Shown here in pieces: positions 1 through 64,000 of a stretch of 64,000 nucleotides of DNA. The translations under genes and the position numbers were made by a program. The notes beneath the pieces were generated by a model, which saw only the letters and a program-made list of their open reading frames with translations, was not told where the DNA came from and ran no database searches. The stretch is from Pristiophorus japonicus. Taxonomy: Eukaryota. The DNA lies in NCBI RefSeq assembly GCF_044704955.1, contig NC_091979.1:141918001-141982000 (forward strand), in the 5' to 3' direction. Numbering within the stretch: the stretch's first letter is position 1; the number at the start of each line of letters is the position of its first letter.

Positions 1-465
1 GCACTGACCACACTTGATCAGCTCTGCTGGGCAGGCCACATAGTTTGCATGCCAGACACGAGACTCCCAAAGCAAGCGCTCTACTCGGAACTCGTCCACG
101 GCAAACGAGCCAAAGGCGGGCAGAGGAAACGTTACAAGGACACCCTCAAAGCCTTCCTGATAAAGCGCGACATCTCCACTGACACCTGGGAGTCCTTGGT
201 CATAGACAGTCCTAACTGGAGGAAGTGCATTCGGGAGGGCGCTGAGTTCCTCGAGTATCGTCTCGGAGAGCATGCAGAAATCAAGCGCAGGCGGTGGAAG
301 GAGCAAACCAGGCTCCCTTCCCACTCTTTCCTTCAACGACTATCTGTCCCACCTGTGACAGAAACTGTGGTTCTCGTACTGGACTGTACAGCCACCCAAG
401 AACTCATATTAAGAGTGGAAGCAAGTCTTCCTCGATCCCGAGGGACTGCCTATGATGATGATGAG
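1..465 (+). mobile_element. RTE-clade (BovB-like) LINE, 3' end, truncated by window edge
   Basis: ORF 49-468 carries the RTE C-terminal motif MPDTRLPKQALYSELxHGKRxxGGQRKRYKDTLKA. It ends in CGAGGGACTGCCTA followed by a (TGA)n tail. The same tail occurs at 46093-46113 (+) and 50977-51000 (-). Confidence 0.85.
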
Positions 466-524
466 TAATATCTGTAATATTACCTAGGTAATTAGCTTAT
501 GCCATGACCTTGTCACCTTTGTAG

Positions 525-1700
525 AGGAAGATATCTAAGAATAGAGCTGAGCAAAGGCGGAGGGCCTGCTGATCTTTGCCAGTTAACAGAACTGGAGAAG
601 CGGGCCTTAGCACTTGTTGGTGTGCATAATCGTTTGGCCACCCGTGGTGGTACTGAACCCGTTGTTGTGCCATGTGAGTAATGTATAAACCATTGGTGTT
701 TAAAAAAATTTAATGCCATTTCAGTATAATATATGATTGATGTAATGTTATGTAATTAATGATGGGATCATGAAATATCATTGTAATGCCATGCAGACTC
801 AGTACTATCATGATGTTTATTATATGTGACATCTGTTGGTGATATTTATTGCAGTAGTGTTGCTCCTCGTACATATGCCTGCGCAGCGTAAGCATTCTCA
901 TGTCACCCTGGCTTCTTCTAACCTCAGTTATGTTTTCTAGGTCCCCTGGCTTCCCAGGAGCAATCCAGAGATGTGGAGGCCCCTAGAGCTTCACCATTTC
1001 TCATCCAAGTAGTGTTGACCACGGAGGAGACCAGTGAGGAGGATGATTAGCCTCAAGCAGGCTGCTCTAATGCTCCTGCGGCCCGTCTTCGTCAACTCAT
1101 GAAGTAGAGGGGCCAAGCATCTTGCAGCAAGGCACTCCAAGTGGTCCAGCGCCTACGCCGACCCCGCGGAGGTTGGTTCGGCAAGGTAGGCATGCTCAAT
1201 GACAGGCGGATGTCAACCTGGACATGGTCTCACTGTCAAGATCGAGCGTCGACATTGTTCGAGAACTCCTCCAGGCAATGGGTGGATTGACTCGTCATGT
1301 TGCTGCACTGACTGCATTCCTTTCGGAAGACATGGTGCAGATGGTTGCGGCAATGCGGAGAATGGCCAATTCCATCGATGGCAAGCGGTAGTCTCGGGAT
1401 ACGGCACTGCACCCCAAGGTGCCGTACCACCCATGTCGACAGATGCGAGTCAGGAGGAAACAGTTGCTTCTGACTCAGAAGGCGTTTCTTTGGAAATGTC
1501 CTCTTCAGCTTCACCAGAGATTGTGACTCTGCCACCATCACCACCCCCCCCACCCCCCTCACAGCAGCAGCGCTCGGGGTGCCCTGCTGCAAGACGGCTT
1601 GGTGTCAATGTGGGTAGAAGGGGGAGTGTAAGTGGGAAAGGGGGAGTTCACACCCAGGGGGGGGAGGTAAAGGCAAAGGGAAGCATGGCCGCAGGTAGGG
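525..1700 (+). pseudogene. Decayed, spliced Myb/SANT-like accessory gene of a PIF/Harbinger transposon
   Basis: Exon-like segment 525-673 (ttgtag| ... |gtgagt) reads RKISKNRAEQR, then a frameshift, then GGGPADLCQLTELEKRALALVG, typical of Harbinger Myb-like proteins just after the SANT domain. Next acceptor is ttctag|941, followed by low-complexity Pro/Ser/Gly-rich coding-like sequence. Convergent with the transposase. Right end approximate. Confidence 0.6.
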
Positions 1701-2113
1701 GAGGGGAGGGACATTATTCTTGTTTTTGTATTGTTCACTTTTGGGGTTGTTATTGTTATTATAAATTTGTTGACTGTTGGGGGGGGTGGGAGTGGGTGGG
1801 TCTATGGGCGGATGTTATACTTTAATTGTGATTGAAAAATTGTTAAATATTGTTATTAAAACAAATTTCACTGTTGGGGTGGGGGGGGGGGTGCGGAGAT
1901 GGGTGTTTATATTCATGTATATGTTTTTTTCACAGTTTGTTTAAAAAAATGTTTTTAAATTTTGTAATTATTAAATATTTTTATTTAACTTAACATTGTT
2001 GTGCAGTGTCTTCCAGTAACAGAAAGGTTAAATATCAATACAAGGGTTGCAAACAATGGCCAGGCAAGGATGAAACATAATGTAATGCAACTATAACTGT
2101 CACCAATGTAACT

Positions 2114-3360
2114 TCACGCAAAGCGTTCATTTATGAGCTGCTGACACAACAGTCTTGCACCTGCATAACTACCACGGGGCTTTATCTGCGGTGTAGGTTG
2201 GAGTGGGGGCATGGATAGGCTGATTGTCCTCCCTGAGGTCCTCGACCTCCTCCCCTCTCCTGAGGTGGACCAGCAGTCCCATCTGACAATTCTTGGTCCC
2301 CTCCTGATAGCTAAGTTATACAACATGCAGCACACCACAATGAACTCAGCGACCTGCTCAGGGTGGTATCGTAAGTTGCCTCTTGAGTGGTCCAGGCATC
2401 TGAAGCGCTGCTTAAGCACTCCAGTTGTCTTTTCAGCATTATTGCGTGTGGCTATATGGGTTTCGTTGTATCGCTTCTCGGCTTCTGTCTGGGGCTTAAG
2501 CAGGTTGCTGAGTTCATTGTGGTGTGCTGCATGTTGTATAACTTAGCTATCAGGAGGGGACCAAGAATGAGCCAGCTAGCAAAGCCATATCCTTTATCCT
2601 CCAGCATCCAACCATGACCTTGTGGCTGACTCTTAAACAGGTCAGAGACAGTGCTCTTATGCAAGATGTGCGCATCATGGATGCTCCCTGGAAAATTTGC
2701 ACTTACTGCCATGATTATTTGCTTGTGGTCAATAACGAGTTGCACATTCAGGGAGTGGAATCCTTTTCGGTTCCGAAACACCTTTGCATCTTGAAAAGGT
2801 GCTTGCAGGGCAATGTGCGTACAGTCTATTGCTCCTTGCACTTTGGGGAAGTTAACTATTCTCGAGAACCTCAAAGCTCTCTCACTCTGTGCCTCCCTGT
2901 TCATAGCAAAGTTTATAAAGTCCAACCTGCAAGCGTAAAGGACTTCAGTCACCTGTCGAATGTAGCAATGTGTGGCATGCTGAGAGATGCTGCAAATGTG
3001 GCCAGCTGAGGCCTGAAAAGAGCCAGATATGTAGAACGAAAGTACCGCGTTAATCTTAACCTCAACGGGCAGTGCGGTCCTGATGGTGCTGGTAGGCTGC
3101 AGATCTCCCTTAATTAGCTTGCATATCTCACTGATGATCTCCTTACAGAAGCGCAGCCTTCTAACACACGTGTTATCGAACAAGTCCAGGTATGATCGCT
3201 TATCCCTGTAAATGCGTTGGCTGTAAGATCTCCTCCTTCTCAGCAGTCTGCCACCTCTTTGATTGGGCACATAATGCTCCTCCATGAACCTTCTCCCATT
3301 TCTATGCTGCAGCATGTGAGTAGTCATCAATACGGGCTGAGAAATTACAGGCCACATCAC
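2114..3360 (-). pseudogene. PIF/Harbinger (HARBI1-like) DDE transposase, disrupted
   Basis: ORFs 2452-3360 and 2114-2419 contain GAIDCTH, FRNRKGFHSLNVQ, PGSIHDAHIL, LEDKGY, LKQRFRCL and CCMLYN. The frame is broken by an inverted 70-bp insertion at 2499-2568. Confidence 0.9.
2289..2568. repeat. 70-bp inverted repeat (arms 2289-2358 and 2499-2568, 1 mismatch, 140-bp spacer)
   Basis: Direct reverse-complement comparison. The peptide ILGPLLIAKLYNMQHTTMNSATC also appears in ORFs on both strands. Confidence 0.95.
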
Positions 3361-4073
3361 TATAATTGCCCTAATTTGTCTTCAAACTTATTAAATTGTC
3401 CTCTACAAATGCAATATAAACTCAAAATTCACCACAATGTGATGAGATAGTTGTCAAGGTTTTAAAACGACCTTAAAATCACTCACAAATTACTTCTATG
3501 CTCCCATCAACTTGAAGCAGCCTTTTATTAAAAGTCCTCCGATTTACAAAATGGCGTCCATGCTGCTGGGTTAAGGACAGGTGAGTGCAATTTTTCTTGA
3601 GTGTCATTTTGGGCGAGTGATCATTTGGGCGGTAGATGGGCGAGATGCCGAAAGTAACGCTCGGCGATAATCTGGGCGGTATTTACACGCTAGTTTCCAT
3701 TATAAACAGTCTTCTGAGCGGTGCACGAGTGATGCCGTCAGATTTTATTTTAAAAATATGGACGGGCGGTTCAGTTAATTCCCGGCGATAACTGCATGCT
3801 GATAGTTCCGCCGGCGATAAATGGACAATAATTGGCCGTTAGTTTCCACTTATAATCAAATATGGGTGGTAAACTCAATCTCAGTGGTTGAATGGGTGGT
3901 AAATGGGCAGATATATGCCGAAGGTTTAGCCCCTAGTAATTTAAAATATATATGCAAGACATTCTGGAGGAATAGGGTGAACAGCCAGAGATCGTGGTCC
4001 ATATCTGTACCAATGACAGGTAGAAGGAGGGATGAGGTCATGCAGGCAGAGTTTAGGGAGCTAGGAGAGAGAT

Positions 4074-4611
4074 TTTTGGTCTCCTAATCTGAGGAAAGAC
4101 ATTCTTGCTATTGAGGGAGTGCAGTGAAGATTCACCACTGATTCCCGGGATGGCAGGACTGACATATGAGGAGAGACTGGATCAACTAGGCTTATATTCA
4201 CTGGAATTTAGAAGAATGAGAGAGCATCTCATAGAAACATATACAATTCTGACGGGATTGGACAGGTTAGATGCAAGAAGAATGTTCCCGATGTTGGGGA
4301 AGTCCAGAACCAGGGGTCACAGTCTAAGGATAAGGGGTAAACCATTTAGGACCGAGATGAGGAGAAACTTCTTCACTCAGAGAATTGTGAATCTGTGGAA
4401 TTTTCTACCACAGAAAGTTGTTGAGGCCAGTTCATTAGATATATTCAAAAGGGAGTTAGATATGGCCCTTATGGCTAAAGGGATTAAGGGGTATGGAGAG
4501 AAAGCAGGAATGGGGTCCTGAAGTTGCATGATCAGCCATGATCATATTGAATGGTGGTGCAGGCTCGAAGGGCCGAATGGCCTACTCCTGCACCTGTTTT
4601 CTATGTTTCTA
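4074..4611 (+). mobile_element. 5'-truncated CR1 3' fragment inserted in host CR1 ORF1
   Basis: CR1 C-terminal peptide (LTYEERLDQLGLYSLEFRRMR...RTRGHSLRIRGK) with a TTTCTATG tail. Same family as 31693-32266 and 47148-50622. Confidence 0.85.
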
Positions 4612-5850
4612 AAAAGCAGGACCTCAAAGGTAGTAGTCTCCGGGTTACTGCCGATGCCACGTGATCGTGAGTACAGAAATAGGACGATAGAAAAGATGAA
4701 TGTGTGGCTGGAGAGATGGTGCAGGAGGGAAGGCTGTAGATTCCTGAGGCATTGGGACCGTTTCTGGGGGAGGTGGGACCTATACAAGCCGGACGGGTTG
4801 CATGTTAACAGAGCTGGGACCAGTATCCTCATGGGAGGTTTTGCTAGTGCTGTTGGGGAGGGTTTAAACTAACTTGGCAGGGGGATGGGAACCGGAGAAT
4901 AGATTTAGTGGGGAGAGAAGCAAATCTAGAAGACAGAGGGAACAGGGGCTGGAAAATAGACAACAAGAGAGTTGGCACCACTACATGGTATATACTTCAA
5001 TGCAAGGAGAATAGGGAATAAGGCAGATGAGCTGAGAGCACAAATAGACAATTGGGAGCACGATATTATAGCTATTACTGAGACATGGCTGAAAGAAGGG
5101 GAGGTATGGTAGCTCAATATTTCTCGTTACAGGGTTTTCAGATGGGATAGAGAGGGGGGTAAAAAAGGAGGGGGAGGGTCGCAGTATTAATAAAAGAAAC
5201 AATTACAGCTGTGAGAAGGAATGATATGTTAGAGAGGTCATCAAACGAGGCCATATGGGTTGAATTGAAGAACAAAAAAGGGGCAATCACACTACTGGGA
5301 GTGTACCATAGAACCCCAAACAGTCAGAGAGAGATAGAAGAACAAATATGTGGGCAAATTGCTGCGAAGTGTAAAAACTATAGAGCTGTAATAGTGGGGG
5401 ATTTCAACTACCCTAATATTAGCTGGGGGAAAAGTCGTGTGAATGTTAAAGAGGGTGAGGAATTCCCAAAATGCATTCAGGAGAATTTCTTTAGCCAGTA
5501 TGCAACAAGCCCAACATGGCAATTCTGGACTTGGTTTTGGGGAATTAAGAGGAGCAGGTGGAGGGGTTTCAATGGGAGAGCATTCCGGTGCTAGTGATCA
5601 TAATTCAGGAAGATTTAGGGTAGTTATGGAAAAGGACAAAGGTGGAACAGGGAAAAAAGTTCTCAAACTGGGGTAAAGCCAATTTTCCTGAGCTGAGATG
5701 CGATTTTGCCAAAGTGGACTGAAAATGGCTAGTTGATGATAAATCAGTGTCAGAGCAGTGGGATGCATTCAAAGAGGAGATCCTAAGGGTACAGAGCAAG
5801 TATGTTGCCTTAAAGAAAAAGGGAGGGGCTATCAAATCTAGAGCTCCTTG

Positions 5851-6061
5851 TGTTATGTCTTGAATAAAGAGTCAGACTAGGTACTGCAAGCTCAAAGTAA
5901 TTGTGACCGTAGTCTTTTATTACAGATCTCAGAGTGCCTCTCCAGCCTGTGAGGCCTCCTTATATACAGGTGCTCCCAAGTGATTGTGGGATCCCTTGGG
6001 TCTCTAAGGGATAAGCCCTCTGGTGGTTAGACATGGTAATTACAGGTGTACATACATAACA
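5851..6061 (-). repeat. 3' LTR of Gypsy element 1
   Basis: Direct repeat of 10175-10385; about 14 mismatches in 211 bp counted by eye. Confidence 0.95.
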
Positions 6062-9000
6062 ATACTCACCACCCCCCCCCCCCCCCCAAAGTCAATAGTG
6101 TAACTATTTATAATGTGAGTCAATCTGGGGCCTTCCTTTCCCTGGTTGATCATCTCGGTGCAAATGCTGGTGTTGGTGAGTCATTTGTTGGGCTTTCGCT
6201 GCGCTGCTGCGCAGCTGGCCTTGCTGGATTGCTGGGGGTGATGGGTTCTGCTTTGTGGTCAAGCGCTGGGTCAGTTGCCACTTGTGTGTGTGTTGGAGGG
6301 TCGAAAAAGGTAGAGTCTACTGTGGGTTGTTCTGGATAGTCCGTAAATCTGAGTTTGGTTTGGTCCAAGTGTTTTCTGCAGGTGAATCCATTTGCGAGTT
6401 TGACTACAAACACCCTACTCCCCTCTTTGGCCAAAATAGTGCCAGCAATCTACTTGGGACTTTGTCCATAGTTCAACACAAATACAGGATCATTTACTTC
6501 AATTTCTCGTGACACATTTGCATGATTATAATATGTATTCTGTTGAAGCCGCCTGCTCTCTACCTGTTCGTGTAGATCACGGTGGACTAACGAGAGCCTT
6601 GTCTTAAGTGCCCTTTTCATGAGCAGTTCAGCAGGAGGGATCCTGGTGAGCGAGTGAGGTCTTGTGTGGTAATTAAGCAGGACTCTGGATAAGCGAGTCT
6701 GCAGTGAGCCTTCAGCTACCCTTTTCAAGCTCAGCTTGATTGTTTGAACTGCTCGTTCTGCCTGACCGTTGGGTGCTGGCTTAAACGGGGCAGATGTGAC
6801 ATGTTTGACCTCATTGCGGGTCATGAATTCCTTGAATTCGGCACTGGTAAAGCACGGCCCATTGTCACTTACAAGGACATCAGGCAGACCGTGCATGGCA
6901 AACGTGGCCCGTAGACTTTCAATGATGGCAACGGACGTGCTTGCCGACATTATCTCACATTCAATTCACTTGGAATACACATCTACAACCACTAAAAACA
7001 TTTTTCTCAAGAATGGGCCTGCATAGTCGACATGAACCCTAGACCGCAGTTTGGAGGGCCAAGACCATAAACTTAGTGGTGCCTCCCTGGGTGCATTGCT
7101 TAACTGGGAACATGTATTACATTTGTGCACACAGAACTCTTAAGTCTGCATTGATACCGGGCCACCACACGTGGGATCTGGCTATCGCTTTCATCATTAC
7201 AATGCCTGGGTGGGTACTGTGCAGATCACTAATGAAAGTGTCCCTGCCCTTTTTTGGCACAACTACCCGATTACCCCATAGGAGGCAGTCTGCCCATATA
7301 GACATTTCATCTTTGCGCTGCTGGTACGGCTTTATTTCTTCCTATATCTCTAACGTGACACTAGACCAACTCCCGTGGAGCACACAGTTTTTTACTCAGG
7401 ACAGTAAGGGTCCTGGCTCGTCGGGCGGTAACAGGTGATTGCTCACTCTTGAATGCTTCCCATTACCATAACTAGATCTCCTGACTGTGCCATCTCCACC
7501 CCAGTGGTGGGCACTGGCAGCCCACTGAGAGCATCGGCACAGTTTTCTGTGCCTGACCTGTGGCAGATGGCGTAGTTGTATGCGGACAACATGAGCGCCC
7601 ATCTCTGAATACGGGCTGATGCATTCGTATTTATCCCCTCATTTTCAGAAAAGAGGGATATAAGCGGCTTATGGTCGGTTTCCAATTCAAATTTGAGTCT
7701 GAACAGATATTGATGCATTTTCTTTACCCTGTAAACACACGCTAACGCTTCTTTTCCGATCATACACTTGGCCTTAGACAGACTTCTGGATGCATAAGCA
7801 ACAGGTTGCAATTTCCCAAATTCATTAGCTTGTTGCAATACACACCCGACATCGTATGACGATGCATCACATGCTAGTACCAAACGTTTACATATATCGT
7901 ACAACAATAGCAATTTGTTTGAACATAACAGCTTCTTAGCTTTCTCAAAGGCATTTTCTTGGCTTTTACCCCATATCCATTCATCTCCTTTACGCTGTAA
8001 AGAGTGCAGGGGTTCTAACAATGTGCTAAGACCCAGTAAGAAGTTACCAAAGTAGTTCAGGAGTCCTAGAAACGACTGCAGCTCCGTCACGTTCTGTGGT
8101 CTTGGTGCATTTTTGATTGCCTCGGTCTTCGAATCGGTGGGCCTGATGCCGTCCGCTGCGATTCTTCTCCCCAGGAACTCCACTTCAGGCGCCAGGAAAA
8201 CGCATTGAGTGTTTTAGCCTGAGCCCCACACGATTAAGCCGACTAAGAACCTCCCCCAGGTTCTGCAGATGCTCGACGGTGTCCCGACCTGTAACCAAGA
8301 TATCGTCCTGGAAGACTACGGTGCACGGGACCAACTTTAGCAAGCTTTCCATGTTTCTCTGGAATATCGCCGTGGCCGATCGAATCCCAAACGGGCATCT
8401 GTTGTAAACGAAAAGACCTTTGTGCATGTTGATGCAGGTGAGACCTTTGGAAGATTCCTCCAGCTCCTGCATCATGTAGGCCGAGGTCAAGTCCAGTTTT
8501 GTGAACGTTTCCTTCCCGCCAGCATTGCAAATAGGTCGTCTGCCTTTGGTAGCGGGTATTGATCCTGCAGTGAGAAACAATTGATAGTTATTTTGTAATC
8601 ACCACAGATTCTAACGGTGCCGTCTCCCTTGAGGACTAGAACAATCGGACTGGCCCACTCAATTGAATTCGATCGGTGAAATGATGCCCTCTCATTGCAG
8701 CCTGTCCAGCTGGATCTCCACCCACTCTCATCATGTAAGATACCGCTCTCGCTTTGTGATGGATGGGTCACGCCCCCGGAATCAAATGGATGTGCACTTT
8801 TACTCCTTGGAACTTCCCGATGCCTGGTTCGAACAGCGCAGGGAACTTGCTTAGGACCTGGGCACATGAGGTGTCGTCGACGGACGAAAGCGCTTGGACG
8901 TCGTCCCAGTTCCAGTATACCTTTCTCAGCCAGCTCCTGACGAACAGCGTGGGGCCATCACCCGGTACCACCCAGAGTGGTAAATCATGCACCGCTCCAT

Positions 9001-10174
9001 CGTAGGAGACCTTTACGCTAGCACTGCCAATTTCGGGAATCAGTTCCTTTGTGTATGTTCTAAGTTTGGTACGAATAGGAGTCAGGGCTGGCCTTGAAGC
9101 TTTGTTGCACCACAACTTATCGACAGTCTTTTTACTCATTATGGACTGGCTTGCGCCCGTGTCCAGCTCCATGGACACCGGGAGTCCATTTAATTCAACC
9201 TTCAGCATTATCGGGGGACACTTTGTGGTAAATATGTGCACCCCATATACCTCTGCCTCCTCGGTCTGAGGCTCTGGTTTGTCATGATTCACCGTGGATC
9301 TGTCCTCCTCTGCAATATGGTGGTTTGCAGGATTAGCAGGGTTTGTAGCTCGCCTGCACATACGTTGGAGATATCCCATTGTTCCACAGCCCTTGCAAAC
9401 GTATCCTTTGAAGCGGCATGAATGGAATCGATGATCACCCCCACAGCGCCAACAAGGTGTTAATTGCCTTGTATTCACCACCCTTGATGGTGGACTCTGA
9501 GTCATCTGCGGATGTGCAGCTACAGGCGTGTAAGTCCTGCCATGTGCATTTCGATTCAAAAACATTACTTTGTTCACAGTACTTGCAGCAGCACTAGTGT
9601 GCTGGGAAATTTGTTTGGTATTGTCACTGGTGGAGATAAACGCCTGGGCTATTGCTTTGGCTTTACTCAAGGTTGGGGTCTCTACAGTCTAAAGTTTGCG
9701 AAGTATTACTTCATGGTCAATGCCAAGTACAAAGAAGTCCCTGAGCATATGCTCCAAGTGTCCTTCAAATACGCAATGTCCTGCAAGGCGCCTTAGCTCG
9801 GCGACATAGCTCGCCACTTCCTGGCCTTCAGACCTCTTTTATGTGTAGAACCGATACCTCGTCATCAGAACGCTTTCCTTATGGTTTGGATGCTCCCGGA
9901 CCAGTGTGCACAACTCATCGTATGACTTGTCTGTGGGTTTTGCTGGAGCGAGCATGTTTTTCATGAGGCCAAACGTTGGTGCCCCGCAAACGGTGAGGAG
10001 GATTGCCCTTCGTTTGGCAACGTTCCCTTCTCCTTCCAGCTCTTTGGCCACGAAGTATTGGTCAAGTCGTTCCATGAAGGTTTTCCAATCATCTCCCTCC
10101 GAAAATTTCTCCAGGATGCCCATAGTTCTCTGCATTGTTGCGTTGGGGTTCATCACCTGTATCTCATCGCCAGT

Positions 10175-10385
10175 TGTTATGTCTTAAATAAAGAGTCAGA
10201 CCAGGTACTGCAAGCTCAAAGTAAGTGTGACCGTAGGCCTTTATTACAGATCTCAGAGTGCCTCTCCAGCCTGTGAAGCCTCCTTATATATAGGTGCTCC
10301 CAAGGGATTGTGGGATCCCTTGGGATTCCAGGGGATAAGCCGTCTGGTGGTTAGACATGGTAATTACAGGTTTACATACATAACA
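10175..10385 (-). repeat. 5' LTR of Gypsy element 1
   Basis: TG...CA termini, adjacent PBS, TATA-like and AATAAA motifs on the - strand. Confidence 0.95.
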
Positions 10386-11366
10386 TCTTGGATGTCAAGG
10401 GACATATAGGGTAAGATAAAGAAAAAAAGGGAAGCTTATGACAGATACCGAGAACTCAATACTGCAGAAATTCTAGAGGAGTATAATAAATGCAGGGTGC
10501 AATTAAAAAAGATATCAGGAAAGCAAAGAGAAAGCTTGAGAGAATGTTGGCAAGTAAAATCAGGGAAAACCTAAAGATGTTTTATAAATACATTAAGGGC
10601 AAGAGGATAACTAGAGAAAGAGTGGGGCCTATTAGAGACCATAAAGGAAAGCTATAATAAGAACATAAGAATTAGGAATAGAAGTAGGCCATCTAGCCCC
10701 TCGAGCCTGCTCCGCCATTCAACAAGATCATGGCTGATCTGGCCGTGGACTCAGCTCCACTTACCCGCCCGCTCCCCGTAACCCTTAATTCCCTTATTGG
10801 TTAAAAATCTATCGATCTGTGATTTGAATACATTCAATGAGCTAGCCTCAACTGCTTCCTTGGGCAGAGAATTCCACAGATTCACAACCCTCTGGGAGAA
10901 GAAATTCCTTCTCAACTCGGTTTTAAATTGGCTCCCCCGTATTTGAGGCTGTGCCCCCTAGTTCTAGTCTCCCCTACCAGTGGAAACAACCTCTCTGCCT
11001 CTATCTTGTCTATCCCTTTCATTATTTTAAATGTTTCTATAAGATCACCCCTCATCCTTCTGAACTCCAACGAGTAAAGACCCAGTCTACTCAACCTATC
11101 ATCATAAGGTAACCCCCTCATCTCCGGAATCAGCCGAGTGAATCGTCTCTGTACCCCCTCTAAGGCTAGTATATCCTTCCTTAAGTAAGGTGATCAAAAC
11201 TGCACGCAGTACTTCAGGTACGGCCTCACTAATACCCTGTACAGTTGCAGCAGGACCTTCCTGCTTTTGTACTCCATTCCTCTCGCAATGAAGGCCAACA
11301 TTCCAATCGCCTTCCTGATCACATGCTGCACCTGCAAACTAACTTTTTGGGATTCATGCACAAGGA

Positions 11367-11994
11367 GGAGTCCGTGTTCCATGTTTTTATTGAATGCACA
11401 AGGTTGCAGCCCCTGTTCCACTATTTGAAGGGGCTGCTCCTGAAATTCTGGCTGCACTTCAGTCCCACTCTCCTGATCTTTGGGCACCCTGTGCGGAGGG
11501 GAGCGGGTAGGTCCGAAGGCCTCCTCGTAGGACTGCTCCTGGGCACGGCCAAGGGTGCCATCAGCCGGTCCAGGCAGCGGGCGGTCGAGGGGGTCGTTCA
11601 ACCTGACTGCCTGCCTCTCTTCCGCTCTGACATCCGGTCCAGGGTGTCCTTGGAGATGGAGCACGCGGTGTCCACCGGTACGCTCGCGGCCTTCCGCGAG
11701 AGGTGGGCACCGGAGGGACTGGAGTGCATCATCACGCCCGGCAACCAAATTTTAATTTGATTTTACGTTTTTTAAGTTTAATTTGTTTTAATTGCCGGTG
11801 CTTTTAGTGTCCCCCTCTCCTTTTATAGGGGGCACTGGAAAAAAGGAAAAATTTGATTTTAGTGCCCAAAAAAAAAAAACACAAAAAAACCCCAAAAAAA
11901 CCAAAAAAGGGCCTTGTAAATGTCTTGTGTGTGTCATCCAGGTCGGGTGGCACGGATACATGTTTTATGTTTTCGCAGGTAAACTCAAAAGAGT
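11367..11994 (+). mobile_element. Tx1-clade (L1 group) non-LTR retrotransposon, 5'-truncated copy 1
   Basis: Frame to TGA at 11760 reads ESVFHVFIECTRLQPLF...LLLKFWLHFSPTLLIFGHPV...LLLGTAKGAI...FRERWA, matching the recalled Xenopus Tx1 ORF2 C-terminus (tail of the CCHC knuckle). Flanked by TTCATGCACAAGGA at 11353-11366 and 11995-12008. Confidence 0.88.
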
Positions 11995-12008
11995 TTCATG
12001 CACAAGGA

Positions 12009-12653
12009 GGAGTCCGTGTTCCATGTTTTTTTATTGAGTGCACAAGGTTGCAGCCCCTGTTCCATTATTTGAAGGGGCTGCTCCTGAAATTCTGGCTGCA
12101 CTTCAGTCCCACTCTCCTGATCTTTGGGCACCCTGTGCGGAGGGGAGTGGGTAGGTCCGAGGGCCTCCTCGTAGGACTGCTCCTGGGCACGGCCAAGGGT
12201 GCCATCAGCCGGTCCAGGCAGCGGGCGGTCGAGGGGGTCGTTCAACCTGACTGCCTGCCTCTCTTCCGCTCTTACATCTGGTCCAGGGTGGCCTTGGAGA
12301 TGGAGCACGCGGTGTCCACCGGTACGCTCGCGGCCTTCCGCGAGAGGTGGGCACCGGAGGGACTGGAGTGCATCATCATGCCCGGCAACCAAATTTTAAT
12401 TTGATTTTACGTTTTAAAGTTTAATTTGTTTTAATTGCCGATGCTTTTAGTGTTCCCCTTCCCTTTTATAGGGGGCACTGGGGAAAATTGTGATTTTAGT
12501 GCCCAAAAAAAAAAACCAAAAAATAGAAAAACACAAAAAAAAACAAAAAAAAGGTGGGAAAAAAAAAGGGCCTTGTAAATGTCTGGAGTGTCACCCAGGT
12601 CGGGTGGCACCGTTTAATGTTTTATGTTTTTGCAGGTGAACTCCAAAAAGAGT
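12009..12653 (+). mobile_element. Tx1-clade non-LTR retrotransposon, 5'-truncated copy 2 (tandem)
   Basis: Same peptide, stop at 12404, same 5' truncation point. Flanked by TTCATGCACAAGGA at 11995-12008 and 12654-12667. Confidence 0.88.
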
Positions 12654-15264
12654 TTCATGCACAAGGACCTCCAGGTCCCTCTGCACCGCAGCATGTTGTA
12701 ATTTCTCCCCATTCAAATAATATTCTCTTTTACTGTTTTTTTTCCAAGGTGGATGACCTCACATTTTCCAACATTGTATTCCATCTGCCAAACCTTAGCC
12801 CATTCACTTAACCTATCTAAATCTCTTTGCAGCCTTTCTGTTTCCTCGACACAACCCGCTTTCCCACTAATCTTTGTGTCATCTGCAAATTTTGTTACAC
12901 TACACTCTGTCCCCTCTTCCAGGTCATCTATGTATATTGTAAACAGTTGTGGTCCCAGCACCGATCCCTGTGGCATACCACTAACCACCGATTTCTAACC
13001 CGAAAAGGACCCATTTATCCCGACTCTCTGCTTTCTGTTAGCCAGCCAATTCTCGATCCATGCCAATACATTTCCTCTGACTCCGCGTACCTTTATCTTC
13101 TGCAGTAACCTTTTGTGTGGCACCTTATCGAATGCCTTTTGGAAACCTAAATACACCACATCCATCGGTACACCTCTATCCACCATGCTCGTTATATCCT
13201 CAAAGAATTCCAGTAAATTAGTTAAACATGATTTCCCCTTCATGAATCCATGTTGTGTCTGCTTGATTGCACTATTTCTATTGAGATGTCCCGCTATTTC
13301 TTCCTTAATGATAGCTTCAAGCATTTTCCCCACTACAGATGTTAAACTAACTGGCCTATAGTTACCTGCCTTTTGTCTTCCCCCTTTTTTTAAACAGAGG
13401 TGTTACATTAGCTGGTACCTCCCCGGAGTCCAGAGAATTTTGACAGATTATAACGAATGCATCTGCTATAACTTCCACCATCTCTTTTAATACCCTGGGA
13501 TGCATTTCATCAGGACCAGGGGACTTGTCTACCTTGAGTCCCATTAGCCTGTCCAGCACTACCTCCCTAGTGATAGTGATTGTCTCAAGGTCCTCCCTTC
13601 CCACATTCCCGTGACCAGCAATTTTTGGCATGGTTTTTGTGTCTTCCACTGTGAAGACCGAAGCAAAATAATTGTTTATTAAGGTCTCAGCCATTTCCAC
13701 ATTTCCCATTACTAAATCCCCCTTCTCATCTTCTAAAGGACCAACATTTACTTTAGTCACTCTTTTCCTTTTTATATATCGGTAAAAGCTTTTACTATCT
13801 GTTTTTATGTTTTGCGCAAGTTTACTTTCGTAATCTATCTTTCCTTTCTTTATTGCTTTCTTAGTCATTCTTTGCTGTCGTTTAAAATTTTCCCAATCTT
13901 CTAGTTTCCCACTAACCTTGGCCACCTTATACGCATTGGTTTTTAGTTTGATACTCTCCTTTATTTCCTTGGTTATCCATGGCTGGTTATCCCTTCTCTT
14001 ACCGCCCTTTTTCACTGGAATATATTTTTGTTGAGCACTATGAAAGAGCTCCTTAAAAGTCCTCCACTGTTCCTCAATTGTGCCACCGTTTAGTCTGTGT
14101 TCCCAGTCTACGTTAGCTAACTCTGCCCTCATCCCACTGTAGTCCCCTTTGTTTCAGCACAGTACGCTCGTTTGAGACACTACTTCCTCACCCTCAATCT
14201 GTATTACAAATTCAACCATACTGTGATCACTCATTCCGAGAGGATCTTTTACCAGGAGATTGTTTATTATTCCTGTCTCATTACACAGGACCAGATCTAA
14301 GATAGCTTGCTCTCTTGTAGGTTCTGTAACATACTGTTCTAAGAAACAATCCCGTATGCATTCTATGAATTCCTCCTCCAGGCTACCCCGTGCGATTTGA
14401 TTTGACCAATCGATATGTAGGTTAAAATCCCCCATGATTACTGCCATTCCTTTTTCACATGCCTCTATTATTCCCTTGATTATTGTCCGCCCCGCCGTGA
14501 AGTTATTATTTGGGGGCCTATAAACTACGCCCACCAGTGACTTTTTCCCCTTACTATCTCTAATCTCCACCCACAATGAATCAACATTTTGTTCATTAGA
14601 GCCAATATCATCCCTTGCAACTGCCCTGATATCATCCTTTATTAACAGAGCTACCCCACCTCCTTTCCCTTCTTGTCTATCCTTCAGAATTGTCAGATAC
14701 CCCTGTATGTTTAATTCCCAGTCTTGGCCACCCTGCAACCACGTTTCTGTAATGGCCACCAAATCATACCCATTTGTAATGATTTGTGCCATCAACTCAT
14801 TTATTTATTTCGAATGCTGCGTGCGTTTAGGTAAAGTGTTTTAATACTAGCTTTTAAACCATGATTTTTAGTTTTGACCCCTCCTGCAGCCCCTTTATAT
14901 TCATACATATTGTCCCTTCCTATCACCTTGTGGTTTACACTTACCCCAGTGCTACTCTGCTCTGTTGCCTCCTGCCTTTTGCATTCTTTCTTGGGGTCCT
15001 GTTCATCTGCGCTCTCACCCACTCTAACTAGCTCAGAGCCCTCTCCTGGGTTCCGAATACTCCTCGCATTGAGGCACCGAGCTTTCAGGCTTGCCTTTTT
15101 ATTACACTTTGGCCCTTTAGAATTTTGCTGTACATTGGCCCTTTTTGTTTTTTGCCTTGGGTTTCTCTGCGCTCCACTTTTACTCATCTCCTTTCTGTCT
15201 TTTGCTTCTGTCTCCATTTTGTTTCCCTCTGTCTCCCTGCATTGGTCCCCATCCCCCTGCCATA

Positions 15265-16203
15265 TTAGTTTAACTCCTCCCCAACAGCACCAGCAAACAC
15301 ACCCCCTAGGACATTGGTTCCGGTCTTGCCCAGGTGCAGACCGTCCGATTTGTACTGGTCGCACCTCCCCCAGAATCGCCCCAGGAATTTGAATCCCTCC
15401 CTGCTGCACCACTGCTCAAGCCACGTATTCATCTGTGCTATCCTGCGATTCCTACTCTGACTAGCACGTGGCACTGGTAGCAATCCCGAGATTATTACTT
15501 TTGAGGACCTACTTTTTAATTTAGCTCCTTGCTCCTTAAATTCGTCTCGTAGAACCTCATCCCTTTTTTTACCTATGTCGTTGGTACCAATGTGCACCAC
15601 AACAACTGGCTGTTCTCCCTCCATTTTCAGAATGTCCTGCACCCACTCCGAGACATCCTTGACCCTTGCACCAGGGAGGCAACATACCATCCTGGAGTCT
15701 CTGTTGTGGCCGCAGAAACGCCTATGTATTCCCCTTGCAATTGAATCCCCTATCACTATCGCTCTCCCACTCTTTTTCCTGCCCTCCTGTGCAACAGAGC
15801 CAGCCACGGTGCCATGAACTTGGCTGCTGCTGCCCTTCCCTGATGAGTCATCCGCCTCAACAGTACTCACTGCAGTGTATCTGTTTTGCAGGGGGATGAC
15901 CGCAGGGGACCCCTGCACTACCTTCCTTGCACTGCTCTTCCTGCTGGTCTTCCATTCCCTAGCTGGCTGTGGACCCTTCACCTGCAGTAAGACCAATTCG
16001 CTACACGTGCTACTCACATCATTCTCGGCATCGTGGCTGCTCCAGAGTGAATCCACCCTTAGCTCCAATTCCGCAACGCTGACCGTCAGGAGCTGGAGGC
16101 GGATACACTTCCCGCACACGTCGTTGTCAGGGACACTGGAAGTGTCCCTGAGTTCCCACGTGGTACAGGAGGAGCATATCACGTGACCGAGCTCTCCTGC
16201 CGT
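15265..16203 (-). CDS. CR1 ORF1 protein: zinc finger/leucine zipper plus SGNH esterase domain; open frame, presumptive start codon mutated to ACG
   Basis: CSSC...CGKC, heptad leucines, IGDSI, HIGTND and DGLHL motifs. In-frame ACG GCA GGA GAG begins at 16203. Confidence 0.85.
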   Translation of the reverse strand, partial: TAGELGHVICSSCTTWELRDTSSVPDNDVCGKCIRLQLLTVSVAELELRVDSLWSSHDAENDVSSTCSELVLLQVKGPQPAREWKTSRKSSARKVVQGSPAVIPLQNRYTAVSTVEADDSSGKGSSSQVHGTVAGSVAQEGRKKSGRAIVIGDSIARGIHRRFCGHNRDSRMVCCLPGARVKDVSEWVQDILKMEGEQPVVVVHIGTNDIGKKRDEVLRDEFKEQGAKLKSRSSKVIISGLLPVPRASQSRNRRIAQMNTWLEQWCSREGFKFLGRFWGRCDQYKSDGLHLGKTGTNVLGGVFAGAVGEELN

Positions 16204-16388
16204 GACTTAACCCTTCGATACACTTAATTTGGCAACAACAATGTTAACAGGTTACTTACTGATATAAAAAAGGAAAAGAAAAGCTACTCACCAATCACCA
16301 GCCAATCACTTACCCCTTTGGCTGTGACGTCACCTTTTGATTCCTTTCTACATCTTTTTTGCTTTTTCTCCCGGCTAGAGCTGCACAA

Positions 16389-16580
16389 GCTGGGCCTTTT
16401 GTAGGTCTCACGACGCACCTCGAGCTCCCACCTCCGATCTGCCGCCGCCTCTTGCAGCCGCTGGGCCTTTTGTAGGCCTCACCACGCACCTCGAGCTCCC
16501 GCCTCCAATCTGCCGCCGCCTCTCGCAGCCGCTGGGCCTTTATAGGCCTCTCCACGCACCTCGAGCTCCCGCCTCCGATC
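16389..16580 (-). repeat. 71-bp tandem monomers (2.7 copies) forming the CR1 5' end
   Basis: Unit GCTGGGCCTTTT...GCAGCC starts at 16389, 16460 and 16531. CpG-rich, with GGCCTAYAAAAGGCC on the - strand. Confidence 0.9.
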
Positions 16581-18479
16581 TATGTGTGGAGGCAGAAGAT
16601 GTGGGTATGATTCTTAATGAATGCTTTACGCTTGTTTTCACAAAAGAGAGGGGCGATGCAGACTTTGCACTGAGGGACGAGTGTGAAATATTAGATGAGG
16701 TCAACATAGTGAGAGAAGAAGTATTAAGGGGCTTAGCAGCTTTGAAAGTGAATAAATCCCCAGGCCCTGTTGAAATGTATCCCAGGCAGTTAAGAGAAGC
16801 AAAGGGGGAACTAGCAGAGGCTCTGACCAACATTTTTGAGTCCTCTCTGCCTACAGGTGTGATGCCAGCAGACTGCTAATGCTGTACCTTTGCTTAAAAA
16901 GGGAGAAAGGGATAGACTGAGTAATTACAGGCCAGTCAGCCTAACCTCAGTGGTGGGAAAATTAATGGAAAAATCCTGAGGGACAGGATAAATTTTAATT
17001 TGGAAAGACATGGATTAAGCATGGATTTGTTAAGGATAGTCAGCATGGATTTGTTAAGGGAAGGTCGTGTTTGATTAACTTGATTGAATTTTTCAAGGAG
17101 GTTACCAAGAGGGTCGATGAGGGCAGTGCATATGATATAGTGTATATAGATTTTAGCAAAGCTTTTGATAAGGTCCCATATTGCAGACTGGTCACGAAAG
17201 TAAAAGCCCATGGGATCCAGGGCAAAGTGGCAAGTTGGATCCAAAATTGGCTCGGAGGCAGGAAGCAAAGGGTAATAATTGATGGGTGTTTTTGTGATTG
17301 GAAGGTGGTTCTGCAGGGCTCAGTGGTGGGTCCCTTGCTTTTTGTGGTATATATCAATGACTTGGACTTGAATGTTGGGGCTATGATTAAGAAGTTTGCA
17401 GATTACACTAAAATAGGCTGTGTGATTGATAATGAAGAAGAAAGCTGCGGACTGCAGGAAGATATCAATGTACTGGTCAGGTGGGTAAAACAGTGGTAAA
17501 TGAAATTCAATCCAGGTAATTGTGAGGTAATGCATTTGGGGAGGTCTAACAAGGCAAGGGAATACACATTAAGTGGTACGACACTAAAAAGTGTAGAGGA
17601 ACAGAGGGACCTTGGAGTGCAGGTCCACAGATCCCTGAAGGTAGCAGGCCAGGTAAATAAGGTGGTTAAGAAGGCATACGGAATACTTGCCTTTATTAGT
17701 TGAGGCATGGAATACAAGAGCAAGGATGTTATGCTTGAACGGTATAAAACACTGGTTAGGCCACAGCTGGAGTACTGTGTGCAGTTCTGGTCACCACATT
17801 AGAGAAAAGATGTGATTGCACTGGACAGGGTGCAGTGGAGATTTACAAGAATGTTACCTGGACTGGAGAATTTTGGCTATGAGGAGAGATTGGAGATGCT
17901 GGGTCTGTTTTCTTTGGAACAGAGGAGGCTGAGGGGAGACCTGATTGAGGTGTATAAAATTATGAGGGGCCTGGATAAAGTGGATAGGAAGGACCAGTTT
18001 TCCTTGGCGGAGGGGTCAACAACCAGGGGGGCATAGATTTAAAGTAAATGGGGGGGAGGTTTAGAGGAGATATGAGGTCTTCACCCAGAGGGAGGTGGGG
18101 GTCTGGAACTCACTGCCTGAAAGGGTGGTAGAGGCAGAAAGCTTCACCACATTTAAAACAATACTTGGATGTGCATTTATAGTGTCGTAATGTACAGGAC
18201 TACGAATGAAGAGCTGCAAAGTGGGATTAGGGAATAGCTCTTGGTCGGCCAGCGCAGACACAATGGGCCAAAATGGCCTCCTTCCGTGCTGTAAATTCCT
18301 ATGATTCTATGATATGAATTACTTCCGGAGTAGCAATCATGCTACTCCATGAAGGCAAAATTTTTTCTGAGCAGACTGTAATTTACATTATGAACCAACT
18401 GCCAGTAGATCCTGAGGCAGCAAATATTTTCAAACTGTGTAAGTGCTACACGTTCACAGCAGTAATATCAGTTCCCCCC

Positions 18480-21400
18480 TGTTACACTCGTAATAAATGG
18501 TCAGACTGAGTACTGTATGTAATGAGCAAGTATCACCTTAGCTCCTTTATTAAGCTCCCAGAGTGCAAGTACCTCGTGGGTGGCCTGCTTATATACTGTG
18601 CTTCCAAGGGATGCTGGGATCCCTTGGGACTCCAACAGGTGGGCCCTCTGGTGGTCAGGTGTGATGCAGGTTACAAGGGGTTAAATACATAACATCACTC
18701 TCCCGTGAAGTCAACAGTACACTTATTTACAAAGTGAGACAATCTAGGGCTTTGCGCTCCCTTGTTGATCGTCTCAGTACAAATGCTGGTGTGGGTGGGT
18801 TGTTCAGTTCTTCACTCGGCTGTTGGGCAGCCGGCCTTATTGGGCTGCTGGGGATGATGAGTTCGGTTTCGTGGTCAACTGTGATGTCAGTTGCCACTTG
18901 TGTGTGTGTGTTGGAAGGTCAAAGTTGGTGATGTCCTCTTCAGGTTGTTCGTAGCTGTTGGTGAACCGCAATTGGATTTGGTCCAAGTGTTTTCTGTGCG
19001 TTTGTCCATTAGTCAGTTTGACCTGAAACACCCTACTCCCCTCTTTGGCTGTGACGTGCCAGCGAGCCATTTGGTACCATGTCCATAATTGAGCACAAAC
19101 ACAGGATCATTGATCTCAATATCGCGTGACAAATTTGCGTGATCATGGTACACACTTTGTTGATGCCGCTTGTCCTCCACGTGATCATGTAGATCAGGGT
19201 GGACAAGAGAGCCTTGTTTTAAGCGCCCTTTTCATGAGCAGCTCAGCTGGGGGAATCCCGGTGAGTGAGTGGGATCTGGTGTGTTAGCTGAGCAGTACTT
19301 GGGACAACCGGGTCTGCAGGGAGCCTTCCGACACGTGTTTCAAGCTTTGCTTGATGGTCTGAACTGCCCGTTCTGCCTGGCTGTTGGATGCGGGCTTGAA
19401 CGGGGCAGATGTGACATGTTTGATCCCGTTGCGGGTCATGAATTCCTTGAATTCAGCACTGGTGAAGCACGGCCCATTGTCGCTGACTAGGACATCAGGC
19501 AAGCCGTGCGTGGCAAACATAGCTCGTAGGCTTTCAGTGGTGACCTTGGATGTGCTTACAGACATTATTGCACATTCAATCCATTTTGAGTAAGCGCCCA
19601 CGACAACCAAAAACATTTTGCCTAGGAATGGGCCGCATAATCTACATAGATCCTCCTCGACCACGGTTTGGATGGCCATGACCACAAACTTAACAGTGCC
19701 TCTTTAGGTGCATTGCTCAACTGAGAGCAAGTGTTGCACTGGCGCACGCATGACTCTAAATCTGAGTCGATGCCAGGCCACCACACGTGGGATCTGGCTA
19801 TGGCTTTCATCATTACGATGCCTGGGTGGGTGTTGTGCAGTTCACAAATAAATGTGTCTCTGCCTCACAAAAGACAGTCCACCTACAGGGACAGCTCATC
19901 TTTGCATCTGTGAAACAGCTTAATCGCTTCCTGCATCTCCACTGGGACACTGGACCAGCTCCCATGGAGGACACAGTTTTTTTTACCAAGGACAGTAAAG
20001 GATCCTGGCTGGTCCAGGTCCTGATCTGGCAGACCATAACGGGGGATTTCTCATTCTCAAATGCCTCCACAACCATGAGCAAGTCCGCTGGCTGTGCCAT
20101 TTCCACCCCGGTGGTGGGCAATGGTAGCCAACTGAGAGCATCTGCGCAATTCTCTGTGCCCAGTCTGTGGCGGATTACATAGTTGTATGCCGACAGCGTG
20201 AGCACCCATCTTTGGATGCGGGCAGAGGCATTGGTATTAATCCCTTTGCTCTCCGAGAATAGCGATATGAGCGGCTTGTGGTCAGTTTCAAGCTCGAACT
20301 TGAGGCCAAATAAGTACTGATGCATTTTTTTTTTAACCCATTAAACGCACGCCAGAGCCTCTTTTTCAACCATGCTGTGGGCCCTGGACAAACTCCTGGA
20401 TGCATATGCAACAGGTTGTAAAATTCCCGATTCATTAGCCTGTTGTAACACACACCTGACGCATCGCAAGCTAACACCAATCGTTTACATGGGTTATACA
20501 GGACAAGCAGTTTGTTAGAACACAATAAGTTTCTGGCTTTCTTAAAGGCACCCTCTTGTGAATTCCCCCATACCCAGTCGTCTCCCTTGCATAGTAGCAC
20601 ATGTAGGGGTTCTAGCAGGGTGCTTAACCCAGGTAGGAAATTACCAAAATAGTTAAGGAGCCCCAGGAACGACCGCAGCTCTGTCATGTTCTGTGGTCGC
20701 GGCGCGTTCTTGATGGCCTCCATCTTGGCGCCATGGGTCTGATGCTGCCTGCTGTGATTCTCCTTCCTAAGAATTCGACGTCCTGTGCCAGGAAAACACA
20801 CTTCGAGCATTTCAACTTGAGCCCCACGCAATCCAACCGACTAAGAACCTCCTCCAGATTCTTCAAGTGCTCCATGGTGTCCCGACCTGTAACCAATATG
20901 TCGTCCTGGAAGACCACTGTGCAAGGAACCAACTTTAGCAGGCTCTCCATGTTCCACTGGAAGATCGCTGCGGCCGACCGAATCCCAAACAGGCACCGGT
21001 TGTAGATAAACAGACCTTTGTGCGTGTTGATGCAGGTGAGGCCTTTCGAAGACTCCTCCAGCTCCTGCGTCATGTAGGCCGAGGTCAGGTTCAGCTTGGT
21101 GAACGTCTTCCCTCCAGTCAGGGTCGCAAATAGGTCATCTGCCTTGGGTAGCGGTTATTGGTCCTGCAGCGAAAAACGGTTAATCGTTACTTTATAGTCC
21201 CCGCAAATTCTAACCGTACTGTCCTTAAGTACCGGAACAATCGGACTGGCCCAGTCGTTGAATTCCACCGCGCGATGATGCCTTCACAGCTGTCCAGCCT
21301 GTTGCAGCCTGTCCAGCTCTATTTCCACTTTTTCACCCATCATGTATGGTACCGCCCGAGCCTTGTGGTGGATGGGTCTCATACCGGGAACCAAATGGAT

Positions 21401-22897
21401 CTGCACTTTCGCTCCCAAAAAGCTTCCAATGCCTGGCTTGAATAACGAAGGGAAATTGCTTAGAACCTGGGTACATGCGGTGTCGTCGACGGATGAAAGC
21501 GCTCGGATGTCGTCCCAGTTCCAGCGGATTTTCCCCCAGCCAGCTTCTACCAAACAACGTGGGGCCATCCCCTGGCACAATCCACAGCGGGAGTTCGTGT
21601 ACTGCTCCATCATAGGAGACTTTGACTTCTGCACTGCCAATTACAGGGATTAGTTCCTTGGTGTAAGTCCTTAGTTTGGTGTGAATGGGGCTGAGCTTGG
21701 GCCTGTGTGCCTTCTTTCCCCACAGCATATCGAAGGCCATTTTACTCATTATGGACTGACTTGCCCCCGTGTCCAGCTCCATAGACACTGGAATACCGTT
21801 CAGTTCAACTTTCAACATGATTGGTGGGCATTTCGTCATGAACGTGTGTACCCCGTACACCTCTGCCTCCTCAGTACGAGTTTCCAATTCCGTCTGATCC
21901 ACTGTGGATCGATCTTTCTCTACAACGTGGTGGTTTGCAGGGTTTGCAGCTCGCCTGCACATTCGTTGGAGGTGTCCCATTGTTCTGCAGCCATTGCACG
22001 CATAGTGCTTAAAGTGGCATTGATGGGGCCGATGATCACCTCCGCAGCGCCAACAGGATGTTAACTGCTTCGCATTAACAGATGACTCCGGACTCTGGGT
22101 CAGTTGAGGTCGGGCCACAGCAGCTGGCGTGTACGTTCTGCCCTGTACATTTCTGCTCAAAACTGACGTTACTTTATGCACAGTACTGGCCGAAACTTCT
22201 TTGTTCTGCAAAATCTGCTTGGTGTTGTCGCTGGTGGATATAAATGCCTGGGCTATCGTTATGGCTTTACTTAGATTTGGAGTTTCTACAGTCAATGGTT
22301 TGCAAAGGATTGTCTCATGTCCGATGCCCAGTACAAAAAAGTCTCTGAGCATTTGTTCTAGGAATCCCTCAAACTCACAATGTCCTGCAAGGCGCCTTAG
22401 TTCAGCGACGTAGCTCGCCACTTCCTGGCCCTCCGATCGTTGACACGTGTAGAAGCGATTATCTCGCCATCAAAACGCTTTCCTTAGGATTTAGGTGCTC
22501 CTGGACCAGCGTACACAATTCTTCGTAGGATTTCTGTTGGTTTTGCCGGGGCCAGGAGATTCTTCATGAGGGCATAGGTTGTTGCCCCAAGACAGTTGGG
22601 AGGATCACCTTTCGTTTGGTCATGTTCTCGTCCCCTTCCAGCTCGTTAGCCACGAAGTATTGGTTGCGTCTCTCCATGAAGGCCTCCCAATCGTCCCCTT
22701 CTGAGAACTTCTCCAGGATGCCGACTGTACTTTGCATTTTCGCACGGTTGTTCGTTACCTCGTCGCTAATTATTACACTCATAATAAATGGTCAGACTGA
22801 TAACTGTGTGTAATAAGTGTGACCTTAGCTCCTTTAATAAGACTCCAGAGTGCAGGTACCTCGTGGGAGGCCGGCTTATATACTGTGCCTCCAAGGG
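18480..22897 (-). mobile_element. Second Mag-like Ty3/Gypsy LTR retrotransposon, decayed, 5' LTR truncated
   Basis: Complete LTR at 18480-18694 (TGTTAC...ATAACA). Partial LTR at 22771-22897. PBS TAGCGACGAGGT. Gag-PR (ELDTGA), RT (FQDD), RNase H and integrase are homologous to element 1. Confidence 0.93.
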
Positions 22898-23204
22898 GGC
22901 TGAGAATCTCCCTCAGCCTGCAAAGCACTGCCAGCCAGTAAGTGCATATTCTGCTTTAAAAATGTCATTATGAATATAGGCTTCCGTTAGCCAACTTCCG
23001 CTGTCAATTGTACCTTATGATTCATGAGAACACAGAGCTGGGGATGGAAAGGGACGGATTAAGTTAAATTGAAGTTTGAAAGTTATTTTTTAAGTTGACG
23101 AGTCTGGAATGAAACCTTATATGACAATTGATACCGTCATTAAAACCAAGATATACAATTGAGTTTCCAAGATGAACAAAGATCACACTCTGCAGCTGAG
23201 CCCA

Positions 23205-23720
23205 CCCGATCTCTAAACGCAGGCGAGGAGCAGAGAGGCAGAAGTTGTCGGGCGGGGGTCAGTTAGTGTTGGTGCACGAACAGCGGTGGAGGAGGAAGCA
23301 GCCAGTGGGTGCTGTTTGAGGGTGGCACTCATTATTACTTCCATCCGGACTGCGCGCTGGGAGCGGCGGATTGAGCAGTGGCCCAGCCCGGGGCGGAGGG
23401 AGAGGCCGAGGGGGCAGATTGAGCAGTGGGCGGCGTGTCCCGGGACGGAGGGAGAGGCCGAGGGGGCGCGGGCTGCAGCCGCTCCCAGCGGGAGGGTAGC
23501 CTGCCGCTGACATTAACCCGCGGACTGCGGCCAGTGGAAGCTGGCTCCTGTGGCCGGAGAGCCCTCAGCAACCGGTGTGTCTGAGGGACACGCTGTCTGC
23601 GGTAAGACTTGCATTTCTATAGCGCCTTTCACGGCCACCGGATGACCCAAAGCGCTTTACAGCCAGCGAGGACACAGTCACCTGCAGCCACCGCCCCGCG
23701 ATCAGCACCTTGTTTAAAAC
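23205..23720 (+). promoter_or_regulatory. CpG island / probable ADAT3 promoter and non-coding exon 1 (donor GCG|GTAAGA after 23601)
   Basis: Non-repeat GC/CpG-rich segment with GGGCGG boxes and a strong splice donor. The nearest downstream strong acceptor precedes the ADAT3 ATG. Confidence 0.7.
23369..23468 (+). repeat. Two-copy ~50-bp G-rich tandem repeat in the CpG island
   Basis: GATTGAGCAGTGG...CGGAGGGAGAGGCCGAGGGGGC starts at 23369 and 23417. Confidence 0.85.
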
Positions 23721-23824
23721 AAATCAGCAATCCAGGGCCCCGTGTTGGGTATTTTATTTGAAAACACCAGCGGGATGTTGCCTTGGTTACCAGCTGGTAT
23801 TGCAACACTATTATGAAATGTTTA

Positions 23825-24685
23825 TAGACTGCAAGGAGACATAGATTGGCTGGTGGAATGGACAGAAACATGGCAGATGAAATTTAACACAGAAAAGTGT
23901 GAAGCAATATATTTTGATAGGAAGAATGAGGAGAGGCAATATAAACTAAAGGGTACAATCCTAAAGTGGGTGCATGAACAGAGAGACCTGGGGGTACATG
24001 TGCACAAATCGTTGAAAATGGCAGGGCAGATTGAGAAAGTGTTTAATAAAGCATATGGGAGCCTGGGCTTCTTAAATATGGGCCTAGAAAAGCTAGGAAG
24101 TTATGATGAACCTTATGATGAGACACTGGTTTGGCCTCAACTGGAGTATTGTGTTCAATTCTGAGCACCGCACTTTAGAAAGGATGCGAAGGCCTTAGAG
24201 AAGTTGCAGAAAAGATTTACGAGAATGATTCCAGGGATGAGGGGCTTCAATTACGTGGATACATTAGAGAAGCTGGAGTTATTCTCCCTGGAACACAAAG
24301 TTGCGAGGAGATTTGAAAGAGGTGTTCAAAATCATGAGGGGTCTGGACAGGATAGAGAAACTGTTCACATTGGCGGAAGAGTCTAGCACCAGAGGACACC
24401 GATTTAAGGTGATTGGCAAAAGAACCAAAGGCAACATGATGAACAACCTTTTTACGTAGCGACTGGTTAGGATCTGGAATGCACTGCCTGAAAGGGTGGA
24501 GGAGGCAGACTCAATTGTGGCTTTCAAAAGAGAATTGGATAATTACCTGCAAGGATTTTTTTTTTGCAGAACTACGGGGAAAGGGTGGGGGAGTGGGATT
24601 AACTGAAGTGCTCTTGCAGAGAGCCAGCATTAGGCTCAACTGGCCAAATGGCCACCTAATGTGCTGTAACTATTCTATGATTGTA
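23825..24685 (+). mobile_element. CR1 3' fragment
   Basis: WQMKFN...RDLGV...PQLEYCVQF peptide and CR1 3'UTR. Confidence 0.85.
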
Positions 24686-24889
24686 TGTATCAATGCATTC
24701 ATTCTGCCTCCCTCGTCCATTCTAATATTGAAGATAATAGAGTCTGGCCATTGAAACTCTGCAATAGGGAGTACAATGCACGTAAGGTAACTCTGGATGG
24801 AGAGGACTGTATGGCCCATTTTGGTTCTTCCTTTCTTAAAGACTCTAGACCCCCCTTCCCATTGCAGTATGGAATAGTTTCTTGAATAA

Positions 24890-25450
24890 TACCAGGGTTT
24901 TCACCTCAATTACTCGATCTCCAGATCTATTCCAAGTGCTGATCAGACATGTATGAATAATTTCCTGATATCGGTGCTAAATTTACTGTTTACTAGTTTG
25001 AACCTGTGTCCACTTCTGCTCTCACAATTTAAAGTAATATTTTCAATTTCACATTTCCATTCCTTTAACTATCTTTTTCTCTAAGTACACCTCTCAAACG
25101 TTTCCTTTCTCGAGTGAAAAGCCCAAGTTTCTCCCGCCTTTCCCCATAACTTTGACCGTTGACACACGGGATCGGTGTTGTGGGTCTTCTCTGCACTGCC
25201 TCCAGTACTTGGATATCTCCTTTGTATCTCAGCAACCAAACCTGAACACTACTGCAGCCACTATAATTTGTTCACGACTTCCTCTGATTGGTTTTCTATA
25301 GTATTGGCTGTGTAATTCAAGCTTAATTGATTACTGCTCTGCAACGGTTCAGTACTTTAGGTATTAAGACTACGAACAATTTTGAGGTTTCTCTACCTGA
25401 TCCCACCTAATTTGACACTGTTCATGATGTCCATGTCAGTCATTTTTCCT
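24890..25450 (-). mobile_element. Old, highly decayed CR1-like fragment
   Basis: Residual similarity to the CR1 C-terminal region (VFRFG/LEAVQRR/YGERREKLGLF-like) on the - strand. Confidence 0.5.
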
Positions 25451-25584
25451 TCTGTAAAGTGACAGCATAAGGGATGCAAATCCCATAGTATCATGGTGAC
25501 TAGGAATAATTCATTATAGTATGATCAATCACTATTACTTGTGTATGTTTCTTTCTCTGGCCCCTTACTAGCACATTATACAGT

Positions 25585-26460
25585 CAAGAACATAAGAAAT
25601 AGCCGGAGTAGGCCATCTGACCCCTTGAGCCTGCTCTGCAATTCAATGAGATCATGGTTGATCTGATCATGGGTCCAGCTTCACTTCCCTGCCCTCTCCT
25701 CATAACCCATGACTCTTTATTCTTCAAAAATCTGTCTATCTCCACCTTAAATATATTCAATGACCCAGCCTCCACAGCTCTCTGGGGTAGAGAATTCCAA
25801 AGATTCACGACCCTTTGACAGAAGAAATTCTTCCTCATTTCCGTTTTAAATGGGCGACCCCTTATTCGGAGACTAAGCTCCTTAGTTCTAGATTCCCGCA
25901 CGAGAGGAAACATCCTCTCTGCATCTACTCTGTCAAGCCCCCTCATAATCTTATACATTTCAATAAGATCATCTCTCAGTCTTCTTAGCTCCAATGAGTA
26001 TAGGCCCAACCTGCTCAACCTTTCTTCATTTGACAACCCCATCATCTCAGGAATCAGTCTCGTGAACCTACTCTGAACTGTCTCCAATGTAAGTATATCG
26101 CTCCTTAAATAAGGGGACCAAAACTGTGGTCTTACCAACATCCTGTACAGTTGTAGCAGGAAGTCCCTATTTTTATACACCACCCCCCTTGCAATAAAGG
26201 CCAACATTCCATTTGCTTTCCTAATTACTTGCTGTACCTGCAGTCTAACTTTTTGAGTTTCGTGTACAAGGACCCCTAGATCCCTCTACCACAGCATTTT
26301 GTAATCTCTCCCCATTTAAATAATAATTTGCTTTTTTATTTTTCCTACCGAAGTGGATAACCTCACATTGTACTTCATCTGCCAAATTTTTGTCCACTCA
26401 TTTAGCCTGTCTATATAATTTGCAGATTCTTTGCGTCCTCCTCATAACTTGCTTTCCCGC
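25585..26460 (-). mobile_element. CR1 3' fragment
   Basis: ORF 25584-26207 is a CR1 C-terminus; TTCTTATG tail. Confidence 0.88.
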
Positions 26461-26996
26461 TGCTCAATAAGTATCGTGCTAAAGAACACACAGATGTACT
26501 GTGAAATATATCCTGAAGAATATACATGGTATATTGATGTTAACTTGCTGCTTAGTTTGAAATACAAGTACTAACAGCCCAACTAAAATACTTGATGCTA
26601 ATACTTTGTAGCAAATTGGAAAGTGTTTCGTTCCTCACCATGATGAGCACTTGATTTTGTAAAATGAAATAAAATCGTAAGAATAAAAGCAAGTAGATAT
26701 TTTACACCGATATACTTTGAAGTAAAACAGAACCTACTAAATTTTAGCATCTGCTAACTAAGGGCTTCAATGTTTAGCAATCTGTGTACATTCCAAGTGG
26801 ATTCTTGATTCATGAAAGGCTTGCATGTTTTTGGCTACTGCTTTGTAAATGATCTATTTGAGAACAGAAGATATAATTATTGGAAAGGTTAGAGCTGCCT
26901 TTGAATTTGATTTAACTGATGCTTAATTGTTTTCCTATTCCCTTCAGCATCTGACTCACTGTAAAAAAATCTCCCAATTCTGATGTCAAAGGTATA

Positions 26997-28061
26997 ATGG
27001 AGCCACAGTGCAAAAAGAGAAAAACAGGGGCAATCAGCACTTTCACTTGGGAGTTGATGCCTGTACTTTCAGATGAAAAATCGTGTGACGTTGAACTTCT
27101 AGAAGCATATGCAGCCCCTATTATCAATAAAAAACAAACATCTTGTCTTGTTAAACAACTGGCTGATGTCTATCCACTGAACAACCTCTCACATATCAAG
27201 AGAGTACGAGCTTGTAGGGACAAGAACAGTAATCATCCTTTAGAAATCATCATTTGCCTACTAAGGGATTTGAATTGCACAGATGTACCAAATGGAGACG
27301 TGTCTCTTAGTGATCTCTTTCCTGAAGGAAAGGCTGATTGCATTGGACTTGGAGAACCTTTCCAGGTCAAGATACCAGCATACCCACCGTTCACCAGACC
27401 TCAGTTTGAAGCAGCTAGCCAACACTGGCCAACATCATTCCATGAAAACAAGCAAGTGACTGAAGCCCTCCGAGGCCAGCGTTTTAACACTGAAGAGAAA
27501 GTAAAGATGCAGACTTTTATGGAAAAAGCTATCGAAGCAGCAAAAGTGGGAAAGAAAATGGGGATGGAACCAGTCGGTGCAGTGATTGTTAACCCAGCCA
27601 CTGATGAGGTTATCGCAGTAGGTCATGACTGCAGAAATGGACCAAATCCATTGCTTCATGCAGTTATGGTGTGCATTGATCTAGTTGCCAACGGGCAAGG
27701 TGGTGGTGCTTTTAATCATAACAAATATCCTAACTGTCACTTTAAGTCTGTAGAATCTTTTTCAGGTACAATCGACATTGGTAAAACTTTGCTTCCTTTA
27801 GAGGATCATAGTCCCACAGGAGCTATTATAAATGGTTTGCCCTACATATGCACTGGGTATGATCTATATGTTTCCAGAGAACCATGTGTAATGTGTGCTA
27901 TGGCACTGGTCCATTCCAGAATACGCACAGTTTTTTATGCAACATCCTCTCCTGATGGAGCATTGAGCACTAAATATAAAATACATACAAAAAAGGATCT
28001 TAATCACCATTATGATGTTTTTAAAGGACTGATGGAAAAAGAATGCCAGCTTTTTTCATAA
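26997..28061 (+). CDS. ADAT3: tRNA-specific adenosine deaminase subunit 3 (non-catalytic Tad3 subunit of the A34-to-I deaminase), single coding exon, 354 aa
   Basis: Intact ORF with HIKRVR, HWPTSFHE, pseudo-catalytic HAV (27657-27665), YICTGYDLYVSREPCVMCAMALVHSRI and LNHHY motifs. Acceptor ttcccttcag| at 26947, about 50 nt before the ATG. Confidence 0.97.
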   Translation: MEPQCKKRKTGAISTFTWELMPVLSDEKSCDVELLEAYAAPIINKKQTSCLVKQLADVYPLNNLSHIKRVRACRDKNSNHPLEIIICLLRDLNCTDVPNGDVSLSDLFPEGKADCIGLGEPFQVKIPAYPPFTRPQFEAASQHWPTSFHENKQVTEALRGQRFNTEEKVKMQTFMEKAIEAAKVGKKMGMEPVGAVIVNPATDEVIAVGHDCRNGPNPLLHAVMVCIDLVANGQGGGAFNHNKYPNCHFKSVESFSGTIDIGKTLLPLEDHSPTGAIINGLPYICTGYDLYVSREPCVMCAMALVHSRIRTVFYATSSPDGALSTKYKIHTKKDLNHHYDVFKGLMEKECQLFS

Positions 28062-28235
28062 CATTGAGCCGTGGTTTCAGTTTTGCCTGTTTAAGAAAAT
28101 ACATTTTTAGTACAAATTTAATTTTTAAATGTATTATTTTAAATACTGTTTTAACTTGAATGGACTATCAACTCTTAATGTCCAAAGAAATATTTACTAT
28201 TTTGAATAGTTGTGTAATACTTTGGTATGTTAATT

Positions 28236-28241
28236 ATTAAA
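28236..28241 (+). terminator. Candidate ADAT3 polyadenylation signal (ATTAAA)
   Basis: In an AT-rich 3'UTR 175 nt after the stop, with a T-rich element downstream. Confidence 0.5.
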
Positions 28242-28734
28242 CATACATTATTAATACCTGATCTTTCTTTGTATTAATGTACAAAACTCACCATGGCATA
28301 TTCAGAAACAAAAGTAAAGCTTGTAAATTTTAAGTGATACATCATTGAATGCAAGCGGTCTGACCAGGCAACAACAAAGTTGATCACAAAGTTTGTATAC
28401 ATTGGAACAGGACTAGCCTCAGGTCAGGAATCGATAGACTCAATTTAAAAAATATTTGGATCAACACTGAGAAAACCAGCAAGGCAAGTTTTGGAGAAAT
28501 TCAGTCTTTTATAAAGAGGCTTAGGTTAGGCCTGTGACTGTAAAAAGTGTGAGAGGGTAAGGTAAAGCATATGCATTTTAGGATTGAGTTCTAAGTGATC
28601 GAGATTGTTGGTAGGTGGGTGATGGGGATGTAGTGAATTGAGCAGCAGATAAGGCCAGCGGTGCAGTTGATAGGATGTGCCATTTGAAGATGAACTCACT
28701 CATCTTGACAACTCGTTTCAGATCATTAAATGTC

Positions 28735-29150
28735 TATTAAGAAAGGGTGAGCAGGTTGGCCTATAATCATTGGAATTTAGAAGAATGTACAAGATTCTGA
28801 GGGGGCTTGACAGGGTAGATGTAGAGAGGATGTTTCCCCTCATGGGGAAATCTAGAACTAAGCATAATTTCAGAATAAGTGGTTGCCTATTTAAAATGGA
28901 AATGAGGAATTTCTTCGGAGGGTAGTGAATCTTTGGAATTCTCAACCCCAGAGAGCTGTGGAGGCTGGGTCATTGAATACATTTAAGGTGGACATAGATT
29001 TTTCAATGATAAGGGAGTCAAGGGTTATGGGGAGCAGGCAGGGAAGTGGAGTTGAGGCCAAGATCAAATCAGCCATGTTCTTATTGAATGGCAGAGCAGG
29101 CTCGAGAGGCCAAATGGCCTACTCCTGTTCCTATTTCTTATGTTATGTTC
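28735..29150 (+). mobile_element. CR1 3' fragment
   Basis: NLWNSQPQRAVEAGSL peptide, CR1 3'UTR and TTATG tail. Confidence 0.8.
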
Positions 29151-29841
29151 TTCCTGCACTACCTCCGTTTCTTGGAGCTACATTCCTGGTATTGATCTCT
29201 GCTACTACTTCCTGAGTATTATGGATCAAAGGCAGGTAAATGGAGCTGAGGTATAGATCAGCCATGATCCAACTGAATGGTGGAACAAGCGTGATGCCTG
29301 TTCATAATACTGGAGAAACATTGAAAGTGGTGTATCCAGAAATAATTTCTAGGTCCACATTTGATCATATATATGGGTGATCTGGACTTGGGCATAGAGA
29401 ACACAAAATTTGCCAATTATACAAAGAGAATTAAGCAAACACCAAGGAGGATTGTAAATTTGAGAATAGGTAATCCGAATGAGCACACAAGTAGCACATG
29501 CCAGAGATGGTAATGGTATTTTCTGCCTTCTGGAGTGAATAGAAATGCAGTGGGCAGCCTGGGGAGTCTTGTTGATTGATTTATTCATTCACAAGCTCAA
29601 ACGAATGAGTGTTGGGATTTCAATTGATCTTACTGAGGTGCAGTTTGGTCCTACCACATTCCTATTTGAGGTCAACAGCAGTATTTGTTTCTCTTCTCGT
29701 CGGTTATCCATCATCCCCTTTCTATATTCTCTCGCTGGGCTGAAATTTCTATTTTCATGAATTTGAGCAAAAGGAATTGATTCCTCAAGCAAGATTTCTC
29801 AATCCTCTTCCATATGTTACTCAGTTCAGGTGCTTTAAGCA

Positions 29842-32800
29842 TTAGGCGGAAGAGGCGGCCATTTAGCCCCTCGAGCCTGCTCCACCATTTAATAAGATCT
29901 TGGCCTCAACTTCACTTCCCTGCCCGCTCCTCATAAACCCTTCACTCTCTTATCGCTCAAAAATCTGTCTATGCCACCTTAAATATATTCAATGACCCCG
30001 CCTCCACAGCTTTTTGGGGTAGAGAATTCCACAGCTTTATGACCTCAGAATAAATTCCTCATCAGTTCTAAAACTTTTTTCTGAAACTATGCCCCCTAGT
30101 TCTAGAATCCTCCGCGAGTGGAAACATCCTCTCTGCATCCACCTTGTTGAGCCCCCTCATTATCTTATGTTTCAATAAAATCACCTCTCTTCTAAACTCC
30201 AATAAGTATAAGCCCAACCTTTCTTCATATGACAACCCTTTCAGCTCGGGAATCAACCTCGTGACCCTTCTCTGAATTGCCTCCAATGCAAGTATATCCT
30301 TCCTTAAATAAGGAGACCAAAACTGTATGCAGTATTCTAGATGTGGCCTCATCAATACCCTGTACAGTTGTAGCAGGACTTCTCTGCTTTTATATTCTCA
30401 TCACCCTTGCAATAAAGGCCAACATTCCACTTGCTGTCCTGATTACTTGCTGCACCTGCATACTAACTGTGTTTCATGCACAAGGACACCCAGGTCCCTC
30501 TGTACTGCAGCATTTTGTAATTTCTCCATTTAAATAATTTGCTTTTTTATTTTTCCTGCCAAAATGGATAACCTCATACTTTCCCACATTAGACTCCATC
30601 TGTCAAATGTTTGCCCACTCACTTAGCCTGTCTATATCCTTTTGCAAATTGTGTGTCCCCTCACAACTTGCTTTCCCACCCATCTTTGTATCATTAGCAA
30701 ACTTGGCTGCATTACACTCGGTGCCTTCATCCAAATCATTAATATAGACTGTAAGTATTTGGGGCCCTAGCACTGATCCCTGTGGCACCCCACAAGTTAG
30801 TTTTCCAACCTGAAACTGACCCATTTATCCTGACTCTGTTTTCTGTTAGTTAGCCAATCCTCTATCTAAGCTAATGTATTACCCCCCAACCCTGTGAGCT
30901 CTTATCTTGTGCAGTTACCTTTTATTTGGCACCTTATCGAATGCCTTCTGGAAATACACATCCACTGGTTTCCCCCTTATCCACTCTGCTCGTTACATCC
31001 TTACAGAACTCGAGCAAATTTGTCAAACATGACTTCCCTTTTATAAAACCATGCAGCCTCTGCTTGACTGTATTTATACTTTTCCAAATGTCCCGCTACT
31101 GCTTCCTTAATAATGGACTCCAGCAATTTCCCAACAATAGATGTTAGGCTAACTGGTCTATAGTTTCCTGCTATCTGTCTGCCTCCTTTTTAAAAAAAAA
31201 ACAGGGGCGTTACATTTGTGGTTTTCAGACAGTTGGGACCTCTCCAGAATCCAGGGAATTTTGGTAATTACAACCAATGCATTCACTATCTCAGCAGCCA
31301 CTTCTTTTAAGACCCGAGGATGCAGGCCATTAGGTCCAGGAGACTTCTCCACCTTTAGTCCTATTATTTTGCTGAATACTGTTTAGTGAAAGTGATTGTT
31401 TTAAGTTCCTCCCTCCCTATAGACCCTTGATTATTATTGGGATGTTTTTAGTGTCTTCTACCCTGAAGTCAGATACAAAATATTTGTTCAAAGTTTCTAG
31501 CATTTCCCTGTTCCCCCATTAATTCTCCAGTCTTGTCCTCTAAGGGACAAACATTTACTTTAGCTACTCTTCCTTTTTACATACCTATAGTTCTTATGTT
31601 TTTATATTTCTCACTAGTTTCATAATCCACCTTCTCATTTTTTTTAGTCCTTTGCTGATTTAAAAATAATTCCCAATCCTCCTGCTAATCATGTGCAGTT
31701 GTACAGGGCCTTGGTGAGGCCTCACCTGGAATATTGTGTTCAGTTTTGGTCTCCTAATCTGAGGAATGACGTTCTTGCTATTGAGGGAGTGTGGTGAGGG
31801 TTCACCAGACTGATTCCCGGGATGGCAGGACTGACATATGAGGAGAGACTGGATCAACTGGGCCTTTATTCACTGGAGTTTAGAAGGATGAAAGGGGATC
31901 TCATGGAAACGTATAAAATTCTGGCAGGGCTGGACAGGTTGGATGCAGGAAGAATGTTCCCGATGTTGGGGAAGTCCAGAACCAGGGGACATAGTCTAAG
32001 GATAAGGGGTAAGCCATTTCAAACTGAGATGAGGAGAAACTTCTTCAGAGAGTTGTTAACCTGTGGAATTCCCTACCGCAGAGAGTTGTTGATGCCAGTT
32101 TATTGGATATATTCAAGAGTTAAATATAGCCCTTACAGCTAAAGGGATCAAGGGGTATGGAGAGAAAGCAGGAAAGGGGTACTGAGATGAATGCTCAGCC
32201 ATGATCTTATTGAATGGTGGTGCAGGCTCGACGGGCCTACTCCTGCACCTATTTTCTATGTTTCTATTGCAACTTTGTATGCCATTGTATTCAATTGGAT
32301 ATCATCCTTTACTTCCTTAGTTAGCCACAGATGGTTCTCTCAAAAGTCTTTCCTTCTCACGAATATATTTTTGTTAAGAATCATGAAATATCTCCTTAAA
32401 TGTCTGCCACTGTTCATCAACAATCTTACATTTTAATCCATTTTCCCAGTCCACTTTGCCTTCATACCTTTGTAATCACCTTTATTTAAGATCAGGACAC
32501 TGGTTTTAGATCCAACTTTCTCACCCTCCAACTGAATTTGAAATTCAACCATGCTATGATCACTCTTTCCTAGAGGATTTTTGACTATGAGATCATTTAT
32601 TAATCCTGTCTCATTACACAGTACCAGATCCAAGATAGCCTGATCCCTGGTTAGTTCCGCAACATACTGTTCAAGGAAATCATTTTGAACTCTTGAGCTC
32701 TATGAACTCTTCAAGGCTATTTGATTTGTCCAATCAATATGAAGATTAAAATAACCCATGATTATTGCTGTACCTTTCTTACAAACCTCCATTATTTCTT

Positions 32801-33800
32801 GATTTATACTCTGTCCAATGGTGCAACTACTGTTTGGTGGGTATAGTCTATAGGCCCCCTGTGACTTTTCCCTTATTTCTTATCTCTACCAAAACTGATT
32901 CTACATCTTGCTCTTATGAGCCAATTCATTTCTCACTACTGCACTGATCCCTTTCGTAATTGACAGAGCTACCCCCATCTCCTTTTCGTTTCTGTCTATC
33001 CTTCCAAATTATCAAATACCCCTAAATATTCAGTTCCCAGCCTTGGTCACCTTGCAACCACAGCTTTGCAATGGCTATCAGATCATACCCATTTATATCA
33101 ATTTGTGCCATCAACTCCTCTATCTTGCTACAAATGCTGCATGCATTTAGAAAAAGAGTTTTTATAGTTTTCTTTTTACCATGTTTCCCTGCTTTGATTC
33201 CACATTGTCCCTTCCTGTCACACTCTGGTTATCTTCTCCCCCACGACTACCCTGCTCTCTTGCCTTCTCCCTGCTCTTTGACTTTTTAATTTCCATTCAC
33301 CTGAACCCTCCTTTCCCCCACTATTTAGTTTAAAGCCCTCTCTTCAGCCCTAGTTATTTGATTCATCAGGACACTAGACATTTAAACCCATTTCTTCCAC
33401 ATCAGTCTTTGAGCCACGTGTTCATCTCTCTGATCTTATTTACCCTATTCAAATTTGCTCATGGCTCAGGTAATAATCCAAAGATTATTACCTTTGTGGT
33501 TCTGCTTTTCAATCTCTTTCTTTGTTCGACCCATGTCATTAGTACCTACGTGGATCTTCCCCTTCCAAGTTCCTCTCCAGCCCAGAAGCACCGTTATTAA
33601 CCCTGGCACCGGGCAGGCAACACAGCCTTCAGGACTCATGCTCTTGGCTGCAGAGAACAGTGTCTATCCCCTTAATGATATTGTACCCTACCGCCACAAC
33701 GTTTCATTTTACTCCACCCACTTAAATGGCCCATGGTACTGTGGTCAGTTTGCTCATCCTCCCTGCAGTCCCTGCCCTTGTCCACACAGGGAGTAAGAGC
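29842..33800 (-). mobile_element. Long decayed CR1 (part of ORF1 plus ORF2) with a nested + strand CR1 fragment
   Basis: GVPQGSVLGP, KSPGPNGLHPRVLKE and DLVLCNETG remnants. Confidence 0.88.
31693..32266 (+). mobile_element. CR1 3' fragment nested in the opposite-strand CR1
   Basis: ORF 31822-32142 is a CR1 C-terminus; TTTCTATG tail. Confidence 0.85.
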
Positions 33801-34589
33801 CTGTTTGTTACTGCAGAAATATTTAACCTTGTGATTTCCAGCTAACCAATGTTTCAAGATGTCATTATATCCAAATTAAGTATTCCGTATAGCATAGTAT
33901 TCGGTTTCTCGGAATACTCCCCCGCAGAACAATCCATGATGTGCCATTTACTGCCTGGATGCAGAAGGATCATTTGATTATTTATTTTTCTTTTTAAAAC
34001 TAGTTGATCTATGATACTTTAAAACAATATTTTTTTCCTGTTTCTCACTTAAATTCTCCCTATTCTGCACTCCTTACATCAAGGTGTCCTTCTATAGTTC
34101 TGACAATGTTTGTTCTAGTGTGAAATGGTCACCAGATAACCCCAAATTCCTGGCATTAATAAGTATTTTGATCCCAGATTATAATCACTCAACCATTGGT
34201 GGCCAAGCCTTCTATTGCCTTGGCCCTAAACTCAGGAATTCCCTGTCTAAGCCTCTTTACCTCTCTTTCCTCCTTAAAATCTACCTTCTTGACCAAGCTT
34301 TTGGTCAGCTGCCCTAATTTCGAATGCGGCCCAGTGCCAATTAAAAAAAAATCTCATTAGTCCTGTGAAGCACCTTGAAACGTTTCATTACATTAAGTGC
34401 TATATGAATACACGTTGTTATGAACTGAACCATAACTAATGTTTAATTTTGGAAATACAAGTATTGCAAATATTAAGGACAAACAAAATTTAGATCTTCA
34501 GGTGCAGTTGGAAAGCTAAGCAACATTTGAATGTGGGTTAGAAACTGGAACAGATGAAATATTTTCCTTTTCTGAAATTTAATAAAATT

Positions 34590-36954
34590 AAATTTATTAC
34601 TATACAGTCCAGGATCCAATTGCATTAAAAGCCTTTGCTTATAGTTTTTCTTGGTGTCTGATCTACACCAACAGATTACAACATTCCCAACTTTGAAAAA
34701 AACAGTTTCTCATGAAAATAGAAACTTATGGAAATGGTTAGTGTTAATTGTGTAGTATATAAAAATATTGTTCCTCAGTAGAGTAGAGTATACACTTAGG
34801 GAGACAAAGTATGCTGTAATAACAAAAAACACGAATATAAAACCACACATTTTCAAATTCAGAGTTTAGCAGATAAATAGCATATGTACAAGGGCAGGCA
34901 ACTGAATCTTTTCTTAAACAAATCGCCTTCTCTTATTTTCAAAGTTTTCACAAAATTACATCACTGTAGCCAACTGCACTCTACCACCATCTGAATTTAA
35001 TGTTAACATTACTTTTTGCATGTGAACAAAGAATCAGAGGACAGTTAGCAATGACAGAACGAAGGTTGGAATTTAAATAGCACCCTGAATAAATTGGTAA
35101 GAAAAAAAAAGCAACACCAAATACAAAAATACATTTATGAAATGAAACAATGGATTACAGCAAAATATACATTTATATCTCTACATTATTTTAGCATTGT
35201 TCCAGTTCTTGTTGCTTCTTCAATTTTAAAATGGAAGCAGTCAATCAACCATTCAAAATACAGGATTCATTCTTAAGTCAATCAACACAGTTTAAAAAGA
35301 ATATGGGCCACAATACTGCAAGGTCAAAACTGTTTTATTGTTTAAAGAATTAACTTTTCCCCCAAAGTTGTTTTAATTGCATAGAAGGAACATACAGATG
35401 TTTTGCATTTTTGGAAATACCTACTAACAGGAAGCTCAATTGTCTCAAGCTTTATTAAAAAAATGATTTGTATTTTTAACCAACAAGAGCTCTACTCATA
35501 CTGATTTCAGAAATCAAAGATTCAAATAAACAGACCAGATGTGCGGTCTTGGGTAATGCTTGCAATTTTTTTGGTAAGCACTTACCCTAATTCAGAATGT
35601 TGAACCAACTTCAATTAACATTTATGCTGCTGATAACCTGCAAAGACAGACTGGCAGATTTTGATGCGTCAGCAAGCACAAGTTGATGCGTCAAGAATGT
35701 GGATTACTTATACAATTCCTCACAGCAGCTCCAAGAGTTACGGAGTTGCAAAAAACAAGAAAAATTCATGGCCGAGAAGGTGAACAGACAACCTACTCCC
35801 AATACTGTACCAGTGTCACAATTAAGCCAGCTGCTAAGATTTGTGCAAGAGCAGCTGGGGCAACAGGTTCAATCTCCTTTCTATATGAAGGTAGTTGGCT
35901 CCTACTCAAAACACATTTTCCTGAAAGTATGCAAGAGATTGAGAAATTACGAGTGTTGTAAATGTATGAACACAAACGTATTTATCTCACCACTGACACT
36001 AATTCAAATAGATCAGTGGTAAAGGAGCTGAGAAACCTTTGGTATCAACCAAACTCTGAAATGCTATTGGCCAAAACAACCATACCTCAAACCACAAGTT
36101 TTTCTGAAATACTATTTCATAATTCCCTAACATGAAACATACATAGAAAGCACACTGTCCAATGTAATCACTTTTATACAATTGATTGCACTTAGTCAGG
36201 TGAGTCATTACATAGAACAGAAGTGTGTATCCTACTGTATATTCCCAAGCAATTAAGTGTTTTACCAATTAGACCTACAATACAATTGTCTGATAAAAAT
36301 GGTGATTAAACAAACTGTACTAGTATAACCCATAACATATAAATGGGTTACATTAGCTCAATATATTTAGCATTTAGTTTGATTCTCCACAAAATCTTAT
36401 GTACCATAATTTGCTCAATCTTTAATGAAAAAAGCAAAACAGTATGCTTTTCATCTAGAATTCAGACGACAAATAATCTTATAAAATTCAAAAACTGCCA
36501 CTCATTTCAATGATGGCAGTGCCTCCCTCTTCTGTACCTCATAGTAAATAAACGATAAGCTTTTCACTCAGAGTATCCAAAGTTGCCGTACTTCCAAGCA
36601 ACTCCTCTCTCGAATACACTTGTGCCATCTTCATAAAGCTGTGCACAACAATTTCTTCAGTACGATAAAGCTCCTTCCAATTTCAGAACTGGGCCCGCCC
36701 AGTTTCTTGTGGGAAGCTTTAAAGTATTAAGTATTTATACCTGCTCCAATTACCAGATTTCATTCTTTTTCTCCTTTTACAAAACCAACATACAAATCTT
36801 TTGGAAATGGATACAAACAATGAAAATGGCATTAAGACATATACAGACTGCTCAGTACACCCTAGTAACAGTTAACAGTACAGCAGATTACCAATTTTAA
36901 AGTCTTCCCAGTAAATGTAACAAGCTAGTTAGAACATGGGTGATGACTTCCAAC
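34590..36954 (-). other. ORMDL1: Probable long AT-rich 3'UTR of ORMDL1
   Basis: About 2.4 kb free of recognisable transposons directly after the stop. Several - strand AATAAA motifs, for example 34593-34598 and 35451-35456. True end unknown. Confidence 0.5.
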
Positions 36955-37090
36955 TTAGTATTTATTGATTCCAAGGATCCGAACTCCATGTAGTTGAGGC
37001 AGCTTAGGAATCAACACAGTCAAGAGAGATGCTGTATTGACAATAAAATGTGTTGGGTCATACTTAGTGTAAAAGCTGGCCAGAAAATAC
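36955..37090 (-). CDS. ORMDL1: ORM1-like protein 1, coding exon 3 (136 nt, includes TAA)
   Basis: cag|G TAT TTT... reads [44 protein letters not shown]. Phase matches the preceding exon. Confidence 0.97.
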
Positions 37091-38105
37091 CTGCAAGAAA
37101 TAAAATTATATTTATCAAATGCAAAGTAGCACAATATTTCCTTACAAAACTGTAGTTTAATAAAGCTCCTTAGCTATGAATACCAATATAATTCTTATTC
37201 ATGGAATTCTGTATTTCCTTGAGACATTAAAATGTTTCCAAGCATGTTAAATTCACCTTTTTTCATAATTTGTTTCCATTGTTTATAACCATTGTTTCTG
37301 CAACAGGATACAGATTTTTTTTATACAAGCATTTTCATTATTAAAAATGTTCTCTGTACCTTTAAATATACCCACTAGCTACAAATTTAGAGAGTGAAGG
37401 TGGACAGGTGACCCATTCCCAGATCTCTGCCCATCACGGAAGTGGCCACTTAGTGTTGGAATGCTCCTTTCACTATTCTGGGGGGGAAACAAAGTGTTTG
37501 ATCTTCCCTCAACACCATCCCAAACAAAAATGAGCACTCAGACTTGTACTGTACTGTATAATATTCCAATGCAGCATGTCATACTATCAAAAATTTTGTA
37601 TTTTATTACACTGGAAAAAATTTGTAACGTTCTAACTAATCTGACCACAATCCAAAGTGCTAACCAAACTGGCTGATGCAACCTTGGCGAACTGTTCAAA
37701 CTGGAACCAAGTTTCAGAGCCAACCATCCTCAAATCACAGCATTTCTACAGCAGTCTGCCCGTCACTACCTCAGCCATTCCACTGCTGTGAATCTTATGC
37801 ATGCCCCCAGCCCTATATTCCACCCAAACATCTGGCTCCTGACTCTAGTTATGCATCACCCCTCTCACTTCACCAGATTGGTGCAGAGCCTTCAACTGCA
37901 CAAGTCCTACTCTATGAAATCGCCCCCCATCCCCACTCCATCTCTTAAACCAATTATTCGGCATCCCTCCAAATCTTGCCCTGTTTGAATTCATTTTTAT
38001 TACATTCAGAATAAATAAAATGAGTTATATTATGATACTGTTTTATTTTAATATAGCATTTAATATACTCAACCCATTCAATACTTAAGACAGCTTGTCG
38101 TGTTA

Positions 38106-38460
38106 CATAAGAACATAAGAACATAAGAACATGAGTAGGCCATCTAGCCCCTCGAGCCTGCTCTGCCATTCAACAAGATCATGGCTGATCTGGCCGTGGA
38201 CTCAGCTCCATTTACCCGCCCGCTCCCCATAACCCTTAATTCCCTTATTGGTTAAAAATCTATCGATCTGTGATTTGAATACATTCAATGAGCTAGCCTC
38301 AACTGCTTCCTTGGGCAGAGATTCACAACCCTCTGGGAGAAGAAATTCCTTCTCAACTCGGTTTTAAATTGGCTCCCCCGTATTTTGAGGCTGTGCCCCC
38401 TAGTTCTAGTCTCCCCTACCAGTGGAAACAACCTCTCTGCCTCTATCTTGTCTATCCCTT
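38106..38460 (-). mobile_element. CR1 3' fragment, near-identical to 10656-11020
   Basis: (TTCTTATG)3 tail and directly alignable 3'UTR. Confidence 0.9.
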
Positions 38461-38621
38461 TGTCTCCAAGGCAGTGCTCAATTTAAGACAGATGCCAGGC
38501 AGCACCATTAGTCTAGCTGTGCAATGGTTTAAAGCTATTACAGGTCACCACAATAGTACAGGGTAGTGAAGGAGTTATGAGAACATTTATTTGTATGTAC
38601 TTAACAAAAGTGGGATCTTAC

Positions 38622-38773
38622 AAAATAATTGGCGAGATAGTTAGGAATTTTCTGGAAGACGTAAACTGTACTCCATAATCCAATTGTTCCCAATGTGTCA
38701 GAAGTCTAGCTTTCCCTTGATCAGGTGTTTCGAAGGGTGTTCCTTTGACTGCATGCAAGAACACATACATTCC
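38622..38773 (-). CDS. ORMDL1: ORM1-like protein 1, coding exon 2 (152 nt)
   Basis: ctgcag|[50 protein letters not shown]|gtaag. Confidence 0.97.
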
Positions 38774-38884
38774 CTGCAGACAAGAGCATGTCAGTTAAAT
38801 TACAAGTAACATTACAAAACAACCCCACCCCAACCAGAAATTAATACCAAAATTAATGGATTTATGATTAATTACAGTTTAGGT

Positions 38885-41332
38885 ATTAATCCAATTCCTT
38901 TTAAAAGCCACAATTGAATCTGCCTCCACCACCCTTTAATGCAGTGAATTCCAGATCCTAACCATGGCTGCGTGAAAAAGATTTTCCTCACGTTGTCTTT
39001 GGTTCTTCTGCTAACCACCTTAAATCGGAGTCCTCTGGTTCTCAACCCTTCTGCCAATGGAAACAGTTTCTATCTACTCTGTCTAGACCCCTCATGATTT
39101 TGAACACCTCTATCAAATCTCCTCTGAACCTCTCTGCTCTAATGAGAACAAATCCAGCTTCTCCAGTCTATCCATGTAACTGAAGTCCCTCATTCCAGGA
39201 CCATTCTTATAAATCTTTTCGGCACCGTCTGCAAGGGCTTCACATCCTTCCTAAAGTGCAGTGCCCAGAATTGGACACAGTATTCAGTTGAGGCTGAACC
39301 AGTGTTTTATAAAGGTTCATCATAACTTCCTTGCTTTTGTACTCTAGACTTCTATTTATGAAGCCTAGGATCCCATGCTTTTTTAACCACTTTCTCAACC
39401 TGCCCTGCCACCTTCAACGATTTCTGCACATGTACCCCCAGGCCTCTCTGTTCATGCATCTGCTTTAGAATTGTACCCATTAGTTTATATTGCCTCTTCT
39501 CGTTCTTCCAACCAAAATGTACCACTTCTCATTTTTCTGCATTAAATTTTATCTGCTACGTGTCCACCAGCCTGTCAATGTCATCTTGAAGTCTATCACT
39601 CTCTTCCTCACTGTTCACTATACTTCCAAGTTTTGTGTCATCTGCTAATTTTGAAATTGTGCCCTGTACACCCAAGTCTAAGTCATTAATATATATCAAG
39701 AAAAGCAATGATCCTAGTAGCTACCCCTGGGGACCACCAGCGGTAGTTACCTTCCTCCAGTCCGAAAAACAACCAACTAATCAGTACACTCTTTCCTATC
39801 ACTTAGCCTATTTCGTATCCATGCTGTCACTGACCCTTTTATTCCATGGGCTTCAACTCTGCTGACAAGCCAATTATGTTGCACTTTATCAAATGCCTTT
39901 TGGAAATCCATGTCCACCACATCAACCCACATAGCCCTCATCAACCCTGTTAGCTGATTTAAAAACTCAACCAAGTTGGTTAAACATGATTTGTCTTTAA
40001 CAAATCCGTGATGGCTTTCCTTAATTAATCCATTCTTGTCCAAGTGACTGTTCATTTTGTCCCAGATTATTATTTCTAAAAGCTTCCCTACTACCAAGGT
40101 TAAACTGACTGACCTGCAGTTGCTGGGTTTATTCTTACACTCTTTTTTGAACAAGGGTGCATCATTTGCAATTCTCCAATCCTCTGGCACCAGCCCCTTA
40201 TCCAAGGAGATTTGAAGATTATGGCCAGTACCTCTGAAATTTCAACCTTTACTTCCCTCAGCATCCAAGGGTGCATCTCTTGTCCTGATGCCTTTCTCCT
40301 ATCTCATCAATTCTTATGCCATCCAGTATCTCAACTACCTCCTCTTTCATTAGGATTTTGACAGCATCTTCTTCCTTGGTAAAGACAGATGCAAAGTACT
40401 CGTTTAGTACCCAATCCATGCCCTCTGCCTCCATGTGTAGGTCTCCAATTGGCCCCACCCCATCTCTTACTACCAGTTTACTATTAATATGCTTATAGAA
40501 GATTTTTGGATTCCCTTTTATGGTAAGCTCTCAGTCTATTCTCATACTCTCTCTTTGCCCCACTTATCTCCTTTTTCACTTCCCCTCTGAAATTTCTATA
40601 ATCAGCTTGATTCTCGCTTGTATTCTCAACCTGCTTCAACTTACTCTATCTCTTTTGTCATCCAGGGAACGCTGACTTTGGTTGCCCTACCTTTTCCCCA
40701 CGTGGAAATGTACCTCGACTGTACCCGAACCATTGCCTCATTAAAAGGCAGCCCATTGGTTAATTACAGTTTTGCTTGCCAATCTTTGATTCCAAATCAC
40801 CCGGACCAGAACCACTCAACCCACTGAAATTGGCTTTCCTCCAATTAAGTATTTTTACTCTAGACTGCTTCGTCTTTTTCCATAGGTAGTCTAAACCTTA
40901 CGATACTGTGATCGCTGTTCCCTAAATATTCCCCTACTGACACTAGCTCTATTTGACCCACCTCATTCCCCAGAACCAGATCCAGCAATGTCTCCTTCCT
41001 CGTTGGGCTGGAAAGGTACTGATCAGAACGTTCTCCTGAACACATTTCAGAAATTCTTCCCCCTCTCTGCTCTTTACACTATTACTATCCTAGTCTATAT
41101 TAGGATAGTTGCAGTCCCCCATTATCACTACTCGATCGTTCTTGCACCTCCCTAATTTCCCTGCAAACTTGCTCCTCTATATCCTTCCCACTAGTTGGCA
41201 GCCTATAAAATACACCTAATAGTGTAATGGCACCTCTATTGTTTCTCAACTCTAACCAAATAGATTCCGTCTTTGACCACGTCAGGACATCTCTCTCCAT
41301 CACTAATATTCTCCTTAATCAATACTGCCATC
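38885..41332 (-). mobile_element. Decayed CR1 ORF2 in ORMDL1 intron
   Basis: APE and RT remnants (LDLVLGNE, DFQKAFDKV, KSCLTNL). Confidence 0.88.
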
Positions 41333-41707
41333 CAACTGTAAGTCCCTGTCACTTTCTCCTACATTGGATAGTTAGAAAGTAACAACCTGACATTCAGGGC
41401 AAGGCTCAGCGCAAATTATATGCACAGCAAGTTGCCAAAAGCTGTCCTACAATGCAATTTTTATTTTTAAATCCTTGATGTACAGTATTGCTTGAAAGTG
41501 GTTGTGATCTTGAAAAAAAAACAAATTAAAAATCCAAACAGTTTACTAATCAAAGAAAAACTAACAAAACATGCTGGAAACAATACACAGGGCTGTCTGT
41601 ATATGGTTCTTTGATGAATGCAATCATTTCTCAAATGTATTTTGCAGAAAGTGCCATGGGACATATAAAACAGCAAACAGCAGTAGTGTGGGTTGTCAGT
41701 TACTCAC

Positions 41708-41881
41708 CAAGTTGTGGATTACATTTGTTAAAGTCCACACAACAGGAACAGTGAAGAAGGGGATGCTCAAGAGCACTATATGAAGCATCCCAACACCAAG
41801 CGCATATGTCAGCCATATTCCACGGCTGTTCATTACCCTGGTGTTGGGATTCACTTCACTGTGTGCGACACCAACATTCAT
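41708..41881 (-). CDS. ORMDL1: ORM1-like protein 1 (serine palmitoyltransferase regulator), coding exon 1 (174 nt; exon starts at 41889)
   Basis: ttgtag|GTAAAAAG ATG, then [31 protein letters not shown]...VIHNL|gtgagt. The three exons total 462 nt = 153 aa plus stop. Residues (VGVAHS, TYALGVG, QFTSSRK) and the PMS1 neighbour indicate paralog 1. Confidence 0.96.
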
Positions 41882-42324
41882 CTTTTTACCTACAAGGACA
41901 AAAAAAAAAGGTTTAGACACCTACTTTCTAGGAATCAAGTATTTGTTTTCATTACGTCAGACAATAAAAAACTTATAATGGCTGTTTGCCAACTGCTCAA
42001 CAATGGTTAGAAAGATGGTGTTAGGTGCATCACGAAAAACGGTTAAGATTTCCCGTAACTTTTATTAAAACAGCCCTTTTTCAGTCTGTTCTCACTTATG
42101 AATGCATGAAGTGTAGCACAGAAATAAAATTAATCAAAACTCAACAGCAATATGCTAATGATTTATTATAAGCTAACCATCTCATATCCAGCACTGTAAT
42201 GCACGTTAAAATCTTGATGTATATTATATAAGCAATGCATTTTATATAAGCCCATCATTTATTGAATTTTGAAATGTGTTACCTGATGAACCTCTGATTC
42301 TCTGCAATGCAATAGCACAGTAAG

Positions 42325-44258
42325 AGGCATGTCCCTCACTCTACCATTACTGTCAAGCCAGAGGACCAACCCAGGTTTAATGAGGAGTGCAGAAGAACAT
42401 GCCAGAAGCAGCACAGGCATTCCTAAAAATGAGGTGCCAACCTGGGAAAGCTGCAACACAGGACTACATGCATGCTAAATAGCAGAAGCTGCATGCTTTA
42501 GACAGAGGTAAGCGATCCCACAATCAACAGATCAGATCAAAGCTCTGCAGTCCTGCCACATCCACTTGTGAATGGCAGTGGACCATTAAACGAACAGAGG
42601 AGGAAGCTCCATGAACATCCCCATCCTCAATGATGGCACGTGAATGCAAAAGACAAGGCTGAAGCATTGGACAATTTTCAGCCAGAAATGCCTAGTGGAT
42701 GATCCATCTCTGCTTCCTCCAGGAGGTCCCCACCATCACGGAAGCCAGTCTTCAGTCAATTCGAATCACTCCATGGGATATCAAGAAATGGTTGATCGCA
42801 CTGGATACAGCAATGGATATGGGCCCAGTTGTCATGCTGAAGACTTGTACTCAAGAACTATTCTTGGGCCTACAGCCAAGCTGTTCCAGTACAGCTGCAA
42901 CACTGGCATCTACCTAACAATGTGGAAAACTGCCCAGATATATCCTGTCCACAAAAAGCAGGACAAATCCAATCCAGCCAATTACCACCCCATCAGTCCA
43001 CTCTCAATCATCAGCAAAGTGTCATCGACCGTGCTATCAAGCGGCACTTACTCATCAATAAACAGCTCACCGATGCTCAGGTTGGGTTCCGCCAGGCCCA
43101 CTCAGCACAAAACCTCATTACAGCCTTGGCCCAAACGTGGACAAAAGAGCTGAATTCCAGGCGAGGTGAGAGTGACTGCCCTCGACGTCAAGGCAGCATT
43201 TCACAGAGTGTGGCATCAAGACATACCTAGCACAAAAGGATGATTGTGGTTGTTGTAGGCCAATCATCTCAGTCCCAGGACATCACTGCAGAAGTTCCTC
43301 AGGACAGTGTCCGAGGCCCAACCATTTTCAGCTGCTTCATCAATGACCTTCCCTCCATCATAAGGTCAAAAGTGGGGATCTTTGCTGATTATTTCCTAGT
43401 CCAGAGTTCCATTCACAACTCCAGATAATGAAGCAGTTCATGCCCGCATGCAGCAAGACCTGGACAACATTCAGGCTTGGGCTCATAAGTGGCAAGTAAC
43501 ATTAGCGCCACACAAATGTCAGGCAATGACTATCTTCAACTAGAGAGAGTGTAACCACCGCCTTTTGACATTCAACAGCATTACCATTGCCAAAGCCTCC
43601 ACCATCAATATCCTGGATGGGGTTCAACATTGGCCAGAAACTTAACTGAATCAGCCACATAAATACTGTGGCTACAAGAGTATGTCAAAGGCTGGGTATT
43701 CTGCAGCAAATGTCTCATCTCCCGACTCCCCAAAGTCTTTCCACCATCTACAAGGCACAATTCATGAGTGTGAGGGAATACTTTCCACTTGCCTGGATGA
43801 GTGCAGCTCCAACAACACTCAAGAAGCTCGACACCATCCAGGACAAAGCAGTCCACTTGATTGCCATCCCATCCACCTCCTTAAACATTCCCTCCCTCCC
43901 TCACAGGCACAACCTGTGCACTGCAGCAACTTGCCACAGCTTCTTCGGCAGCACCTCTCAAATCCACAATCTCTACTACCTAGAGGGACAACAGGAGACG
44001 CATGAGAACACCATCACCTCCAAGTTCCCCTCCAAGTCACACATCATCCTGACTTGGAAATATATCGCTGTTCTTTCATCGTCACCGAGTCAAAATCCTG
44101 GAACTCCCTCCGTAAAAGCACTGTGAGAGTACCTTCACCACATGGACTGCAGCAGTTCAAGGCAACGGCTCAAGAAAGTGGCACACCACCACCTTCAAGG
44201 GCAATAAATGCTGGCCTTGTCAGCGATGCCCACATCCCATGAATGAATTAAAAAAAAA
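42325..44258 (+). mobile_element. Decayed CR1-group non-LTR retrotransposon of a different family
   Basis: WKTAQIYPVHKKQDKSNPANYHPISPLS, QVGFR, VPQDSVRGPTIFSCFINDL and IFAD remnants; ends in TGAATGAATTAAAAAAAA. Confidence 0.8.
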
Positions 44259-44264
44259 TCTGGC

Positions 44265-45780
44265 CCGTCACCTCTCCACTGGCTCTTTGCGAGAGCAATC
44301 CAAAACTAATCCTACTGCCGTGTTCTCCCCCTTAATCGCGCTTTGCTTCCAATAAAAGATGCAATGTTCTCTGCTCAACCTAATGGCAAAGAATTCTATG
44401 CTACAACAACTTCCTACATAAAGACATTTCTCCTAATCTACCAATACTTTCAGGGAATGATGTACTTGGAACTCCTACGTCTCAATTGATCTCTTCATCC
44501 TCTTTACAGTGAGTATATATATATACTCCCATTGATTGTTTTTCTTCCCAAAATGCATTGCCCCACACTTATCCAAATTAAACTGCATCCAAATATTGGA
44601 AGCAAAGCGAGATTAAGGAAAAGAGCGTGGCAGTGGGATTAATTTTGGATTGCTCTCGCAAAGAGCCAGGAGAGAAATGATGGGCCAGATTTTTTTCTCA
44701 TTAACTTGTATGTCTTTGAGGCCTTTTACCTCATTGTTTGCCGAACCCCATATTTTCATATCAGCAGCAAGTTTCAAGGTTGTACTCCCTGTCCCCAAGT
44801 TCAAATCATCCATACATACCAAGAACATAAGTGGACCAGCACTGACCTCCAGGCCGCACCACTTCTAAACCTCTCCAATCCAAGCAACACACATTTGCCC
44901 CAACTCTTTGTTTCTGGGTTCTCAAGCACTTTTCTACTTGTGCTGTTATATTTCCTTATATCATACCGCTAATTGTTCTAACAAGCCTCTTATCGTAACC
45001 CTTCAGAAAAATATATCTACTGTATTACCCTGCTCTATCCAATTCAAAAAAGTATTAAGTTTCTCGAAACAGCACTTGCCTTTAACAAATCTATGCCAAC
45101 GGTCTTCAACCAACTTATGTTACATTAATGCCCACTAATTTAGAACAGATAAATCTATAGATCAAGAACAAGGATTTGCCCACGACAGATATTAGATTAA
45201 CTGGTCTTTAGTAATCATCTTTCTCTCACTTCTTGAACAAAACAGGTTACATTGGTTACTCTCCAGTGCCACAACACAATTTGCATATTTAAAGATCATT
45301 GGAAAAATTGTGGCCAGAGCCCCTGCTGCTTCCTCTATTTCTTTTTTAACAGCCGAGAGTGTGAATGCCACCAGGGCCCAGAAACGTATCCATATGAAGT
45401 TCTGCTTTTTGTTTAACCATTTCCTTTTTTTTTTTAAAAACAGTGATCTCTAGCAATTGTTTTATATCCTGCTCCAGTACACCTACATCTTCAATTCTAC
45501 CATCATTTTAAAAAACAATGTAAAATATTTAATATCCTCTCCATATCTGTAATAAGACCCACAATTAGGCACCCTCCTTCATAAAATATTTTTTTACTTT
45601 GTATATTTATAAAAGCCCTATTTGCTTGTTTATGTCAACCTTTTTTAGCCCTTCTAACTATTTTACCTCCCCACTACACTTTCTAAATCCCTCACAATCT
45701 TCTTTAGTATTAGCCCTCACTTTATTAAATTCCTCAGTTAAGTTTTAATCGCTAGAACGCCATCCTTTGATTCACCCCCT
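44265..45780 (-). mobile_element. Old, highly decayed CR1 fragments
   Basis: LKLAADMKI (FADD remnant) and other RT-like residual sequence. Confidence 0.55.
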
Positions 45781-45789
45781 TTTGGCCTT

Positions 45790-46113
45790 GGGCCCAAAAG
45801 ATGCGAGGGCCCAGGGGCAGCACGGGCCAGCCCACACTGCGATGTGCGCGCGCACGCGCGCTCGGTCTGTGCAGCAGAGCTGGTCTCTAGTTGTCTTGGG
45901 TAATCCTTGCCACTGGACCAAGACCTAGCTCTGTCAAGCCCGTGTGGTGGCTGGTGTGCAACGGCCACCACACGTTAAAAAAATCCAAGCACAAGCATCT
46001 TCCACCCTTCACGATGTAGTTCAAGATCTGGAATATTAGGTCCTTCATTGAAACACCTATGAACTCATCTCTTTTTGGCATGGAAGCACACTTCGAGGGA
46101 CTGTCTATGATGA
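45790..46113 (+). mobile_element. Short non-autonomous RTE-tailed element (SINE-like)
   Basis: Non-coding GC-rich body, RTE-type 3' tail CGAGGGACTGTCTATGATGA, imperfect TSD TTTTGGCCTT / TTTTGCCTT. Confidence 0.7.
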
Positions 46114-46594
46114 TTTTGCCTTATAGAAATACATTTATTTTGTACTCTGTCTCTCATTTGAAGATTTCCCACCTTTAGTCAGTGGACCCATATGATAACT
46201 TTTCTATCTAATTAAACTGGACCTGAACTTTGCCCTTTCCCAGTCCAGCACCTTGCATCTAACTATCCTTTTCCAATTCGGAGTGACTCTTGCCACGAAC
46301 TGGAAGCTACAGGAAGGTCCTAAATGTAAAAAAAAATAACGTTCACAACAGACGGAGGTCTGTGTAAATGCCAACTCTTATTTGCCCAAATACAGAGAAA
46401 CGAATATTAAAACATTCCCATTGGATCGGCTCGATAAACATCCTCGTTATTTTTAAGTGTCATAGCAGTTTTACCCTTGTTGAAAATATTATAAAGAAAT
46501 GCAAATTAAATTAAAATTAAAACGCGCAACATTTTCCCAAATCCGCTTCTTTATTTCTCAATTTGGGAAGTCCGGTGACAACAAAATACTGAAC

Positions 46595-46606
46595 TGCGCA
46601 TGCGCA
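46595..46606. promoter_or_regulatory. Perfect NRF1-type palindrome TGCGCATGCGCA in non-repeat, mildly CpG-enriched DNA
   Basis: Exact 12-bp palindromic motif; function not demonstrated. Confidence 0.5.
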
Positions 46607-47147
46607 ACTACTTCCAGTTCATTGGTAACAGTCGTGTCCTTTTCAATTTAACATTGAACCCAATTATGCTGTGGTCACTATTTCCAATTGCTCTCATCAG
46701 CCACTTGCTCCACTTCATTTCCCAGAATCAAGCAATGCTCCTCTCAGAGTTGGACTAGTGACATAATCCAAGAAACTGTCCTAATTCAGCTCAACACGTC
46801 TATGCCGGAGTTTACGCTCCACAAGCCTCCTCCTACCTTACTTAATTTCAGCCTAACTCATCCTTCTATTCCTTTATTACTCACATGTATTATCTTTCGT
46901 CCATTCTATCTTAGGATAATTAAAAATCACATTATTGCCCTCATATTCTTCCACAACTTAGTGAATTTAATTCTAGGTGCCAGCCTTGGCTCAGTGGTAG
47001 GTTACGAGTTCAAGTTCCACACCAGAGACTTGAGCATATAATCTGGGCTGACACTTCAGTGCAGTAGTTGGAGTGTTGGAGATGCTGTCTTTCAGATAAG
47101 ATTAAACACGAGTTCCTGTCTGCCCTCTCAGGTGGACGTTAAAGATT

Positions 47148-50100
47148 CATAGAAACATAGAAAATAGGTGCAGGAGTAGGCCATTCGGCCCTTCGAGCCT
47201 GCACCACCATTCAATAAGATCATGGCCGATCATTCACCTCAGAACCCCTTTCCTGCTTTCTCTCCATATCCCTTGATCCCTTCAGCCGTAAGGGCCACAT
47301 CTAACTCTCTCTTGAATATATCCAATGAACTGGCATCAACGACTCTCTGCGGCAGGGAATTCCACTGGTTAACAACAGAAGGTGGTTATCCTCATCTCAG
47401 TCCTAAATGGCCTACCCCTTATCCTAAGATTGTGTCCCCTGGTTCTGCACTTCCCCAACATCGGGAACATTCTTCCCGCATCTAACCTGTCCCGTCAGAA
47501 TCTTATACGTTTCTATGAGATCCCCTCATCCTTCTAAATTCCAGTGTATAAAGGCCCAGTTGATCCAGTCTCTCCTCATATGTCAGTCCAGCCATCCCTG
47601 GAATCAGTCTGGTGAACCTTTGCTGCACTCCCTCAATAGCAAGAACGTCCTTCCTCAGATTAGGAGACCAAAACTGAACACAATAATCCAGGTGAGGCCT
47701 CACTAAGGCCCTGTACAAGTGCAGCAAGACCTCCCTGCTCCTATACTCAAATCCCCTAGCTATGAAGGCCAACATGCCATTTGCCTTCTTCACAGCCTGC
47801 TGTACTTGCATGCCAACTTTCAATGACTGATGAACCATGACACCCAGGTCTCGTTGCACCTCCCCTTTTCCTAATCTGCCACCATTCAGATAATATTCTG
47901 CCTTCATGTTTTTGCCACCAAAGTGGATAACCTCACATTTATCCACATTATACTGCATTCTCCATGCATTTGCCCACTCTCCTAACCTGTCCAAATCACC
48001 CTGCAGCCTCTTAGCATCCTCCTTACAGCTCACACCGCCACCCAGTTTAGTGTCATCTGCAAACTTGGAGATATTACACTCAATTCCTTCATCCAAATCA
48101 TTAATGTATATTGTGAAGAGCTGGGGTCCCAGCACTGAGCCCTGCGGTACTCCACTAGTTACTGCCTCCCATTCCGAAAAGGACCCGTTTATCCCGACTG
48201 TTTCCTGCCTGCCAACCAATTCTCTATCCACGCCAGTACATTACCCCCAATACCATGTGCCTTGATCTTGTACACCAATCTCTTATATGGGACCTCGTCA
48301 AAGGCCTTTTGAAAGTCCAAATACACCACATCCACTGGTTCTCCCTTGTCCACTCTACTAGTTACATCCTCAAAAAATTCAAGCCTCAAAAAATTCCAGA
48401 AGATTGGTCAAGCATGATTTCCCTTTCATAAATCCATGCTGACTTGGACCGATCCTGTCACTGCTTTCCAAATGCGCTGCTATTTCATCCTTAATAATAG
48501 ATTCCAACATTTTCCCCACTACTGATGTCAGGCTAACCGGTCTATAATTATCCGTTTTCTCTCTCCCTCCTTTTTTTAAAAAGTGGTGTTACATTAGCTA
48601 CCCTCCAGTCCATAGGAACTGATCCAGAGTCGATAGACTGTTGGAAAATGATTACCAATGCATCCACTATTTCTAGGGCCACCTCCTTAAGTATTCTGGG
48701 ATGCAGACAATCAGGCCCTGGGGATTTATCGGCCTTCAATCCCATCAATTTCCCCAACACAATTTCCCACCTAATAAGGATATCCTTCAGTTCCTCCTTC
48801 TCACTAGACCCTCGGTCCCCCAGTACATCCGGAAGGTCATTTGTGTCTTTCTTCGTGAAGACAGAACCAAACTATTTGTTCAATTGGTCTGCCATTTCTT
48901 TGTTCCCCATTATTAATTCACTTGAGTCCGACTGCAAGGGACCTACGTTTGTTTTCACCAATCTTTTTCTCTTCACATATCTATAGAAGCTTTTGCAGTC
49001 AGTTTTTATGTTCCCAGCAAGCTTCCTCTCATACTCTATTTTCCCCTTCCTAATTAAACCCTTTGTCCTCCTCTGCTGAATTCTAAATTTCTCCCAGTCC
49101 TCAGGTTTGCTACTTTTTCTGGCCAATTTATATGCCTCTTCCTTGGATCTAACACTATTCTTAATTTCCCTTGTTAGCCACGGTTGAGCCACCTTCCCCG
49201 TTATATTTTTACTCCAGACAGGAATGTATAACTGTTGAAATTCATCCATGTGATCTATAAATGTTTGCCATTGTCTATCCACCGTCAACCCTTTAAAGTA
49301 TCATTTGCCAGTCTATTCTAGCCAATTCACACCATGTTAGATCTCTTAATTTCCAATGAAATACAAACTCCGATTGTAGTTTTAACTTTTAAATCTCGGC
49401 AGAGTGTAACAAACTGCTTGGCTTCAAGCCAGGTCTTTGTTCTTACTGAGACACATGGTCAAAATGGCGGTACTTTATACCTGGATCAATTTACAGAAAA
49501 GAACTCGCCTTCTTTGACCTTATTGGCTCAATTGAAAGTCTTTTAACGTTTTATTGGCTCGCTACCCAAGGTCCGAAAATGTCAAGTTGATTGATGAGTT
49601 AATGCAACATGCTGAGCAGCACGTAGCAGCCTTGACTTGGGGGTCTGTGAATTTTCACAGTCTGTCTGAATGATCCTGTTTGAATACTCTATCACACCAC
49701 ATGCCATCGAAGTTAGCTTTCCTTAAGTTTAGGACCCTAGTTTCTGAATTAACTGTGTCACTCTCTCAATCTTAATAAAGAATTCTACCTCGCACAACAA
49801 GATTGCTAATTAGTCCCTTCTCATTACACATCACCCAGTCTAGGATGGCCAGCTCTCTAGTCAGTTCCTCCATATATTGGTCAAGAAAACCATCCCTAAT
49901 ACACTCCAGGAAATCCTCCTCTACCGCATTGCTACCAGTTTGGTTAACCCAATCTATATATAAATTAAAGTCACCCATGATAACTGCTGTACCTTTATTG
50001 CACACATCCCTTATTTCTTGTTTTATGCTTTCCCCAACCTCACTACTACTATTTGGTGGCCTGTACACAACTCCCACTAGCGTTTTCTGCCCTTTGGTAT

Positions 50101-50622
50101 TCCGCAGCTCCACCCATACCGATTCCAAGCTAATGTCTTTCCTTACTATTGCGTTAATTTCTTTGACCAGCAAAGCCACCCCACCTCCTTTTCCTCTCCG
50201 TCTATCCTTCCTAAATGTTGAATACCCCTGGATGTTGAGTTCCCAGCCTTGGTCACCCTGGAGCCATGTCTCTGCGATGCCAATTACATCGTATCCATTA
50301 ACTGCTATCTGCACAGTTAATTCATCCACCTTATTCTGAATACTCCTCGCATTGAGGCACAGAGCCTTCAGGCTTGTCCCTTTAACACACCTTGCCCCTT
50401 TAAAATTTTGCTGTAATGTGGCCCTTTTTGTTTTTTGCCTTGGGATTCTCTGCCCTCCACTTTTACTATTCTCCTTTCTATCTTTTGCCTCTGTCTCCCT
50501 TTTATTTCCCTCTGTCTCCCTGCATAGGTTCCCATCCCCCTGCCATATTAGTTTAACTCCTCCCCAACAGCACTAGCAAACACTCCCCCTAGGACATTGG
50601 TTCCAATCCTGCCCAGGTGTAG
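47148..50622 (-). mobile_element. CR1 LINE, complete ORF2 region (frameshifted) plus ORF1 end
   Basis: APE 49772-50329, RT 47503-48389 (GVPQGSVLGP, KFADDTK), (TTTCTATG) tail. Confidence 0.92.
49335..49694 (-). mobile_element. Solo LTR (360 bp) inserted in CR1
   Basis: TGTTAG...CTATCA termini and a perfect 5-bp TSD CACCA (49330-49334, 49695-49699). The - strand has two CCAAT boxes and TATAAAG. Confidence 0.8.
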
Positions 50623-50976
50623 ACAATAGAACTATTCAAAGTTGTTCTCCCCAATGTCCTGACCAATATTTATCCTTCAACCAACATCACCAAAAACATT
50701 ATCTGGTCAGGATCTCATTGCAGTGCATAAATTGGCTATGATTGCTACATTACAACTGTGCCTACATTTCAAAGCTACTTAATTGTAAAGCACTTTGGGA
50801 TGTCCTGAAGTTGTGAAAGGCACTAAATGAATGCACTCTCTATGCAGATCTTCCCCCCTCTATCCCATCTTCAATGTTTGGTAGCATGTAATGCAGATCA
50901 AGAATTGTACCTATTTTCAACTCTTATCTATGTGGATTCTATTTTAACAAAACCGACAGCTTTACTAGCAATGCAG

Positions 50977-51690
50977 TCATCATCAAAGGCAGTCCCTCGG
51001 AATCAAGGAAGACTTGCTTCCACTATGAAAGTGAGTTATTTGGTGGCTGAACAGTTCAACACGAGAGACACAGACCCTGTCACAGGTGGGACAGACATTC
51101 GTCGGGGGAAGGGGGGGGGGGGGAGGGACTGATTTGCCGCACGCTCCTTCCGCTGCCTGCACGTGACCTCTTCACGCTCGTAGCGTTGAGATTCGAAGAT
51201 GTATTTTCTCCACCTAGGGCAGTCTTAGGCCAGGGTCTCCCAGGTGTCAGTGGTGATGTCACACTTCACCAGGGAGGCTTTGAGGGTGTCCTTGTAACGT
51301 TTCCGCTGCCCACCTTTGGCTCGGTTGCCATTAAGGAGTTCCGTGTAGAGCAATTGCTTAGGGAGTCTCGTGTCTGGCATGCAAACTAAGTGGCCTGCCC
51401 AGCAAAGCTGATCGTGTGCTCTTAATGCTTCAATACTGGGGATGTTAGCCTGGGCGAAGACACTGATGTTGCTGCATCTGTCCTCCTAGGGGATTTGCAG
51501 GACCTTGTGGAGACATCGTTGCTGATATATCTCCAGCAACTTGGTGTCTTCTGTACATGGTCCATGTCTGATCATACAGCAGGGCGGGTATTACTACAGT
51601 CCTGTAGACCATGAGCTCAATGTTAGGTTTGAGGACCTGGTCTTCGAACACTCTTTTCCTCAGGCGGCCGAAGGCTGGAGTCGCAGTGCG
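50977..51690 (-). mobile_element. RTE-clade LINE 3' fragment
   Basis: AFGRLRKRVFED...VYRTVVIPALLY peptide; homologous to 1-465; (TGA)n tail. Confidence 0.85.
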
Positions 51691-52384
51691 GATTTCGTCC
51701 CATGCAGATGGCAACTGACACCAATGTACCACTGTAAAATAAAAATCTACACACCCTGCGTTTAATTGTTAAACGCCCTTTATATGTAAAATTCAAATGC
51801 GTTTTAATTTCCACATTTACTATTTCATGTTAATTCAAAATACCTGAAGCAAAAAAAGGTACCAATTAATTCAATTTAAGATCTTATTAAAAAGGATTCC
51901 TGGCCGCCATACGTTTTCAAAAAGAACAAAAGGCCATCTGTTCTGATTGTGTCTGCATTTTTAATTCTGTTTAAACACAGAGGACACGCCCTTAATTCTG
52001 ACCTTTCGTCAATGTGTAGTGTTGACCTGCCAATTTGCTTTGATTCGGTTGCATTCCTCTCGACAATAGTATCGAAAGTACAACAAATGCATTACACCGT
52101 ATTTATTCTAATGGAGAATTGACAATATTTGCAATGCAGTGAACTGTGACATTACCTAATTTCTCAAACCTTAGCCAAATATCGAACTAACCCAACAAAG
52201 CATGCTTAAAAACATTCAGTAACTTGCAATATATTGTATTAATCTGACCAAAACAGCCTATACTGAAGGGAAGGGTGCTTTGCAGCGCTAGGCCACAAAG
52301 GAAAACGGGGAAGGCTGCAGCTCACTGTACTAGGATATAAGCATATTTTAAAAAAAAGGCAATTTCCATTCAGCGTATTGCCAA

Positions 52385-52715
52385 AAACGCCCGGTTTAGC
52401 AGCAACGGTATCCTCACCGAGTTTGCAGGAGGACGTAAATCAGTCACGCGGTATCCCACACTCGCCGCTGGCTCCTGCAATGAAGCGCTCACCCGTCAGA
52501 ACGGAAGCATTGTGACGCGCTTTGAGTGACAGGCGCGGCGAGTGGGCGCGCGGGCGCTCACCCAATTGCCCGGCAGAGCCACGTGGGCGGACGGACGTTC
52601 CACCCGCTCGGCGCGCGCAGCCCTGAGCATCCTGCGGGGACCGGGAGTTAACGTGTAGCGTGCATCGCCCGGGCAAGTACATCCGAGCCTGGGGTGGGCT
52701 TGACAGTTGGAGGGA
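52385..52715. promoter_or_regulatory. CpG island; probable bidirectional ORMDL1/PMS1 promoter, with a candidate ORMDL1 non-coding exon 1 donor (CG|GTGAGG, exon end 52418 on -)
   Basis: Strongest non-repeat CpG cluster between the divergent first coding exons. Contains CCAAT 52562-52566, E-box CACGTG 52580-52585 and GC box 52585-52590. Confidence 0.75.
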
Positions 52716-53934
52716 CGGATTTCTCCCATTAAACGTAAAGTGAAAAGTTGCTAAATATTTATTTGAAGCAGTTGATTTGTGTGAGAAGAGCTGCAATAGG
52801 TTAGCTGCGGCAAGAGACCCATTGGCGAGGCTTTTCCTCAATTCTTCGATATAATTCAAGCTATTTATCCTAGCTAATGCTTGGGAGTATTTAACTGGCA
52901 TGCAACTCGGGGAAATGTTGTGCTTCTAAATTCATTTATGGATCTGCGATTAGCCCTAAAACACAGGACATTTTTTTGTAGGCGTATCTTTATTTTAGGG
53001 TGATGTCAAGTGAATAAAAGTACAAGTTTGTAGCGATGAATACAGTTTTAGCAGAAACGTTTACAAACCAGGAACACCCTTCAATTTACAACTATCTGGA
53101 ACGGAACTAACAATAATTGTAATTTATTTTGGTTCTAGAAAGCTGCTTTAGTGCTGAAAAAGTTGAACTGGCTTCACAATTTATTAATGTGTTCTTCAAG
53201 TCGCAGACTTCACTTTTTTCTGCTGCTCTTCGAGAACGTTTTAATACAGGAAATTATTTATGTTTTGCTCATATTATGACTTTAGTATTCGAATTCCCTG
53301 CACGAATGCATTCCCTCTAGGCTGTTCACTTTCACCAAGATCTTTAACAGTTACCTATCTGGAAGTGGCCGTCCACAATTACTTGCATAATATTTCTTCC
53401 CAGCCATTTTTCTCAGTTTCTCCATCTTGGTTGTATGTGCTTTGATAACTCCAGTGCAGAAAGTAGAGTATTGAAATGCCTCCTTGCACTGCTGAGCTTT
53501 CCTTCTGGTGGAGAAGGCCCATGGCTGCATTTGCACCATTTCTCCTGTCTTCCTTCTTATCGTTTCTCACTCCTTTCACACTAGATCATCTACAACATGA
53601 TTCCAGTATAGCATCACCTCTCCTTGTCATCTTTGTTTACCAGAGGAACTGACTGTGACATTCTTCATTTTTCCAGCATCCCCATCACCAGCTGATCTTC
53701 TTTGTTCAGCCATGAACTCTTTGAATGGCGGTGCAGGCTAGAAGGGCTGAATGGCCTACTCCTGCACCTATTTTCTATGTTTCTATGTTTCTCCAGGCAT
53801 TTTCCAGGGAACTGCAGCACGTGCATCAGTAGTTTATTTGCTTCTTTACAAGCCATTAGCTAGGGTCCCAACTCCCAAGCACTCAACCTATGTGAGACAA
53901 TCTAGTCTGCTGTATTTGGTGTTCAGTGTTTTCA

Positions 53935-54215
53935 CTTGTGGGGAAGAGCAAAACTAGAGGCCATTGATGTAAGATAATCATCAAGAAATCAAATAGGAAA
54001 TTCAAAAGAGTGGTGAGAATGTGGAACTCGCTACCATATGGAGTGGTTGAGGTGAATAGTATAGATGCATTTAAGGGGAGGCTAGATGAGAATATGAGGA
54101 AGAAGGAAATAGAGGGTTATGCTGAGAGTTGGATAAGGAAGGGAGGAGTGGAGCATAACAGTTGTCATAGACTGGTTGGGCCAAAAGGCCTGTTTCTGAG
54201 CTATATATGCTATGT
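53935..54215 (+). mobile_element. CR1 3' fragment
   Basis: VRMWNSLP...IDAFKGRLD peptide and CR1-type 3'UTR. Confidence 0.7.
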
Positions 54216-54877
54216 AATACCTCAATGTAAATGCATATTGCTCTGTTTACTAATGAACAATATAAGAAATCCAGACCTGGATTAATCATTTAAACTTTTC
54301 TGACAATCATACTAGCATAGTTTTTCTTGCCAATGTTCTCTGCTATCATCCTGTTTGAGTTGACACCTTGCTAGGATACAGTTCCAAAGGTCCTGGTTGT
54401 CCTTGCAAACCTTATTCTAAGTGGCCATTATTTGTGTGATTTTTCAACAAATGATCACTGGCAGGATGTTTGACAGTGGAGGATATTGTAACCATGTGCA
54501 AATATGCCCTCATCCATTGCCCATGTGCACACCACTCCAATAGGGCTTGCTGGATAGTGATCAGGATAAGAACCCCTGGGCTAATCATGGCTTTTAGCTG
54601 AGATTGCCAACTCAATACAGGCTAAGGAACAACCCTGGGTCAGTATGGTTCAGCACGTTTGTCCAGTGAGTAACTGAGCTTTTGACTGGATAAACTCATT
54701 GAGCCATTGAGGGAGCTCTTTGATTTTTAAAAAATTGCTTGTGTGATTAAAGTTTTCATAGCAACACATGAAGGCACTTATCTCTTCCTTCAGTCACACA
54801 GTTTACATCTTTACAGTTACACTGGATGAAATACCAAAAAGGTTACTCTTAATCTGAAGGTAAATTAGCCTTTGTAT

Positions 54878-55231
54878 CAGCTGTGGCTCAGTGCGTAACG
54901 CATTCACTCACCTCTGAGCCAGAAGGTTGTGGGTTCAAGTCACGCTCCAGGGACCTCAGCACATAAATCTAGGTTGACACTCCAGTGCTGTGCTGAGGGA
55001 GTGCTGCATTGTCGGAGGTGCCATCTTTTGGATAAACCAATGCCCCGTCTGCTCTCTCAGGTGGATGTAAAATATCCTATGGCACTATTTCGAAGAAGAG
55101 CAGGGGAGCTATCCCCGGTGTCCTGGCCAATATTTATGCCTCAATCAACATAACAAAAAAAAACATTGCCGTTTGTGGGAGCTTGCTGTGCTGTCTGGTG
55201 GTCGTGAAAGGCACTTATAAATGCAAGTCTT
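54878..55231 (+). mobile_element. tRNA-head Deu-domain SINE (AmnSINE1/SacSINE1-like), internally deleted near the 3' end
   Basis: TGGCTCAGT A-box, GGTTCAAGTC B-box, GCTGAGGGAGTGCTGCATTGTCGGAGGTGCC and GGTGTCCTGGCCAATATTTAT core, GTGAAAGGCAC..ATAAATGCAAGT tail. Confidence 0.8.
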
Positions 55232-56844
55232 TCGATGGTTCAGTCAATTTTATATTGGGGAGAACAAACCAATTGGGTGATTGCTTTGCCAATAATCTCT
55301 GTTCTAACAGCAAGCATAATTATGATCTCCCTTTGGTTTGCCTCTTCAACTCACCCCTTCAAATCTCACTTAGCTCTTTCTGTCTTGGCTTCATAAACTG
55401 TACTCGCCATGGTCGAGGCAAATTTAAGGGACTGTGTCTCAACCCTCTTTAGCAACTTCAGACCATAGCTAGTTTTCCTCCAAGGAGCTCCCATTTAAAT
55501 TTCATTACAGTCCCTTCCATTCTGGAGCTATTTTACTCCCATTTTGTCCTCTTAGCACTGCACCACCTGGCTGAGTTTCCCTTTGTGAATGATGAGCACT
55601 TTTCATCTTTTTACATCTGGTTATAGGCTATTCATCAATTAGCTGTATCTTTATAATAGGAGTTAGCACATCTGGAGTCCTAATTACCTGTTGTTCGGCC
55701 CTCTTTGGTTTGGGCGATTGTTTGAAGAGCCCTCTAGTTTTCTTATCAGTTGTGAAAATCTCCAGCTGAAACATTAGCTTGTCTTTAAAAAAAAACTTTT
55801 TTGATGTTTTTAGAGCTGCTGTGTAATTCCAGCATTACAAATTTCCAGTATTTCTTTGTATTTTAGGTGAATGGTATCTGTTTGGCAAATGTACCTGCTG
55901 CTATACATAACAGCTGCTAATCGTCTGTTCTAAGAATTTGTTATTCTGAATTAAAATACACCTTATAAATGTGATTGATTTTTAAAATTCTCTTTTCAAG
56001 GATATTAATCGGAATATGTGCTACTGGGGCCCACATGAGAAATTGACCAATTGTCTGATGTGATTGTGCACAGCGGCTGTCTCTGGGACATTTAGTCTTG
56101 CCAAAAGTGTTAGCATTTGTTGTCTGATGCTTATTTCTGTTGCAGATCTGTCCATTGTCTCCTGGGTGACTATTTAAAGTGATCGTTGTCAATCATTTTT
56201 CCATCAATTCTACAAACCTGCCGAAGCCAGCATGCCTGATGTCTTGGCAATTCATGAAGAATTAGTTCACCACAACGCTTGCTTTTTTAGACAATTCATG
56301 TCCCAATTGTAATCTTCTGCCTTAGGCATTAGTTCTGGAAAATCTCTAGATAAACAAATGATGTCCATCTTTCAGCATTGTATGTTAGGATAGGTAGGCA
56401 AGTTTTTAGGTAACTTGCATTGTGCTTATATCTTTGACTTTAGCATGATGATTCCTGTAAACATAACTTCTATGGTTGCTTTAAGCTATTGAAGTCACAA
56501 AAGGAGTTATACTAACAGAAATAGCTGTTCTGACTCTGCAGTGCAACATAAGAGTTCAAACATACTGCAAATCAAAATAATCAGAAGCAGCTTCCTGCAA
56601 TTAACCTGCATTGGTACATATTGCATAAGGCATTCGTGGGTTATGAAATGTTACACTCTGAAAATTAAATCCCATTTAAAATAGCAATCTGCCTTCATTC
56701 CTATACCACTAGCTTATCAATCTAATCCCTATATGAAAAGGATCTTTATGAAAAAGAATAATTTAATTAAAACAATAGCCCTGTCAACAACAACAAGCCG
56801 ACCGCTTTGACTATTGCTTTGCAAATATTTGGCTGGACCCACAA

Positions 56845-57630
56845 ATAGAAACATAGGAACTTTGAATAAGCCATTCCACCCTTTGATTCTGTTCTGCCAT
56901 TCAGTTAGATTATGGCTGATCTGTATCTTAACTCCATCTACACAGGTTGGTTCTGTAACCCTTAATACCCTTACTTAACAAAATATCAATCTCAGTTTTG
57001 ACATTTTCCATTGACCTAACCTCAACAGCATTTTGGGGAGAGAGTTCCAGATTTCCTTTGTGTGAAGAAGTGTTTTCTGACATCACCCCTGAACAGCCGA
57101 GCTTTAATTTTATGGTTATGCTTGCCTCCACCCTTGTTTTAGACTCACACCAGAGGAAATAGTTTCTCTCTCTCTATCCTATCAAATCCTTTAATCATCT
57201 TAAACATCTCATTTAGATCACACCTTAATCTTCTCTATTTAATGGAAGACAAGCCTAGTCTATGCACCCTATCCTCATTAGTTAACACTTTTAGCCCCGG
57301 TATAATTCTGGTGACTCTGTGCTGTACGCCCTCCAAAGCCAATATATGCTTCCTGAGGTGTGGTGCCCAGATCTGAATGCAGTACTCCAGATGGGGTCTA
57401 ACCAGAGCTCTGTTCAGCTGTAACATAACTTCCACCCCTTTGTATTCCAGCCCTCGTGAGATAAAGGCCAACATTCCATTGGCCTTTGAAATTATTTCTG
57501 TACTTGGACCTCTAAATCTCTCTGCTCATCCACAGTTCCCAGCTTCTTGCCACTTAGAGAATACGCTGATCTATTTTTCTTAGATCCAAAATGGATGACC
57601 TCACACTTTTCCGCATTGAACTCCATCTCA
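56845..57630 (-). mobile_element. CR1 3' fragment
   Basis: ORF 57235-57474: [19 protein letters not shown]. Confidence 0.85.
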
Positions 57631-58399
57631 GATGGTTCTCGGTCTCCTATTCATGTAGTGATTTGAGAGAGGATGGGTGTAATAGTTTTTTAAATTTACA
57701 TGAAACATCTTCATATTTTGAAAAAAGTAAGTAATAAATAGTGAATCCAGATCATTTTCAACAGTGACCAGTTGTTATGAATTGTAACCTATATTTGCAC
57801 ATCTCCAGCTTAAAAGGGCCATGTATAGTCTGTTCAAAAACTGTTTAGAACATTATAAAGAATTAATCATAAATGGGCTCCACTCAACATTTTATATCAT
57901 AATAAACGAGTGGAGAATTACTGATTTGGTTGGAGGAGGGGAAAGAGATTGTATCCACTTAGCTAAGGTTTATACCACCTTATAATTAATTACAGTAAAT
58001 TGCTTTTCCTAAACATTTTGTGAAACCGCATTCAGTTCTCAAAGTGCTGGAATAGCCAGTGGAAATGAACCTCACTGAATAATTTTAGAGAAATAATGCA
58101 GTAAATGAGCACTGCCAGCCAGGTGATAAGAGTTAGAGGGAGGGATCTCACCATCATTTGGCTGGCATTTATGGTAAGCTTTTTTCATATTGCTGATCCA
58201 GAGTGTGCGAAATGTATGTTCACACTGACTATATCCCATATAATGAATTAATATCATTCAGGTTTTCAAGGGATGTGCCAAATGGTGGGGAAGACATTTT
58301 TTCACCCCCACCCATGGAGAGGGAAGTGACGTTAGAAGATCCAACCCCATTGCACACTATACAGCAGATAATTAGCTTCAGTAACCTGGGAGCAAATTA

Positions 58400-58860
58400 G
58401 AATCATACAGCACTGACCGAGGCCATTTGGTCCACTATGCTGGTGCCAGCTCTTTGAAAGAGCTTCCCAATTAGTCCCACTTCCCTGCTCTTTCCCCATA
58501 GCCCTGCAGTTTTTTTTTCCTTTTCAAGTATATATCAATTCCCTTTTGAAAGTTACTATTGAATCTGCTTCCTTTCAAGCAGTGTATTCCAGATCATAAC
58601 TTGCTGTGTAAAAAGATTTCTCCTCATCTCGCCTCTGTTTTTTTTGCCAATTATCTTAAATCTGTGTCCTCTGGTTACTGGCCCTCCTGCCACTGGAAAA
58701 AATTCTGCTTATTTACTCTATCAAAACACTTCATAATTTTAAACACCTCTATTAAGTCTCCCCTTAATCTTATAGAATCATAAGTTTACAGCATGGAAGG
58801 AGGCCATTTCGGCACCTTCTCTATTCCAAGAAGAACAATCCCAGCTTCTCCAGTCTATTC
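58400..58860 (-). mobile_element. CR1 3' fragment(s), decayed
   Basis: CR1-type 3'UTR and C-terminal remnants on the - strand. Confidence 0.65.
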
Positions 58861-59575
58861 ACAGAAACGATTTGCTATGCTCCTGCCTAGCAAAACTGGC
58901 AAAAATATTTTGTAATGATTAATAAACATAAGGACATTTTTTGCAAATCAATTTCTCTGTCACAGAATGCCTTTTTGCACAGTTACCAATTAAAGCTACA
59001 GTTGTAAACCAGGTTCCCTTGGCCTGTAGATGAAAACGCTTTAAGTACTTACTTCTAAAGTTTGTAACTCCACCTACTGAGAAGAAATTGCAGTTTTTAT
59101 AATATAGTGGAAGTAAGTTCAGCATCTGAATGTTGGTGTGTACTTATGCCTCTAATATCTGTGTTTTGCCCTGGGTTCCTTCTAGCCTATAACTATGACC
59201 CAGTGATGAACAGAGTAACCAGTTCACGTATTTTAAGTTCACAAAATGATTTGTGTTCTCAACAACAGTAGATTAGCAATGAATGAAACTTTAAACTACT
59301 GCAGTATAATAAAAGGAGAATAAATTCTGCATTAGCTATTACACTGTAGCAGGACGGAGATCTGTGGACAGCTACAGTTGCAGAGGAGATTATACGTCTA
59401 AACATGCTCATAATAGAAGTCTTTGTGGGAAACAAAATTTTGGGATCAGGTGCATTTAAATAACAATTATTGCATGATTTTGTTTGTTTCCCATTGGTAA
59501 TCAGAACAAGCTCATATTTTCTTGTAACAAATGCATCTTGTTACAGGTTTGAGTTGGTTCATGAAGTAAGCCAAC

Positions 59576-59707
59576 ATGCAACAGCTACCACCAGACACAG
59601 TCCGACTTCTTTCGAGCTCTCAGACAATATCCTCTATTGTTAACGTAGTGAAGGAGCTTGTGGAAAACTCCTTGGATGCTAATGCAGCAAGCATTGAAGT
59701 CAAATTA
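59576..59707 (+). CDS. PMS1: PMS1 homolog 1, MutL-family mismatch repair protein, coding exon 1 (132 nt; exon starts at 59547)
   Basis: ttacag| acceptor and Kozak gccaacATG. Reads [44 protein letters not shown]|gtaagt, containing GHKL ATPase motif I. Confidence 0.95.
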
Positions 59708-61149
59708 GTAAGTGGCATTTCTTTGATTTTCCTAGTCAAGACTCACTTTAGCTCAGCAAAAATCACATTCTGTGTAGGTAGCAATGAAAGTGATTGGGGA
59801 AAACAAGTGTTTTTTTTCTTCAGAGTGTTGTCCCAAATTAGTTCATGTACTGACAGTTGGAAAGTGCCTAAAATTAGTCGGAAATGTACCAGATCTTTTC
59901 AATAAGATTCTGGTAATGGCACCTGAATTCTCTAAAACCTTGTGAGAACATATCCCTCCCTATAGGATAAGGAAAACCAGGTTTTGTAACATATATGTCT
60001 GGATTGTTAGCTTTATTAGAGAAAGTTTAGTAAAAATGTGTATTATTTTCCAAGTTAAATTGAGAAAAATTTCTAAAATTCAGAAAGGCTAACTCAATGG
60101 TTCGTAATTAATGTTTGAACAATCATTATTATATTGTTGAATTTGGCTGTTTTTATTACTTACCAACTCACAATGCAGCATCAAAGAAATTTGTAGATTG
60201 CACTTTGATAGGTTGTTTTCTCAAAATATGATTCATGCAATTGACTTCAATATTTTAATGTCATCTGTACAATCCTTCACATTGATACTTGACACCAGTG
60301 AAAATAAAAGTACATAGTAAAATATTTTTAACCTTATGAACACGATGACCTTATAACAATAATAAACGATCAATGAGATTCCAGTTCCTTTGCTGGCATC
60401 ACTCACTGAAACAAGTATCATAATATTTGCTCCTTTATATTTAACAATTATTAAGGAATTACAAAAAAAGATATTTTTCTTTAACTGAATCATTGTTCCA
60501 GAAAAGTGCCAAATTATGGCCTTTTAGTTCATATCCAGTTTAGTTTAGATCCAGAAGATCTGTCATAATAAATCTGATGATTAATGAGACACACTGTTAC
60601 TGTATCACACAGTGTGATAGTATCTACTGCTCTATACCCCACTACTGTTTTGGGGATTTTGTGCCTGGTACACCACACGCAGCTTGGAACTATGTTCACC
60701 CTATCCATTAGATGGTGAAGTCTTGACCCTCACCTACCCATTAGGTATTCTAACTCCTGGGTGAGACAAAGAAAAACCTGTGATCAATATCAAGAAAAAT
60801 TTAATAGGAATTCCTCACCGGCTCCTCGGGCAATCAAGCGCATTCCAGGATATCATGACAACTCATAACGCCTCAATAGGCAGACTTGAACTAACATTCC
60901 CCCTCTCTCCCTGTGGTATATCCCAAATCCTTTAGAAGATAGGACAACAGAGGACCAGAAGCAACCATCTCCAATGAATTGGTCTACAAGGTCACAGACG
61001 TTTTATTCCCCCTCGCCTCTGATATCTTTCAGCAATCCTATCCACCAAACATTAAACCATCACCCTCATAACTTATTTCATTCCCTATTTTCACTGCCTC
61101 TCCTGGTAGACTATTCAACACATTTACTGTCCTCTAAGTACAGAAATAT

Positions 61150-61889
61150 GGGGCCGAAATTCACCCCTGCCAGAAACGGATCATACCTACCATTTTTGAT
61201 GTGTTTTTGGTGGCCCATTTTGCTCTTTGTTGTTTTTTTTCCGAGCAGGGGGGAAGTCGGTCATAATGGGGGCGGGAACGGAGATACCGTCATAATGGGG
61301 GCGGAAGTGGAGGCTGGAATGACTCTCCAATGCTGTCAGTCATCGGCGCCGGGCTGGTGATGTCATCGCGCTGGCCCGTCAACACGTCTCTCCCCTTCTG
61401 TTAAAGGAGAGAGCCGCTGCAAGCTCCACAGCTTTTTAAGTTAGGTCCACTGGACCACCAGGGAGAATTTCGGCCAGGCCAGCGCCCTGGCACCCAAGAG
61501 GGGGTGCCAGGCTTCCTGTTGGCGGCTCGGCCAAACCCGGAGGCATAGCAGTCGGCTGACAAAAAAAAAAGATGGCGGTCGTGTCAATATGCCCTCCCTT
61601 TTAATGTAGGCCGCACCGCCATTTTACACACAGTGCAAACACAGTGCACCGACAGAAAAAACTGTCCGGGACACTGAGTGGCAGCCGGAAGATTTCCGAA
61701 GGTAATTTTTGCTTGCGAGACGGGACATCAGTGATGGCGCACTTAGGAGGGTGTGGGGGGAGCGGGGCAGATATGGTGACCGCCGGACAATTTCGCGAGC
61801 GGCGGCTATTCAACTACAAATTGGCGGCTATTAGACGCCGCTGCTTTCCAGCGGTAACAGACAATATCGGGAGGCTGAATTTCAGCCCC
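61150..61889. mobile_element. Non-autonomous Harbinger-type DNA transposon (MITE), 740 bp
   Basis: 14-bp TIRs GGGGCCGAAATTCA / TGAATTTCAGCCCC (1 mismatch) and a 3-bp TSD TAT (61147-61149, 61890-61892). CpG-rich non-coding body. Confidence 0.85.
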
Positions 61890-62230
61890 TATACCTTAAT
61901 TGAGTGTTCTTCATCTTGTCTCCCAAGTACACTAAAATGCAAAATTGGATATAGGTCCAGAATTTAGTGATGGTTCCTGCTAGTTTATTCATTGTACTGA
62001 ATATTCACATGAGATACACATGTGCCCTGCAGCATTCTCTTTTGTGGTGTATCTTTTTGGTATTAAAAGTCTTAACTATTACTTAAGCTGTTTGGTTGTT
62101 GAGTACTTTGTAACCAGGACTCATTTGCTGCATTTGAAGTGGATTTTGCATCTATTCTTGATAAACGTAATTTAAATTTATAATAAAGTTAAAAATAACC
62201 ATTCATGCCTCTTGTCTGTATATGAAACAG

Positions 62231-62413
62231 GAAAACAATGGGTTTGACAGGATAGAAGTACGAGACAATGGCAATGGAATCAAAGCTGTTGATGCCCCTT
62301 TCATGGGACTCAAACATTACACATCTAAAATTAGTCATCATGAGGACTTGGAAGCTCTAGTAACGTATGGATTTCGTGGTGAAGCTTTGGGTTCTATCTG
62401 TGCTGTGTCTGAG
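62231..62413 (+). CDS. PMS1: PMS1 coding exon 2 (183 nt); gene continues beyond the window
   Basis: aacag|[61 protein letters not shown]|gtaaga. Contains MutL DNG, TSK and GFRGEAL motifs; phase 0 matches exon 1. Confidence 0.96.
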
Positions 62414-64000
62414 GTAAGAGAGTGATAGTTTATCAAACGCTATCGAGGCTGCCACATTCTGATTGCTTCGGTAGCAATTCAGTGTGTTCATTATCAACAA
62501 GCTAGCAATTAACATATGCTGTGGTGTAGTGAGTCAGGGTGCCATTTTGTGGCACTCTGAATTGCTAAGAAATTCAGTTCCCCGTTCTACAAAGTTGGTG
62601 TTTTTAGTTGTAAAGCTACAGAAAGACACCGAGAAGAAACCAGTTGTCTTCCTGCATGGGATGAATGAAAATTTGCAGGTCTATGGGGAAAGACTAGGGA
62701 AATGGGACTAATTGGAAAATTGGATAGTTCTTTCAAAGAGCCGGCACAGGCACAATGGTCGAATGGCCTCCTGTGCTGTATCGTTCTATGAAAAGTATCC
62801 TGGTGCACAGTTAGATTTCAAAAATAAACTTTTAACTCTCTTTAATGCTCCGAGAGAAGCAATGCAGCTGCTTGTGTCTAGTAACATTAAGAATTAGTTA
62901 CCCAGAGAGTCGATCTCTACATGTGTCCAAGAATGTATGCCCAGTACTTGGCCACCGAGCTCAATGTGAGGAGCAGCCACAAATATAACTGGGACTGACA
63001 GCTGTGCAATGCAGTATACACATACTGGTATCTGTAGAATAGCAGCAGTCAAATATACTGTTTCTGTAGTGCGAAGTACCACTTCCAGGTCTGGAGAGTG
63101 AGCAGGGAACCATTACAAGGTCTTTCCAATGACAGCTCCTGAGCTAACCCCAAGGAGATGTACAACAGTTCCTAGTACGACCAAATGTATTATTCTACTC
63201 ATTGCACCACCAGTTATAAAGCACATGCAATTCTCTGATTAAAACAATTTTGATTCAAGGTTCATAGAAGTCACAGATTTAATACCAGAGCCCTGAAAAT
63301 TGTGAGCTACTCCTGATTGAGTCTTGCTTGACAGAAGTGCAGATCAGAGAACAGTAATGCTTCTGATTATTCAACCATTAAAGTAAATGGCCAGAAAATT
63401 AGGATTGTCATGAATTGACTTCCACGCTCGATTCTCAGATCTGCGGTCCTGTTGAGTGAGACCCCACACCAGGAGGGGGATCTTGCCATGCTGACGCTTG
63501 ATTTGAAGTTTGATGTTTGATTTGAAACAATTATTAAATTACCAGTAGATTTCCTGTGACGTTGTTAATAGTGAGTGTTGACACTGTTTTATAACAATAG
63601 CAGTGTAATGAACAAAATCTTACTTGAGGCAAATGTGTTCATAGATATAGCAAAATTGTAATTGAGGAATTGGTACCATTATTGAATTATTCACATTTTT
63701 TCAAGTCCACTGTCAAATGATTAATGTATAATTTTATTTAGCAGCACTACCGCTACAAGGAGAATATTTACTTCATCTTTCTCAAGAAATTGAAGTGCAG
63801 TGAATTGTTACTCCAATATAGTAGGACGCGGGTGTATGCCTGTGATTTCCCCGCACAGTTACTTCCTGACCTCAGCTAGGTTACTTGGGGAGCTCATTTA
63901 GTCTGTTCTCACATACTTCCTAATAGTCATCGACAGACTGGGGCAGGGGTTAAAGACACAAAATAACTTTCTTAAAACACCATTGAAAACTTAATACTTC

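Follow-up and report, generated by a model that had tools for sequence, protein, structure and literature searches.

The two inserts nested in a CR1 retrotransposon of the shark Pristiophorus japonicus were confirmed as 5'-truncated copies of a young LINE of the Tx1 clade, and junction counts support that the family strongly favors a single site of CR1 ORF2, in one orientation. Target-specific Tx1 elements are known from RNA genes, microsatellites, DNA transposons and LTR elements, a list extended here by a young family whose target is LINE coding sequence.

Nested inserts of the window and their Tx1 family

In the window (the whole analysed stretch of 64,000 nucleotides) the 14-mer TTCATGCACAAGGA is present exactly at 11353, 11995, 12654 and 30473 and with two mismatches at 26259 (five matches observed versus 0.81 expected). 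As proposed in the initial annotation, the first three of these flank and separate two Tx1-like 3' ends (628 and 645 bp; see Table 1) that lie head to tail on the plus strand, antisense inside a CR1 ORF2: both cover the C-terminal 131 residues of a Tx1 ORF2, terminate in AAAAGAGT without poly(A) and are 90.6% identical across the whole repeat; once they are removed, the reading frame of the host CR1 on the minus strand continues through the site (QRDLEVLVHESQKVSLQ), where the joined sequence can also be aligned with three further CR1 copies from the window. Both copies start at a common element base, a feature absent from that annotation's remarks. A simple tandem or assembly duplication of the pair was ruled out by the haplotypes of the copies and their family-like divergence; the sequence contigs of four runs included none spanning the array.

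Table 1. Features of the nested locus and of the empty homologous sites in the window
Feature	Position	Strand	Basis or remark
Host CR1, 3' part (ORF2 end, 3' UTR, tail)	10657..11366	-	sequence; alignment to CR1 copies of the window
Short CTTATGTT-type tail of host CR1	~10657-10672	-	sequence
14-bp target duplication, copy one	11353..11366	+	sequence; its final GGA equals the element bases at the breakpoint (microhomology)
Tx1 copy 1	11367..11994	+	5' truncation at element position 6546 (of 7185 bp); stop codon of ORF2 at 11758-11760, then 3' UTR; end variant GGTAAACTCAAAAGAGT
Terminal hairpin AAACTC-AAAA-GAGTTT, Tx1 copy 1	11981..11996	+	predicted (ViennaRNA fold without shuffle control); closing bases are the first target bases
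14-bp duplication, copy two, separating the inserts	11995..12008	+	sequence
Tx1 copy 2	12009..12653	+	5' breakpoint as in copy 1, other family haplotype; end variant GGTGAACTCCAAAAAGAGT; frame shifted by a 2-bp insertion
14-bp duplication, copy three, running into CR1	12654..12667	+	sequence
Host CR1 ORF2, 5' part (endonuclease and RT; stops, frameshifts)	12654..14977	-	translation; RT family via sibling L120
Empty homologous site, older CR1 subfamily	26259..26272	+	two mismatches; GAGT just before
Empty homologous site, older CR1 subfamily	30473..30486	+	exact 14-mer; GTGT just before

The host is presumed to be a CR1 element on the basis of its motifs (KAFDKVPH, GVPQGSVLGP and DLGV) and its tail. 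Its insertion site corresponds to DLGVLVHE of ORF2; this position, initially described as the RT gene of CR1, adjoins the end of the Pfam RT core and lies outside of it (in sibling L120, RVT_1 spans 125-336 of the frame). In the host's own subfamily GGGA precedes the 14-mer (24,450 exact 32-mers) and 29 of the first 30 sites were empty; only 12-13 of 100 young CR1 sites, about one in eight, were filled. The initial annotation further suggested that a CR1 is inactivated when hit, which may be so; the host copy also carries stops elsewhere, and none of the 29 empty siblings was open over all 704 codons compared. The two empty sites quoted initially are present as written, but belong to older CR1 subfamilies that are only 72-74% identical to the host. 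The host tail consists of short repeats and lacks poly(A), consistent with the CR1 group, in which poly(A) is a mark of Zenon only according to the available part of PMC13343379.

A full-length copy, the recovery of which had been recommended, comprises 7185 bp with both ORFs (ORF1, 698 aa; ORF2, 1299 aa); they are intact in loci L054 and L057, and family copies are approximately 1.5% apart. ORF2 contains an APE endonuclease (PF03372, Exo_endo_phos, 6-227), a reverse transcriptase (PF00078, RVT_1, 512-761) and a C-terminal zinc knuckle (zf-RVT PF13966 at 1137-1180, a weak match under the Pfam cut-off), whereas the separate upstream ORF1 shows a visible CCHC motif and no Pfam match. ORF2 is 49% identical to that of Xenopus Tx1 (P0004, UniProt 'Transposon TX1 uncharacterized 149 kDa protein'; 1297 aligned residues, 100% of the query); Tx1L is its closest named relative, the best unnamed matches being turtle and sturgeon gene models, and the 120 homologues listed included no Tx1-CR1 fusion model at an identity of at least 38%. 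The stretch TTTGCAGGTG of the element 3' UTR shows an apparent match to the CR1 flank, read as its reverse complement, and a putative likeness to a splice acceptor.

Genome-wide target preference and array formation

Genome-wide, 14,553 element ends adjoin the exact 14-mer, of which 79,392 copies exist, and reversed-pattern controls gave 0 and 5 junctions. For one end variant the exact site came next in 1664 of 2477 ends (67%), compared with the >20% of flanks in one repeat type that define a target-specific Tx1 family (PMC4494074, available text); the CR1 site of the sister lineage followed none of these 2477 ends, despite 6,251 exact sites of that kind. Among 98 consecutive ends, 86 were on target with at most three mismatches, 37 running directly into CR1, and 12 (about 12%, from 10 loci) were off target, which bears out the postulated oriented preference. 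Tabulating the 3' flanks, as had been suggested, placed the CR1 target after 23 of the 30 best DNA matches; for protein matches a script gave 24 of 30. Insertion is antisense to CR1, proceeds without poly(A) and leaves a duplication of about 14 bp copied from the local target, including off-target sequences and local 14-mer variants (repeated at both insert ends in L031, L070 and L181); 93 distinct locus-breakpoint pairs were counted as independent insertions. The flanks are CR1 ORF2 and not Mariner-N4_AMi, which separates the family from Tx1-Mar.

Of the sister lineages, approximately 90% identical in protein, some target an LTR-like repeat, and another uses a second CR1 family at the homologous site. 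Between lineages, 2-9 of 240 endonuclease positions are different, the hairpin loop being the same in all three, and 36-42 further changes between lineages lie outside the EN and RT; a quick protein tree with three outgroups only leaves the order of lineages and target switches at open forks. At the 16 off-target first insertions of the present family T came first in all, TTC in 12 and TTCA in 9, with random bases beyond; 11 of 13 off-target sites of the LTR-targeting sister begin with TG, as does its own target.

The view that the last element bases (GAGT) were CR1 sequence carried over from a donor locus had to be abandoned, because sister lineages at the LTR-like target share the same end (AAAAGAGT or AAAATAGT); moreover, the host subfamily reads GGGA at this position, not GAGT. 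GAGT pairs with ACTC in the predicted terminal hairpin. Captured target sequence instead sits at the 5' head of the family, which retains 13 bases of the LTR-like target.

Stacking via the regenerated duplication, as initially suggested, is evident from arrays with the 14-mer between units, and was moderately enriched: arrays made up 14 of 74 clusters versus 8.8% expected in the least biased sample, corresponding to an enrichment of about 2-fold for at least two units and about 15-fold for at least three. An early estimate of a 30-70-fold preference for occupied sites was dropped on fuller counts. The same 5' breakpoint was found in 36 of 52 truncated-truncated neighbor pairs (18 arrays, in a sample biased toward long, well-conserved copies), compared with 28 of 4267 between loci (0.7% background), where certain breakpoints repeat, e.g. 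6228, 6435 and 6732. Array neighbors differ by 0-3.4%, most by 1-2%, like random family pairs, and thus stem from different donors. Microhomology hot spots are insufficient as the cause of shared breakpoints, since 6 of 14 scored shared junctions lack any microhomology. In L086 a junction missing 11 of the 14 bases recurs upstream, and the CR1 14-mer was found between the units of the off-target arrays L050 and L149. The upstream unit was shorter in 20 pairs, longer in 13 and undetermined in 33; rare variants were not clearly scarcer in upstream units.

Target choice and the 5' junction

The young Tx1 LINE inserts antisense at its fixed CR1 site, probably by target-primed reverse transcription, through a putatively loosely specific endonuclease aided by pairing of the RNA end. 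The endonuclease would nick the bottom strand at, or within one base of, the junction of GGGA and TTC, with the top strand cut 14 nt downstream, and the read-through 3' end of the element RNA would pair with the nicked strand. Without poly(A), transcripts would extend into the duplication and these bases would anneal to the primer, so that lineages would favor sites starting like their donors' repeat. A newcomer would mostly enter the duplication on the 5' side of a resident copy; its cDNA, on arriving at the resident's start, may pair with the resident's top strand and would therefore take over the resident's breakpoint. The present lineage would also have shifted from the LTR-like target to CR1, with 13 bases from the former duplication retained at its head. 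More tentatively, this LINE-parasitising lineage may reprogram its target via read-through RNA with little change of the endonuclease, residents templating the 5' joint of newcomers, a wider scheme that we regard as possible but somewhat doubtful. It would then take a single stray insertion, of an active copy into an abundant repeat not used before, to found a lineage with a new target; targets would have gone from LTR to two CR1 families.

Target choice could alternatively reside wholly in the protein, with changes in the endonuclease or elsewhere in ORF2 retargeting the element and the RNA end having no role. The Tx1L endonuclease alone nicks almost exclusively its own site (PMC1950540, available part), 9 of 240 endonuclease positions set the present lineage apart from both sisters, and the target switch might be fully accounted for by these nine together with the 36-42 changes located outside EN and RT; G is furthermore enriched at -4 (11/20) and -3 (12/20) of off-target sites (a tally of 20 rows, four of them not true first insertions), which is beyond an RNA-pairing model because the RNA pairs downstream of the nick. 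However, the LTR-targeting and the second-CR1-targeting sister use TGTAG and TCTGT, respectively, with only two majority differences in an endonuclease whose hairpin loop is identical in all three lineages, and downstream of the nick off-target sites lose their resemblance to the target within 4-5 bases, so that a purely protein-based specificity appears rather unlikely. Since relatives with near-identical enzymes use other sites, a contribution of the element's own RNA end to site choice is likely.

As for the arrays, common breakpoints would also result if the DNA between 14-bp repeats were duplicated, by slippage or nick-induced sister exchange, and then underwent gene conversion from other copies. 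Alternate units of L134 and L176 share rare variants, hence later duplication at the DNA level also occurs; the units of L135 are identical across 342 coding bases, and with uniform spacing the first difference between neighbors would be expected closer to the breakpoint than it is (mean ratio 1.85; 17 non-independent pairs). Yet most neighbors differ in family-wide haplotype over the full length of the unit, in 5 of the 17 pairs to within 13-43 bases of the breakpoint, their 3' end variants differ and their divergence matches random pairs; conversion of whole units would be required in most of the 18 arrays, making this origin very improbable. A merely passive association, i.e. one Tx1 insertion amplified inside a mobile CR1 or tandems created by assembly duplication, is hardly credible: contig C1 does begin with duplicated blocks in which a few identical short inserts repeat (47-bp spacing), and some breakpoints recur between loci, but dozens of different breakpoints exist, duplications track the local CR1 variant, both young and old CR1 subfamilies were hit, off-target insertions carry their own duplications, and the 8 of 400 coding positions that distinguish the two window copies are mostly polymorphic in the family.

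Relation to known site-specific elements

Tx1L of Xenopus laevis is likewise an APE-type site-specific LINE inside another mobile element, Tx1D (available parts of PMC4494074 and PMC1950540); its target is a DNA transposon, whereas the shark family occupies a LINE coding region in antisense. In crocodilians, Tx1-Mar, Tx1-8_Crp, Tx1-4_AMi, Tx1-9_AMi and SINEU prefer fixed sites in Mariner, LTR retrotransposons and Harbinger (Kojima 2015, PMC4494074), and the LTR-targeting shark sisters are of this same known kind. Crocodilian Tx1 families share with the shark family tandem insertions sandwiching the duplication and RNA-derived 5' additions; the available text of PMC4494074, however, names no LINE target and reports no shared 5' breakpoints for them, and they are old (85-87% to consensus), with poly(A) in SINEU, in contrast to the young, poly(A)-less shark family. 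R1 of Drosophila resembles the latter in its 14-bp duplication, duplication-separated tandem arrays and off-target copies, its arrays growing via insertion at the 5' duplication and target sequence on the RNA leading to precise 5' junctions in one group; it belongs to a different clade, targets 28S rDNA, and the consulted portion of Stage and Eickbush 2009 (PMC2718515) describes no adoption of a truncated neighbor's breakpoint by copies from other donors. R2Ol performs better with downstream target sequence on its RNA, and R1Bm does not prime accurately without such sequence (PMC6795142, PMC7265360, each in the part available).

No description of a CR1-targeting Tx1 element was found among the journal papers covered by the literature searches; the available parts of PMC8869645, PMC3747384, PMC4585706 and PMC13343379 made no mention of a CR1 target. 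With more than 14,000 junctions, many intact copies and roughly an eighth of the sites of a major CR1 subfamily filled, the family offers direct access to the long-open question of target change by site-specific LINEs, as three approximately 90% identical sisters with three targets make the contributions of protein versus RNA directly testable. In the shared breakpoints, the poorly understood joining of the 5' end has left natural records by the thousand, and a vertebrate APE-type element whose target is an abundant, dispensable repeat is also relevant to site-specific gene insertion. In one run of a second organism, in which coverage stops before the 3' junction of the element, the ORF2 end was approximately 99% identical (381 bases, 2 differences) and the empty CR1 site was present.

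The window pair and its target site in CR1

The initial annotation had described two head-to-tail Tx1-like 3′ ends inside a CR1 ORF2, and this reading was upheld: once both inserts are taken out, the CR1 ORF2 is in frame on the minus strand. The inserts are enclosed by exact copies of a 14-mer (five matches with at most two mismatches in the window versus 0.81 expected); they start at the identical base, show a mutual identity of 90.6%, differ at 8 of 400 coding positions, contain the end of Tx1 ORF2 as coding content and terminate in AAAAGAGT without poly(A) (see table). CACCTGCAAA lies upstream of the CR1 site at a distance of ~20 bases, and its reverse complement, TTTGCAGGTG, is present in the Tx1 3′ UTR; this likeness may be due to chance.

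Features in the window, on contigs C1 and C3, and at loci (L-numbers) fetched from the same genome
Location	Feature	Details
C3:141918001-141982000	Window	Within the 5.9-Gb genome
Window 11353, 11995, 12654	TTCATGCACAAGGA	Exact 14-mer
Window 11367-11994 (+)	Tx1 insert	628 bp
Window 12009-12653 (+)	Tx1 insert	645 bp
Window 11965-11980, 12625-12640	End of Tx1 3′ UTR	T-rich run plus CAG/G, splice-acceptor-like
Window 11422-11803	Compared in run X8	Second organism (coded B) has Tx1 element, ~99% identity; CR1 site present there, empty
Window 10400-10656 (+)	Short piece of another CR1-like ORF2	Adjoins host CR1 tail
Window 5851-10385, 18482-22897	Two related elements, resembling LTR retrotransposons	74% identical over 4.5 kb; direct terminal repeats ~210 bp and ~130 bp
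C1 9.71-9.77, 144.99-145.05, 152.93-153.00 Mb	Full-length Tx1 arrays	7.2-kb spacing, many intact frames of 1306 codons
L149:5868-9142	At least 14 short units at poor off-target site TAAAAGAGAAATTG	Two shared breakpoints, end variants mixed
L176:6045-6116 (C1 near 168.398 Mb)	Complete tRNA-Asp	Fused to last 115 bases of Tx1
L174 near 5715-5760	tRNA-like 3′ half	Ahead of Tx1 end, at CR1 site
L042 near 480-530	Short unassigned piece	Closing T run, then 12-base Tx1 end, at CR1 site

The proposed preference for one oriented site in CR1 ORF2 is supported by counts of 3′ flanks. A single 22-base Tx1 end variant has 2477 occurrences in the genome (none for the control), 1664 of which (67%) are followed by the exact site; with all end variants, 14,553 ends adjoin the exact 14-mer, of which the genome contains 79,392 in total. 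On C1, scoring covered 98 of the first 100 ends (two were left out as identical contexts, both being on target when checked at their loci); 86 were on target (14-mer within three mismatches) and were followed by CR1 (37), another Tx1 copy (46) or other sequence (3), the 12 off-target ends being spread over 10 loci. The on-target share was 23/30 for the best DNA hits and 24/30 by script for the protein hits, where two more were CR1-flanked but mis-cut and three loci were repeats of loci already counted. On and off target, the duplication copies local sequence at both ends; the insertions are therefore independent. Minimal inserts of ~12-18 bases, comprising the terminal hairpin only with the duplication on both sides, were observed at L130, L137, L140, L149 and L192.

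The site codes for DLGVLVHE. As judged from a sibling CR1, it comes ~25 residues after the Pfam RT core, and its distance to the CR1 3′ end is ~700 bp; it would fall into the part retained by most CR1 copies. Among the 100 young CR1 sites counted first, 12-13 were filled, and the filled share of all exact sites, by cluster count, is ~17%; duplicated blocks at the start of C1 make both figures rough. The host copy carries stops away from the site, the CR1 siblings are 92-96% identical versus ~98% for the Tx1 inserts, and 0 of 29 empty siblings had an open frame across the examined stretch, which suggests that most target CR1 copies were probably already dead before insertion. Published Tx1 families have DNA transposons and LTR elements as targets (PMC4494074), and tandem stacking is likewise described (PMC4494074, PMC2718515); among the papers listed by literature searches, none concerned a CR1-targeting Tx1 or the adoption of a neighbour's breakpoint.

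Family structure, sister lineages and proposed order of targets

The Tx1 clade also includes families named Mutsu and Dewa. For the family in the window, the genome yielded 2420 candidates by DNA search, and full-length copies of ~7.19 kb were obtained by extending 31 of the best loci. A natural copy (L057) encodes an ORF1 of 698 aa and an ORF2 of 1299 aa with APE, RT and a weak zf-RVT match; the ORF2 resembles that of Xenopus Tx1 with 49% identity from end to end. Copies of the CR1-targeting family diverge by ~1.5%, and the ORF2 frame is intact in many of them, several being arranged in runs at 7.2-kb spacing with up to ~10 intact frames in a row on C1.

An older sister family terminates in AAAATAGT, and 16 of 30 copies lie within a repeat of ~270 bp that is bounded by TGTAATG...CATTACA, contains AATAAA and, by its appearance, looks like a solo LTR; closer sisters terminate in AAAAGAGT and occupy either this repeat or, in a second CR1 family, the homologous site, which reads DLGVLVHR. 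Both targets are represented among the sister insertions at L221-L300; the solo-LTR-like repeat is entered ~30 bases inside its start, and different sister lineages are stacked together at this LTR site. The earlier interpretation of the last Tx1 bases as carried-over CR1 target was ruled out, as GGGA precedes the site in the host CR1 subfamily (24,450 exact 32-mers) and sisters at LTR sites possess the same ends; the GAGT-preceded site quoted in its favor belongs to an older CR1 subfamily. Within the element, a small terminal hairpin is predicted, with GAGT and ACTC as the paired bases.

When eight copies of the CR1-targeting family were compared with six from the LTR-targeting and seven from the second-CR1-targeting lineage, ORF2 identity was ~90%; majority differences in the endonuclease number two between the two sisters and nine between either sister and the CR1-targeting family, and the endonuclease hairpin loop is the same in all three. 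None of the 2477 ends of the CR1-targeting family is followed by the site of the second CR1 family, although the genome has 6,251 exact copies of that site. In both CR1-targeting lineages, the head contains GTGGAGC(T/A)GT(T)GG ahead of AGGCGTG, and these 13 bases correspond to the duplicated target of the LTR lineage: none of 2559 window 25-mers matched one LTR duplication equally well, while a second duplication, which has diverged further, gave no significant match (560/2559 as good). This LTR-type duplication points to the LTR as the earlier and CR1 as the later target. In the tree, the copies of the CR1-targeting family form a single young group with a support of 90, the sisters are older, and the branching does not set the order of the lineages.

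Arrays and shared breakpoints

Stacking at the regenerated target, as initially claimed, was also substantiated: in the least biased sample, 14/74 clusters had at least two exact ends versus 8.8% expected from random filling, and 6/74 had at least three versus 0.5%. The same 5′ breakpoint was present in 36 of 52 adjacent truncated pairs (18 arrays, both starts visible; 35 further pairs had no visible upstream start, and the array sample favours long, well-kept copies) compared with 28 of the 4267 pairs formed between loci, where four of the 28 go back to one locus that was sampled twice. Array neighbours are as divergent as random pairs; they differ at positions that are polymorphic throughout the family, and their end variants are often not the same. 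DNA-level duplication acts too (L134, L176). Microhomology was absent from 6 of 14 scored shared junctions. At L086, a junction missing 11 of 14 bases recurs upstream, and at L096 and L165 only the outer duplication is lost, a pattern that fits a process in which the newcomer would enter the 5′ duplication and its cDNA would pair with the start of the resident copy; array insertion at the 5′ duplication has likewise been proposed for R1 (PMC2718515). Past the breakpoint, neighbours stay identical for slightly longer than would be expected, a weak hint at brief copying from the adjacent unit.

Site choice and foreign 5′ additions

The off-target set comprised 20 rows, four of which were set aside as not being first off-target insertions; the remaining 16 (two read one base shifted) start with T in 16/16, TTC in 12/16 and TTCA in 9/16, with no base signal past TTCA and with G frequent at −4 and −3. 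The off-target sites of the LTR sister start with TG in 11/13; thus, the off-target sites of each lineage begin much like the target that the lineage normally uses. Read-through RNAs probably serve as templates, since two off-target arrays (L050, L149) carry the CR1 14-mer between their units. When the RNA extends into target sequence downstream of the element, this extension anneals to the target; it improves accurate priming in R2Ol (PMC6795142) and is needed for it in R1Bm (PMC7265360). Site choice probably combines a modestly specific nick with pairing of the RNA with the primer; determination by the protein alone, as demonstrated with the Tx1L endonuclease (PMC1950540), is a less probable alternative.

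Foreign sequence precedes the Tx1 end at three insertions (see table). The additions at L174 and L042 received no Rfam or ARAGORN call; the tRNA-Asp at L176 was recognized by Rfam (51 bits) and by ARAGORN, and its fusion, inserted at the CR1 site inside an array, could represent either a template switch or a tRNA-headed passenger.
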